In this document: positions 1 to 40,741 of the stretch, one piece after another
Layout: each line of letters opens with the position of its first letter
Position numbering within the stretch: position 1 is the stretch's first letter
From: a virus
Lineage: Duplodnaviria > Heunggongvirae > Uroviricota > Caudoviricetes
DNA: 40,741 nucleotides
IMG/VR virus record: IMGVR_UViG_2711768062_000003
Coordinates: 1 to 40,741 of that record
Direction: 5' to 3' (one strand)
The notes under the pieces: model-generated
Seen by the model: only the letters and a program-made list of their open reading frames with translations
Told to the model about the DNA's origin: nothing
Databases searched by the model: none
Program-made: the position numbers and the translations under genes

Positions 1-1194
1 ATGATCACCGACACAAAGCTCAGGAAGGCGCTCGGCAAGAAAAGAGATGATATCGAGATTATTTCTGATTCGCACGGGCTCAACGCCAGAATCAGCCAGG
101 CCGGAAAAATATCATTTTTCTATCGGTATCGCTGGGCCGGTAAAGCGGTAAAACTCAATGTTGGTGATTATCCTGCAATGAGTATCACCCAGGCAAGAGA
201 GCGTCGCCAACAATTCAGAAACTGGTTAACTGAGGGACTGGATCCGCGAGAGCAGGTGAAGCTGGATAAGCAGACCCGACAGGAAGCGATGTCCGTTGCC
301 GAAGCGTTCAATTACTGGATTGAAAGGCACTGTATCGCTAACGGGCTAGTTAAAGTCGATTACTATCGCCAGGTGTTTGAGAAACATATCGCCGAACCGA
401 TGAAGAATGTCAAAGTCGATAACACAGCGAAAATGCACTGGATCAACGTCTTCGATTCTATAGAAAGCAGGGTGATGGCTCATTACATGCTTTCGCTGTG
501 CAAACGGGCCTTTAGGTTCTGCGTTAACAGAAGTGTGATCGCCTCAAACCCACTCGAGGGATTACTGCCATCTGATGTCGGGCAAAAGCCTAAAAAGAGA
601 ACTCGCAGGATGGACGATGACGATCTGCGCAAAATCTATCAGTGGTTGAAAAGCCATATGTCGATAGAGTCCGTTTTCCTGGTGAAATTTATTATGCTTA
701 CCGGATGCCGTACGGCTGAGATTCGACTTAGTGAGAGATCATGGTTTCGATTGGATGATAATGAGTGGGTCGTGCCTGCGGGCAGTTATAAAACTCGGGT
801 ACATATTAGAAGGGGACTCTCAGACGCCGCCGTTAACCTGGTCAGAAATCACCTCAAGAAAATAAACACCAATCACCTGGTGACTTCACAACGTAAAATT
901 GATGGCGGGATCAAAGATTCGCCCGTTCATTCACCTGTGGCATCCAATTACGCCCGTTCTATTTGGAATGGAACAGGTATGGCAGAGTGGTCGCTTCATG
1001 ATATGAGGCGGACGATAGCCACAAATCTCTCTGAGTTAGGTTGCCCGCCGCACGTAATTGAAAAGCTGCTCGGGCATCAGATGGTGGGGGTTATGGCGCA
1101 TTACAACCTTCATGACTATATCGATGATCAGAAACACTGGCTCCGCGTTTGGCAGAGCCATCTTGAAGAGATCATCGGAGAGCCCTTCAGTTAA
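1..1194 (+). CDS. Tyrosine-type site-specific integrase (phage integrase family)
   Basis: 397-aa ORF starting at ATG at position 1; C-terminal catalytic region with conserved Arg/His/Tyr context ([11 protein letters not shown] ... [18 protein letters not shown]); convergent with an excisionase-like gene. Confidence 0.85.
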
Positions 1195-1433
1195 TTTATC
1201 TTCTTTTTATCCTCCCACTCTTTGATTGACTCAGAGCGCCAGCGGTTAGGGTTGCCGGGCCAGTCAGGGGGTGGGAACGGGCATACGAAGCCCCGAGGCA
1301 TTGTGTCTGCACTTTGCCATGACCAAAGGGTTTTGCGTGAAATTTTGTAGCGACTGGTCAGGTCTGACGTTACCAAAATATCATCCATAGCTCTCTCCAG
1401 TTGCCCGTTCGGGCCATTCAAAATCTTTTTCAA
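1191..1433 (-). CDS. AlpA-family excisionase / transcriptional regulator (Xis-like)
   Basis: 80-aa ORF with motif [15 protein letters not shown] typical of AlpA/Xis HTH proteins; adjacent to the integrase; true start may be the internal Met (MDDIL). Confidence 0.6.
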
Positions 1434-1672
1434 CCAACCTGCCCGGGCAGGGAGCGGAGACGGCGCATGCCGGTCATCGCTGTGGCCACGTAGCTCGCCT
1501 TTCGGTTCACCACCTCCACCCAGACTTTCACGCCTTCAACCTTCACCGTATAAGTCTCTTTCATCTTGCTTCGCCCATAGTCGCCATATGTTTGCAAGTG
1601 AGCTGCCAGCGCGATGTCGCATGCTTGGCGAGCTAAAGGTGATTGCTTACTTCCTCGATTGATCAGTCGCAT
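1430..1672 (-). CDS. Hypothetical early-operon protein
   Basis: 80-aa ORF; strong SD (AAGGAG) 6 nt upstream of ATG; 4-nt overlap with downstream gene (translational coupling). Confidence 0.5.
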   Translation of the reverse strand: MRLINRGSKQSPLARQACDIALAAHLQTYGDYGRSKMKETYTVKVEGVKVWVEVVNRKASYVATAMTGMRRLRSLPGQVG

Positions 1673-1710
1673 ATAATCTCCTTGAGGGAGGGTTACCCCT
1701 CCCGGTTTCG

Positions 1711-2829
1711 TCAGGCCACGTATTCCGGTTTCATATCCGCCAGGGTGATGCTGAATTGATCGTGCAGTTCATCGCCTAAGTGACGCTTTGAAGATGCAAG
1801 CATGCGCTCGGCTTCAGCGAACCGTTCGGCTGCATGCGGCTCGTCGGGCTGGGGCAGGGATTTAATAGCCTCCTCAACCTTGTTGCGTGCATCCACTAGG
1901 TAATAACGCTTTACGGCTTTGTTTTTCAGCTCGGTGAATAGTGCGGATCCCAGCGTAGCTTTCGCCGTTTCAATGTCGGCACGCAGCGATTTGGCGCTAT
2001 CCACGTCCTGAGCAGATTCGATGCGTTCGCGGAAATCATCGGCAAGAGAGTCGACATTTACCGACGATTCCTGTGCGCTTTGCGTGGTTGTGACGGTGTC
2101 ACATGAGATATCAGCCAGGCTAACGCGTTGCGGCGTTGGGTTGATCTCTTTTTCTGTGCGCTGTTCAATCTCATCAGGGGTGTACACACCAAGAACAACT
2201 GCAGGGCAATACAGGCGCGCCCAGTATTTGAGTGCCAGATAAGCGATCTGCTGTTTCGGGTTTGATACCCAAAGTGGAGAATTACGTGTGATTACGCTGG
2301 AGAGGAAAACAGGCTCTCCCCAGGTGATATCACTTTCACCGCGAATAACGGCACCTACCCGTACCGACAGTCCTTGTTCATCAGCACTTTCCCAACCGCG
2401 TACCATTTCTTTCTTGTCGTACGTCCCGCCACCTTTCGCAGGCTTTTTAACGGTTATCTCGCGGCTGCTGGCACATTTCGACCAGTCGCCCTCGTACTCA
2501 TAGTGAAAGCGGCCAACGATGGCGTTTGAGCTGGAGATCACCGCATTAACCAGTTGCGCTTCGTATCCCAGGACACCGTTAACCAGGTGCGTCTTTTGCG
2601 CCACGGCGTAAGGGTTCATACCCCACTGCATCGCCTGCATGATGATGGCCATGCAGTCTGCCGGATTGCCGCGGAGGTGCTCAGGCACCGTTACGGCTGC
2701 CTGTGCCATCAACCCGGCGACAGACTGAAGCTGGGTTAAAGCCTGCACGTTGAAAATGGCATTGCTGGCTGAGATCGTGTTTGGAGTCTGCTGTTCAGCG
2801 GTTACGATATTCGTGTTTTCCATCATCAT
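1711..2829 (-). CDS. RecT/Bet-family single-strand annealing recombinase
   Basis: 372-aa ORF; N-terminal core (IIMQAMQWGMNPYAVAQKTHLVNGVLGYEAQLVNAV) matches the RecT/Red-beta pattern from memory; immediately downstream of the exonuclease gene as in recET modules. Confidence 0.65.
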   Translation of the reverse strand: MMMENTNIVTAEQQTPNTISASNAIFNVQALTQLQSVAGLMAQAAVTVPEHLRGNPADCMAIIMQAMQWGMNPYAVAQKTHLVNGVLGYEAQLVNAVISSSNAIVGRFHYEYEGDWSKCASSREITVKKPAKGGGTYDKKEMVRGWESADEQGLSVRVGAVIRGESDITWGEPVFLSSVITRNSPLWVSNPKQQIAYLALKYWARLYCPAVVLGVYTPDEIEQRTEKEINPTPQRVSLADISCDTVTTTQSAQESSVNVDSLADDFRERIESAQDVDSAKSLRADIETAKATLGSALFTELKNKAVKRYYLVDARNKVEEAIKSLPQPDEPHAAERFAEAERMLASSKRHLGDELHDQFSITLADMKPEYVA

Positions 2830-2834
2830 TCCCC

Positions 2835-5800
2835 TTATGCCTGAGTACGCAGCGCTTCAAGGCGGCGCAGGTCGAAGTCGTTCAGTTCGTCGGTGTAGTC
2901 AGCAGTGATTGGCGCTGGCCATTCACCTGTGTCGAATCCGGTTGCGATATTGCGCATCGCTTTGCGGTACTCGAGCATACCCAGCTCCAGTAGTTCAGCG
3001 GATGCCTCGATGATGGCGATCCAGTGGTAGTTCTCGTCTTTGTTGACGAAAATCCAGAAGAACTGATCCAGCGCTGCGGTTTCGCAGTACATAGCCGCGC
3101 TCAGGTGATAATCACGTTCAATAATTTCCCGGTGTAGCCTGGCGCGCAGGCTTTCCTGCTTAACATTCCACATGCTGATGGTTTTCAGGTCTGCACCTAT
3201 ACGCACGCCATCCAGGTCGATCTCAAGGTCAGGGCGCACACGAACTTCCAAGCCCGTCTCCTCGTCAAAACCAAAGTAGCTCACCTCAACGGCTCGGCTA
3301 GGGTGGGTCAGCAGCATGCCGGCGGTCGGGTGTGCCAGAAGCGCTTTTTGAATATTCAGCGCGGTGCTCAGCTGCTGGCGGGTGACCAGCACTTTTCCTT
3401 CCGGGTTATCGCGCCAGGCATCCAGCAGTTCGTCGGCAAATACGGCATCTGGTTTGACTGCCTTCACGGCCTGGATCATGTCTGCTTTGGTACCGGACAC
3501 TTTCAGTGGTGCCGGTTTCTGTGCTTCCTGAGCCACAAGGTCAGGGTTGATGATTGCCAACTGCTCCAGCAGCGCGTCACGGCTGCCGCTGGTTTTAACC
3601 GGCGGCGGCAGGGTGGCGTTGTACTCTTTAATGCATGCCTTCATTGCCGTCGCCGTCTGCTTCTGGTCACCATCAATACGCTGGAAGTCAGCTGGCAGCG
3701 CCATATAGTTCTGTGCCGTTTCTTCCAGGTTAGCGCCAAGCGGAACCTGCGGCGGCAGGGTGGCGTTGTACTCTTCCAGTAACACCTTGATGTCGTCGGC
3801 AGACAGCAGCGCCGGCAGGCTGGCATTGTGCTCATCGATAAAGGCGCGCAGGGTCGCGGCCGTTGTGAATGCGCCTTCAGGGATCACCGGTTCAACGCTG
3901 AATTCTGCGTCCAGTAGTTCAGGCTGCAACGCCAGCGCATGCACCAAGTTGCCCATGTCCAGCACCGCTGAGCGCTCTTTGACGATGGTTTTCTCTACGT
4001 GGCGCGCATTGAAGTACATCAGCGAAACGCGCGCATCTTTCACCTGGGTTGAGCTGATGCCGTTGGCGGCGTGGTAAACCTCGTTTGGCAGCCCTTCATA
4101 GCGGCCTGGCTCGAAATAAGCGGGATAAACAACAGCTGGTTCGTCAGATTGCGCTTCTGGCTCGGTTTGTGCTGCAACTGGTTCGGTTTGGCTTACAGAA
4201 TCGCTATTTTTGGCGACAGAATCCGTATTCTGGTTTACATCGTCCTTCTGGCTGGTATCTGACTCTTCACCAGACTCCAGACTGCTTTCGCCTGGCTGTA
4301 CTTCATCACCAACATTTTTTTCATCACTGACAGTTTCTTGAACCTGCACATTGCTGGTGGTTTCCGTAGCCTGTTTCGTGCCATGAGTTGCTGAGTTCTG
4401 CAGTAAAGCCGTAACATCGAATATTCCGTTGCCGACATTTTTAACCAGTTCTTGTTCGGCTTTATGTGGTTGTGCTGTCGCTTCCTCTGCGCGGCGGCGT
4501 GCTTCTTCTTCACGTACGCGTTGCAGGTTCTCTTCGTGAGTGCAGAAGGATTTGCGCGGAGACTCCTTACCTTCAGGTTGGGGAATTTCCTGTGCTGCGG
4601 GTTCAGCCTCATGCAACGGCAATAACTCGACCGCGGAATTGAACGCGGCTGTCATGGTCTGGTTAACAAATTCCAGGTGAGCGACAGGAGTTAAATGAAT
4701 ATTTTCCGGTGCGATACGTACCAGGTTAAAAATAGCCGTGCGGTTAACACCCAGAACGCCTGGCTGATTGCGCAGGATGTTGCTCCATGATTTCCATGGT
4801 TCTTCTTTTTTGGTCACGATTTCTTTAGCGCGACGAAGAATGCTGCCCGGGATCTCGAAGTGGTTGAAGTCCATAGGCAGAAGGGCACATGCAATCTCTA
4901 AATCGAGAGTGTCAAGGGTATGGTATGTATCAGGTCCACGGTCAGTGACGTAACCGCCGTTGGCATTGGTTCCGGAATCAGTACGCTGCACACTACTGAT
5001 GCGATTACCGGCGGCCCATTCGCGAACGAGGATACCGCGGTCGATGTGATCTGTAGCGAACCACAATTTCAAAAACTGGATTAAGGTTGCGAGTTCAGGG
5101 ATTTTTCCATCGACAGGGAAGACTTTCTTAACGGCATTCACGACTTTATGAATATCGTGCTCAATGGCTTTTTTGAATGCTTCCACATTCTCAGCTGCCA
5201 GCAGCAGGTTCTGGACGTACGCGTCATCGGTGTCCATCTCAAGGCGGACAATCTCATTTTTCTGCCCTGCGTCGATGTGATAGAGATATTCACCATCACC
5301 GATGAACTGAGCCAGTACGCGCTGGCGGAATGGCAGGGTGGCAACAACGATCAGGTTCGGTTGCTGTGTCTGCTGGGATTGCTCTTCGGTATCGACTTCA
5401 CCATCAACGACGCCACCTTCTGCCCGGCCGTTCTCGTCGGTCTGGATACCGTCCTCAACAGTGAGATCTTGACCAGTTGTAACGTCAGCAGCGTTGCTGG
5501 TTTCAGTTTTGAGCAACTGCAACTTACCACTGCGCCAGTCTTCTACCAGTTGATTGCGGTCACCGGCATCGGTGTTCACCCAGTCAGACATGAATGCAGC
5601 GATCAATCTTGGTTCGTGCTCTTCGTCTGGTGTGAAAATGTCCTTAACCGCCCGAATCATTTTCCACTCAGCATTCAGGCTGAGTTTGGCGGTCGCGGGC
5701 ACATCGTTCCTTGCCACAAGCAGGCTATGGAGATATGTATTGCCTTCATCCAGTGACATTTCGCTGGCAGCCAACTGCTGCTCTTTAGTGACGTGGGTTT

Positions 5801-6224
5801 GGTATTTATCGTTCATCAGATGGACGGCAAAGCGGACCGCTGGAGTACGGTTTTCAACCGGGACAATTTCGGACGCAGTCGCATCTTCAACGATTACGGT
5901 CGGAGTAGGTGTGTAGGGGGCGTCAACGGAACCAGTAGACACACCAGCGGCTTTTGGCAGCCAGGTGCGCCCATCGTCCTGAAGCTCGTAGCGATCACAC
6001 CAGGTAAAATCAACTTCACCTTCTTTCGGCAGGCCGTCGACAACTGGGAAATCAGTGCGAATCGGTTTGGCGTAGTCCTTACCCCGACCTGTTTCGATAC
6101 CTGCATCTTCCAGCGCAACATCCAGCATCAGATTGGCGCGAGCCTCGGTTTTAGCAGTGAACCAGACCACTGCATCTTGCTTTCCGGATTTCTGAGTGGC
6201 TTTAACCACATTAAAGAATTCCAT
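2835..6224 (-). CDS. RecE-like exonuclease VIII (long N-terminal region, C-terminal PD-(D/E)xK nuclease domain)
   Basis: 1129-aa ORF; C-terminus has RPDLEID ... ADLKT (PD ... DxK) nuclease motif arrangement; paired with RecT-like gene; acidic low-complexity linker and internal repeats. Confidence 0.7.
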   Translation of the reverse strand: MEFFNVVKATQKSGKQDAVVWFTAKTEARANLMLDVALEDAGIETGRGKDYAKPIRTDFPVVDGLPKEGEVDFTWCDRYELQDDGRTWLPKAAGVSTGSVDAPYTPTPTVIVEDATASEIVPVENRTPAVRFAVHLMNDKYQTHVTKEQQLAASEMSLDEGNTYLHSLLVARNDVPATAKLSLNAEWKMIRAVKDIFTPDEEHEPRLIAAFMSDWVNTDAGDRNQLVEDWRSGKLQLLKTETSNAADVTTGQDLTVEDGIQTDENGRAEGGVVDGEVDTEEQSQQTQQPNLIVVATLPFRQRVLAQFIGDGEYLYHIDAGQKNEIVRLEMDTDDAYVQNLLLAAENVEAFKKAIEHDIHKVVNAVKKVFPVDGKIPELATLIQFLKLWFATDHIDRGILVREWAAGNRISSVQRTDSGTNANGGYVTDRGPDTYHTLDTLDLEIACALLPMDFNHFEIPGSILRRAKEIVTKKEEPWKSWSNILRNQPGVLGVNRTAIFNLVRIAPENIHLTPVAHLEFVNQTMTAAFNSAVELLPLHEAEPAAQEIPQPEGKESPRKSFCTHEENLQRVREEEARRRAEEATAQPHKAEQELVKNVGNGIFDVTALLQNSATHGTKQATETTSNVQVQETVSDEKNVGDEVQPGESSLESGEESDTSQKDDVNQNTDSVAKNSDSVSQTEPVAAQTEPEAQSDEPAVVYPAYFEPGRYEGLPNEVYHAANGISSTQVKDARVSLMYFNARHVEKTIVKERSAVLDMGNLVHALALQPELLDAEFSVEPVIPEGAFTTAATLRAFIDEHNASLPALLSADDIKVLLEEYNATLPPQVPLGANLEETAQNYMALPADFQRIDGDQKQTATAMKACIKEYNATLPPPVKTSGSRDALLEQLAIINPDLVAQEAQKPAPLKVSGTKADMIQAVKAVKPDAVFADELLDAWRDNPEGKVLVTRQQLSTALNIQKALLAHPTAGMLLTHPSRAVEVSYFGFDEETGLEVRVRPDLEIDLDGVRIGADLKTISMWNVKQESLRARLHREIIERDYHLSAAMYCETAALDQFFWIFVNKDENYHWIAIIEASAELLELGMLEYRKAMRNIATGFDTGEWPAPITADYTDELNDFDLRRLEALRTQA

Positions 6225-6363
6225 GTGAGATCCTCATTTTTGGGTGTTAGAATCCCCGGACCATTGATAGCGCCCATTGGGTTAACTTTGGTTTTAATGT
6301 TGTTTCCGGTGTAACTTTGGTCGGTACCACCGGACGTAGATCCCGCCTTGCGCGGGTTTTACG

Positions 6364-6525
6364 TTAGCCTTCGTGAGCCATCTGGTCGTGCGAAGCGCAA
6401 CGTTTGGAGCAATACTCTTTTTCTTTGCGCGCCAGCTGTGAGCCGTTGCGATAGAGAAGGGTGCTCTTGATTACTTCCTCCGTTTTAACCGGCTTGCCGC
6501 AATATCCGCATTTCTTGTCTAACAT
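6364..6525 (-). CDS. Small zinc-ribbon protein (4 Cys; resembles Rac YdaE-type small Zn-binding proteins by position and composition)
   Basis: 53-codon ORF (MLDKKCGYCGKPV ... CSKRCASHDQ) not in the supplied ORF track (below length cutoff); GGAGG SD 7 nt upstream of ATG. Confidence 0.45.
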   Translation of the reverse strand: MLDKKCGYCGKPVKTEEVIKSTLLYRNGSQLARKEKEYCSKRCASHDQMAHEG

Positions 6526-6536
6526 GACATCCTCCG

Positions 6537-6743
6537 CTAGTGGCTGAGTCCATGCCCCAGACCGTTCAGATAAACTTCAACCAGCAAATCCTTGGTGTAA
6601 GTCATTTCTACGCCGCGATGCAGATACAAACGTCCGCGAGCGTTAGCTGATGCCGTCCAGGTTGAGTCTTTGTGTTTGACGAGCATCCCCGGCTGAACTG
6701 CGCCGCGGTTTACTGTCTGTGTACCGTAGTGCTGATGAACCAT
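6537..6743 (-). CDS. Small early protein, possibly Kil-like (first gene downstream of the candidate PL)
   Basis: ATG at 6743 preceded by GGAGA; 68 aa; the longer 116-aa frame in the ORF track starts with TTG at 6887; position and size match Rac kilR but homology is unverified. Confidence 0.4.
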   Translation of the reverse strand: MVHQHYGTQTVNRGAVQPGMLVKHKDSTWTASANARGRLYLHRGVEMTYTKDLLVEVYLNGLGHGLSH

Positions 6744-6984
6744 GATGTTCTCCAGTTTTTCTGAGTGAACTTCGCTGGTGGTGCCGCGGCGCTGATCTTC
6801 ACGGTTGAGCGTTTTAACTCTGCAATTCACCACCGCGAAGCTCACTCTGTGCTTTGCCCTTGTCGCCAGGCTGGCGGAACGTTTCAAACCTACTGCGCGT
6901 TAATCTCACCACCTCATTCCGGTCTTCGTATGCCCCGGACGGCTTCTTCGTGGGCGTCCTGCTTTGGTGGTTGTGTTGATGGAG

Positions 6985-7030
6985 TAATTAAACACAATGT
7001 TTATTTGCGTGTCAACATAATGAGTGTTTT
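6985..7030. promoter_or_regulatory. Operator-like inverted repeats (candidate OL) related to the PR/PRM operators
   Basis: AAACACAATGTTT and AACATAATGAGTGTT share AACA(T) ... (A)TGTT half-sites with the palindromes at 9034-9072. Confidence 0.3.
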
Positions 7031-7127
7031 TATATAAACAAAAAGTTTAGTTGGTTGCGCTCGTTGGCACGAGTAGTATGTTTTGTGGTCTATTTTGTGG
7101 TTATAAAAAAATCGATGAGGGTGAGTT

Positions 7128-7334
7128 ATGGATCGTGACGAACTGGAAGAAGACCGCGCAGCGTTTATTGCGGGGGAGATTGGTGGCGCAGTTGTCAGTC
7201 TGATAGCTAACGGGATTGTGATCAGCCGCGATGCGATTGTGGATAGTCTAGAGGCTAAGCGCAGGGTAGTGGGAAACGTCATTCACAAGTGGGTATTGCG
7301 GGATGCGGTTGCTATGGTGAGAAAAGGGCAATAA
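7128..7334 (+). CDS. Hypothetical small protein
   Basis: 68-aa ORF; GAGGG SD before ATG; candidate sigma70 promoter TTGGTT-17-TAGTAT upstream; ends at a bidirectional terminator. Confidence 0.5.
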   Translation: MDRDELEEDRAAFIAGEIGGAVVSLIANGIVISRDAIVDSLEAKRRVVGNVIHKWVLRDAVAMVRKGQ

Positions 7335-7370
7335 AAAACCCAGTTCGGTAACTGGGTTATTGCTTTATTC
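7331..7370. terminator. Rho-independent terminator (bidirectional; strongest for the minus-strand operon)
   Basis: AAAAAACCCAGTT-cggta-AACTGGGTT stem-loop flanked by A-run on one side and T-rich run on the other, between convergent genes. Confidence 0.7.
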
Positions 7371-7823
7371 AACAGATGATGGGGGGGTCGGTGCTTTCTT
7401 AAAGATCGACCACTGAGAAATGTAGGTCAGCAACCTTGAGCTTAACTCGAGTTCTTTTCGTAATATTTCGTCATAACGTTTTTTTGCTGCTTGCATGGTC
7501 GCATCACTAGCGTGATTGTCATCCATAATGATCTTTAGCCTTTTCTTTTCTCGGCTTGAGCATATTGTAAATAACAGACCTGTAAATGACATTCCACCAA
7601 AATCCTTTAACGTTTTGATTACAAAAAGAAGAATCAAAGACAGAAAAGGAACAGATCTGTAGGCCCAATCACGAAACTCACCGTCAGGAAAGAAGATAGG
7701 AATAGCATCTGTAGCATAACCACATATGAGGGAGACAATTAGAAAAGGTAGTCCATTTTTAGCTACATTTTTAACGTTATCGTTAGCCATGATTTTTTCC
7801 CGAGAACGATTTCGAGTCAACAT
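7365..7823 (-). CDS. Small membrane protein (about 3 predicted TM helices), accessory operon gene 3
   Basis: ORF of 152 aa (probable start MANDNV, 141 aa); hydrophobic stretches LPFLIVSLICGYATDAIPIFF, SVPFLSLILLFVI, MSFTGLLFTICS; AT-rich. Confidence 0.6.
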   Translation of the reverse strand: MLTRNRSREKIMANDNVKNVAKNGLPFLIVSLICGYATDAIPIFFPDGEFRDWAYRSVPFLSLILLFVIKTLKDFGGMSFTGLLFTICSSREKKRLKIIMDDNHASDATMQAAKKRYDEILRKELELSSRLLTYISQWSIFKKAPTPPSSVE

Positions 7824-8166
7824 GTAACTTTTGTGTTTTGACTACATAATACGCAAATCCAATCTTAACTAACCAATAAGCTACTGGTATGAGTGCTGCG
7901 TAAAGAGGGATATAGTACATAACCTTACCTCCTGTTAACCACACTATAACACCTAGCATCACTATTAGCGCGACAGAAAATGCTTTCAGCCCAACACAGC
8001 TATCAGGATGTGAAACACTGTTCCTTAGCAACAATACCCTGGATTCATCAAGTGTGTAAGGAATATCGCCAACATGATTTTCGATTTTTGGGAAGGTCTC
8101 AAATACTTCAACCCGATCAATCGAAATAATTGAGCTTGATTGATGATCTAAGCAAACTGCAGCCAC
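7783..8166 (-). CDS. Small membrane protein (2 predicted C-terminal TM helices), accessory operon gene 2
   Basis: 127-aa ORF; hydrophobic stretches AFSVALIVMLGVIVWL and YYIPLYAALIPVAYWLVKIGFAYYVV; start 3 nt from upstream stop; AT-rich. Confidence 0.6.
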   Translation of the reverse strand: MAAVCLDHQSSSIISIDRVEVFETFPKIENHVGDIPYTLDESRVLLLRNSVSHPDSCVGLKAFSVALIVMLGVIVWLTGGKVMYYIPLYAALIPVAYWLVKIGFAYYVVKTQKLHVDSKSFSGKNHG

Positions 8167-8168
8167 TG

Positions 8169-8492
8169 TTATCCCTCTCGAACCTTTAGTGATACTCGGT
8201 TAGCAGCAAATGTGGCAATGAAACCACATTCTACACATATAACAGGGAATGCCCATATACCTCGGCCAGCTGAATGAGGTAGAGGAAGGGTAATTATTGC
8301 AGGATAGTCTTGACTATCTTCTCGTGGAGGAACTCCCCAAAGCGTATGCTTACAAAGCGGACAGGCCATCTCGCCATGTTTTTCTTCGAGGCGTTGAAAA
8401 TAATCTCGAAATTCTTGTCTTGATATTGATAGCGTCAATGCTGTTGTATTGACACTTTCCTGACTTTTTTCTTCTTCAACCTGTTCGCCCAT
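8169..8492 (-). CDS. Zn-ribbon protein with acidic N-terminus, accessory operon gene 1
   Basis: ATG at 8492 (GAGAG SD); CPLCKH ... VICVECGF gives CxxC ... CxxC; candidate promoter TTCACT-17-TATATT upstream; AT-rich. Confidence 0.6.
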   Translation of the reverse strand: MGEQVEEEKSQESVNTTALTLSISRQEFRDYFQRLEEKHGEMACPLCKHTLWGVPPREDSQDYPAIITLPLPHSAGRGIWAFPVICVECGFIATFAANRVSLKVREG

Positions 8493-8603
8493 CTCAGCTC
8501 TCAATATAATGATAATTAACTGGTAAGTGAATTTTGCATATCGTTAAGATGTATCCCATTGGTACAGAAACATCTGAGGGGTAAGTAGCTTTTAACTACC
8601 GTG

Positions 8604-8999
8604 CTACTCACCATCCCCCTTAATCCGCCGTCCCATGTACTTGGCGTACAGTTCATCGAGTTCTTTCAACCGTAGAGATACGATCCGCAACATGTTCTGT
8701 TGTTCTTCTTCGTTTGGGAGTTGATTATAGAGTTCCAACAGTCTCCGTTCGTCGTGTCTCAAACCGTCCTTAGCATCCACGTCCTGACCTAGAACCCACT
8801 CAAGACTTACGCCTAGCGCATCGGCAAGTTTTATTGCTGAGCTTTTTCCTATCGCTCCTCTGACAAACCAGTTGTTGACTGATTGTGCGCTCACACCACA
8901 GATTCTCGCTATATCCGCTTTGGATATGCGCTTCTTCTCGATGATTTCATTTAACCGCCGAACCTGCGGGTTATCTGTTTGGTGTGTGTTTTTTCTCAT
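8604..8999 (-). CDS. CI-like phage repressor (XRE-family HTH, no S24 peptidase domain)
   Basis: 131-aa ORF; HTH signature ISKADIARICGVSAQSVNNWF; divergent from cro-like gene across a palindrome-rich intergenic region; almost leaderless start. Confidence 0.8.
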   Translation of the reverse strand: MRKNTHQTDNPQVRRLNEIIEKKRISKADIARICGVSAQSVNNWFVRGAIGKSSAIKLADALGVSLEWVLGQDVDAKDGLRHDERRLLELYNQLPNEEEQQNMLRIVSLRLKELDELYAKYMGRRIKGDGE

Positions 9000-9007
9000 A
9001 TATCAAG

Positions 9008-9078
9008 ATTCTAAACTAAAAGTTTATCGCCTCAACATTCATAATGTTGACTTGAACATAAACATAATGTTTAATTTG
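9008..9078. promoter_or_regulatory. Immunity switch region: divergent PRM-like and PR-like promoters with palindromic operators
   Basis: Palindromes AACATTcatAATGTT (9034-9048) and AAACATaATGTTT (9060-9072); PR candidate -35 TTGACT (9047-9052) / -10 TTTAAT (9070-9075); PRM candidate on minus strand -35 TTGAGG / -10 TAGAAT 8 nt before the repressor ATG. Confidence 0.55.
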
Positions 9079-9102
9079 GTTCGTTATTACTTGGAGCCAA
9101 AT

Positions 9103-9336
9103 ATGAAAGCACTTGATAAAGCAATATGCATCGTAGGGGGTGCAACCCGTTTAGCAGAAAAGCTCAATGTATCCCCAATGACGGTCAGTCACTGGCGTCA
9201 CCGTGACAATGGATTCGTACCGGCTAACCGTGTCATTCCTATTTTCAATGCTACAGGTGTAACTCCACATGAGTTACGCCCTGATTTGTACCTCAACCCT
9301 ACGGATGGATTACCGGCTCAGGAAGCGAGGGCATAA
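9103..9336 (+). CDS. Cro-like regulator (YdaS/Cro family HTH)
   Basis: 77 aa, MKALDKAICIVGGATRLAEKLNVSPMTVSHWR pattern; GGAG SD; the ORF track shows a longer frame but this ATG has the SD. Confidence 0.7.
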   Translation: MKALDKAICIVGGATRLAEKLNVSPMTVSHWRHRDNGFVPANRVIPIFNATGVTPHELRPDLYLNPTDGLPAQEARA

Positions 9337-9338
9337 CC

Positions 9339-9878
9339 ATGCAGTCACTATCACTTCATCAAAATAGCGGATATCAAACGGCTGCGATGATAAATCGCAA
9401 TCAACCTGTCTCGGTAGATAAACATGACCAGATCCGCGATGCCGTTCGTGCGTGGGCGGGTGTAGATGGTCAGGATGTCGTTTCTGCTCTGATCATCGAA
9501 GAGTACCAGGCTCAAGGGGGAGACGAGATCACTTTCCCTGATGACCTCAGCCGACAGCGTCAGAAGCTTTTCCGCTTTCTGGATAACCATTTCAACAGCG
9601 AACGGTACCGCGAAAACGTTCGCCAGCTGACTCCGGCAATCCTCGCTGTCCTGCCGATTGAATACCGCAATCGTCTGCTACCAGAAGACAACGTAATGGC
9701 TCGTCTGGCAAGGCTGGAGAAGGAAACCAGCGAAGCGAAGATTGCTGTCGCAATGGATGCGCCACGTCATCAGAAGCTGAAAGAGTTGAGCGAGGGGATC
9801 GTGGAGATGTATCGCGTTGACCCTGGGTTAACCGGTCCGTTGATGGAAATGGTGCAGATTATGCTGGGGGCTATATGA
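9339..9878 (+). CDS. YdaT-like / CII-like early regulatory protein
   Basis: 179-aa ORF directly after cro-like gene as in Rac ydaS-ydaT; family assignment from recalled pattern only. Confidence 0.5.
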   Translation: MQSLSLHQNSGYQTAAMINRNQPVSVDKHDQIRDAVRAWAGVDGQDVVSALIIEEYQAQGGDEITFPDDLSRQRQKLFRFLDNHFNSERYRENVRQLTPAILAVLPIEYRNRLLPEDNVMARLARLEKETSEAKIAVAMDAPRHQKLKELSEGIVEMYRVDPGLTGPLMEMVQIMLGAI

Positions 9879-9962
9879 CCGGTTCAAAAATGGCGAAAGC
9901 CGCGGTGCTCGAACACCAACGGCTTTCAGGTGCAAAAACAGTGCGTAATTGCGGAGAACAGT

Positions 9963-10871
9963 ATGTCAAACACCGCTGAAATAATCAATTTCCCAAATAA
10001 AACCGAACAACCGGGAGGTCGTATGGCCGACCTGTCGAACGGGTATACCAAGGTCGCTAACGAGATCCAACAGCTTAAGCCTCGCCTGAGACTGTCAGGC
10101 CGGGAATGGCAATGTTTTGAGGCGGTGATCTGGCTTACCTACGGCTGGAACAAGAAACAGGACCGCGTGACAAATACGGTTATTGCCGAGCTTACGGGCC
10201 TGAGCGATACGCATGTATCGGACGCGCTTAAGTCTCTCGCAGAACGCAAAATCATCTTTTCACAGAAGCAGGGCATGATGAAAATCGTCGGTGTAAACAC
10301 TGACCTTTCAGCATGGATTTTAGACAAACCGGAAACGGGAAGAAAATTCCCGAAAACGGGAAAATCCTTCCCGAAATCAGGAATAACCTTCCCGAAAACG
10401 GTAGACACCCAATACAAGAACAAGAACAGTATTAAAAGATCTTCGTCCGAGAATTCTGACGAATCCTCTGACGCACGTCTGAAGAAATTTTTATCAACTC
10501 ATCCTGAAGCTGCGGTCTACACACCATCCGGTGCGAAGTGGGGCTCTGCTGAAGACCTCGAGACAGCTAAGTGGATTTCCTCCAGGGTGAAGCTGATTAA
10601 CCCAACCTGCAAAGCCCCGGACATGACCTCCTGGTCTAACACTGTTCGCCTGATGCGCCAGATAGACGACCGGTCGCACCAGGACATCTGCGCGCTGTAT
10701 GACTGGGCTAGCAAACACCACTTCTGGCAGACCAACATCCTGAGTCCCGAAAGCCTGCGTAAGCAGTGGGACAAGCTGACAATGCAGCGTAACGCCGGAG
10801 GTGAGCAGCGCGCTGTCAAGCCAGATCTGGACTTCAACAACACTGACTGGGCCTATGGGGTGATCCGATGA
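9963..10871 (+). CDS. Replication initiator (lambda O-like replisome organiser)
   Basis: N-terminal motif LSGREWQCFEAVIWLTYGW ... VIAELTGLSDTHVSDALKSL typical of phage replication O N-domain; iterons inside gene; ATGA overlap with P; alternative GTG start at 9930. Confidence 0.75.
   Translation: MSNTAEIINFPNKTEQPGGRMADLSNGYTKVANEIQQLKPRLRLSGREWQCFEAVIWLTYGWNKKQDRVTNTVIAELTGLSDTHVSDALKSLAERKIIFSQKQGMMKIVGVNTDLSAWILDKPETGRKFPKTGKSFPKSGITFPKTVDTQYKNKNSIKRSSSENSDESSDARLKKFLSTHPEAAVYTPSGAKWGSAEDLETAKWISSRVKLINPTCKAPDMTSWSNTVRLMRQIDDRSHQDICALYDWASKHHFWQTNILSPESLRKQWDKLTMQRNAGGEQRAVKPDLDFNNTDWAYGVIR
10328..10402. repeat. Iteron array (candidate phage origin of replication) inside the O-like gene
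   Basis: Four direct copies of (T)TCCCGAAA(A/T)C(G/A)GG at about 20-bp spacing (10329, 10347, 10367, 10388), encoding the repetitive peptide FPKTGKSFPKSGITFPKT. Confidence 0.5.
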
Positions 10872-11557
10872 AATCTCTTGCAGAGCAGATGCGTAACCAC
10901 GACCGCGAGCAGATGAGCCGCATGGCCCATAACCTGCCAGAGCAGTACCAGGAGTGCGCGCCGGTCGAGCAGGTGGCGCAGGTATTCAACAAGCTGTTCA
11001 ACGAGCTGCGCGCCGCGTTCCCGGCCAGCATGGCGAACTTCCGCACCCAGGAAGACCTGAACGAATTCCGCCGTCAGTGGCTGCTGGCGTTTCAGGAGAA
11101 CGGGATCCACACCATGGCTCAGGTCGATGCCGGCATGCGCATTGCCCGCCGCCAGGAGCGCCCATTCCTGCCGTCGCCGGGCCAGTTCGTCGCCTGGTGC
11201 AAGCAGAGCGGCGGCGCGCTGGGCGTCAACGTTGACCAGGTGATCGCCGAATACTGGGACTGGCGTAACAGCTCGTTCGAATTCATCTCCAGCGAGCAAT
11301 TTCCATGGTCGCAGCCGGTCATGTACCACATTTGCGTAGAATTGCGCCACCGCAGCACCGAGCGCCAGTTAACGCATGGTGAACTGGCACGCGAGGCAGG
11401 CGATCTGCTGGACATGTGGGAAAGGCGCGTCACCGAGGGTAAGCCAGTGCCGCCGGTACGCCGGGCTATTGCCGCACCAGCTGCCGAGCAAGGGCCGACG
11501 CCGATCCAGCTGCTGCTGGCCAAGTACAACCGCAACAAGTCGAACGGGATGGTGTGA
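10868..11557 (+). CDS. Replication protein P (DnaB helicase loader), lambda P homologue
   Basis: 229 aa; long collinear similarity to lambda P from memory (EQMRNHDREQM ... NLPEQY ... VAQ ... RRQWLLAFQENGI ... RRQERPFLPSPGQFVAWC). Confidence 0.85.
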   Translation: MKSLAEQMRNHDREQMSRMAHNLPEQYQECAPVEQVAQVFNKLFNELRAAFPASMANFRTQEDLNEFRRQWLLAFQENGIHTMAQVDAGMRIARRQERPFLPSPGQFVAWCKQSGGALGVNVDQVIAEYWDWRNSSFEFISSEQFPWSQPVMYHICVELRHRSTERQLTHGELAREAGDLLDMWERRVTEGKPVPPVRRAIAAPAAEQGPTPIQLLLAKYNRNKSNGMV

Positions 11558-11558
11558 C

Positions 11559-11797
11559 ATGAACATAACAATCCGTGAGCAGGTGCTGGCAGCCCTGCGC
11601 AACAACCCAGGGTTGAACAACGCCAAACTGGCAGGGCTTCCCGGAGTGGTACATCATCGATCAGGACTATCGGGGGCAGAAGTACGCGAAGGACAAGCAG
11701 GTTGCGCGTTGTGGCAACGCAGTTCCGCCGCCATTCGCCGAGGCACTGGTGAGGGCTAATTTACCGGAGCTTTGTCAGCAGAAAGAGATCGCAGCTT
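11559..11797 (+). pseudogene. Degraded remnant resembling the 3-prime end of a DNA methyltransferase gene (frameshifted)
   Basis: Frame 1 gives MNITIREQVLAALRNNPGL ..., a second frame gives WYIIDQDYRGQKYAKDKQVARCGNAVPPPFAEALVRANLPELCQQKEIAA (GNAV-PP motif); too short for an intact enzyme. Confidence 0.3.
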
Positions 11798-11898
11798 AAT
11801 GTCCGAGTTTCAGAACATGGTGTAACAAATCCTGCTACTTCAATGACGTAGATTCAAACCTGATATAATTAGGCTCTTCACAACACGAGGAGCCTAAA

Positions 11899-12135
11899 AT
11901 GCACCATTACATGATCCCTATCAACGGAACTGTTCACCTGATCAAGACTGACTCTCTAATCCCTGAAGGGACTGAGTATAGCTTTGAAGGAGAAAGTCTA
12001 ATCTGCGCTCATGCCACTTTTAAATCTGGGACGTATGGCTTCCTGATACCAAAGGGAAATCAGTTGAATAGAGAGCATGCGTTCTGGCATGTAAGTGGAA
12101 TTCACCCTAATCCCCTGGGAATGGATAAATCGTAA
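11899..12135 (+). CDS. Hypothetical protein (AT-rich moron)
   Basis: 78-aa ORF with GAGGAG SD; AT-rich segment between GC-rich flanks. Confidence 0.5.
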   Translation: MHHYMIPINGTVHLIKTDSLIPEGTEYSFEGESLICAHATFKSGTYGFLIPKGNQLNREHAFWHVSGIHPNPLGMDKS

Positions 12136-12143
12136 TCCATAAT

Positions 12144-12180
12144 ATGCATGCCATCGTCCTGAACATACGGTGGCATGCAT
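12144..12180. repeat. Perfect 10-bp inverted repeat ATGCATGCCA / TGGCATGCAT with 17-bp spacer
   Basis: Read directly; begins 9 nt after the stop of the 78-aa ORF; no T-run follows. Confidence 0.5.
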
Positions 12181-12404
12181 CCGGCACTACAACAGAAACG
12201 TTAAAGTGCAAACAATACAATTCGAGCAATATTCAACCTGTCACAGATGGCGAATACCACCGCCATTTCGTGCATTCTGTGGTTTCTATTACCCATTGCG
12301 TTAATGCTGTCCAATCATCAGCTCGCTGAGGCGCTGGTTAGGGCTAACCTACAGGAGCTTTGTCAGCAGAAACAAATAGCGGCGTAATAAAACATCGCTA
12401 ATTC

Positions 12405-12431
12405 AACCCGCTACGGCGGGTTTTCTTTTTT
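12405..12431 (+). terminator. Rho-independent terminator
   Basis: CCCGC-tacg-GCGGG followed by TTTTCTTTTTT. Confidence 0.7.
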
Positions 12432-12494
12432 TACTACTGACAGAAAATTAACAATTTGTGCTCTTAAAGCGTTGATCATTTCCGCGCATAGGTA

Positions 12495-12514
12495 TACTGT
12501 ATAAAAACACAGTA
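12495..12514. promoter_or_regulatory. LexA (SOS) box upstream of the dinI-like gene
   Basis: TACTGTATAAAAACACAGTA matches CTGT-N8-ACAG consensus; lies between candidate -35 TTGATC and the start codon. Confidence 0.7.
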
Positions 12515-12532
12515 AATGCAATGGGGGCCATT

Positions 12533-12766
12533 ATGAAAGTTGAATTAACCATTGATCGCATGAAAGAACTTCCTAAAGGCGCAGTACCAGCACTGGAGAA
12601 AGAACTGCTTAAGCGCCTGAATGATCACTATGACAATTGCAGGCTCACAATCCGCCGTGCCGGGGCCGATGGGTTAAGTGTTTTTGGTGGTGACAAGGAC
12701 GATAAAAAGAAAATTGAATCAATCCTCCAGGATACCTGGGAAAGCGCTGACGACTGGTTTTATTAG
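12533..12766 (+). CDS. dinI: DinI-family protein (SOS-induced RecA modulator homologue)
   Basis: 77 aa; MKVELTIDR ... LSVFGGDKDDKKKIESILQDTWESADDWFY closely matches the DinI family C-terminus (QETWESADDWF); LexA box upstream. Confidence 0.8.
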   Translation: MKVELTIDRMKELPKGAVPALEKELLKRLNDHYDNCRLTIRRAGADGLSVFGGDKDDKKKIESILQDTWESADDWFY

Positions 12767-12883
12767 AATTGCGCTTAAGGCTGGCGCGCATTTTTCAGAA
12801 TACCGCAATTTGCGTAACCCTCTGATGCTGCTGCCGACAATCTTTAATCGCGTCTGTTAGTCGCTCGAAGGGAGAACATAAAT

Positions 12884-13132
12884 GTGAGTGATTCAGCTTT
12901 GCAAACGTCAGAAGACAACTGGTATGACATTGTAAGAAGGTCTGACGGCTGCGTGGTGTTTAGCTTTCCTTCATCGGGCAGGCATCTAATTTATCGCGTC
13001 AATGGCATGGTTTCTATGCGGCCTTTGCTGGATGATGAAGAGGTCTTTACTCCTAATGGTTTTATGCAGTTTATTAACCGTCTCGGCTACCGGGTAACCC
13101 AACCTTCTGATAATATGAAATCAACGGTCTGA
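12884..13132 (+). CDS. Hypothetical protein
   Basis: 82-aa ORF with GTG start and GAAGGGAG SD. Confidence 0.45.
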   Translation: MSDSALQTSEDNWYDIVRRSDGCVVFSFPSSGRHLIYRVNGMVSMRPLLDDEEVFTPNGFMQFINRLGYRVTQPSDNMKSTV

Positions 13133-13166
13133 ACAACCGTAACCTACTGCGCCACGGAGAGAAACC

Positions 13167-13766
13167 ATGGCGCACGAACTACAACTCATCAAGCAGTCAT
13201 CAGGAATCCTGATCCCCGCGACGCCGGAGACCAGCGATATTCTGCAATCAAAAATCAAACTCGGCGCCGTGCTGGTAGCCGACTTCAAACAGGTCCGCAA
13301 TCCGGCTTTCCACCGCCGCTTCTTCGCGCTTTTAAACCTCGGGTTCGAATACTGGGAGCCAACCGGCGGGGCGATCTCTTCCAACGAACGCAAGCTGGTG
13401 ACCGGCTATGCCAGATTTCTGGCCTCCTACGGCGGGAACGAAGGGGCGCTGCTGGATGCCGCTGAGCAATATCTCGAGCGCATCGCTGATAAGCGCACGG
13501 GCAGCATCAGCGCCTGCAAGTCATTCGACGCCTACCGCGCCTGGGTAACCATCGAATCCGGCCACTACGACGCGATACAGCTGCCTGACGGCACCCTCCG
13601 CAAACACCCCCGCAGCATCGCCTTCGCCAATATGGACGAAACCGAGTTCCAGCAACTCTACAGGGCCGCACTCGATGTTCTGTGGCGTTGGATCCTGTCC
13701 AGGGCATTCAAGAGCCGTAGCGACGCGGATAATGCCGCTGCGCAGCTCATGAGCTTCGTGGGGTGA
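13167..13766 (+). CDS. Conserved lambdoid nin-region protein (DUF1367-like, function unknown)
   Basis: 199-aa ORF; GGAGAG SD; coding-like composition; family recalled but unverified. Confidence 0.65.
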   Translation: MAHELQLIKQSSGILIPATPETSDILQSKIKLGAVLVADFKQVRNPAFHRRFFALLNLGFEYWEPTGGAISSNERKLVTGYARFLASYGGNEGALLDAAEQYLERIADKRTGSISACKSFDAYRAWVTIESGHYDAIQLPDGTLRKHPRSIAFANMDETEFQQLYRAALDVLWRWILSRAFKSRSDADNAAAQLMSFVG

Positions 13767-13972
13767 TGCCGATGAAAGAAACATGGTTCCAGCACACCGA
13801 GTGCACCACGCAGCAGGCCGACGAGCTCATGGCGGAATACCGGCGCCGCGGCGTGAAGGTAGAGCGAAGCCTGAATCCCGATTACGTCACCTGGACCGTC
13901 AGCGCCCGGCTGCCGGAGGCGCACCGGCAGGAACGTACGCCGCGGTCACTCCGTCAGAAGGTCTGGGGGTGA
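13763..13972 (+). CDS. Hypothetical small protein
   Basis: 69-aa ORF; ATGA overlap with upstream stop. Confidence 0.45.
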   Translation: MMPMKETWFQHTECTTQQADELMAEYRRRGVKVERSLNPDYVTWTVSARLPEAHRQERTPRSLRQKVWG

Positions 13973-13974
13973 GC

Positions 13975-14265
13975 ATGGCGGATTTACGCAAAGCTGCGCG
14001 CGGTCGCGAATGTCAGGTTCGGATCCCCGGCGTGTGCAACGGCAACCCAGACACAAGCGTGCTGGCGCATATTCGCCTGGCCGGGCTGTGCGGTACCGGA
14101 ATTAAGCCGCCTGATCTGATTGCCACCATTGCATGCAGCAGCTGTCACGACGAAATCGACCGCCGCACTCGCCTGGTCGACGCGGATTATGCAAAGGAGT
14201 GCGCGCTGGAGGGCATGGCCCGCACGCAGGTTATCTGGCTGAAAGAGGGGAAGGTGAAAGCGTGA
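13975..14265 (+). CDS. Small Cys-rich phage protein (DUF1364-like)
   Basis: 96 aa ([23 protein letters not shown] ... CSSCHDEID); tightly packed between neighbours; GTG of rusA overlaps its stop. Confidence 0.5.
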
Positions 14266-14624
14266 GCGAGTACAAAATCACATTGCCGTGGCCACCGAGT
14301 AATAACCGCTATTACCGACACAATCGCGGGCGTACGCACATCAGCACGGAAGGGCAGGCTTACCGCGACCGCGTGGCCCAAATCATCAAAGACCAGCTGC
14401 TGGATATCGGCATCTCCGGCCCGGTGAAGATTCGCATCGAGTGCCATATGCCTGACCGCCGCCGCCGTGACCTGGACAACCTGCAGAAGGCCGCGTTCGA
14501 CGCGCTTACTAAGGCCGGATTCTGGCAGGACGATCAGCTGGTGGACGACTACCGCGTTATACGGATGCCCGTCGTCAGGGGCGGCAGGCTGGAGCTGACC
14601 ATCACCGAACTGGGGGACTTATGA
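14262..14624 (+). CDS. rusA: RusA Holliday-junction resolvase
   Basis: 120 aa; near-identity over the full length to E. coli RusA as recalled ([21 protein letters not shown] ... [32 protein letters not shown] ... [10 protein letters not shown]). Confidence 0.9.
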
Positions 14625-14761
14625 CATCAGAACTGATTGAGGTAATCCGCATGCGCTGGACACGCCTCCGCATTTATCGCCGCCCGGGTTCGGTGCTGGT
14701 GGACTACCGCATTCTTCGCAATTTTATTCGCATTAACCAGTTGGCAGGAGCTGCTGCATGA
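14621..14761 (+). CDS. Possible 46-aa translationally coupled ORF between rusA and Q
   Basis: ATG overlaps rusA stop and its TGA overlaps Q start (ATGA junctions at both ends); basic, no homology known to me. Confidence 0.25.
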
Positions 14762-15588
14762 ACCTCGAAAACACCGTGAAATACCACTTCGCCAAATCGA
14801 CGCTGATTAGCGACTCTCCGCGCGCTACGGCCTCCGACTCGCTGACCGGAACGGACATCATGGCAGCCATGGGCATGACCCAGGAACGCGCCGCCATGGG
14901 CTACAGTGCCTTTCTCGGAAAGATGGGCATCAGCAACAACGATCGGGAGAGAGCGATCGAGCTGCTGGCCCAGTATGCGCTGACAAAATGCGATAGCGTG
15001 GCTGCCCTGCGCAAACTGGACGCTGGGGTTAAACCGCTGGTGATGCGCCAGCTTGCTACCTTCGCTTTTGAGGACTATTCCCGCAGCGCCGCCAGCGTCA
15101 AGAGGTGCGAATGTTGCGCAGGGCAGGGGTTCATTGAGGCTGACGTTTTTAGTATGAAAACCAGCATCTCTGGCTGCGCAAAAGACATCATTCAAAAATC
15201 AAAAAAATGGGGGCTGAAGGTTATCCCTTCGCAGCATCAGAATCGGCGTGAGGTGAAAGAGGTGGCCCGGGTGCTGTGCTCGGCCTGCAAAGGGAAGACG
15301 GTCGTCAGCTGCGCATGTAATGACTGCCAGGGGCGCGGAAAAGCTGTCAGCAAGACGCTGACAGAAAAGCAGGGCGCGCCGGTGATGGCCGACTGCAAGC
15401 GCTGCGGCGGGCGCGGGTATGAGCGGATCCCCTCGACTGAGGCATATGCGGCTGTTTGCCTTATTACCGACGCCATTACTCTGGACACCTGGAAAAAGTC
15501 AGTGAAGCCGTTTTACGACCGGCTGATCACCAAATTCGACATGGAAGAAGCGTGGGCCGAATCGCAACTGCGAGCAATAACTCGATAA
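14758..15588 (+). CDS. Late-gene antiterminator (Q-like, Cys-rich Zn-finger type)
   Basis: 276-aa ORF located immediately upstream of the late promoter region and lysis cassette; multiple CxxC pairs (CECCAGQG, CSACKGK, CNDCQGRG, CKRCGGRG). Confidence 0.6.
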   Translation: MNLENTVKYHFAKSTLISDSPRATASDSLTGTDIMAAMGMTQERAAMGYSAFLGKMGISNNDRERAIELLAQYALTKCDSVAALRKLDAGVKPLVMRQLATFAFEDYSRSAASVKRCECCAGQGFIEADVFSMKTSISGCAKDIIQKSKKWGLKVIPSQHQNRREVKEVARVLCSACKGKTVVSCACNDCQGRGKAVSKTLTEKQGAPVMADCKRCGGRGYERIPSTEAYAAVCLITDAITLDTWKKSVKPFYDRLITKFDMEEAWAESQLRAITR

Positions 15589-15625
15589 AGCACCAATTAA
15601 TCGCTGTCGATTTTATCGTGAGCTA

Positions 15626-15653
15626 TTTACTTTTCCCGAATCTGTGTTAATTT
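15626..15653 (+). promoter_or_regulatory. Candidate late promoter (PR-prime-like)
   Basis: TTTACT-16 bp-TAATTT with TGn extended -10, about 40 nt after Q stop, followed by a GC-rich hairpin at 15684-15713. Confidence 0.25.
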
Positions 15654-15968
15654 CTCTCCAACGATGGGTTACTGCCTTCGTTTAAAGCCCTGCGGTTAAC
15701 CCCGCGGGGCTTTGCCGTTTCTGGAGGGTATGAAAATGTAGAGTAGAACGGACACACCGTAGCCGAAAGGCAATGCAGCAGTCATGATGCTGCCCCGAGT
15801 CGCCATTGAGCGAGCCTGTGTAGTGACGGGTCAGGGTTCATAGATTAAAAATAGCTCCGGTAAAGCAGCGCGAAAGCCAGACGCGCACCGGTGATAAGCG
15901 GCGATGATGCGACAGCAGCTCAAGGGCATGAGCGTGGCCACTCCGGGAAGTGGCAAAGAATTTATAGA

Positions 15969-15997
15969 GGCTCGCATACGCGGGCCTTTTCTTTTTC
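15969..15997 (+). terminator. Candidate rho-independent terminator in the Q-S intergenic region (tR-prime-like)
   Basis: GGCTCGC-atac-GCGGGCC hairpin followed by TTTTCTTTTTC. Confidence 0.45.
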
Positions 15998-16096
15998 AGG
16001 CTCCGGGAAACCTCCTCAACAAGCCTTGTTGTTAATGCAGCCCGAGAGCCTGATCCCCATTACACATAGCACCCCGAAATAATCGGAGGTGAGAGC

Positions 16097-16312
16097 ATGT
16101 TACGCATGGAAAAACTAACCACTGGCATCGCCTATGGTGCATCAGCGACTAACGCTGGTTACTGGAGCCTGCAGTTGCTTGACCAGGTGTCACCATCGCA
16201 GTGGGCAGCCATTGGTGTGCTTGGCAGCCTGGTGTTCGGGCTGCTGACGTATCTGACAAACCTGTATTTCAAAATCAAAGAGGACCGGCGCAAAGCCGCC
16301 AGGGGGGAATAG
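16097..16312 (+). CDS. Class II holin (phage 21 S21-type pinholin) with dual start motif
   Basis: 71 aa; strongly resembles S21 (TGIAYG ... AGYW ... [18 protein letters not shown] ... [11 protein letters not shown] ... [10 protein letters not shown]); N-terminal MLRMEK gives two Met starts. Confidence 0.85.
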
Positions 16313-16848
16313 TGGCTGACAGATCAAAGCTTAGCGCTGCGGTATTAGGTCTTATCCTCGCCGGTGCGTCAGCGCCCGTTATTCTCGATCAGTTCCTGAA
16401 TGAGAAGGAAGGCAACAGCCTGATTGCTTATCAGGACGGTGGCGGCGTCTGGACTATTTGCCGCGGCGCCACGCTGGTAGATGGTAAACCAGTTCGCCAG
16501 GGCATGAAGCTGACGCAGGCCAAATGTGACCAGGTGAATGCCGTTGAGCGAAATAAAGCGCTGGCCTGGGTTGAACGCAATATCAGGGTGCCGCTGACCG
16601 AACCGCAAAAGGCCGGAATAGCTTCTTTCTGCCCGTATAACATCGGGCCCGGTAAGTGCTTCCCCTCGACGTTCTATAAGCGCATCAATGCCGGTGACCG
16701 TAAAGGGGCATGCGAAGCGATCCGCTGGTGGATAAAAGATGGCGGCCGGGATTGCCGGCTAACCAAGGGGCAGAAGAACGGATGCTTCGGTCAGGTGGAA
16801 CGCCGCGACCAAGAAAGCGCGTTGGCATGCTGGGGGCTCGATAAATGA
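16312..16848 (+). CDS. SAR endolysin (lysozyme-like with N-terminal signal-anchor-release domain)
   Basis: GTG start overlapping holin stop; hydrophobic N-terminus LSAAVLGLILAGASAPVIL then E-x8-D-x5-T region (EGNSLIAYQDGGGVWTICRG) as in phage 21 / P1 Lyz endolysins. Confidence 0.85.
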   Translation: MADRSKLSAAVLGLILAGASAPVILDQFLNEKEGNSLIAYQDGGGVWTICRGATLVDGKPVRQGMKLTQAKCDQVNAVERNKALAWVERNIRVPLTEPQKAGIASFCPYNIGPGKCFPSTFYKRINAGDRKGACEAIRWWIKDGGRDCRLTKGQKNGCFGQVERRDQESALACWGLDK

Positions 16849-17237
16849 AAGCTCGTCACATCATTGCGATTGCCATATTCCTCCTTTGCCTGTTCGGCGG
16901 GGCGTGCTGGTCGGCATGGTATTACAGCGACAAAGCCAGTAGCGAAAAGGAGCGGGCCGATAGCGCAGAACAGCAGGCTGAGACCGCGAATGCTGTCACC
17001 GCGAACGTGATTCGGGCCGTGAGTATCATCAACGCCATTTCAGAGGCGAACCAGAATGCAAAGAACAAGATCGCACTGGAGTCACAGAGAGCCCAGGCAG
17101 ATATCAAAGTGGCTGTTGCGGATGATGATTGCGCTCGTCGGCCTGTGCCTGCTGCAGCTGCTAACCGGCTGCGGGAATACGCGGACAGTTTACGTGCAGG
17201 CGCCGGTGGTGCCCCTGCCGGCGAACCTGACAGCTGA
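16845..17237 (+). CDS. Rz-like inner-membrane spanin (i-spanin)
   Basis: 130 aa; N-terminal TM helix (IIAIAIFLLCLFGGACWSAWYY) then coiled-coil-like periplasmic domain; ATGA overlap with endolysin. Confidence 0.75.
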   Translation: MKARHIIAIAIFLLCLFGGACWSAWYYSDKASSEKERADSAEQQAETANAVTANVIRAVSIINAISEANQNAKNKIALESQRAQADIKVAVADDDCARRPVPAAAANRLREYADSLRAGAGGAPAGEPDS

Positions 17238-17385
17238 AACACCACAGCCTGCCATTCCCGAGCCGCTGACCTACGGGGACAGTCTGGATCTGAATGTCAG
17301 TCTGCTATCGGCGCTGGGGCAATGCAATCGGGATAAGGCTGATATATGGAAGGTTGAGCTTTCACGCACATCTCATTTTAAATAA
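17122..17385 (+). CDS. Rz1-like outer-membrane lipoprotein spanin (o-spanin), begins inside Rz in the +1 frame and extends beyond it
   Basis: MMIALVGLCLLQLLTGCG: signal peptide with lipobox LTGC; Pro-rich mature part. Confidence 0.7.
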   Translation: MMIALVGLCLLQLLTGCGNTRTVYVQAPVVPLPANLTAETPQPAIPEPLTYGDSLDLNVSLLSALGQCNRDKADIWKVELSRTSHFK

Positions 17386-17566
17386 CAATATTTGCGAAAG
17401 TTACCCGTTTCGCTATCATAAAAAATGTTAACCCACGGAAAGTTCAAGGAGGTCTTTTTGACCCAGTTTTTGGACTTCCCCTTAAGCAACCGTTGATCGT
17501 GACGTCAGGGTTCCTGAGCCAGGGGTAACAGAAATCGAGAGGATAGTGCGAAGGGAGAATTCCGAG

Positions 17567-17749
17567 ATGGATGACCATCTTGAGATTTTTACCACCCGCG
17601 TCTGGGACGTTGGAGTCTCCCGCCTTTCAGGTCACGCTGTTGGGTCAATTCATGAAAAGCCAAGGGGCTCAGGTGACGCTGCTTGGTTTGGCCCCGAAAT
17701 GTCCGTCGCGTCATTAGGGATAACTGAACCTTGTAGTAATTCGCATTAG
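17567..17749 (+). CDS. Possible small ORF (60 aa) in a promoter-to-terminator unit; could instead be a non-coding RNA
   Basis: ATG with AAGGGAGAA SD; candidate promoter TTGCGA-16-TATCAT at 17391-17424; strong terminator about 20 nt after stop. Confidence 0.25.
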   Translation: MDDHLEIFTTRVWDVGVSRLSGHAVGSIHEKPRGSGDAAWFGPEMSVASLGITEPCSNSH

Positions 17750-17767
17750 CTTGGCCTTCCTTTCACC

Positions 17768-17793
17768 TACAAACCGCCTACGGGCGGTTTTTT
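17768..17793 (+). terminator. Rho-independent terminator
   Basis: AAACCGCC-tac-GGGCGG followed by TTTTTT. Confidence 0.7.
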
Positions 17794-17884
17794 AGTGTCA
17801 ACGCTATGGACAAACTCATCTTTATGGCTACATCCCCCGGAGGGGATGCGTAAAAGGCTTAAGAAAAATGATTTTGAAAAATGC

Positions 17885-18145
17885 TTATTGTGCTCTGCCT
17901 AGTAGAGCAGCGACTCTCTCGTTTAATTTTTCTAGGTATCCATCTTTAGCGGGAATGTCGAATTCGATGGGGTCGGCCTTAGAAACCCCTTCTAAATAAA
18001 CATCTCCGAGGTGAGTTTCTTTCCCCACAACTCCGTTTAAAGCCGTTGATAATACAGCAATAGCAACACGAGAAGCGTGGCTGTGTAACTGTAACTCTTC
18101 AACCAAATCCTCAAGATGGGCAATTCTTTTTTCTACATCTGACAT
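17885..18145 (-). CDS. Hypothetical protein (AT-rich moron, antisense to late genes)
   Basis: 86-aa ORF; AAGGAA SD 7 nt upstream of ATG; AT-rich; between lysis cassette and terminase. Confidence 0.6.
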   Translation of the reverse strand: MSDVEKRIAHLEDLVEELQLHSHASRVAIAVLSTALNGVVGKETHLGDVYLEGVSKADPIEFDIPAKDGYLEKLNERVAALLGRAQ

Positions 18146-18281
18146 AGTCGTTCCTTTGCATCAAAGTTCTTAGGGTTGAAACATGACACTTGTATAGAAG
18201 CAAAATAATTTTTGCCGCTAATACTTCGTCATTTTCAATGGTTACTATCGCCTCGTTTATTGGAATATTCCAGAGAGTTTT

Positions 18282-18989
18282 ATGGCAAAACCGGACTGGG
18301 GAAGCCTCCAAAGACGGTTCCTCGCCGAGCATGCCAAAACAGGTATATCGCCGAAAGAATGGTGCGAAGCGCAGGGACTGAATTATACATCTGCGCGCAG
18401 GTACATCAAAAAGCCTGCTGCGCAAAAAACTGCGCAAAAGGATGTGCGCAAAACTGCGCAAAGCCAGATGCCGCATGTAGTAGTGGTTGAAGCCTCTACG
18501 CCAGTTGAGGGCGATACTGCGCAGGAAAACGCAGGCATCCTTAAACCACAGCATGAGCAGTTTGCGCAGAACATCGCGCGGGGCATGCCGCAGAAAGAGG
18601 CGGCGATATGCGCGGGCTATTCGCCTTCACGCGCTGATTCCCAGGCATCGATACTTTTCAAACGCCCGGATGTGCGCAGGCGCATCAGAGAGCTGCGTCA
18701 GGATGCCGCTCTGCTCGTATCATTCGACGCGAAAGACCTGGCTGAACTCTCCTACAAATCGGCGAAAGCCGCGCTGGACGCTGAGAAGTTTGGGCAGGTA
18801 GCCCCGAACATCAAAAACGCCGCGCAGCTCACCGGCATCGACATGAGCAACAAAACGGAAGTGAATGTCGATCTGGCTGGCCTGAGTTACGGAAAGGTCT
18901 GCATCGTCACGCCGTCGAACTGCCCGCCTGAAGCGTGGGCAGCGCACATGGATAAGCTGCGCGAGGGAAAGCAGACAGCCCAACAATAA
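18282..18989 (+). CDS. Terminase small subunit
   Basis: 235 aa; motif [23 protein letters not shown] ... [18 protein letters not shown] characteristic of small terminase HTH domain; directly upstream of the large subunit. Confidence 0.7.
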
Positions 18990-19024
18990 TCGATGGTGTC
19001 CTGTACTCATTCAGTAGCGACTGG

Positions 19025-20230
19025 GTGCTCGGGACGCTGTACGACGCACCGATAGGCTCTGTCCGCTGGCGCTGGACGTATGGCGGTCGTGGTGGCGGCA
19101 AATCGGTAGAGATTGCCCGCGCGCTGGTATTGTTGGGCGCTATCGAGCCAATGATCATCCTGTGCGCTCGTGAGTTCCAGAACTCTATCAACGATTCGGT
19201 ACTGGCACTGCTGGACGCTGAAATCCACTCGCTTGGCCTGGCGCACTTCTACAAGGTCAAGAACAACGAGATAGAGGGCAGCAACGGCACGCGGTTTACC
19301 TTCAAAGGTCTGCGCAACAACATCCAGAGCATTAAGTCGATGCACGGCATCAAAATATGCTGGGTAGAGGAAGCGCAAACCGTATCGCAGGATAGCTGGG
19401 ACATCCTCGGTCCGACCGTTCGCGCCAATAAATCCGAAGTGTGGGTGTCGTTCAACCCGCGCGAAGCTACCGACCCGACCTACGCCATGATGGAGCGGCA
19501 CCGCGCCGATCCCCCTGATGGCGGAGCGATTATTACCTGCGTCAACTACTGCGATAACGCATTCTTCCCTGACGTGCTCAGGCACGAGATGGAATACTGC
19601 AAGCGTATCGACTTCGAGGCTTACGAGCATATCTGGCTGGGGCTGCCGAAGGCGCTCAGTGAGGCCGTTATCTTCTCCGGCAAGTACCGGGTTGAGGCAT
19701 TCTCTGACGACCTGTGGAAAGAAGCCGATCGCCTGTTTTATGGGGCTGACTTCGGTTTCGCCAACGACCCATCCACTCTGGTCCGTTGCTTCATTATCGG
19801 CACCCGATTGTACATCGAGTACGAAGCCTACGGCGTCGGCGTCGAGCTGGACGAAATGGCGCAGTTCTATGACTCCATCCCGGAATCCAGAAAATGGCCC
19901 ATTCACGGCGACTGCAGCCGGCCGGAGACCATCAGTTATCTTTCGCGTCAGGGCTTCATCATCGACGGCGCTACCAAATGGCCGGGGAGCGTTGAGGACG
20001 GCATTACCTACCTGAAAGGGTTCGAAGAAATCATCATCCATGAGCGCTGTAAGCACATGGTCGATGAGGCGCGCCTTTACTCCTACAAAACCGACCGCAT
20101 GACCGGCGAAGTGCTGCCGGTTGTCGTGGATAAGCATAACCACCTGTGGGATGCCGTGCGCTACTCGCTGGATGGATACATCACAAGCGTTGGCGATCTC
20201 GGTGTCTGGGCCGCCCTGGGCAAACAATAA
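19025..20230 (+). CDS. Terminase large subunit (ATPase/nuclease)
   Basis: 401-aa ORF (GTG start); Walker A-like GGRGGGKS and ATPase/nuclease architecture; follows small subunit. Confidence 0.85.
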
Positions 20231-20242
20231 CAGTGAGGGGAT

Positions 20243-21721
20243 ATGTCCCGAAAGAAACGCCAGAGCGGCGCACAAAAGCCCGTCCGGACTGGTGACGGGT
20301 ACAACAACTTCGCGGCTAAGCTCGGCGGCTATACATCCAACATCCAGAGCGGTGGGAGCTATCAGCCTGGCTATATCTCGCGTAACCGCGTACAGCTGGA
20401 ATTTGCGTATCGTTCATCGTTTTTGGTGGGCGCCGGTGTAGACGCTATGGCCGATGATATGACCCGCAAGGGCATAAACATCAGTTCCAAGCTCGAGCCC
20501 GGACAGAAGGGTAAATTTGAGATGTTCTGGGATGACATTGCCATCTGGGACGGACTGAACGACACCCTGAAGTGGTCCCGGCTGTACGGCGGCGCGCTGC
20601 TGGTGGTGCTGCTGGAAGGGCAGGACATGTCCACTCCGCTGAAGCTCGACCGCATCAAAGAGGGTCAGTTCAAGGGGGTGATGTGCCTCGACCGCTGGCA
20701 GGTAACCCCGAGCTATTACGACCTGGTGACCGATTACGGCCCGGAGTTCGGCAAGCCGAAGTACTACAAGGTGGTGACCAACCAGCAGGGGATCCCCCCG
20801 TGGAAGATTCACCACAGCCGCATTATCCGCATGGAAGGTGACACACTGCCATTCCAGCAGGCGCAGACCGAGAACGGCTGGGGAATGTCGGTAGTCGAGC
20901 GTATCTACGAGCGCATTCAGGCGTTCGATACCGCAACCGTCGGCACTACACAGCTGATTCACAAGGCGCACCTGCGTACCTACAGCATTGACGGATTGCG
21001 TAAGATTCTGGCCACTGGCGGCACGCTGGAAGATGGTCTGATGAAGCACATGGACATGATCCGTGAGTTCCAGACCATAGAAGGCATGACCATCATGGAT
21101 AAGTCGGACGAGTTCCAGACCCACAGTTACTCGTTCGCCGGGATCGCTGATGTCATCCTGCGCTTTGCTGAGCAGGTATCCGGCGCAACTGGGATCCCGC
21201 TGGTGCGCCTGTTCGGGCAGTCACCATCCGGATTCAGCACCGGCGACGGGGATCTGGAGAACTACTACAGCCGCGTTAACTCGCTGCAGGAGCGCCGCCT
21301 GCGCCGACACATCCGCTGGCTGCTGGATATCTCCTGGCGCTCCCTGTTCGGACAGCCCCTGCCGGAAGACTTCACCTTCGAGTTCAACAAGCTCTGGGAG
21401 ATGTCGGACACTGACCGGGCGACAATGGCCAGCAACGTGGCCACCGCCCTGGCGACTGCCGTGCGCGACATCGGTATGCCGCAGCATGCCGCGCTGAACG
21501 ACCTGCGCAACCTGTCCGACATCATCGGTATCGGCGGCTCTATCACCGACAAGGATATTGAAGATGCCAAAGCAGAATGGGAGGAGGCTGAATCTGAAAC
21601 CGAACCTCCGCCGCAAATCGGAGCGCCAGTATCAGAAAAGTCTACAGGAGATAGCGCGTCAGTGCGGCGCGATAGTAACTGGCTCCTACGATGGTTCGGA
21701 AGCGAGCGCCGAGCAGGTTAG
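20243..21721 (+). CDS. Portal protein
   Basis: 492-aa ORF after terminase; acidic C-terminal region; the last 160 nt overlap the next gene in another frame, so the true end is uncertain. Confidence 0.75.
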   Translation: MSRKKRQSGAQKPVRTGDGYNNFAAKLGGYTSNIQSGGSYQPGYISRNRVQLEFAYRSSFLVGAGVDAMADDMTRKGINISSKLEPGQKGKFEMFWDDIAIWDGLNDTLKWSRLYGGALLVVLLEGQDMSTPLKLDRIKEGQFKGVMCLDRWQVTPSYYDLVTDYGPEFGKPKYYKVVTNQQGIPPWKIHHSRIIRMEGDTLPFQQAQTENGWGMSVVERIYERIQAFDTATVGTTQLIHKAHLRTYSIDGLRKILATGGTLEDGLMKHMDMIREFQTIEGMTIMDKSDEFQTHSYSFAGIADVILRFAEQVSGATGIPLVRLFGQSPSGFSTGDGDLENYYSRVNSLQERRLRRHIRWLLDISWRSLFGQPLPEDFTFEFNKLWEMSDTDRATMASNVATALATAVRDIGMPQHAALNDLRNLSDIIGIGGSITDKDIEDAKAEWEEAESETEPPPQIGAPVSEKSTGDSASVRRDSNWLLRWFGSERRAG

Positions 21722-22316
21722 CGCCCGGCTGATAGATTACTCGCTGCTGATTGACGACTGGGCCGACCGGGTAGCCAAACGCATGTTCCTGCAGGTTGAG
21801 CAGGAGGAGTGGAACCAGTGGCGCTCTGTGTCGCAGGAAATCTCTGAGGGGCTGCGGGATGTTGTCGGCAATACGCCGGTGGGGTTCGTGGCTCAGGACA
21901 TCGTATCCCGCCAGGTGCAGCTGATTAAATCTCTTCCGCTGGAAGCTGCCGACCGCGTTCGTGACATCCAGGAGCGCGCAATGGAAGCCGTCATAAACGG
22001 TGAGCGCCCCGACGCGCTCTATCGGATGATTATGGAGTCCGGCGACGTGGCAGAGAGCCGCGCGAAGATGATCGCCCGCACCGAAATCGGCCGGGCCACG
22101 ACAGCGCTCACCCAGGCGCGCGCTGAGTCGATTGGCTCTGAGGGCTACTGGTGGCGCATCGAAGGGGCCGGAACGCGCGATTCACATCGCTGGATGAAAG
22201 ATAAGTTTGTGCGCTGGGATAACCCGCCGACGCTGGACGGTATGACCGGGCACGCCGGGTGCCTGCCGAACTGCAAATGCTGGCCGGAAGTGCAGGTGCC
22301 AAATCCCAGGAAATAA
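21558..22316 (+). CDS. Head morphogenesis protein (Mu F / SPP1 gp7 family-like)
   Basis: 252-aa ORF following portal; start assignment (21558 or 21564) gives a long overlap with the portal frame. Confidence 0.7.
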   Translation: MKMPKQNGRRLNLKPNLRRKSERQYQKSLQEIARQCGAIVTGSYDGSEASAEQVSARLIDYSLLIDDWADRVAKRMFLQVEQEEWNQWRSVSQEISEGLRDVVGNTPVGFVAQDIVSRQVQLIKSLPLEAADRVRDIQERAMEAVINGERPDALYRMIMESGDVAESRAKMIARTEIGRATTALTQARAESIGSEGYWWRIEGAGTRDSHRWMKDKFVRWDNPPTLDGMTGHAGCLPNCKCWPEVQVPNPRK

Positions 22317-22338
22317 AAAAGCCATCACAAGGATGGCT
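22313..22338 (-). terminator. Rho-independent terminator for the minus-strand moron
   Basis: On minus strand AGCCATC-cttgt-GATGGCT followed by TTTTTTATTT. Confidence 0.6.
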
Positions 22339-22353
22339 GGGAGGGAGGCTTTC

Positions 22354-22551
22354 TCAATCTACATAAACCCTGAATTGAGCTGAATTACCCTCTACGGCAT
22401 CAATGCGAGCGTTCACCCCGAGCGCTGCAAGTTGGTCTTTGATTTTGGTGTAACGCTCGCCCTCAACATAGTCATTGTTGAGGCCAGTGGTGCGTGACCA
22501 CTCATCTGCCATGCGATCCATCTTCGCTAACAATTCTGCTTTAGTGCTCAT
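22354..22551 (-). CDS. Hypothetical protein (moron antisense within head gene cluster)
   Basis: 65 aa from ATG with AAGGAG SD; own terminator; perfect TTGACA hexamer upstream on minus strand. Confidence 0.55.
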   Translation of the reverse strand: MSTKAELLAKMDRMADEWSRTTGLNNDYVEGERYTKIKDQLAALGVNARIDAVEGNSAQFRVYVD

Positions 22552-22669
22552 TTCAAAACTCCTTTTGGTGGTGGGAATCAATGTTCATGTTTTCACTATC
22601 GAATTTAGAGTGTCAAGGCCGAAAATTAGTGGTGAAGAGCTCGTGCTAAAGCATTAGATAAACCCCAGT

Positions 22670-22692
22670 GGCCGCTACTGCGCGGCCTTTTT
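22670..22692 (+). terminator. Rho-independent terminator-like hairpin on the late strand
   Basis: GGCCGC-tactgc-GCGGCC followed by TTTTT, just upstream of scaffold gene. Confidence 0.5.
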
Positions 22693-22718
22693 ACTGCCCG
22701 CAATTCAGCAGGTAACCC

Positions 22719-23972
22719 ATGAAATACTTCTTCATTACCCGCCTTGGCGAAACGCGCTACCAGCTGGCGGACGGCTCCCTGCTGTGCAAAGACGTCCCGA
22801 TCGCCCGCACCGGCACGCAAACCTATCTTCCCGAAGAAATCGGCCTTGAGCCTGGCGCAGATGGGCTGGTGGTCATCTATCGCACCGAGGACGAGGTTTT
22901 CTCTCCAGAGACTATGGCGAGCTTCGAGGGCATGGCGGTAACGCTGGATCACCCGGAAGACGGCGAAGGCAACATCGTTTTCGTTAACCCGGCGAACTTC
23001 GCGGAGCTGGCCCATGGCCATATCCAGAACGTCCGCCGCGGCACCGGCGATAAAACCGACCTGTTGATCGCTGATGTGCTGGTGAAGCGGCAGGAAGGCA
23101 TCGATGCGGTCAACGCTGGTAAAAACCAGGTCAGCTGTGGCTACGACGCCCAGTACGTGCAAATCGGCCCGGGCAAGGGCAAGCAAACAGAAATCACAGG
23201 AAACCATCTGGCCATCGTTGATAAGGGCCGGGCGGGCTCCCGCTGTGCAATCGGGGATTCGGCCCCATCAAAACCAAAGGAGAAGCCTGCAATGTCATGG
23301 CTGAAAAAACTGGCTCAGGCCATTAAGACGAAAGATGAGGACGCGCTGACGAAGCTCATCGATGAAGCGCCGGACATGCCATCTGACGGCATGGGTTCCA
23401 TCCCCGGCGTAACCATCAACATGAACGTGCCTTCACAGGCTACCGCGCTGCCAGCAGACCAGAAGACCACGGTCGATGAAGATACCGATCCGGAAAAGAA
23501 AACCGGTGATGAAGAGGCGCCCGCCTGGGCGCAGGCTCTGATTGCTCGACTCGATAAGCTGGAAGGCAAAACTGGCGATGCTGATCTGGACGACGAAACC
23601 AAAACCGGTGACGAAGACGCGAAAGAGGATGCGAAGGTAACCGGCGATGCGGCCTATAAGCGCAACATCATCGGCGACGCAGAGATCATCTGCCCGGGCT
23701 TCCAGCCTGCCGGCGACAAAGGCCTGAAGCGTCAGGTACTCAACCAGGCGCTGCGCACAGGCGACAGCCTGAAGGCGTTTGGCATTTCCGACTTCGCCAA
23801 AGCGCCGAAGGCCACTGTCGATGCGGTGTTTAAGGCTGCAGTCGAGATCAGTAAGGCAAAGAACCGCATCACCCCGCCTTCAGGCAAACCAACTGGCGAC
23901 CGCGCCCGCGGCCCAATGTCCCCGGCTGAGTTGAACAAAATCAACGCCGAATTCTGGAAACGTAACAAATAA
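22719..23972 (+). CDS. Putative prohead scaffolding / maturation protein
   Basis: 417-aa ORF between head morphogenesis and capsid genes; acidic repetitive centre (KTGDEE ... KTGDAD ... KTGDED). Confidence 0.55.
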   Translation: MKYFFITRLGETRYQLADGSLLCKDVPIARTGTQTYLPEEIGLEPGADGLVVIYRTEDEVFSPETMASFEGMAVTLDHPEDGEGNIVFVNPANFAELAHGHIQNVRRGTGDKTDLLIADVLVKRQEGIDAVNAGKNQVSCGYDAQYVQIGPGKGKQTEITGNHLAIVDKGRAGSRCAIGDSAPSKPKEKPAMSWLKKLAQAIKTKDEDALTKLIDEAPDMPSDGMGSIPGVTINMNVPSQATALPADQKTTVDEDTDPEKKTGDEEAPAWAQALIARLDKLEGKTGDADLDDETKTGDEDAKEDAKVTGDAAYKRNIIGDAEIICPGFQPAGDKGLKRQVLNQALRTGDSLKAFGISDFAKAPKATVDAVFKAAVEISKAKNRITPPSGKPTGDRARGPMSPAELNKINAEFWKRNK

Positions 23973-23983
23973 GGTAACCAACA

Positions 23984-24502
23984 ATGGCTGGTAAAGCTTA
24001 TCTAACTCGCATGGGGCTGGGCTTCCCTGGTGCCGTAACTCGCCCGCAGGACCTCACCGCAGAGCCGGTGATTCTCGATGCTGCTAAGCCATTCCCTTCG
24101 TATGGTCTGGCTGGCAAAAACCTCAACGGTAAATTTGTGCCGCTGGAAGCTGGTGATGATATCGACGATGTTGACGGTATCTTCATTCGCCCATACCCGG
24201 CCACCAACCCGACCGACGCTCGCGCGCTGGGCATCACGAGCGGTTATACCGGCGATGCCCTCAAGCGCGGTTATATCGCCGTAGCGGTGCCAGCAGCACA
24301 GGCCGGTACCGCCAAGAAGGGCGACAAGGTTTATATCCGCGTTGCTGAGCCTACTGCCTCCAGTCCTCTTGGTTCAGTGGTGCTCAAGCCAGACGCTACC
24401 GCAGAAAACACCCCGGAGCTGACCATCGCCAAAGTGATGGGGCCGGGGGACAGCAGCGCCACCACCACCCACGGCAACGTTGAAATCGCCTACAACATCT
24501 AA
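23984..24502 (+). CDS. Head structural protein (possible decoration or accessory capsid protein)
   Basis: 172-aa ORF immediately upstream of major capsid gene. Confidence 0.55.
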   Translation: MAGKAYLTRMGLGFPGAVTRPQDLTAEPVILDAAKPFPSYGLAGKNLNGKFVPLEAGDDIDDVDGIFIRPYPATNPTDARALGITSGYTGDALKRGYIAVAVPAAQAGTAKKGDKVYIRVAEPTASSPLGSVVLKPDATAENTPELTIAKVMGPGDSSATTTHGNVEIAYNI

Positions 24503-24513
24503 AGGAACGATGA

Positions 24514-25458
24514 ATGATTACCATTGATAAGGCCACCGTAGACGCTGCTGGCGTATTCCTGGTCGGCGAACTTGAACGCCTCGACCAGACGCTCAACCTG
24601 CCGCTGGTTAGCTATAAGTGGTCGCGCGATATGCCTCTGCGTAGCGATGTTTCTATCGCCGACGAGCAGTCATCTTTCACCAACACCGATCTGGCAGCCG
24701 CTGGTGGTGTAAACCCGAACGGTAAAAACTGGATAGGCAAAAACTCCACCGCGCTTCCGCAGACCAATCTCTATATCGAGAAGACCGCACAGCCGCTTAG
24801 CCTGTGGGGTATGGAGCTGGGCTGGACCTTGCCGGAACTGGCTTCAGCGCAGCAGGTTGGACGCCCAATCGACAGCCAAAAGTATGATGCCATGCAGCTG
24901 AAATGGAACATGGACATCGATGAGCAGGTTTATATCGGCGACAGCGACATGGGTATCACCGGCCTGTTGAACCTTTCCCAGGTAACGCCGATCAGCGCAG
25001 CCAAAGCGTGGGCCACCGCCAGCCCTGACGAAATCGTACAGGACTTTAACCTCATCCTCTCCCAGGCATGGGTGACTTCAGGTTACGCAATTTGCCCGAA
25101 AAAAGTCGGCCTGGCGCCGGAGTTATTCGGCCTGCTGGCAAGCAAGAAGGTTTCTGATGCGGGCAATATCTCCGTGCTGGAGTACGTGAAAGTTAACTGT
25201 ATCGCGTTCCAGGAAAACGGCGAACCGCTGGAAATCGTGTCCATGAAATGGGCATCCAAACGCGGCGCGGCTGGTGCACACCGCGTTGTAGCGTACACCC
25301 AGGATGAGAAATTCATTCGCTTCCCGCTGGTGCCGCTGCTGAATACCCCGCTGGAATACCGCGGCCTGTATCAGCTGACAACCTACTACGGCCGCCTGGG
25401 CCAGGTGGAAACCCCGTACGGCAACACCATTGCCTACATGGACGTGCCTGCAGCTTAA
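24514..25458 (+). CDS. Major capsid protein
   Basis: 314-aa ORF at the expected position; size close to Mu T-type capsid; followed by a GC hairpin. Confidence 0.65.
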   Translation: MITIDKATVDAAGVFLVGELERLDQTLNLPLVSYKWSRDMPLRSDVSIADEQSSFTNTDLAAAGGVNPNGKNWIGKNSTALPQTNLYIEKTAQPLSLWGMELGWTLPELASAQQVGRPIDSQKYDAMQLKWNMDIDEQVYIGDSDMGITGLLNLSQVTPISAAKAWATASPDEIVQDFNLILSQAWVTSGYAICPKKVGLAPELFGLLASKKVSDAGNISVLEYVKVNCIAFQENGEPLEIVSMKWASKRGAAGAHRVVAYTQDEKFIRFPLVPLLNTPLEYRGLYQLTTYYGRLGQVETPYGNTIAYMDVPAA

Positions 25459-25495
25459 CCCCTATGGCGGGGCAACCCGCCGTTCTGGAGAGAAC

Positions 25496-25861
25496 ATGAA
25501 ATATCTCGTTAATACCGGGACCGTGCTGCGCTTTGCCGATGGTTCGCAGGTAGAACTTACCCCTGGCGTGCACAGCTTCGATAAGCGCGTTACCGAGCAC
25601 TGGGCTTTTGGTGCGCATGCGCAGGCCATCAGTGAAGAAGATCTGAAGCAGAGCCAGGGAGGCGAAGACCTCTCGCTTAAGATCTCGGCGCTGGAATCCA
25701 CCATCGCCGGCCTGCAGCAGCAGGTGACGGATAAGGATGTCACTATCGCAGAGCAGTCAGACACCATCGCCGGCCTGCAGCAGCAGCTGGATGATCTGAC
25801 TGAGAAGCTTGCATCACAGGAGGCTGGCAATGCCAAAAAACAGCCTTCTGCCAACAAGTGA
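25496..25861 (+). CDS. Hypothetical head-completion region protein with coiled-coil repeat
   Basis: 121 aa; GGAGAG SD; direct repeat TIAGLQQQ twice (DNA repeat accatcgccggcctgcagcagcag). Confidence 0.55.
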   Translation: MKYLVNTGTVLRFADGSQVELTPGVHSFDKRVTEHWAFGAHAQAISEEDLKQSQGGEDLSLKISALESTIAGLQQQVTDKDVTIAEQSDTIAGLQQQLDDLTEKLASQEAGNAKKQPSANK

Positions 25862-26237
25862 TCAATTCCGCACCGACTTTCCTGAGTTTGCCAACACCAC
25901 CCGCTATCCAGACGCCGCGGTAAATTTTTACCTCTGCCAGGCTGACGCCATCCTCAATCAGGATGTGCACGGCGACCAGTTCGTTTACCTGGCGGAGCTG
26001 TTCACTGCGCATTACGTTGAGCTGCGTGGTCGCGCGCTGGCGGGCGCCTCTGGCGGCTTTGTCAGTAGCGGTGGCAGCGGCGTAGCGTCGTCGAAGTCTG
26101 TCGATAAGGTCAGCGTCAGCTATGACAACTCGGGCACCATCAACCCTGACGCCGGATTCTGGAATAAAACCGGATACGGCCAGGAGTTCTTCTGGTGGTG
26201 GTTGATGTTCGGTGCTGGCGGGCGGCAACTGTTATGA
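25830..26237 (+). CDS. Hypothetical head-tail joining region protein
   Basis: 135 aa from ATG with AGGAGG SD; overlaps upstream gene by 32 nt. Confidence 0.55.
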   Translation: MPKNSLLPTSDQFRTDFPEFANTTRYPDAAVNFYLCQADAILNQDVHGDQFVYLAELFTAHYVELRGRALAGASGGFVSSGGSGVASSKSVDKVSVSYDNSGTINPDAGFWNKTGYGQEFFWWWLMFGAGGRQLL

Positions 26238-26740
26238 GCGGCGTGAAGGTCAGGGCAGACAATGCCGCATCCGTGCTGGCCGGGCTGGACAGAGTGTCCC
26301 GCATGGATGTGCTGGTGGGCATCCCTGAATCCAACGCTGTGCGTGAGGATGGGGAAGATCTCAACAACGCTGAGATCGCCTATCTGCAATCCACCGGGGC
26401 GACGGTCCGGCTCGGTGGGCAGGAGGTGACCTTGCCGCCGCGCCCGTTCCTGGACATCGGTATTGAGGATTCGGCAAAGGTAACTGCTGAGCACCTCAAG
26501 GCGGCCGCAGGTCATGCGCTCGATGGCAATTTCTCTGGTGCTGAGCGCGAGCTTACCAGCGCAGGTCAGCTGGCATCGGATGCCGCGAAGCGCGTTATTA
26601 CGGATGGTGATCGGCTGGCACCAATATCCGATTTCACTATCCAGAAACGCAGAGAGCGCGGGTACGCAGGCATTAAGCCGCTGTATGACCATGGCTATCT
26701 GCTTCGCTCGATCACCTTCGTTGTGAGAGGTAAAAAATAA
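26234..26740 (+). CDS. Hypothetical head-tail joining region protein
   Basis: 168 aa; ATGA overlap with upstream stop. Confidence 0.55.
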   Translation: MSGVKVRADNAASVLAGLDRVSRMDVLVGIPESNAVREDGEDLNNAEIAYLQSTGATVRLGGQEVTLPPRPFLDIGIEDSAKVTAEHLKAAAGHALDGNFSGAERELTSAGQLASDAAKRVITDGDRLAPISDFTIQKRRERGYAGIKPLYDHGYLLRSITFVVRGKK

Positions 26741-27126
26741 TGCCTTTTCTCGATGTCACCGATGTGTTGTCGGATCCTGATTTTTGCGATTACACGCTGG
26801 TCTGCATCCGCAACCACCAGGCGAAGGATGCTGACGGCTTCGTGACCAATACGCCGGAGGATATTCCGTTTAACGGCGTGGTCACCGTCGACCGCTCGCT
26901 GGAAGCCCGGCGCATGGCGGCAGGGCAGGTTATTGGCGGCGCAATCCTGGTGGTTACCACCTTCCGCTTAACGCAGGGCCTGCCCGGTCAGGATGCTGAC
27001 GTGGTGCTCTACAACGGGCGGCATTACCGCGTAACGTTTGTGGATCCGTACACCTCATATGGTGCCGGGTTCGTTCAGGCCCACTGTGAGCTGGTGGAGT
27101 TTAACGGAGGTACGCCAGTTGAATGA
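26740..27126 (+). CDS. Hypothetical head-tail joining region protein
   Basis: 128-aa ORF in tight array. Confidence 0.55.
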   Translation: MPFLDVTDVLSDPDFCDYTLVCIRNHQAKDADGFVTNTPEDIPFNGVVTVDRSLEARRMAAGQVIGGAILVVTTFRLTQGLPGQDADVVLYNGRHYRVTFVDPYTSYGAGFVQAHCELVEFNGGTPVE

Positions 27127-27661
27127 CACCACACATCCCGGATACCTGACGCCTACCAGCCAGCCGCCGCAGTACGACCAGGCGCTTGAGCGCGAGCTCA
27201 GCCGGTGGATTCGCGGTGTTTCTGGCCTGCCGGATGGCATGGCCATACCACGCTTTACTGACCCTCAGCCAGCGATCCCGGTGCTGGGCACCAACTGGTG
27301 CGGGTTTGGTATCACAGACTTCCAGGACACAGCCAACCCGGCATCGGTCACCAAGGACGACGACACCGACTACCAGTGGCAATTCGAATCGCTGGTGGTG
27401 CTCTGCTGTTTCTACGGCCCTGCAGGCCAGGCTTACGCCAAAACGTTTCGTAACGGTCTGTTCGTGTCCCAGAACAACGCTGAGCTAAATCGCGTCGGCC
27501 TCACGCTCGGCGAGGTGGGCCGAATCATCCCGGCGCCCGAGCTCGTTAACAACCAGTGGCAGCGTCGCTACGACCTGTCTGTGACGCTACGCCGCAAAAC
27601 GGTACGCGAGTACGGCATCAAATCCATCCTCTCTGCTCCAGTACAATTTTTCGGAGATTAA
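27119..27661 (+). CDS. Hypothetical tail-module protein
   Basis: Frame open from 27038; most plausible start is TTG at 27119 with GGAGG SD; start uncertain. Confidence 0.5.
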   Translation: MNDTTHPGYLTPTSQPPQYDQALERELSRWIRGVSGLPDGMAIPRFTDPQPAIPVLGTNWCGFGITDFQDTANPASVTKDDDTDYQWQFESLVVLCCFYGPAGQAYAKTFRNGLFVSQNNAELNRVGLTLGEVGRIIPAPELVNNQWQRRYDLSVTLRRKTVREYGIKSILSAPVQFFGD

Positions 27662-27664
27662 ATC

Positions 27665-29155
27665 ATGCCTAACGGCTTATCTGTATCACGCGTCGTTCGC
27701 GTGCAGGTCGCGCTCGCCGTTCGCGCGGCGGCCGGGCGTAACTTCGGCGCGCTGCTGGTTCTCGGCACCGCCGACGTAATCACTGCCCCGGAAGTGATGC
27801 GCCTTTACCAGGATATCGAAAGTGTCGCCACCGACTTTGGCACTACCGCTGAAGAGTACAAGGCGGCAAACCTTTACTTCCAGCAGTCGCCGCAGCCCCG
27901 CGATCTTTATATCGGAAAACTGGAACGCGCCTCCAGCCCGGCAACGGCCGGCAAGCTCACTGGTGCTGTACTGACCTCTGCAGAGCAGGCAATCGCAAAC
28001 TTCACCGCGGTTGACGATGGCGCGATTAAGATCTCGGTGGACGGCACTGTTAAAACCGTAACGGGTATCGACCTGTCAGCGGTGACCGATCTGGCCGGAG
28101 TAGCGACGGCCATCACTGCGAAACTTACCGGCACCGCCGTTTCCTACGTGGCCGGCTCGAATCAGTTTGTGGTGACGTCTTCCACTACCGGGGCCACCTC
28201 AGCAATTGGTATTCCTGTTGCTGCCGGCACTGGCACTGACCTGGCGCCGCTGCTGGGCATTGACTCAGCGCATAACCCAACCGTGTCAAACGGCCAGGAT
28301 GCTTCATCTTCAGTGCTGCCGTCGGTGAACACAGCGCTGAACTACTCAGCCGACTGGTACGGCCTGGTTATCGCCGATACTGCAATGACGGACCAGGACC
28401 ATATCGATGTTTCTGCCCTGATCGGCTCTGCGAGCGATTCCCGGGTGTACGGTGTGACGACTGCGGCGGCCGAGGTCCTGGACTCAACCAGCACCACGGA
28501 TATTGCCTACAGGCTGAAAGCCGCCGGTTATGGCCGCACGTTCTGCCAGTACAGCCAGGTGCCTTATGCCGCAGCCTCTGCCTTTGGTCGCGCGTTCACA
28601 GTAAATTTCCTGGGTAACAACACCACCATTACCCTGAAATTCAAGCAGGAACCGGGCATTACTGCCGAGACGATCACCGCGCAGCAGGCCGATACGCTCA
28701 AGGCAAAAAACTGCAACGTATTTGTGCGCTACGCCAACGATACCGCCATCATCCAGGAAGGCGTGATGTCCAACGGCGATTTCTTCGACGAGCGCCACGG
28801 CCTCGACTGGCTGCAGAATTACGTCCAGAACAACCTCTGGAACCTGCTTTACACCTCAACCACCAAAATCCCGCAGACCGAAGCGGGCGTGACGCGCCTG
28901 GTGACCAATGTCGAACAGTCGATGGACCAGTCTGTAAACAACGGTCTGGTGGCACCGGGAATCTGGAACGGCGGTGACGTCGGACAGCTGACATCAGGCG
29001 ATATGCTGACCAAAGGCTATTACGTTTACGCGAACCCGCTCAACGCCCAGGCGCAGGCAGATCGTGAAGCGCGTAAGGCGCCGGTGATTCAGGTAGCAAC
29101 CAAACTGGCGGGGGCTATCCACTTCGCTGATGTATTAATCGACGTGGTGCGCTAA
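27665..29155 (+). CDS. Tail sheath protein (contractile tail)
   Basis: 496-aa ORF followed by tube-size gene, chaperone with frameshift and tape measure; size equals Mu L sheath. Confidence 0.65.
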
Positions 29156-29166
29156 GGGGGCACTGA

Positions 29167-29607
29167 ATGAGCACTTATTCTTTTCTGGATATCACGGGGT
29201 CAATGACTGGCCCCACCGGGGTGATTGACCTCGGCGCCGGTTCTGCCAACTCCGAAGAGGGCATTACCATCGCCATGGTCGAAAACAAAAACACCATGAC
29301 GATCGGCGCTGACGGCGAGGGCATGCACTCCCTGCACGCCGGCAAGGCTGGAACGGTAACCGTTAACCTTCTGAAAACCTCGCCGGTGAACAAAAAGCTG
29401 TCTCTGGCCTACAACGCGCAAAGCCAGTCCTCAGCGCTGTGGGGTAATAACGTCTTTGTGTTCCGCAACACTGCATCTGGCGACATCATGACCGCGCGCG
29501 GCGGCGCCTTCCAGAAGCACCCCGACTGGCAGAACGCCAAAGAGGGCGGGACGGTGGCCTGGGTGTTCGACTGCATCAAAATTGACCCGTTCCTGGGGGA
29601 GTATTAA
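29167..29607 (+). CDS. Tail tube protein
   Basis: 146-aa ORF between sheath and chaperone genes. Confidence 0.6.
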   Translation: MSTYSFLDITGSMTGPTGVIDLGAGSANSEEGITIAMVENKNTMTIGADGEGMHSLHAGKAGTVTVNLLKTSPVNKKLSLAYNAQSQSSALWGNNVFVFRNTASGDIMTARGGAFQKHPDWQNAKEGGTVAWVFDCIKIDPFLGEY

Positions 29608-29610
29608 TTC

Positions 29611-30036
29611 ATGGAAATTACTATCAAGGATCAGCAGTACCGTATCGCTAAGTTAAGCGTTTTCGAACAGCTGAAGGTATCCCGCAAGCTGCTGCCGGTT
29701 CTGGCGGGTCTGGTTTCTGACTTCCGTAACATCCAGACGAAGCTGAATGCCAAAGACACCGAAGGCGCGATGGAAAGTATTCTTCCGAAGATCGCTGGCG
29801 CCGTTTCCGGCCTCAGTGATGATGATGTGAATGCGATCCTTTTTCCCTGCCTGCAGGTGGTGGCGCGCAAACACTTGAGCGCCTGGGTGCCGGTGTGCCA
29901 GCAGGGCACCATGGCCTTTGACGATATCGACCTGTTCGTGATGCTGCAGCTTGTGGCGCGGGTGGTCGCCGATTCGCTGGGAAATTTTTTGCAAGGACTT
30001 CCTACCAGCGAGACGAACACCCAGCCTGCGGAATAA
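29611..30036 (+). CDS. Tail assembly chaperone (G-like), short form
   Basis: 141-aa ORF immediately upstream of tape measure; open -1 frame downstream extends to 30224. Confidence 0.6.
   Translation: MEITIKDQQYRIAKLSVFEQLKVSRKLLPVLAGLVSDFRNIQTKLNAKDTEGAMESILPKIAGAVSGLSDDDVNAILFPCLQVVARKHLSAWVPVCQQGTMAFDDIDLFVMLQLVARVVADSLGNFLQGLPTSETNTQPAE
29985..29991 (+). other. Candidate -1 programmed ribosomal frameshift site (T TTT TTG) producing an extended chaperone, 29611..30224
   Basis: Slippery heptamer in the chaperone frame; -1 frame is open from here to TGA at 30222-30224 (about 78 extra codons, no start codon of its own), overlapping the tape-measure start. Confidence 0.45.
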
Positions 30037-30216
30037 CCTTTAACACCCTGCCGGGCGGTGAGGATTACATCCTTCGCCCGGCGCTCGCCTTCAACCTCGA
30101 TCAGAAAGACCTCGACAGCGGTGCAGTGGACCTGTGCCGCATCGCGCTGCTTAACGATTACCTCGATATGCGTGACGATAACGACGCGCGCGTAGCCAAA
30201 TGGAGAGCCCAGAACA

Positions 30217-32196
30217 ATGGCTGATACTATCCGTGATTACCTGGTCTCTCTGGGGTTCGATATCGACGGCGCGGGCCAGGCGAAGTTTGAAGCCACGCTC
30301 AAAGGTGTGGCCGCGAACGTCGTAAAACTGGGGGCCATAGTTGAGTCGACGGGGCTGGCCATTGTGGGCTTCACCGCCTCGATCGCCAGCGGCCTTGATA
30401 AACTCTACTGGGCCGCGGAACGCACCGGGGCATCGGTCAACGGCATCAAGGCGCTTGGCTATGCTGCCTCACAAACCGGCTCCAGCGCCGAGGCTGCCCA
30501 GAACTCACTGGAGAGCCTGGCGCGCTTCATGCGCAGCAATCCCGGCGCCGAAGGCTTCCTGAACCGCCTGGGGGTGCAGACCCGGGACGCTTCCGGACAG
30601 ATGCGCGACATGTCGGCTATCTTCACCGGCGTCGGCCAGCGCCTCAGCAGCATGCCCTATTATCGAGCCAATCAGTTCGCGCAGATGCTGGGCATTGACG
30701 AAAACACGCTGATGGCAATGCGGCGAGGAATGTCCGGCTTCACGGCTGAATACCAGTCGATGATGCAGAAGACAGGCTTCGATGCTGACAGGGCCGCGCA
30801 GCAGTCCAACAAGTTCATGACCTCAATGCGCAACTTCGTTTCGCTACTGGGGATCTTGCGCGATAAGGTTGGCTCGAATCTGGCCGGCGGCCTGAGCGGC
30901 ACGCTGAACAATCTCAGCAAGCAGATGCTGGAGAACTGGCCGAAGATAGAGGGCGTGGTCACGAAGATAGTGAAGGGGGTGCTCTTTGCTGCTGATGTCA
31001 TTACCCAGATGGCGTGGCGCGTCTCGCAGGCGGTAGGCGGCCTGATTGAGTGGTTTAAAAAGCTGCCGCCGGATATACAGCAGCTAATCATGCTGGTGTC
31101 CGGGCTGGTTTCGGCGTGGCAGCTGCTTAACGCTGAGTTCCTCAAATCGCCGATAGGTATCGTAATCGCGCTAGGCTCGGCGCTGTTCGCGCTTTACGAC
31201 GACTACAAAACCTGGAAAGAAGGCGGTCAAAGCCTGCTGCCCTGGGATAAATGGGAGCCAGAAATAGAGGCTGCCCTGAAATCGCTTGGCGAGCTGCGGG
31301 ATTCTGTGAAGGCGATAGGGGTTGAAATCGCAAAGCTGCTCAATATCAACCTCAAAAACTGGACCCTTAAAGGCGACATCGACAACCTCACTAAGCAGTT
31401 CGGTGAGTTTGGCAAGATGATTAAGATGATTGGCGACCTGATAAACGCCATCAACGAGGGGCGTTGGAAAGATGCTTATGCGATCGGCAAGAACCTGCTG
31501 GCACAAGGGCAAGGCCAGGATGCTCTACCTGCAGTATCTGACAGCGCTAACAATACTGCTGACTGGATAGAGGGCAAGACGGGGTTCGACCCGCGAAGCA
31601 TCGGGAAAACAATAAACGGGTGGATTTTCGGCAAAGAAGAGGGCGGCTCAGACCAGCAGGAGAGCGGCCCGGGCAAGACGCTGGCCGACCGTAACAACAA
31701 TCCTGGCAACCTGCGCCCCGTCGGCGGCACCGGTTTTACCTCTCATCAGACGCCGCTTGATGGTTGGATGGCAATGGCCAGGCAGATCCGTCTTTATTTC
31801 ACCGGAAAAAGCGCGGCCGCCGGGTATGAAAAACTCCAGTCAATATGGGACATCATCCACAAATACGCACCTGCCAGCGACAACAACGACCCCGAGGCCT
31901 ATTCGAACTTCGTAGCCAATATGATGGGCGTGGGCGCTAAGGACACGCTGAACCTGAGCGACCCGCAGCAGTTCAGCAACCTTCTGCAGGCCATGTCCAG
32001 GAAGGAAGGTTACGGTCAGTGGAATTCCCCATTGGCCAGCGTTGCCGCTACGCAGGCAGCCGCGCAGATCAGCCAGGAAACGAACATCAATATTTACGGC
32101 GCGAGCGACCCGGCATCCACTGGCCGGGAGGTTGCCGATCGTCAATCCGGCGTTAATTCCCGTCTTACTCAGCAGCTACAACCGAGGGTCTACTGA
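30217..32196 (+). CDS. Tail tape measure protein
   Basis: 659-aa ORF; Ala/Gly/Met/Gln-rich composition typical of tape measure; follows chaperone/frameshift pair. Confidence 0.8.
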   Translation: MADTIRDYLVSLGFDIDGAGQAKFEATLKGVAANVVKLGAIVESTGLAIVGFTASIASGLDKLYWAAERTGASVNGIKALGYAASQTGSSAEAAQNSLESLARFMRSNPGAEGFLNRLGVQTRDASGQMRDMSAIFTGVGQRLSSMPYYRANQFAQMLGIDENTLMAMRRGMSGFTAEYQSMMQKTGFDADRAAQQSNKFMTSMRNFVSLLGILRDKVGSNLAGGLSGTLNNLSKQMLENWPKIEGVVTKIVKGVLFAADVITQMAWRVSQAVGGLIEWFKKLPPDIQQLIMLVSGLVSAWQLLNAEFLKSPIGIVIALGSALFALYDDYKTWKEGGQSLLPWDKWEPEIEAALKSLGELRDSVKAIGVEIAKLLNINLKNWTLKGDIDNLTKQFGEFGKMIKMIGDLINAINEGRWKDAYAIGKNLLAQGQGQDALPAVSDSANNTADWIEGKTGFDPRSIGKTINGWIFGKEEGGSDQQESGPGKTLADRNNNPGNLRPVGGTGFTSHQTPLDGWMAMARQIRLYFTGKSAAAGYEKLQSIWDIIHKYAPASDNNDPEAYSNFVANMMGVGAKDTLNLSDPQQFSNLLQAMSRKEGYGQWNSPLASVAATQAAAQISQETNINIYGASDPASTGREVADRQSGVNSRLTQQLQPRVY

Positions 32197-32771
32197 TGGA
32201 TATTTTATCGGTCATCTTCCGGCTGCAGTCTCGGAAAATAGGTATTTTTGTACCTGACGTGGTGGTGTCGGAGAAGCATGTTGATGCCCTGGAAATCACT
32301 GAACATCCGGTGGAGTTTGGCGCCGCCATAAACGACCACGCCTATAAGCGCGCCAGCGAGGTCACTATGGAGTGCGGGTTTGCCGGCGGCGGGTCGGTAC
32401 TCGACCTGGTAAATCTGTCCAGCATAGGCTTGCGGGTTGGCGAGAGCCCAAGGGAGATTTATCAGCAGTTGCTGGATCTGCAGAAATCCCGGGTGCCGTT
32501 TGATGTTGTTACCGGCAAGCGCACCTACAGCAATATGCTGATACGCGCTATCGAGGCCACGACGGACCGAACCAGCGAAAATGTGCTGTCATGCGTTCTG
32601 ACGCTGCGGGAAGTGATCATGTCGGATACGCAGAGCATCACTGTTACGGATAAGGCCAACATGCAGGAGGGAGTCAGCACCGCGCCAGTACAGAATACAG
32701 GGATGAAATCTCTGGTGCCGACCAGCAGCTCATCTGTAATTCAAAAGATAGCCGATTTTGCGAGGGGATAA
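32196..32771 (+). CDS. Tail/baseplate assembly protein (Mu gp43-position)
   Basis: 191-aa ORF; ATG overlaps tape-measure stop. Confidence 0.5.
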   Translation: MDILSVIFRLQSRKIGIFVPDVVVSEKHVDALEITEHPVEFGAAINDHAYKRASEVTMECGFAGGGSVLDLVNLSSIGLRVGESPREIYQQLLDLQKSRVPFDVVTGKRTYSNMLIRAIEATTDRTSENVLSCVLTLREVIMSDTQSITVTDKANMQEGVSTAPVQNTGMKSLVPTSSSSVIQKIADFARG

Positions 32772-33076
32772 TGAGCGTTAATGAGATTCCGATGATCCCT
32801 GATAACCAGGAGTTTCGCATCACCCTGGGCGACATAAGCTACACGCTCCGCGTGCTATGGCGCGACGATGCTGGCTGGATAATGGACGTTATGGATAGCG
32901 GCGCGCAGCCTCTGTTAATGGGCGTCCCCCTGGTGCCGGGGGTTAACCTTTTGGCTCAGTATCCGGATCTGGGGATATCTGGCGCACTGGTGGTCATGAC
33001 AGACAACGGAGCCCCTGAATACCCGACGAAAACAAACCTTGGTGCCTCGAGCCATCTTTATTTTGTTCAGGAATAG
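32771..33076 (+). CDS. Hypothetical tail protein
   Basis: 101-aa ORF in tight array. Confidence 0.5.
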   Translation: MSVNEIPMIPDNQEFRITLGDISYTLRVLWRDDAGWIMDVMDSGAQPLLMGVPLVPGVNLLAQYPDLGISGALVVMTDNGAPEYPTKTNLGASSHLYFVQE

Positions 33077-33079
33077 CCC

Positions 33080-34150
33080 ATGACTATTAACTGGAATCGC
33101 CATTTTGAACTGCGGCTTCTGAACGACAAGGGGAATGGCATATCCCTGTCGGACTTTAAAGTTACCTTCGCAATCGACTGGTTTAACTCGATGTGGCCAC
33201 GTGTGGCGACGCTTAAAATTTACAACCTCAAGCGTGACACAATCACCCGGATTACGGGGGATGAGTTTTCTCGCATTACCATCATAGCCGGTTATAACGG
33301 CCTGGCGCCGACGGTTACTGAAAGCGAGGTTGGGCAGGTTACCGAGATTTCATCTGAGCAAACCGGCCAGACGCGCGGGCAAAATTACGGAGTCATTTTT
33401 GATGGGGAGATTCGTTTTACGATAACCGGGCGCGATAATCCTACCGATATTTTTACGCTAATTCAGTCGGTAGATGGTCATAAGGCGTTCAACGAAGCCG
33501 TATCGTCCGGCAGCCTGGCGGCAGGATATAAGCTTGCCGACGTGCATACACTTCTGATGAAGGACTTTTCGCCTTACGGCATCACCCAGGGCATCACCGG
33601 GCAGTTCCCTGACAGGGTGATGCCACGCGGTCGCGTCTTCTTCGGCGCAACGCGCGACTACATGAGCAACCTAGCGGCGCAGTGCGAGGCTAACTGGCAA
33701 TTTGTCGACGGCCAGCTGCAAATGGTGCCTGAGAATAAATATCTCCATGAAGCGATCGTGCTTAACACCAAAACTGGCCTGGTCGGTATGCCTCAGCAAA
33801 CCATGGGGGCAGGCGTTAATGTGCGCTGTCTCATTAATCCAAACATTCGGGTTAACGGGCTTATTCAGTTGAACCAGGACTCGGTGTATCGCTCGCAATT
33901 ACCGAACGATGAGATCCAAAGATCACAGGCAAGGATTACTGAGGCAAATGATAATGGTAATCTTAGTACAGGCAGCGCGACGCTTGCGCAGCCCGCCAGT
34001 GTGGCAACTGATGGCGTTTACATAGTTCAGTCAATCAGCTACACCGGCGATACGAGAGGGAATCCGTGGTATATGGATCTCATGTGTATGGCCAGAGGGG
34101 CGCGTGATTTACAATCGAATACGGCCCTACAGCGAACGGCTCCACAATGA
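33080..34150 (+). CDS. Baseplate hub-like protein (Mu gpP / late control D-like position)
   Basis: 356-aa ORF after tape measure; size and position match Mu gp44. Confidence 0.55.
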   Translation: MTINWNRHFELRLLNDKGNGISLSDFKVTFAIDWFNSMWPRVATLKIYNLKRDTITRITGDEFSRITIIAGYNGLAPTVTESEVGQVTEISSEQTGQTRGQNYGVIFDGEIRFTITGRDNPTDIFTLIQSVDGHKAFNEAVSSGSLAAGYKLADVHTLLMKDFSPYGITQGITGQFPDRVMPRGRVFFGATRDYMSNLAAQCEANWQFVDGQLQMVPENKYLHEAIVLNTKTGLVGMPQQTMGAGVNVRCLINPNIRVNGLIQLNQDSVYRSQLPNDEIQRSQARITEANDNGNLSTGSATLAQPASVATDGVYIVQSISYTGDTRGNPWYMDLMCMARGARDLQSNTALQRTAPQ

Positions 34151-34503
34151 AAAAAATACTTTTTTTGGTTTCTTTAGCATTCGTCAGTTTTTCTTCTACA
34201 GCGGCAAACACCGCTTATATGAAGTGTGGTCCCTTTACTTTCTCAACCTCATCAAGCAACGACGGATATCCGAGGATAAACGGAGCAAAGCCTGATAGTC
34301 AGAAGGTGACATTCCTCAAAAAAGAGGGAGATTATGACAATATTAAAATGCAATGGATTGTCATGAATGAGAATTCTGGGCAGCGCTATGGTCTTGATTA
34401 TATAAAACGCAATGGGAGAGGGATACTCAATGCCGAGGCCATCAGAATGAACATGAATGAACCTCGAGTGTTTGGAACTTACGACTGCGTGAAGGCTAAG
34501 TGA
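34147..34503 (+). CDS. Small secreted protein (cleavable signal peptide, 2 Cys), AT-rich moron
   Basis: 118 aa; MKKILFLVSLAFVSFSSTA-ANT signal peptide; ATGA overlap with baseplate gene stop; AT-rich unlike flanks. Confidence 0.55.
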   Translation: MKKILFLVSLAFVSFSSTAANTAYMKCGPFTFSTSSSNDGYPRINGAKPDSQKVTFLKKEGDYDNIKMQWIVMNENSGQRYGLDYIKRNGRGILNAEAIRMNMNEPRVFGTYDCVKAK

Positions 34504-34508
34504 TTTAA

Positions 34509-34535
34509 TAAAGGCGCCGGAACTACCGGCGCTCA
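34509..34535 (-). terminator. Rho-independent terminator (minus strand; weaker on plus)
   Basis: GGCGCCGG-aacta-CCGGCGC hairpin; T-rich tail (TTTATTAAA) on minus strand. Confidence 0.55.
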
Positions 34536-34536
34536 G

Positions 34537-34887
34537 TTACTCGTCTTTAAAACTTATAATTTTGTACTGCTCCAGTACTTCTGAAAGCTCCTTTGATGTC
34601 AGATTTTGTATTTCGATCGTACCTTTTTCAGTGGTTACCGTTATTTTTTTTGATGATCTGGTCTGTAACCATTTTCTCGCTATCGATGCAATGGCGATAC
34701 AAGCTGGTGATGATGTGATAACGGTAATAGATATTTCGAGAATTGTGCCAATAGCGCCAGGAGAATCACCCGTTCTGACTCTTTTACTTACTACATAGTC
34801 ATTAGCGGGTATGTTATCCTGGATTACAGGAAGTAACTCTTTCCAAATAGCTGGAGTAAATTTTATGGTTGTTTCTGATTTTGGCAT
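34537..34887 (-). CDS. Hypothetical protein (AT-rich moron, antisense to tail genes)
   Basis: 116-aa ORF with its own terminator; weak SD; overlaps a possible 53-aa plus-strand ORF (34865..35026), so one of the two may be spurious. Confidence 0.4.
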   Translation of the reverse strand: MPKSETTIKFTPAIWKELLPVIQDNIPANDYVVSKRVRTGDSPGAIGTILEISITVITSSPACIAIASIARKWLQTRSSKKITVTTEKGTIEIQNLTSKELSEVLEQYKIISFKDE

Positions 34888-35066
34888 AAAGGTTTCAGGC
34901 CCCTATCGAGAGAAGCTAAAAATTGCCTACCGGCTTTTCCTTAGCAGCCTGTATCTTGCTACAAATCACGACGTTACCGTGGTTCTAAGCAAAACCTATA
35001 TTAAGAGCTGCAATGAAGATAAATAGCACGCATTAACTCACCCTCAAATCCTGACATTTGATCAGT

Positions 35067-35090
35067 AACCCGCCTCGGCGGGTTTTTTAT
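35067..35090 (+). terminator. Rho-independent terminator
   Basis: CCCGC-ctcg-GCGGG followed by TTTTTT, 16 nt upstream of the spike gene. Confidence 0.6.
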
Positions 35091-35105
35091 TACCTGGAGA
35101 AAGCT

Positions 35106-35759
35106 ATGCCAGTATCAGCCCGCGCGCAGGACGGCAACGAATCGCAGACTCTTGAGGCGCACCGCCACGCCATTTTCGGCAGCCTGCGCGTGGCTTTGCC
35201 GGGGATCATCCAGTCCTTTGACCCTGAAACAGTGACATGCACCGTGCAGCCAGCCATCTACGGTCAGCGGCTCAGCGACGATGGCGCTCTGGTTTCTGAG
35301 GAGATACCGATTTTGCCAGACGTTCCAGTGGTGTTCCCCCGCGGCGGTGGCTGCACGTTAACCTTCCCGGTAAAGGCCGGTGACGAGTGCCTCCTGGTCT
35401 TCTCCGATCGCTGCATCGACTTCTGGTGGCAGAGCGGCGGGGTGCAGGAACCGGTTGACCCGCGCCAGCATGACCTGAGTGATGCGTTTGCCATTGTGGG
35501 TCCGCAGTCGCAGGCGCAGAAAATCAGCAGCATCAGTACCAGTGCGGTTGAACTGCGCAGTGACGACGGTGGAACAAAACTGAGCCTTAACCCTTCATCC
35601 GGAGCGATAACGGGAACCGCGCCGGGAGGCTTCAACCTTAACGGTCTGAAAATTCTGCCTGACGGCCGCCTGCAGCTGGTGGATGGCTCCATGGTTGATA
35701 AGCATACGCATGGCGGCGTGGAAGTCGGCGGCAGCAATACGAAACCACTGGGAGGGTAA
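35106..35759 (+). CDS. Baseplate central spike protein (gpV / Mu gp45-like)
   Basis: ATG with GGAGA SD; 217 aa; size/position as baseplate spike; C-terminal Gly-rich tail. Confidence 0.55.
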   Translation: MPVSARAQDGNESQTLEAHRHAIFGSLRVALPGIIQSFDPETVTCTVQPAIYGQRLSDDGALVSEEIPILPDVPVVFPRGGGCTLTFPVKAGDECLLVFSDRCIDFWWQSGGVQEPVDPRQHDLSDAFAIVGPQSQAQKISSISTSAVELRSDDGGTKLSLNPSSGAITGTAPGGFNLNGLKILPDGRLQLVDGSMVDKHTHGGVEVGGSNTKPLGG

Positions 35760-35761
35760 TT

Positions 35762-36115
35762 ATGCGATACCGACGCGAAGACGACGACGGGGACTACACC
35801 TTCGGCCAGGGCGATGACACCTTTCTGGTCAACTCACCCGAGTGCGTGGCCCAGGCCGTTAAAACGCGCTTTGAACTGTGGAAGGGGCAATGGTTTCTGG
35901 ACACAACCGAGGGCACACCCTATATCCAGTCGGTTCTGGGAAAGCAAAGGCCTGAGGTTTATAACCTTGCGATCAGGGATCGCATCAGCACCACACCTGG
36001 CGTTCTGTCCATACTGGCCTTTGATACCGTGAATGAAAGCACGACACGCCGGGTAACGTTCACAGCCACCATAAACACTATCTACGGACAAACCACCCTT
36101 ACCAGCGAGGCATAA
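35762..36115 (+). CDS. Baseplate wedge protein (gp25/gpW-like position)
   Basis: 117-aa ORF between spike and J-like genes. Confidence 0.5.
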   Translation: MRYRREDDDGDYTFGQGDDTFLVNSPECVAQAVKTRFELWKGQWFLDTTEGTPYIQSVLGKQRPEVYNLAIRDRISTTPGVLSILAFDTVNESTTRRVTFTATINTIYGQTTLTSEA

Positions 36116-37315
36116 ATGGCCCTCAATTTGGACACGCTCGGCTTATCGGCAACGGTAACCGCTGAGGGGATCAGCGCGCCTGATTACCAGACAATACTGG
36201 ACACCCTGACCAACTACTTTAAGCAGATATATGGCAGCGATGCTTATCTGGATCCTGACAGCAAAGACGGGCAGATGGTGGCGCTGGTGGCCCTGGCTAT
36301 TCACGATGCTAACAACACGGCCATTGCTGTTTACAACAGCTTTTCGCCTGCCACCGCTTATGGCGCAGGGCTGAGCAAGAACGTGAAAATAAACGGTATT
36401 AAAAGGAGAACGGCTACCAACTCAACGGTTGATTTGCTGCTTACCGGCGCGGCCGGTACGACCATTTCGAATGGCTCCGTCAGGGATAAGAATGGCCTGG
36501 TCTGGAGCATGCCGGCTTCCGTGGTAATTGGTTTAGACGGGACGGCGACGGTCACTGCCACCTGCTCAAATAGCGGCGCAGTGGCCGCGCTGTCCGGAAC
36601 GGTCACGACCATTAACACACCGACCCGCGGCTGGACTTCGGTAACTAACCCCGCGGCGGCCACCGTCGGATCCCCGGCGGAAACCGACGCAGAGCTGCGC
36701 ATCCGGCAGGGGCAGAGTGTCGCGCTACCCTCCATCACGCCGTTTGAAGGGGTGGACGGCGCGATAGTGAACGTTGCAGGGGTTACACGTCACAAGCTCT
36801 ACGAGAATGATACCGGCACGACCGACAGTAATGGGCTGCCGCCACACTCTATCTCTGCCATCGTGGATGGCGGCGATCTGACTGAAATCGCCCAGGCCAT
36901 CCGGGGCAATAAGGGGCAGGGGGTGTCAACGTATGGTGCGACAGCCGTCACGGTGCCGGATAAATACGGTAATCCCCATGTGATTCGCTTCTCCCGGTCA
37001 ACGGATGTTCCTATTTATGGACATATAACGCTGAAAGCTTTCGCGGGTTACACATCACAAATAGGTAAGGAGATTCAGCAGGCCGTTGCGGATTACATCA
37101 ACGACCTGACGATCGGTGATTCGGTGCTGCTGAGCCGCATTTATTCACCTGCCAACCTCGGGGTGGTCAGCGGCGGTAGCGCGCGTTATTACGACATCCA
37201 GGAATTACTCATCGGTAAATCAGCAGGATCCGTAGCATCGGCAAACATAACCATAGCCTACGACGAATCAGCTTCATGTAAACCGGCAAACATCGTTATC
37301 ACGGTGACGTCATGA
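36116..37315 (+). CDS. Baseplate J-like protein
   Basis: 399-aa ORF; position and size as gpJ/Mu gp47/e14 JayE. Confidence 0.65.
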   Translation: MALNLDTLGLSATVTAEGISAPDYQTILDTLTNYFKQIYGSDAYLDPDSKDGQMVALVALAIHDANNTAIAVYNSFSPATAYGAGLSKNVKINGIKRRTATNSTVDLLLTGAAGTTISNGSVRDKNGLVWSMPASVVIGLDGTATVTATCSNSGAVAALSGTVTTINTPTRGWTSVTNPAAATVGSPAETDAELRIRQGQSVALPSITPFEGVDGAIVNVAGVTRHKLYENDTGTTDSNGLPPHSISAIVDGGDLTEIAQAIRGNKGQGVSTYGATAVTVPDKYGNPHVIRFSRSTDVPIYGHITLKAFAGYTSQIGKEIQQAVADYINDLTIGDSVLLSRIYSPANLGVVSGGSARYYDIQELLIGKSAGSVASANITIAYDESASCKPANIVITVTS

Positions 37316-37992
37316 GTAGGTACACGGATCTAATCACTAACTACCACGCCACTAAGCCGAAATACCTCGATCACATCGATCTTAGTACCCGTCCCCTGAT
37401 TGATATCACGTCAGCCACAAGGGGCCTGGTGAGTGCGTTTGACATTGATACGGCTGTTGGCGTGCAACTCGATATTCTCGGACTCTGGATTGGACGTAGC
37501 CGTATAGTCAGCCAGCCCATTAGTGGCGTTTATTTCAGTTGGGACACGGAGGGGCTCGGATATGACCAGGGCGTATGGCAGGGGCCATATGATCCTAACT
37601 CCGGCTATACGACGCTTAGCGATGATACCTATCGCACTATTCTGAAAGCAAAAATCGCTATTAACAACTGGGACGGGCGTAACGACTCGCTTCCGGACAT
37701 TCTTGACACTGCCACAGTGGGTTCGGGCCTGAAGATGCAGATCGTCGACAATCAGGACATGACGATATCGGTCTGGGTATTTCCCGAGACTGATATTTCT
37801 GATGTGTCTCTCGAACTGATCGCCGCTATCAAACAGGGCTATCTCACCGTTAAAGCCGCTGGCGTCTGGGCCGGTGATGTTGAAATGCCTTCGGTTGAAA
37901 CACCGTCCGAAGGAACAAAATTCTTTGGATTTGACATGGATAACGAATACATCGCCGGTTTTGATGACGGCGCATGGGGGAGATTACTTTAA
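37312..37992 (+). CDS. Tail protein (gpI / Mu gp48 / e14 YmfQ-like position)
   Basis: 226-aa ORF; ATGA overlap with J-like gene; precedes tail fibre gene. Confidence 0.55.
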   Translation: MSRYTDLITNYHATKPKYLDHIDLSTRPLIDITSATRGLVSAFDIDTAVGVQLDILGLWIGRSRIVSQPISGVYFSWDTEGLGYDQGVWQGPYDPNSGYTTLSDDTYRTILKAKIAINNWDGRNDSLPDILDTATVGSGLKMQIVDNQDMTISVWVFPETDISDVSLELIAAIKQGYLTVKAAGVWAGDVEMPSVETPSEGTKFFGFDMDNEYIAGFDDGAWGRLL

Positions 37993-38636
37993 TGGCTGGA
38001 ACTAATGATTTTAAAGCGTTTGCGACAGATGCTAATGCAAATGTTACCTCGCAGGAGGAATGGGAGACGCTAACCGCACTGAAGAAAGGATTCTCCTCGG
38101 GTAAAGCATCCAGCGCACAGGTCAGTAAAGCGCTGCGCCAACCGTCGACGATGGCGGCTGTACTGGGGCAGTTTATCGCGAACGCCGAACTGGACGCGCT
38201 CGATGATGGTGACGTTGATGGACTGGTGGCAAAGCTGGCGACAGCGATTACCACAAACCTTGGTTTGGGAGAAGCGGCAAAACGGGATGTGGGTAACGGG
38301 CAAAACCAAATTCCTGATATGTCAGCGTGGGAGTGTGGGGGAGATACAACGACGGGATGGAGGCGAAGCCCGGATGGTTATATTGAACAATGGGGGCTAA
38401 CTGAGGCCACAACAAATGAAGTTTTGATTAATTTTCCTATCCCATTTCCGACAGCCGTCATTTCTATTAATGAACATGACCAGGCTCCTGTGGCAGGGAA
38501 AATGGCAGTATGGCAATTCTATAAATTGACTAACTCAAATGTCATAGCAGAGAACCTGGGATCTCTTGATAAAGGAAATCCATCCTTCAATGTTCCAACT
38601 ATCGCTGGTTGCCGCTGGTTTGCTACAGGAAGATAA
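37992..38636 (+). CDS. Tail fibre protein (short; constant N-terminus plus variable C-terminal part)
   Basis: 214 aa from ATG overlapping upstream stop; followed by tfa; counterpart variable segment on the opposite strand. Confidence 0.65.
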   Translation: MAGTNDFKAFATDANANVTSQEEWETLTALKKGFSSGKASSAQVSKALRQPSTMAAVLGQFIANAELDALDDGDVDGLVAKLATAITTNLGLGEAAKRDVGNGQNQIPDMSAWECGGDTTTGWRRSPDGYIEQWGLTEATTNEVLINFPIPFPTAVISINEHDQAPVAGKMAVWQFYKLTNSNVIAENLGSLDKGNPSFNVPTIAGCRWFATGR

Positions 38637-38637
38637 A

Positions 38638-39078
38638 ATGAGTAAATATCTTTACGATGCAAAAACTAATATGTTTTACCCATTTACTCTGGAAAGTCAG
38701 TATAAGGAGTCTGGGTTATGGCCTCATAATGGAGTTGAAGTTGATGAGGATATATTTATTAAGTACCTGTCCCCACCTCCAGGGAAAGTGAGAGTTGCGG
38801 GTGATGATGGCTATCCTGCATGGGATGACGTACCGCCGCTAACTCATGAAGAACAACAGTCAGAAGCGGAACGAAAAAAACAGGCACTCATAAATCGAGT
38901 TAATGAATATATTAACAGTAAGCAGTGGCCAGGAAAGGCTGCTATTGGTCGTCTGAAAGGTGAGGAACTGGCGCAATATAATTTGTGGCTGGATTATCTG
39001 GACGCACTGGAACTGGTTGATACCTCCAGTGCTCCAAATATTGAATGGCCTACGCCTCCGGCAGTTCAGGCCAGATGA
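38638..39078 (+). CDS. Tail fibre assembly protein (Tfa)
   Basis: 146 aa; C-terminal Tfa signature DTSSAPNIEWPTPP. Confidence 0.8.
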   Translation: MSKYLYDAKTNMFYPFTLESQYKESGLWPHNGVEVDEDIFIKYLSPPPGKVRVAGDDGYPAWDDVPPLTHEEQQSEAERKKQALINRVNEYINSKQWPGKAAIGRLKGEELAQYNLWLDYLDALELVDTSSAPNIEWPTPPAVQAR

Positions 39079-39652
39079 CATCCGGCGCGGTACTGGTATC
39101 TGTTACCGTCACCGCGTCAATGTAATCTAGCACACTGTTAAGTCGGGTGGTCTCTGCTTGCGTCAGCTTCCGCCCGGCCTGCAATTTCAGCTGAATCAGA
39201 CTGATGGAGGCCATAGCAGCATCAATCAGCGACTGGCGCTGTGCTTCTGCCACGTCTACTGCAGCGCTATGCTGTGCCTCAGTATCCGTCACCCATTTCT
39301 CACCATCCCATTTATCGTATGGCGTTAACGGGGCGATAGTGGTTGTATTTTCGGGATAGTCGCCTAGTGCTGTGATTTCTTTGGCATCTCCCGTTTCGGT
39401 GTTATAGACGATTTCACCGCGATGGTCTGACACATATTCCCATGATTTTAAATCCACAGAACGGCAAATTGTATAACCAGCCTTATATGTACCAGGACCG
39501 TCTAAACAGGAATATGCTGGAATACCGACACCCACTGCAAGATATTCAGTTGATTCAGAAATATATTCCCGAGTTTCACCATCATAGTTATAGACGGTAA
39601 TATTCCCCGCCTTCGTGGCAATAAGCTCGCTATTTAATACGGCATTATCCAT
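39050..39652 (-). CDS. Alternative tail fibre assembly protein (Tfa-prime, inverted orientation)
   Basis: 200 aa; Tfa signatures (DHRGEIVYNTETG ... DTSTAPDVIWPELP); convergent with and overlapping tfa. Confidence 0.8.
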   Translation of the reverse strand: MDNAVLNSELIATKAGNITVYNYDGETREYISESTEYLAVGVGIPAYSCLDGPGTYKAGYTICRSVDLKSWEYVSDHRGEIVYNTETGDAKEITALGDYPENTTTIAPLTPYDKWDGEKWVTDTEAQHSAAVDVAEAQRQSLIDAAMASISLIQLKLQAGRKLTQAETTRLNSVLDYIDAVTVTDTSTAPDVIWPELPEA

Positions 39653-40140
39653 TATGCAGCCCTCACGATAAAGTTAAATGCGATATTTCGTGGACGATTC
39701 TCTGATGCTGTTGGGATCTGTCTGGAGGCATCAAATTCAATCTGGCTATAAATCCCGTCGCTTGAGGTGATATTATTGATTTGCTGTTTGAGATACTTTC
39801 CCGCAAGATCAAAAACACCGGTACCGACAGAAAAAAGGCCATTAATATTTATCCCAAAATTACCTGTGATATTTCGAATTGCATCTCCCTGCGCGCTCAT
39901 TAACGCACGTCCGCTATCTACCCCGCGCCCATCATCCCAGCCTCGTAAAAACTCACCACGTAAATCTGGCAATTTATTTGTCGGGTAAGCCTTTGCCAGT
40001 TTCGGGTATTCCTCAGCAGAAAAAGGCGCACCGTTGCACTTAAGCCATCCCGTTGGTGGCGTTTCTGAAGGCCACGGAACAGGCACGCCAACAGGTAATG
40101 CAGAGCCTTCTCCCAAACCAACCTTTTTTATAACCATCAA
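39652..40140 (-). CDS. Alternative tail fibre variable C-terminal segment (lacks its own N-terminus; expressed only after inversion)
   Basis: 162-aa ORF, frame open upstream to the recombination site next to the invertase gene; stop overlaps Tfa-prime start. Confidence 0.6.
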   Translation of the reverse strand: MMVIKKVGLGEGSALPVGVPVPWPSETPPTGWLKCNGAPFSAEEYPKLAKAYPTNKLPDLRGEFLRGWDDGRGVDSGRALMSAQGDAIRNITGNFGININGLFSVGTGVFDLAGKYLKQQINNITSSDGIYSQIEFDASRQIPTASENRPRNIAFNFIVRAA

Positions 40141-40161
40141 AAATCTGGTGATGCTTCGCCG

Positions 40162-40187
40162 TTTCTCCTGTTTTCATAACAGGAGAA
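40162..40187. other. Candidate invertase recombination site (hix/gix-like 26-bp imperfect palindrome)
   Basis: TTTCTCCTGTTTTCATAACAGGAGAA: 12-bp half-sites TTCTCCTGTT(T/A)T in inverted orientation, 6 nt upstream of invertase ATG. Confidence 0.45.
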
Positions 40188-40192
40188 ATCCC

Positions 40193-40741
40193 ATGATTTA
40201 CGGTTATGCCCGAGTATCAACAAACCACCAGGACACTGAATTGCAACTAACGGCGCTCAAGTCAGCGGGTTGTGAGAAAATTTTTGAAGAGCATGCCAGC
40301 GGGAGGAAATCGAATCGGCCGGTTCTAAAACGGCTGATCACCACTATGCAGCCGGGGGATGAACTGGTGGTCTGGAAGCTGGACAGGATAGGCCGCAACG
40401 TTCTGCATGCGCTGTTGATGTTCCAGCAGTTACAGGAAAAGGATATCAACTTCCGCAGTATTACCGATGGCGTGGATCTCAAAACAGCCAGCGGCCGCTA
40501 TAACTTTCGTAACATCCTTTCCGCAGCACAATATGAATCTGATCTTAATAGCGAACGTACCTTAGCAGGGCTGGCCGTAGCCAGGGCAAAAGGGCGAGTT
40601 GGTGGTCGCAGGCCTAAGTTCACGGATGAGCAATGGCGGGAAATGGGGGAGCGGATGGCAACCGGTGAATCACGACAAAGCGTATCAAAAACGTATGGAG
40701 TAGGGCTCTCAACTCTGTATAAAAAGTTTCCAGCTAGCTGA
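40193..40741 (+). CDS. Serine DNA invertase (Gin/Pin/Hin/Cin family)
   Basis: 182 aa; strong collinear match to Gin from memory (MIYGYARVSTNHQD ... VVWKLDRIGRN ... INFRSITDGVDL ... RTLAGLAVARAKGRVGGRRPKF ... LSTLYKKFPA). Confidence 0.9.
   Translation: MIYGYARVSTNHQDTELQLTALKSAGCEKIFEEHASGRKSNRPVLKRLITTMQPGDELVVWKLDRIGRNVLHALLMFQQLQEKDINFRSITDGVDLKTASGRYNFRNILSAAQYESDLNSERTLAGLAVARAKGRVGGRRPKFTDEQWREMGERMATGESRQSVSKTYGVGLSTLYKKFPAS

What the first reader, a model, noticed from the sequence alone, without database searches (positions are those of the whole stretch)
29611..30224. Conserved-type -1 programmed frameshift in the tail assembly chaperone gene
The chaperone ORF ends at 30036, but the -1 frame is open from the T TTT TTG heptamer (29985-29991) to a TGA at 30222-30224 that overlaps the tape-measure start, and this 78-codon extension has no start codon of its own. 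This matches the G/GT-type frameshift conserved upstream of tape-measure genes in tailed phages.
Basis: partly seen in the sequence, partly recalled or inferred. Interest (0 to 1): 0.45.

Follow-up and report, generated by a model that had tools for sequence, protein, structure and literature searches.

The report
Conserved tail-chaperone −1 ribosomal frameshift
This E. coli prophage uses the well-known ribosomal slip just upstream of its tape-measure gene to make a short and a long form of its tail-assembly chaperone; the call is right, but it is an ordinary example of a known phage trick, and current RefSeq annotation misses it.

Summary
The chaperone ORF (29611-30036, Pfam Phage_TAC_15) lies between the tube gene and the tape-measure gene. 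Its -1 frame is open from 29922 to the TGA at 30222-30224, which overlaps the tape-measure ATG at 30217.

The slippery site is larger than reported. G GGA AAT TTT TTG (29979-29991) holds three overlapping X XXY YYZ heptamers and is invariant in 33 related loci.

The 180-nt "gap" after the chaperone stop shows clear codon periodicity in the -1 frame. This holds upstream of its only early start codon, GTG 30126, which is not conserved. The extension matches Pfam DUF6889.

Distant relatives from Burkholderia, Acinetobacter, Ralstonia, Providencia and Bordetella keep the same layout. They use different heptamers at the same spot. GenBank already annotates the homologous frameshift in phages Mulock and Magia, whereas RefSeq E. 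coli genomes call a 32-aa "DUF6889 family protein" instead.

No 3' stimulatory structure was found. A conserved SD-like GGTGG lies 14-17 nt upstream.

Verdict: a real, new member of a known kind, of low interest.

In passing, a more unusual candidate turned up: a conserved G GGA AAR heptamer at the end of terS (18965-18971) that leads into a terL frame with no conserved start codon.

The parts
27665..29155 (+). Tail sheath gene (context)
   Evidence: Pfam DUF3383 E 3e-140; phrog_205 'tail sheath'
29167..29607 (+). Tail tube gene (context), the presumed binding partner of the long chaperone form
   Evidence: Pfam KPP10_Orf10 E 9.5e-58; the same family is listed as Phage_Tube_PhiTE and annotated as DUF3277 in RefSeq
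29611..30036 (+). Tail assembly chaperone ORF, zero frame. It gives the short product of 141 aa (G-like).
29961..29965 (+). SD-like GGTGG, a candidate 5' stimulator. It sits inside a nucleotide-invariant patch, GTG GCG CGG GTG GTC (29953-29967).
   Evidence: [quoted passage not shown] Synonymous-site entropy there is 0-0.46 bits, against about 1.1 in the gene body. GGNGG at 6-17 nt is an experimentally validated stimulator class (PMC4066793). Its function here is inferred.
29979..29991 (+). Slippery run G GGA AAT TTT TTG, with three overlapping X XXY YYZ heptamers at 29979-85, 29982-88 and 29985-91
   Evidence: Read directly from the sequence. It is invariant in 33 related loci, except that one locus has TTA for TTG.
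29988..30224 (+). -1 frame extension (T-like), 78 codons plus TGA. It has a disordered linker followed by a small helical domain.
   Evidence: Codon-position entropy in the -1 frame is 0.36/0.28/0.93 over 30037-30216. phrog_4364 E 1e-17. In the AF2 model the linker 129-159 has pLDDT below 50 and there is a helix at 175-202.
30102..30215 (+). DUF6889 domain within the extension (fusion residues 165-202)
   Evidence: Pfam PF21829 E 7.5e-12, 45.2 bits against a cut-off of 23.9. The same family is hit by the -1 extensions of 8 relatives.
29611..30224 (+). Predicted frameshift fusion product, 204 aa. The junction reads ...SLGNFFARTSY... if the slip is at either of the first two heptamers, or ...GNFLARTSY... 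if at T TTT TTG.
   Evidence: Conceptual translation; it carries both Pfam domains
30217..32196 (+). Tape measure protein gene. Its ATG overlaps the stop of the extension.
   Evidence: phrog_2276 'tail length tape measure protein' E 9e-222

Best explanation
This is a programmed -1 ribosomal frameshift of the conserved G/GT type.

Most ribosomes that translate the chaperone gene stop at 30036 and make the 141-aa chaperone. A minority slip back one base on G GGA AAT TTT TTG (29979-29991) and read on to 30224. They make a 204-aa protein with the same chaperone domain, a roughly 30-residue flexible linker and a small helical DUF6889 domain.

By analogy with lambda gpG/gpGT and P2 E/E+E', the shared domain would coat the tape-measure protein. 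The extension would recruit the tube protein, so that the tube polymerises around the tape measure. The slip frequency would fix the ratio of the two forms.

The slip most likely occurs mainly with TTT in the A site (A AAT TTT). The two flanking heptamers give further chances to slip. A conserved SD-like GGTGG upstream may act as the stimulator; no 3' structure was found.

What is shown:
- gene order;
- coding in the -1 frame;
- conservation of the site.

What is inferred:
- that the slip actually happens;
- which heptamer is used;
- the stimulator;
- the protein roles.
For: **Gene order.** Sheath (DUF3383), tube, TAC (Phage_TAC_15), then tape measure.

**The extension is coding.**
- It matches Pfam DUF6889 above the gathering score, and phrog_4364.
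- Across 31 distinct relatives, 30037-30216 has entropy 0.36/0.28/0.93 at -1-frame codon positions 1/2/3. The TAC body has 0.35/0.24/1.09.
- The same pattern holds upstream of GTG 30126: 0.41/0.32/0.91.

**No conserved start codon.**
- GTG 30126 is GTA, GTC, GTT or ATC in 11 of 31 sequences.
- 20 of 31 sequences have no canonical start between the slip site and 30125.

**The frame and the site are conserved.**
- The extension is in the -1 frame in all 33 loci where it could be scored.
- The 13-nt slippery run is invariant while flanking synonymous sites vary.

**Distant phages (30-40% identity) keep the layout with different heptamers at the homologous codons**:
- Burkholderia: C CCT TTT
- Acinetobacter: G GGA AAT TTT
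- Ralstonia: G GGT TTT TTC
- Providencia: T TTT TTT
- Bordetella: G GGA AAT

In each, the extension ends within about 10 nt of the tape-measure start. All these extensions hit DUF6889.

**Prior annotation.** The homologous frameshift product is already annotated in Klebsiella phage Mulock and Burkholderia phage Magia.

**Precedent and rules.**
- T TTT TTG is the proven P2 E/E+E' site (PMC3091744).
- E. coli data rank U_UUU/U_UUC A sites above U_UUG and single out R_RRU_UUY (PMC4066793).

**Gene callers rarely find the extension.** It has 22 representatives among 1.84 billion proteins, against more than 540 hits dominated by the TAC part. This is as expected for a frame without a start codon.

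**Structure.** The slip site falls at the end of the last helix of a confidently modelled TAC domain. That domain resembles the HK97 chaperone.
Against: - There is no direct protein evidence for this family.
- No stimulatory RNA structure lies within the usual 4-10 nt downstream. The segment 29995-30045 folds no better than shuffles (z 0.03).
- The strong hairpin at 30049-30084 is 58 nt from the site and shows no covariation.
- One relative, Edwardsiella phage ZHS, has no heptamer, only a T_TTT tetramer. Its extension has its own ATG and is annotated as a separate gene.
- G GGA AAT, A AAT TTT and T TTT TTG were not among the 18 motifs that Sharma et al. selected for high stimulator-free efficiency, so the efficiency may be low.
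- The SD-like motif is absent from the Acinetobacter relative and out of range in the Ralstonia relative.
Confidence: 0.9

Rival explanations
1. The extension is a separate small gene translated from its own start, as RefSeq annotates it: a 32-aa 'DUF6889 family protein' from GTG 30126. Alternatively, it is made by re-initiation at the chaperone stop.
For: - PGAP annotates it this way in E. coli genomes.
- Gene callers elsewhere find ORFs of 46-73 aa.
- Edwardsiella phage ZHS and Burkholderia phage BgManors32 have annotated separate ORFs, with an ATG or a GTG that overlaps the chaperone stop.
Against: - Coding periodicity and amino-acid conservation extend about 45 codons upstream of GTG 30126.
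- That GTG is a non-start Val or Ile codon in 11 of 31 relatives.
- Most relatives have no canonical start anywhere in the first 45 codons.
- No SD motif was seen in the 15 nt before GTG 30126.
- The phrog_4364 match starts at fusion residue 151, which is upstream of the GTG.
- It would not explain the invariant slippery run or the low synonymous variation that begins exactly at that run.
Confidence: 0.04
2. The fusion arises by transcriptional slippage. RNA polymerase adds one U on the T6 run, giving a sub-population of mRNAs in which the two frames are joined.
For: The site contains a run of six T (29985-29990). A T7 allele that fuses the frames exists in some assemblies.
Against: - Known productive slippage needs longer runs, about 8-9 or more (own knowledge).
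- Relatives keep the arrangement with only T4 (C CCT TTT in Burkholderia, A AAT TTT ATT in Acinetobacter) or with no run at all (G GGA AAT ACT in Bordetella). A homopolymer is therefore not the conserved feature.
Confidence: 0.04
3. The open -1 frame and the heptamers are chance features of a G+C-rich spacer, and only the 141-aa protein is made.
For: Long open alternative frames do occur in this window. Three of 366 -1-frame runs reach 100 codons, including a 90-codon run after A AAA AAC in the sheath gene.
Against: - The extension hits a Pfam family in this window and in 8 relatives.
- It shows codon periodicity.
- The arrangement is conserved across bacterial orders.
- No promoter or terminator was found in the gap on the + strand.
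Confidence: 0.01

Closest known systems
Phage lambda gpG/gpGT and the conserved tail-assembly frameshift of Xu, Hendrix and Duda 2004 (reviewed in PMC5009743)
   Same: Two overlapping ORFs lie between the major tail (tube) gene and the tape-measure gene. A -1 slip on an X XXY YYZ heptamer occurs near the end of the first ORF. The second ORF has no start codon. The long form is the chaperone plus an extra C-terminal domain. No 3' structure was found here.
   Different: There is no detectable sequence similarity to gpG or gpT; the families here are Phage_TAC_15 and DUF6889. The phage is a contractile-tail type. The slippery site is a triple overlapping run rather than a single G GGA AAG. There is a candidate 5' SD-like stimulator.
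Phage P2 E / E+E' (Christie et al. 2002, cited in PMC3091744)
   Same: An E. coli myovirus with the gene order sheath, tube, chaperone, tape measure. The slip is a -1 slip on T TTT TTG, and no downstream hairpin is present.
   Different: Pfam returned only Phage_TAC_15 and DUF6889 for this protein, and no P2 family. The sheath and tube families are also different (DUF3383, KPP10_Orf10). T TTT TTG here is only one of three candidate heptamers.
Annotated 'tape measure chaperone frameshift product' of Klebsiella phage Mulock (MN098327) and Burkholderia phage Magia (NC_070954)
   Same: These are true homologues: same Pfam families, same gene order and same slip position. Mulock has the identical GGGAAATTTTTTG run.
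   Different: The TAC region is about 60% identical to Mulock and about 36% to Magia. Magia uses C CCT TTT. Both are database annotations without experimental support; the Mulock genome paper does not mention the frameshift.
HK97 tail assembly chaperone structure 2ob9
   Different: Sequence identity is 12%. Foldseek found nothing significant, and a PDB sequence search found nothing.

Membership tests
Conserved G/GT-type tail assembly chaperone frameshift | A pair of overlapping ORFs immediately upstream of the tape-measure gene and downstream of the major tail/tube gene | tested here: met
   Tube 29167-29607, TAC 29611-30036, extension to 30224, tape measure from 30217
Conserved G/GT-type tail assembly chaperone frameshift | The second ORF is in the -1 frame, overlaps the end of the first and lacks its own conserved start codon | tested here: met
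   The -1 frame is used in all 33 loci that could be scored. No start is present in the first 45 codons, and GTG 30126 is not conserved.
Conserved G/GT-type tail assembly chaperone frameshift | An in-frame slippery heptamer lies in the overlap and its position is conserved among relatives | tested here: met
   The triple heptamer at 29979-29991 is invariant in close relatives. Six of seven distant lineages have a heptamer at the homologous codons.
Conserved G/GT-type tail assembly chaperone frameshift | The second ORF is translated, i.e. under protein-level selection | tested here: met
   Third-position-biased variation in the -1 frame; DUF6889 hits in 9 lineages
Conserved G/GT-type tail assembly chaperone frameshift | Two proteins with a common N-terminus are made in a fixed ratio; both are needed for tail assembly and neither is in the virion | not testable with these tools
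   This needs proteomics and genetics. No data for this family were found in the literature searches made.
Pfam Phage_TAC_15 (tail assembly chaperone family) | Score above the family's gathering threshold | tested here: met
   110.8 bits against a cut-off of 22
Pfam DUF6889 | Score above the gathering threshold, on the -1 frame translation | tested here: met
   45.2 bits against a cut-off of 23.9
Phage P2 gpE / E+E' protein family | Sequence membership in the P2 E family | tested here: not met
   Pfam returned only Phage_TAC_15 and DUF6889. The resemblance to P2 is in mechanism and site (TTTTTTG), not in family.
dnaX-type PRF with a 5' SD-like and a 3' hairpin stimulator | An SD-like element 6-17 nt upstream | tested here: inconclusive
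   A conserved GGTGG lies at 14 or 17 nt from the first two heptamers. Synonymous variation is suppressed there. The background rate of such motifs is 0.165. No functional test was possible.
dnaX-type PRF with a 5' SD-like and a 3' hairpin stimulator | A stable 3' structure 4-10 nt downstream | tested here: not met
   The segment 29995-30045 has MFE -5.1 kcal/mol and z 0.03. The only strong hairpin starts 58 nt downstream and shows no covariation.

The most novel reading that the evidence does not exclude
The site may be a multi-chance slippery run. Four consecutive zero-frame codons (GGA AAT TTT TTG) can all re-pair in the -1 frame. A conserved 5' SD-like element (GGTGG within an invariant 15-nt patch) would drive the slip instead of a 3' structure, and the run would set an unusually high long-to-short ratio.

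On this reading DUF6889 is the tube-recruiting 'T domain' of the whole clade of myophages that carry the DUF3383 sheath and the DUF3277 tube. This would be a variant of the known mechanism, not a new one.
Probability: 0.3. Interest if true: 0.25.

Novelty: new member of a known kind. Interest (0 to 1): 0.15.

Why it matters
The main value is for annotation.

- RefSeq E. coli genomes annotate the extension as a free-standing "DUF6889 family protein" of 32 or 54 aa in the two records examined in full. The same label appears under the matches listed from searches that hit 266 and 337 of 5,426 complete genomes.
- Most deposited phage records of this clade leave the extension unannotated or call it a hypothetical protein.
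- Recognising the frameshift gives DUF6889 a likely role as the C-terminal domain of the long chaperone form, and corrects these gene models.

It adds nothing new in principle to what is known about recoding or tail assembly.

Tried and rejected
**3' stimulatory structure.**
- Folding 29992-30100, 29940-30060 and 29995-30045 gave nothing close to the site.
- The conserved hairpin at 30049-30084 has no compensatory changes and is broken in L029. I rejected it as a stimulator.
- A stem that flanks the slip site (TCGCTGG/CCAGCGA) uses a variable Ser codon and an arm that the ribosome would already have unwound. I rejected it too.

**Other searches that found nothing useful.**
- Rfam and the tRNA scan: no hits.
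- NCBIfam has no model for either domain.
- Literature searches for DUF6889, and for DUF3383 with frameshift, found nothing.

**Natural in-frame fusions as support.**
- The 213-aa fusion P0021 comes from a T7 allele.
- A 99.7%-identical complete genome has T6.
- All of the fully covered complete-genome matches listed span 641 nt or fewer, against the 642-nt T7 query.
- The fusion is therefore a rare allele or a homopolymer sequencing error, and I did not use it as evidence.
- P0144 (201 aa) is an assembly chimera. P0002, P0146 and P0148 look like error-shifted reads.
Full report
**What is there.** The window is an E. coli prophage; the 1.6-kb segment around the site is 100% identical in several complete E. 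coli chromosomes. Around the finding the + strand carries a tightly packed tail operon:
- sheath, 27665-29155 (Pfam DUF3383);
- tube, 29167-29607 (KPP10_Orf10, also annotated DUF3277);
- a 141-aa ORF, 29611-30036 (Pfam Phage_TAC_15, E 8e-32; phrog_1688 'tail assembly chaperone');
- a 180-nt stretch with no listed ORF;
- the tape-measure gene, 30217-32196 (phrog_2276, E 9e-222).

Neighbouring genes here are separated by -4 to +11 nt, so the 180-nt gap stands out.

**Checking the observation.** The zero frame reads ...CTG GGA AAT TTT TTG CAA... and stops at 30034-30036. The -1 frame is open from 29922 to TGA 30222-30224, which overlaps the tape-measure ATG (ATGGCTGA). The +1 frame is full of stops.

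I add two refinements. First, the slippery element is the 13-nt run G GGA AAT TTT TTG (29979-29991), which holds three overlapping in-frame X XXY YYZ heptamers. Second, the extension does contain an in-frame GTG (30126) and ATG (30168), but no canonical start in its first 45 codons.

Chance is unlikely. -1-frame stops occur at 5.4% of codons in the structural genes, giving P about 0.013 for 78 open codons. Outside this site there are 13 in-frame heptamers in 6368 codons.

**Is the -1 frame translated?**
- The conceptual fusion (204 aa) hits Phage_TAC_15 and, in the extension, Pfam DUF6889 at 45.2 bits against a cut-off of 23.9. The extension alone hits phrog_4364.
- I collected 32 related loci from IMG/VR and aligned 31 distinct sequences. 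Positional entropy in 30037-30216 is 0.36/0.28/0.93 for -1-frame codon positions 1/2/3. The chaperone body gives the same signature, 0.35/0.24/1.09.
- The pattern holds for 30037-30125, upstream of the GTG that RefSeq uses as a start: 0.41/0.32/0.91.
- That GTG is GTA, GTC, GTT or ATC in 11 of 31 sequences. Twenty of 31 have no ATG/GTG/TTG anywhere between the slip site and 30125.
- In every locus that could be scored, the extension is in the -1 frame and open across the overlap. The narrowest overlap confines the shift to the equivalent of 29973-30036.
- No promoter-like or terminator-like site lies in the gap on the + strand.

**The slip site.**
- The 13-nt run is invariant in all related loci, with one TTG to TTA change that keeps the heptamer. 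Neighbouring Asp, Ser and Leu codons vary freely.
- Synonymous-site entropy averages 1.0-1.4 bits through most of the gene. It falls to 0-0.2 across 29979-29997 and stays low through the dual-coded overlap.
- Seven distant phages (about 30-40% identity; hits, loci fetched) keep the whole layout. The heptamers differ but sit at the homologous codons:
  - Burkholderia Magia and BgManors32: C CCT TTT
  - Acinetobacter Ab105-1phi: G GGA AAT TTT
  - Ralstonia: G GGT TTT TTC
  - Providencia PSTCR3: T TTT TTT
  - Bordetella: G GGA AAT
- In each, the extension ends within about 10 nt of the tape-measure start. All these extensions hit DUF6889.
- Edwardsiella phage ZHS is the exception. It has only a T_TTT tetramer, and its extension has its own ATG.
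- A changing heptamer at a fixed position is the classic signature of a selected frameshift. It also argues against transcriptional slippage, because several relatives have no long homopolymer.

**Which heptamer, and what stimulates the slip?**
- T TTT TTG is the proven site of P2 E/E+E' (PMC3091744).
- The systematic E. coli study of Sharma et al. ranks A-site tetramers A_AAG >> U_UUC > U_UUU. U_UUG is only 1.8-3.6-fold above background. The study singles out R_RRU_UUY heptamers as unexpectedly shifty (PMC4066793).
- TTT is also the commonest A-site codon among the distant relatives.
- I therefore favour A AAT TTT (29982-29988) as the main site and expect all three to contribute. A slip at either of the first two gives ...GNFFARTSY...; a slip at the third gives ...GNFLARTSY....
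- No stimulatory structure lies 4-10 nt downstream. The hairpin at 30049-30084 is 58 nt away and has no compensatory changes.
- Upstream, GTG GCG CGG GTG GTC (29953-29967) is nearly invariant at four-fold sites. [quoted passage not shown]
- GGNGG at 6-17 nt is a validated stimulator class. The background frequency of any such motif at that distance is 0.165 in this window. One is present in the enterobacterial clade and in four of the six distant lineages that have a heptamer.
- The 5' stimulator is an inference, not a demonstration.

**The proteins.** An AlphaFold2 model of the fusion (46-sequence alignment, mean pLDDT 71) has three parts:
- a confident chaperone domain, residues 1-128, whose last helix ends at the slip site;
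- a disordered linker, 129-159;
- a helical C-terminal piece, with a helix at 175-202.

This architecture matches the lambda model. There the shared domain binds the tape measure and the frameshift-encoded domain binds the major tail subunit (PMC5009743). Transferring these roles to this prophage is an inference.

**Known or new?** GenBank records of Klebsiella phage Mulock and Burkholderia phage Magia already annotate the homologous 'tape measure chaperone frameshift product'. The Mulock paper does not discuss it. RefSeq E. coli genomes instead carry a separate 'DUF6889 family protein' of 32 or 54 aa. Most phage records leave the extension unannotated. As a called ORF the extension is very rare, with 22 representatives in 1.84 billion proteins, which fits a frame that lacks a start. 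The finding is therefore a correct call of a known kind in a family where it has been predicted but not tested. Its value is in annotation.

**Side observation on the fused allele.** A 213-aa in-frame TAC-DUF6889 protein (P0021 and cluster mates, including CDL28562.1 from E. coli ISC7) comes from a T7 version of the run. A 99.7%-identical complete genome has T6. All of the fully covered complete-genome matches listed span 641 nt or fewer. I treat the fusion as a rare allele or a homopolymer error. Its junction, GNFFA, is what a -1 slip would produce.

**A more unusual thing seen in passing.** The heptamer scan also flagged G GGA AAG at 18965-18971. It lies a few codons before the stop of the small terminase gene (18282-18989, Pfam Terminase_2). 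The -1 frame there is the large terminase frame (Terminase_3 plus Terminase_3C).
- In the window that frame opens only at 18956. RefSeq starts terL at GTG 19025.
- In 34 distinct relatives (TerL at least 79% identical) the heptamer is G GGA AAG (21) or G GGA AAA (13), always at the same position.
- The terL-frame peptide directly after it is conserved: GK.DSP.IIDGVLY.FSSDW...[17 protein letters not shown], with the Walker A motif 117 nt downstream.
- Positions 18990-19024, upstream of the GTG, have terL-frame entropies of 0.14/0.03/0.98.
- No start codon is conserved. Six of 34 have none before Walker A. Seven have one only 30 nt upstream of the heptamer, a position closed by a stop codon in the window. 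The rest have starts at scattered positions.
- TerL relatives at 67% identity or less that were inspected have an ordinary SD plus ATG start and no heptamer at the gene junction.
- Database TerL models in the close clade range from 360 to 454 aa. The model in Providencia phage PSTCR3 starts after Walker A.
- A possible stem, GCCCAR/YTGGGY, begins 6 nt after the heptamer and shows a few compensatory changes.
- I found no report of a terS-terL frameshift in the held literature.

The simplest reading is a -1 frameshift that makes a TerS-TerL fusion of 649 aa, in the manner of Gag-Pol. The rivals are initiation at the conserved ATA ATY codons, or re-initiation at the terS stop. This deserves its own evaluation.

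Noticed in passing
window 18965-18971 (heptamer), terS 18282-18989, terL frame 18956-20230; relatives L046-L121, L045: There is a candidate second -1 frameshift that would fuse the small and large terminase.

- G GGA AAG/A is invariant in 34 distinct relatives.
- The terL frame shows coding periodicity (0.14/0.03/0.98) and a conserved peptide from the heptamer onward.
- No start codon is conserved, and 6 of 34 have none before Walker A.
- RefSeq starts terL at GTG 19025, which is GTT, GCG, GTA or GCA in the relatives.
- More distant TerL genes that were inspected have a normal SD plus ATG start.
- No literature report was found.

The predicted fusion is 649 aa with the junction ...LREGK|ADSPTIIDG....
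   Followed up: partly
L035 2476-2492 (T7) versus L044 (T6); proteins P0021 and P0121-P0133: An allele with seven T instead of six fuses the chaperone and DUF6889 in one 213-aa ORF with the junction GNFFA. It is seen in Logan contigs and in E. coli ISC7 (UniRef100 cluster n=10). A 99.7%-identical complete genome has T6. It is either a rare allele that would invert the short-to-long ratio, or a homopolymer sequencing error.
   Followed up: partly
window 30126-30224; L001 2527-2625; L044 777-941: RefSeq/PGAP annotates the tail of the -1 extension as a free-standing 'DUF6889 family protein' of 32 or 54 aa in the two E. coli records examined in full. The same label appears under matches from searches that hit 266 and 337 of 5,426 complete genomes. 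This appears to be a systematic mis-annotation of a frameshift product.
   Followed up: yes
window 29944-29993, compared with L044 and L035: A block of about 50 nt that ends at the slippery run (GCTGCAGCT.GTGGCGCGGGTGGTCGCCGATTCGCTGGGAAATTTTTTGC) is identical, bar one base, between prophage lineages whose fusion proteins are only about 55% identical. The cause is either nucleotide-level constraint (SD-like stimulator plus slip site) or a recombination joint of phage mosaicism.
   Followed up: partly
window 30049-30084: There is a strong hairpin, GCCGGGCG...CGCCCGGC with an inner AGGAT/ATCCT stem. It lies inside the -1 extension, where it encodes LPGGEDYILRPA. It is conserved in close relatives but shows no compensatory changes and is broken in L029. 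It is too far (58 nt) from the slip site to act as a classical stimulator.
   Followed up: yes
L040 (Edwardsiella phage vB_EpM_ZHS) 695-1374: This is the only relative examined without a slippery heptamer at the homologous codons (GGG GAT TTT ATG). Its DUF6889 region has its own ATG and is annotated as a separate 69-aa gene. The frameshift may have been replaced by independent initiation.
   Followed up: partly
window 28705-28711 and 34161-34167: Two other in-frame heptamers have longish open -1 frames: A AAA AAC inside the sheath gene (90 codons open) and T TTT TTG five codons into ORF 34147-34503 (44 codons open). They are probably chance and were not examined in relatives.
   Followed up: no
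window 1-6224: The window starts exactly at the ATG of a tyrosine integrase (1-1194). On the - strand it carries RecT (1711-2829) and a 1129-aa RecE-like exonuclease VIII (2835-6224). The element is therefore a lambdoid-type temperate prophage with a myovirus tail that has the DUF3383 sheath.
   Followed up: no

Follow-up and report, generated by a model that had tools for sequence, protein, structure and literature searches.

A probable e14 P-type inversion switch for the tail-fibre tip at the right end of a 40.7-kb prophage

The right end of the prophage studied here carries two sets of genes for a tail-fibre tip and its assembly chaperone on opposite strands, next to a gene for a serine recombinase, which raises the question of whether the fibre tip is exchanged by DNA inversion and, if so, between which points. 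The window, i.e., the whole stretch of DNA analysed (40,741 nucleotides), spans 40.7 kb from integrase to invertase, contains full head, tail and baseplate modules and appears complete; the host element is a lambdoid-early, contractile-tail prophage with the cassette at its right end. The gene content was correctly read in the original prediction: a fibre gene followed by tfa on the plus strand, a second tfa and an N-terminally incomplete fibre tip on the minus strand and an adjacent Gin/Pin-type serine invertase, all of which are borne out by domain matches (Table 1). We conclude, with a probability of about 0.9, that the region is a Din-family (Hin/Gin/Cin/Pin-type) inversion switch of the e14 P-segment type that swaps the fibre tip.

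Table 1. Features of the cassette region (window coordinates)
Feature	Coordinates	Strand	Remarks
Tail fibre gene	37992-38636	+	214 aa; Pfam Gp53-like_C (PF21882) at aa 127-214
Sc, constant N-terminus of the fibre	37992-38261	+	codons 1-90 (translation); phrog_11303 matches aa 3-89 only
Left 26-bp site	38248-38273		TTACCACAAACC TT GGTTTGGGAGAA; outer half, core (38260-38261), inner half
Sv, variable C-terminus of the fibre, in expressed position	38262-38636	+	gp53-like C-terminal domain, PF21882; phrog_1396/4209 at aa 91/92-213
tfa, tail-fibre assembly chaperone paired with Sv	38638-39078	+	Pfam Caudo_TAP 2.3e-34; phrog_188
tfa', alternative assembly chaperone, tfaE-like	39050-39652	-	200 aa; Pfam Caudo_TAP 2e-31
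Sv', alternative fibre C-terminus, tail-collar type	39652-40119 (to about 40121)	-	Pfam Collar 4e-15; phrog_523
Right 26-bp site	40108-40133		TTCTCCCAAACC AA CCTTTTTTATAA; inner half, core (40120-40121), outer half
Palindrome in the invertase leader	40162-40188	+	TTTCTCCTGTT-ttcat-AACAGGAGAAA; 11-bp stem; outside the invertible segment
Serine DNA invertase	40193-40741	+	182 aa; Pfam Resolvase 3.5e-38 and HTH_7 1.6e-09; phrog_125 'DNA invertase'

The left recombination site had been described as not cleanly resolved, yet it can be read off as the longest inverted repeat of the region. Its reverse complement, TTCTCCCAAACC AA GGTTTGTGGTAA, shares with the oppositely oriented right site a perfect 14-nt repeat, TTCTCCCAAACCAA, which includes the AA/TT core. 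This repeat is present in exactly two copies in the 40.7-kb window, inverted relative to each other, against 0.02 expected from shuffled sequences. As is usual for the Din family, the sites are two inverted, imperfectly palindromic 26-bp elements with identical 2-bp cores; the outer half of the right one, CCTTTTTTATAA, is a poor half-site. Comparison with the published pixL and pixR sequences (Table 3 of PMC3241671) revealed that TTCTCCCAAACCAA is identical to the inner half plus core of both e14 sites, and the same sequence was also found in e14 of MG1655. The right repeat, taken as positions 40106-40121 (CCTTCTCCCAAACCAA), matches, at 16 of 16 positions, the e14 inverted repeat to which inversion has been mapped by experiment (PMC12529663), and the left repeat matches its e14 counterpart at 15 of 16. 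The crossover points are placed exactly at 38260-61 and 40120-21. A scan of the whole window for further sites, such as would allow multiple inversions of the shufflon or Min type, returned only the two exact copies. Near-matches with three mismatches, e.g., at 39849-39860 inside Sv', were considered as extra sites and rejected, being at chance level, and the two partner motifs formerly suggested in the fibre gene (38052-38060 and 38089-38102) turned out to be chance partial matches.

The crossover dinucleotide lies within codon 90 (CTT) of the translated constant part, and inversion performed in silico preserves the reading frame, so that Sc joins either tip: the product is a 214-aa fibre with a gp53-like end in the sequenced orientation and a 245-aa fibre with a collar-type end in the inverted one. 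The constant part therefore has 90 aa, a usual length in this phage group (StfP of e14 has 209 aa in total), and not about 40 aa and unusually short as first estimated. Sv' is promoterless, and the segment provides it with no start codon; as an open reading frame it covers 39652-40140, and its frame, as had been noticed, continues open into the palindrome beside the invertase start, with a stop at 40173-40175. The 3' end of tfa', which is silent in the sequenced orientation, overlaps tfa by 29 bp. The region thus offers what a Din-type switch contains, i.e., two fibre C-termini with their own assembly genes on opposite strands, and a constant N-terminus and promoter outside the segment. For annotation, this means that the 3' end of the fibre gene exists in two alternative versions and that the minus-strand 'phage tail protein' reading frame is a silent alternative tip rather than a pseudogene.

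Both orientations occur among natural relatives. Megablast alignments of E. coli sequences with the cassette begin and end at window positions 38252-38257 and 40121-40127, which correspond to the two sites, and BLAST strand switches are confined to 38260-38274 and 40107-40121, so the breakpoints fall inside the 14-nt repeats and at the cores. At the same E. coli locus, yciI-tonB, prophages of this type whose invertase is 98.9% identical to that of the window carry the segment unflipped (L001, L002) or flipped (L008, L009). In another relative (L031), the interior is inverted between flanks that match the window at 99.9% and 99.7% identity. The constant part is collinear in every relative, at 89-99.9% identity, irrespective of segment orientation; in flipped ones, Sv is inverted and adjoins the invertase, and Sv' is joined to the same Sc in five cases (L008, L009, L015, L023 and L031). 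Among 28 IMG/VR contigs with an identical right flank, which have at least five different fibre constant regions, the two states are about equally frequent. P2-like prophages contain a 97.5-99.7% identical segment, again in both orientations (L005 versus L006 and L007). The 1.86-kb segment is therefore a portable module bounded by its own sites and kept at this level of identity across unrelated tail types. Exact-pattern scans of species-representative genome contigs with the left and right junctions gave no match, and the element is therefore taken to be absent from those representatives.

The expected course of events can be outlined as follows. The adjacent invertase would bind the two inverted 26-bp sites (38248-38273 and 40108-40133), and a related resident invertase could act on the same sites in trans. 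Cleavage at the central TT/AA dinucleotides would then lead to inversion of the 1.86-kb segment. The late operon would read the 90 constant fibre codons followed by whichever variable end faces it, to yield Sc-Sv with Tfa in the sequenced orientation and Sc-Sv' with Tfa' in the inverted one. The two tips would probably confer different host ranges; since the fibre and Tfa products depend on orientation, we propose that each lysogen population releases virions with two receptor specificities.

A cassette of this kind, Sv-Tfa / Tfa'-Sv', had been likened to the Mu G, P1 C and e14 P segments. Gene order and strands are indeed the same, gene for gene, as in the P segment of E. coli K-12 (stfP-tfaP / tfaE-stfE / pinE), where the fibre is equally short (209 versus 214 aa), the convergent tfa genes also overlap by 29 bp, tfaE shows 86% nucleotide identity to tfa' and the invertase gene likewise lies just outside the right site. 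The inner half-sites and core (TTCTCCCAAACC AA) are identical, while the outer half-sites differ (GGTTTTCGAGAG / CGTTTATGAAAA in e14 versus GGTTTGTGGTAA / CCTTTTTTATAA here). The e14 element further differs in its PinE protein, only 54% identical to the window enzyme, in its baseplate neighbour (a DUF2313 protein instead of a DUF2612 protein), in segment length (1.80 versus 1.86 kb) and in being a remnant, whereas the window prophage looks complete. Inversion of the e14 segment was demonstrated experimentally (PMC4272514; PMC12529663), and the part between the two repeats was found inverted by whole-genome sequencing (PMC12529663). The G segment of Mu with Gin and the C segment of P1 with Cin share with the window the placement of Sc outside and of Sv-U and U'-Sv' inside the segment, the 26-bp sites with a 2-bp core and the adjacent invertase gene; however, their segments are larger (3-4.2 kb), their fibres are much longer (the constant part of Mu alone has about 170 codons), the gix core dinucleotide is GA instead of AA, and Gin and Cin conserve Fis-contact residues that the window invertase does not. 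The P2-like E. coli prophages (e.g., of strains ET565, USMARC-51688 and MB50) match window positions 38252-40126 and have the same inner half-sites, but their cassettes are flanked by the fibre genes and the sheath gene instead of standing at the prophage end, follow a long P2 H-type constant region (about 350 aa) and are accompanied by an invertase of PinE type, which has 85% identity to PinE and 54% to the window enzyme. The kind of system is thus already known and our knowledge of DNA inversion systems is unchanged; its sole mildly unusual feature is the divergence of the invertase together with its missing Fis-contact residues.

With its N-terminal catalytic domain and C-terminal helix-turn-helix, the window invertase is a small serine recombinase of the build typical of the Din family; its best match of solved structure is Gin (3UJ3, 1.3e-55). 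The reading frame is intact, the catalytic Ser9 aligns with Ser9 of Gin, and the VVWKLDR and GRxGGRRPK motifs are conserved. It is 54% identical to PinE, 51% to Gin, 52% to Cin and 36% to PinQ/PinR. Since Pin, Gin, Cin and the P2-like invertases are 74-85% identical to one another and the window enzyme is only 51-54% identical to these, it lacks the high identity to the classical Pin/Gin/Cin/Hin cluster that a PinE orthologue would have and appears by sequence to form a separate lineage acting on pix-type sites. Fis-dependent invertases were reported to conserve the residues corresponding to Hin K47, R/K48, K/R51, H107, Q151, R154 and L155 (PMC3798978). In our alignment, Hin K51, H107, Q151, R154 and L155 are replaced by T, R, E, E and R; of the residues that contact Fis or the enhancer, K46 and R47 are retained. 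In cin, the annotated enhancer spans nt 19-90. At the corresponding places in the window invertase gene, by our own placement, the presumed Fis core I (nt 22-36) retains its G..C ends, and the presumed core II (nt 71-85) has C..A, in contrast to G..C in pin, gin and cin; no G-N13-C pair with the Hin-type 48-bp spacing was found in the 5' region of the gene.

The palindrome in the invertase leader was first taken for a hix/gix-like site. It does exist, with an 11-bp stem, but it is not the right recombination site, which lies 30-55 bp further in. Its 3' arm includes the Shine-Dalgarno sequence of the invertase (AGGAGA, 40180-40185), so that pairing buries the ribosome-binding site, and the RNA of positions 40134-40215 folds with -25.5 kcal/mol (z = -3.8). 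The palindrome adjoins the invertase in both orientation states. Of 33 relatives, 30 have it unchanged, and the covariation check of all 33 showed a single loop change and a single stem change; pinE, gin and the P2-like invertase gene have no such element in front of them. No σ70 promoter was found between the right site and the invertase ATG, overall promoter counts being equal to those in shuffled sequences. The palindrome could act as a throttle on translation or as an autoregulatory pseudo-site to which the invertase binds. That the enzyme represents a distinct lineage which recombines pix-type sites without canonical Fis/enhancer contacts, with the palindrome possibly as a lineage-specific control element, is an idea we consider rather unlikely as a whole. 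In its outer arms, TTCTCC...GGAGAA, the palindrome is similar to the corresponding parts of pix sites.

An alternative is that the architecture is right but frozen here, the invertase being inactive or poorly expressed, or that flipping is carried out wholly in trans by other Pin-type invertases. The window is a single assembled sequence with one orientation present, the invertase diverges at positions important for Fis activation of Hin, and its ribosome-binding site is buried in the 11-bp stem. PinQ of another prophage flips the e14 segment (PMC12529663), an instance of pix-type sites being recombined by an enzyme acting in trans, so that finding both orientations among relatives is no proof that the adjacent enzyme was responsible. 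In the phi80-like phages HK225 and mEp237, the invertase gene with the right outer half-site and leader is 96-99.5% identical to window positions 40110-40741 and, as in the window, stands beside the att/int genome end. HK225-like contigs, however, have a degenerate inner half-site (CCCTCCCAAACC), and 2.4 kb (L017) or about 10.9 kb (L025) of upstream sequence revealed no left partner, so the invertase copies in these two contigs appear to be orphans with a remnant site only. Against such a relic state in the window speak the intact invertase with its catalytic serine and conserved motifs, the two intact recombination sites and the finding, in numerous independent genomes with several fibre constant regions, of a 98-99% identical invertase next to segments in either state. 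We therefore regard a frozen or purely trans-driven cassette as improbable; the adjacent invertase is the probable catalyst of the proposed Din-family switch and is probably active in this very sequence.

It is much less probable still that inversion mainly serves host defence, by producing an orphan, chimeric fibre-tip protein that keeps other phages from adsorbing, as reported for e14, whose StfE2 was reported to block T2 adsorption (PMC12529663). In the right flank, an ATG on the minus strand (40137-40135) that is two bases away from the right site does open a 161-aa reading frame (MVIKKV-GLGE...) equivalent to e14 stfE, but no Shine-Dalgarno sequence is evident upstream of it, and the prophage, unlike e14, is apparently complete with its virion modules, so its fibre is presumably used by virions.

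Finally, crossover at the leader palindrome with a degenerate partner near 38050-38100 and a constant part of about 40 aa is next to impossible: the palindrome is real, its arms recall those of pix sites and the Sv' frame stays open into it, but it spans 25 rather than 26 bp, lacks the AAACC/GGTTT inner motif of Din sites and has no above-chance partner in the fibre gene, PHROG domain boundaries fall at aa 89/92 and not at 40, and the breakpoints rule it out, the palindrome remaining fixed beside the invertase, and window positions 38062-38259 collinear with the upstream flank, in every flipped relative.

Five genes are encoded by region 37992-40741 (see table), in the layout that had been predicted from the sequence: tail fibre and tfa on the plus strand, a second assembly gene (tfa') and an alternative fibre tip (Sv') on the minus strand, and a serine recombinase on the plus strand. 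The gene order is that of the E. coli element e14 (stfP, tfaP, tfaE, stfE, pinE). The convergent tfa and tfa' overlap at their 3' ends by 29 bp (39050-39078), exactly as tfaP and tfaE do in e14 (4518-4546 of the e14 locus). In e14, flipping of the segment was demonstrated with sequencing and PCR in one study (PMC4272514) and with qPCR and genetics in another (PMC12529663). The cassette is an instance of a long-known inversion system; the original prediction recognized it as such, while the recombination sites it proposed were wrong.

Genes and recombination sites of the invertible cassette
Feature	Position	Strand	Remarks
Tail fibre	37992-38636	+	214 aa; start overlaps stop of upstream DUF2612 baseplate gene
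Left site	38248-38273		26 bp; TTACCACAAACC TT GGTTTGGGAGAA
tfa	38638-39078	+	Caudo_TAP assembly gene
tfa'	39050-39652	-	second Caudo_TAP gene; 200 aa
Sv'	stop at 39652	-	fibre C-terminal segment with tail-collar domain
Right site	40108-40133		26 bp; TTCTCCCAAACC AA CCTTTTTTATAA
Serine recombinase	40193-40741	+	Resolvase + HTH_7; 182 aa

An inverted-repeat search of region 37900-40300 retrieved 38248-38274 paired with 40107-40133 as the longest repeat. The inner halves and the central dinucleotide make up a perfect 14-nt inverted repeat, TTCTCCCAAACCAA, which is present in exactly two copies in the 40.7-kb window (0.02 expected from shuffles). The same 14 nucleotides form the inner half and core of e14 pixL and pixR, tabulated beside the hix, gix, cix and mix sites (PMC3241671), and our scan, applied to e14 of MG1655, picked up both pix sites. 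Inversion driven by PinQ/PinE has been mapped at two e14 inverted repeats (PMC12529663); one of them is identical to window positions 40106-40121 (16/16), and the left copy in the window matches at 15 of 16 positions.

If recombination takes place at the core dinucleotides (38260-61 and 40120-21), the reading frame is preserved. The constant part of the fibre (Sc) comprises codons 1-90 and ends in ...ITTNL; both variable ends open with GLGE, encoded by the inner half-site. Joined to the tip in the expressed position (Sv), Sc yields a 214-aa product with a gp53-like tip, and joined to Sv' a 245-aa product with a collar tip. Independently of site mapping, PHROG profiles split the fibre at aa 89/92, so the constant part is 90 aa long rather than the ca. 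40 aa first estimated. Fibres of this group are normally short, as e14 StfP with its 209 aa in total shows. The mapping fixes both sites, the codon at the junction and the border between constant and variable parts.

Both orientations occur in nature. When 5,426 complete E. coli genomes were searched with the region by megablast, many matches started at 38252-38257 and stopped at 40121-40127; the cassette is thus a module with the two sites as its borders. In P2-like prophages the segment is 97.5-99.7% identical and, between the same flanking genes, lies one way round in ET565 and the other way in USMARC-51688 and MB50. A query carrying the left junction flipped in silico retrieved prophages of the window's type at the yciI-tonB locus, with invertases 98.4-98.9% identical. 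In PSJ-22 and Res13, Sc is joined to a collar-type tip, and it is the gp53-like one that sits inverted beside the invertase; G3/10 and TD225-C4 have the orientation of the window. Scanned for the right outer half and its flank, IMG/VR yielded 28 contigs with at least five different fibre constant regions, the two orientation states being about equally frequent. In BLAST comparisons the strand switches exactly within 38260-38274 and 40107-40121; in one IMG/VR locus (L031) the flanks are 99.9% and 99.7% identical to the window and the interior is inverted. Since PinQ, an enzyme about 38-39% identical to PinE, flips e14 in trans (PMC12529663), the orientations in relatives are no proof of catalysis by the adjacent enzyme.

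The TD225-C4 locus (1449-5169) is degraded: baseplate genes are deleted, tfa' and Sv' are truncated, and the right site has one mismatch (ATCTCCCAAACC); its invertase is intact. Two HK225-like IMG/VR contigs (L017 and L025) carry an orphan invertase with leader and right outer half-site as in the window, and a degenerate inner half-site (CCCTCCCAAACC). The upstream DNA examined (2.4 kb for L017, ~10.9 kb for L025) contained no left partner; the invertible segment has apparently been lost. Matches to HK225 and mEp237 belong with this orphan arrangement.

The window extends from an integrase at the left end to the invertase stop codon at the right and looks like a complete prophage; its E. coli relatives occupy a site between yciI and tonB. 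Over the first 15.8 kb, identity to the early regions of mEp237, HK225 and phi80 is 94-99%, and the structural half shows at most 78% nucleotide identity to known phages (Yersinia phage YP3, Salmonella phage SEN34). Among phage records, it is Citrobacter phage Omnitron that matches the whole cassette most closely.

Two bases beyond the right site, an ATG on the minus strand (40137-40135) opens a 161-aa ORF (MVIKKV-GLGE...), which continues into the tip that happens to lie on the invertase side. The ATG is not preceded by any clear ribosome-binding site. The e14 equivalent of this ORF is stfE; the chimeric product StfE2 reportedly blocks T2 adsorption (PMC12529663).

The palindrome originally taken for the right site, TTTCTCCTGTT-ttcat-AACAGGAGAAA (40162-40188; perfect 11-bp stem, 5-nt loop), is not part of the segment but of the stretch that separates the right site from the invertase ATG. 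It spans 25 bp, lacks the AAACC/GGTTT inner motif and stays in place in all flipped relatives, which disqualifies it. Nor does the left crossover lie at ca. 38050-38100, where imperfect partner motifs had been noted. The invertase Shine-Dalgarno sequence (AGGAGA, 40180-40185) is within the 3' arm, and the 82-nt leader folds with -25.5 kcal/mol (z = -3.8). Our best guess is that the palindrome limits invertase translation; it may act as a translational throttle or else as a pseudo-site for the invertase. Its outer arms (TTCTCC/GGAGAA) are similar to those of pix. Covariation is uninformative, since the palindrome is unchanged in 30 of 33 related loci. Upstream of pinE, gin and the P2-like invertase it is missing.

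This invertase lineage, with its leader hairpin, may be regulated differently from classical Fis-dependent enzymes. The invertase retains Ser9 as catalytic residue, together with the conserved motifs VVWKLDR and GRxGGRRPK. Its identity is only 54% with PinE, 51% with Gin, 52% with Cin and 36% with PinQ/PinR, against 74-85% within the group of PinE, Gin, Cin and the P2-like enzyme. Judged by sequence, it is a separate lineage. Among residues uniquely conserved in Fis/enhancer-dependent invertases (PMC3798978), Hin K47 and R48 are kept (K46 and R47). The enzyme lacks the residues for Fis contact that Hin, Gin and Cin have in common, Hin K51 being replaced by T, Q151 and R154 by E, and L155 by R. 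Hin H107, the classic Fis-independence position, is R, and helix 1 of the DNA-binding domain carries "ER", as in PinQ/PinR. In cin, the annotated enhancer covers nt 19-90. With Fis cores placed by homology, presumed core I of the window gene keeps G..C ends, whereas presumed core II has C..A in place of the G..C of pin, gin and cin; G/C at ±7 of the core is important (PMC4784862).

In four of the 33 related loci, representing three sequence variants, the same catalytic domain is followed by a different C-terminal DNA-binding domain, and invertase genes thus appear mosaic at the domain boundary. One of the four, an IMG/VR locus, carries a canonical Pin/Gin-type "QAGRL" Fis patch.
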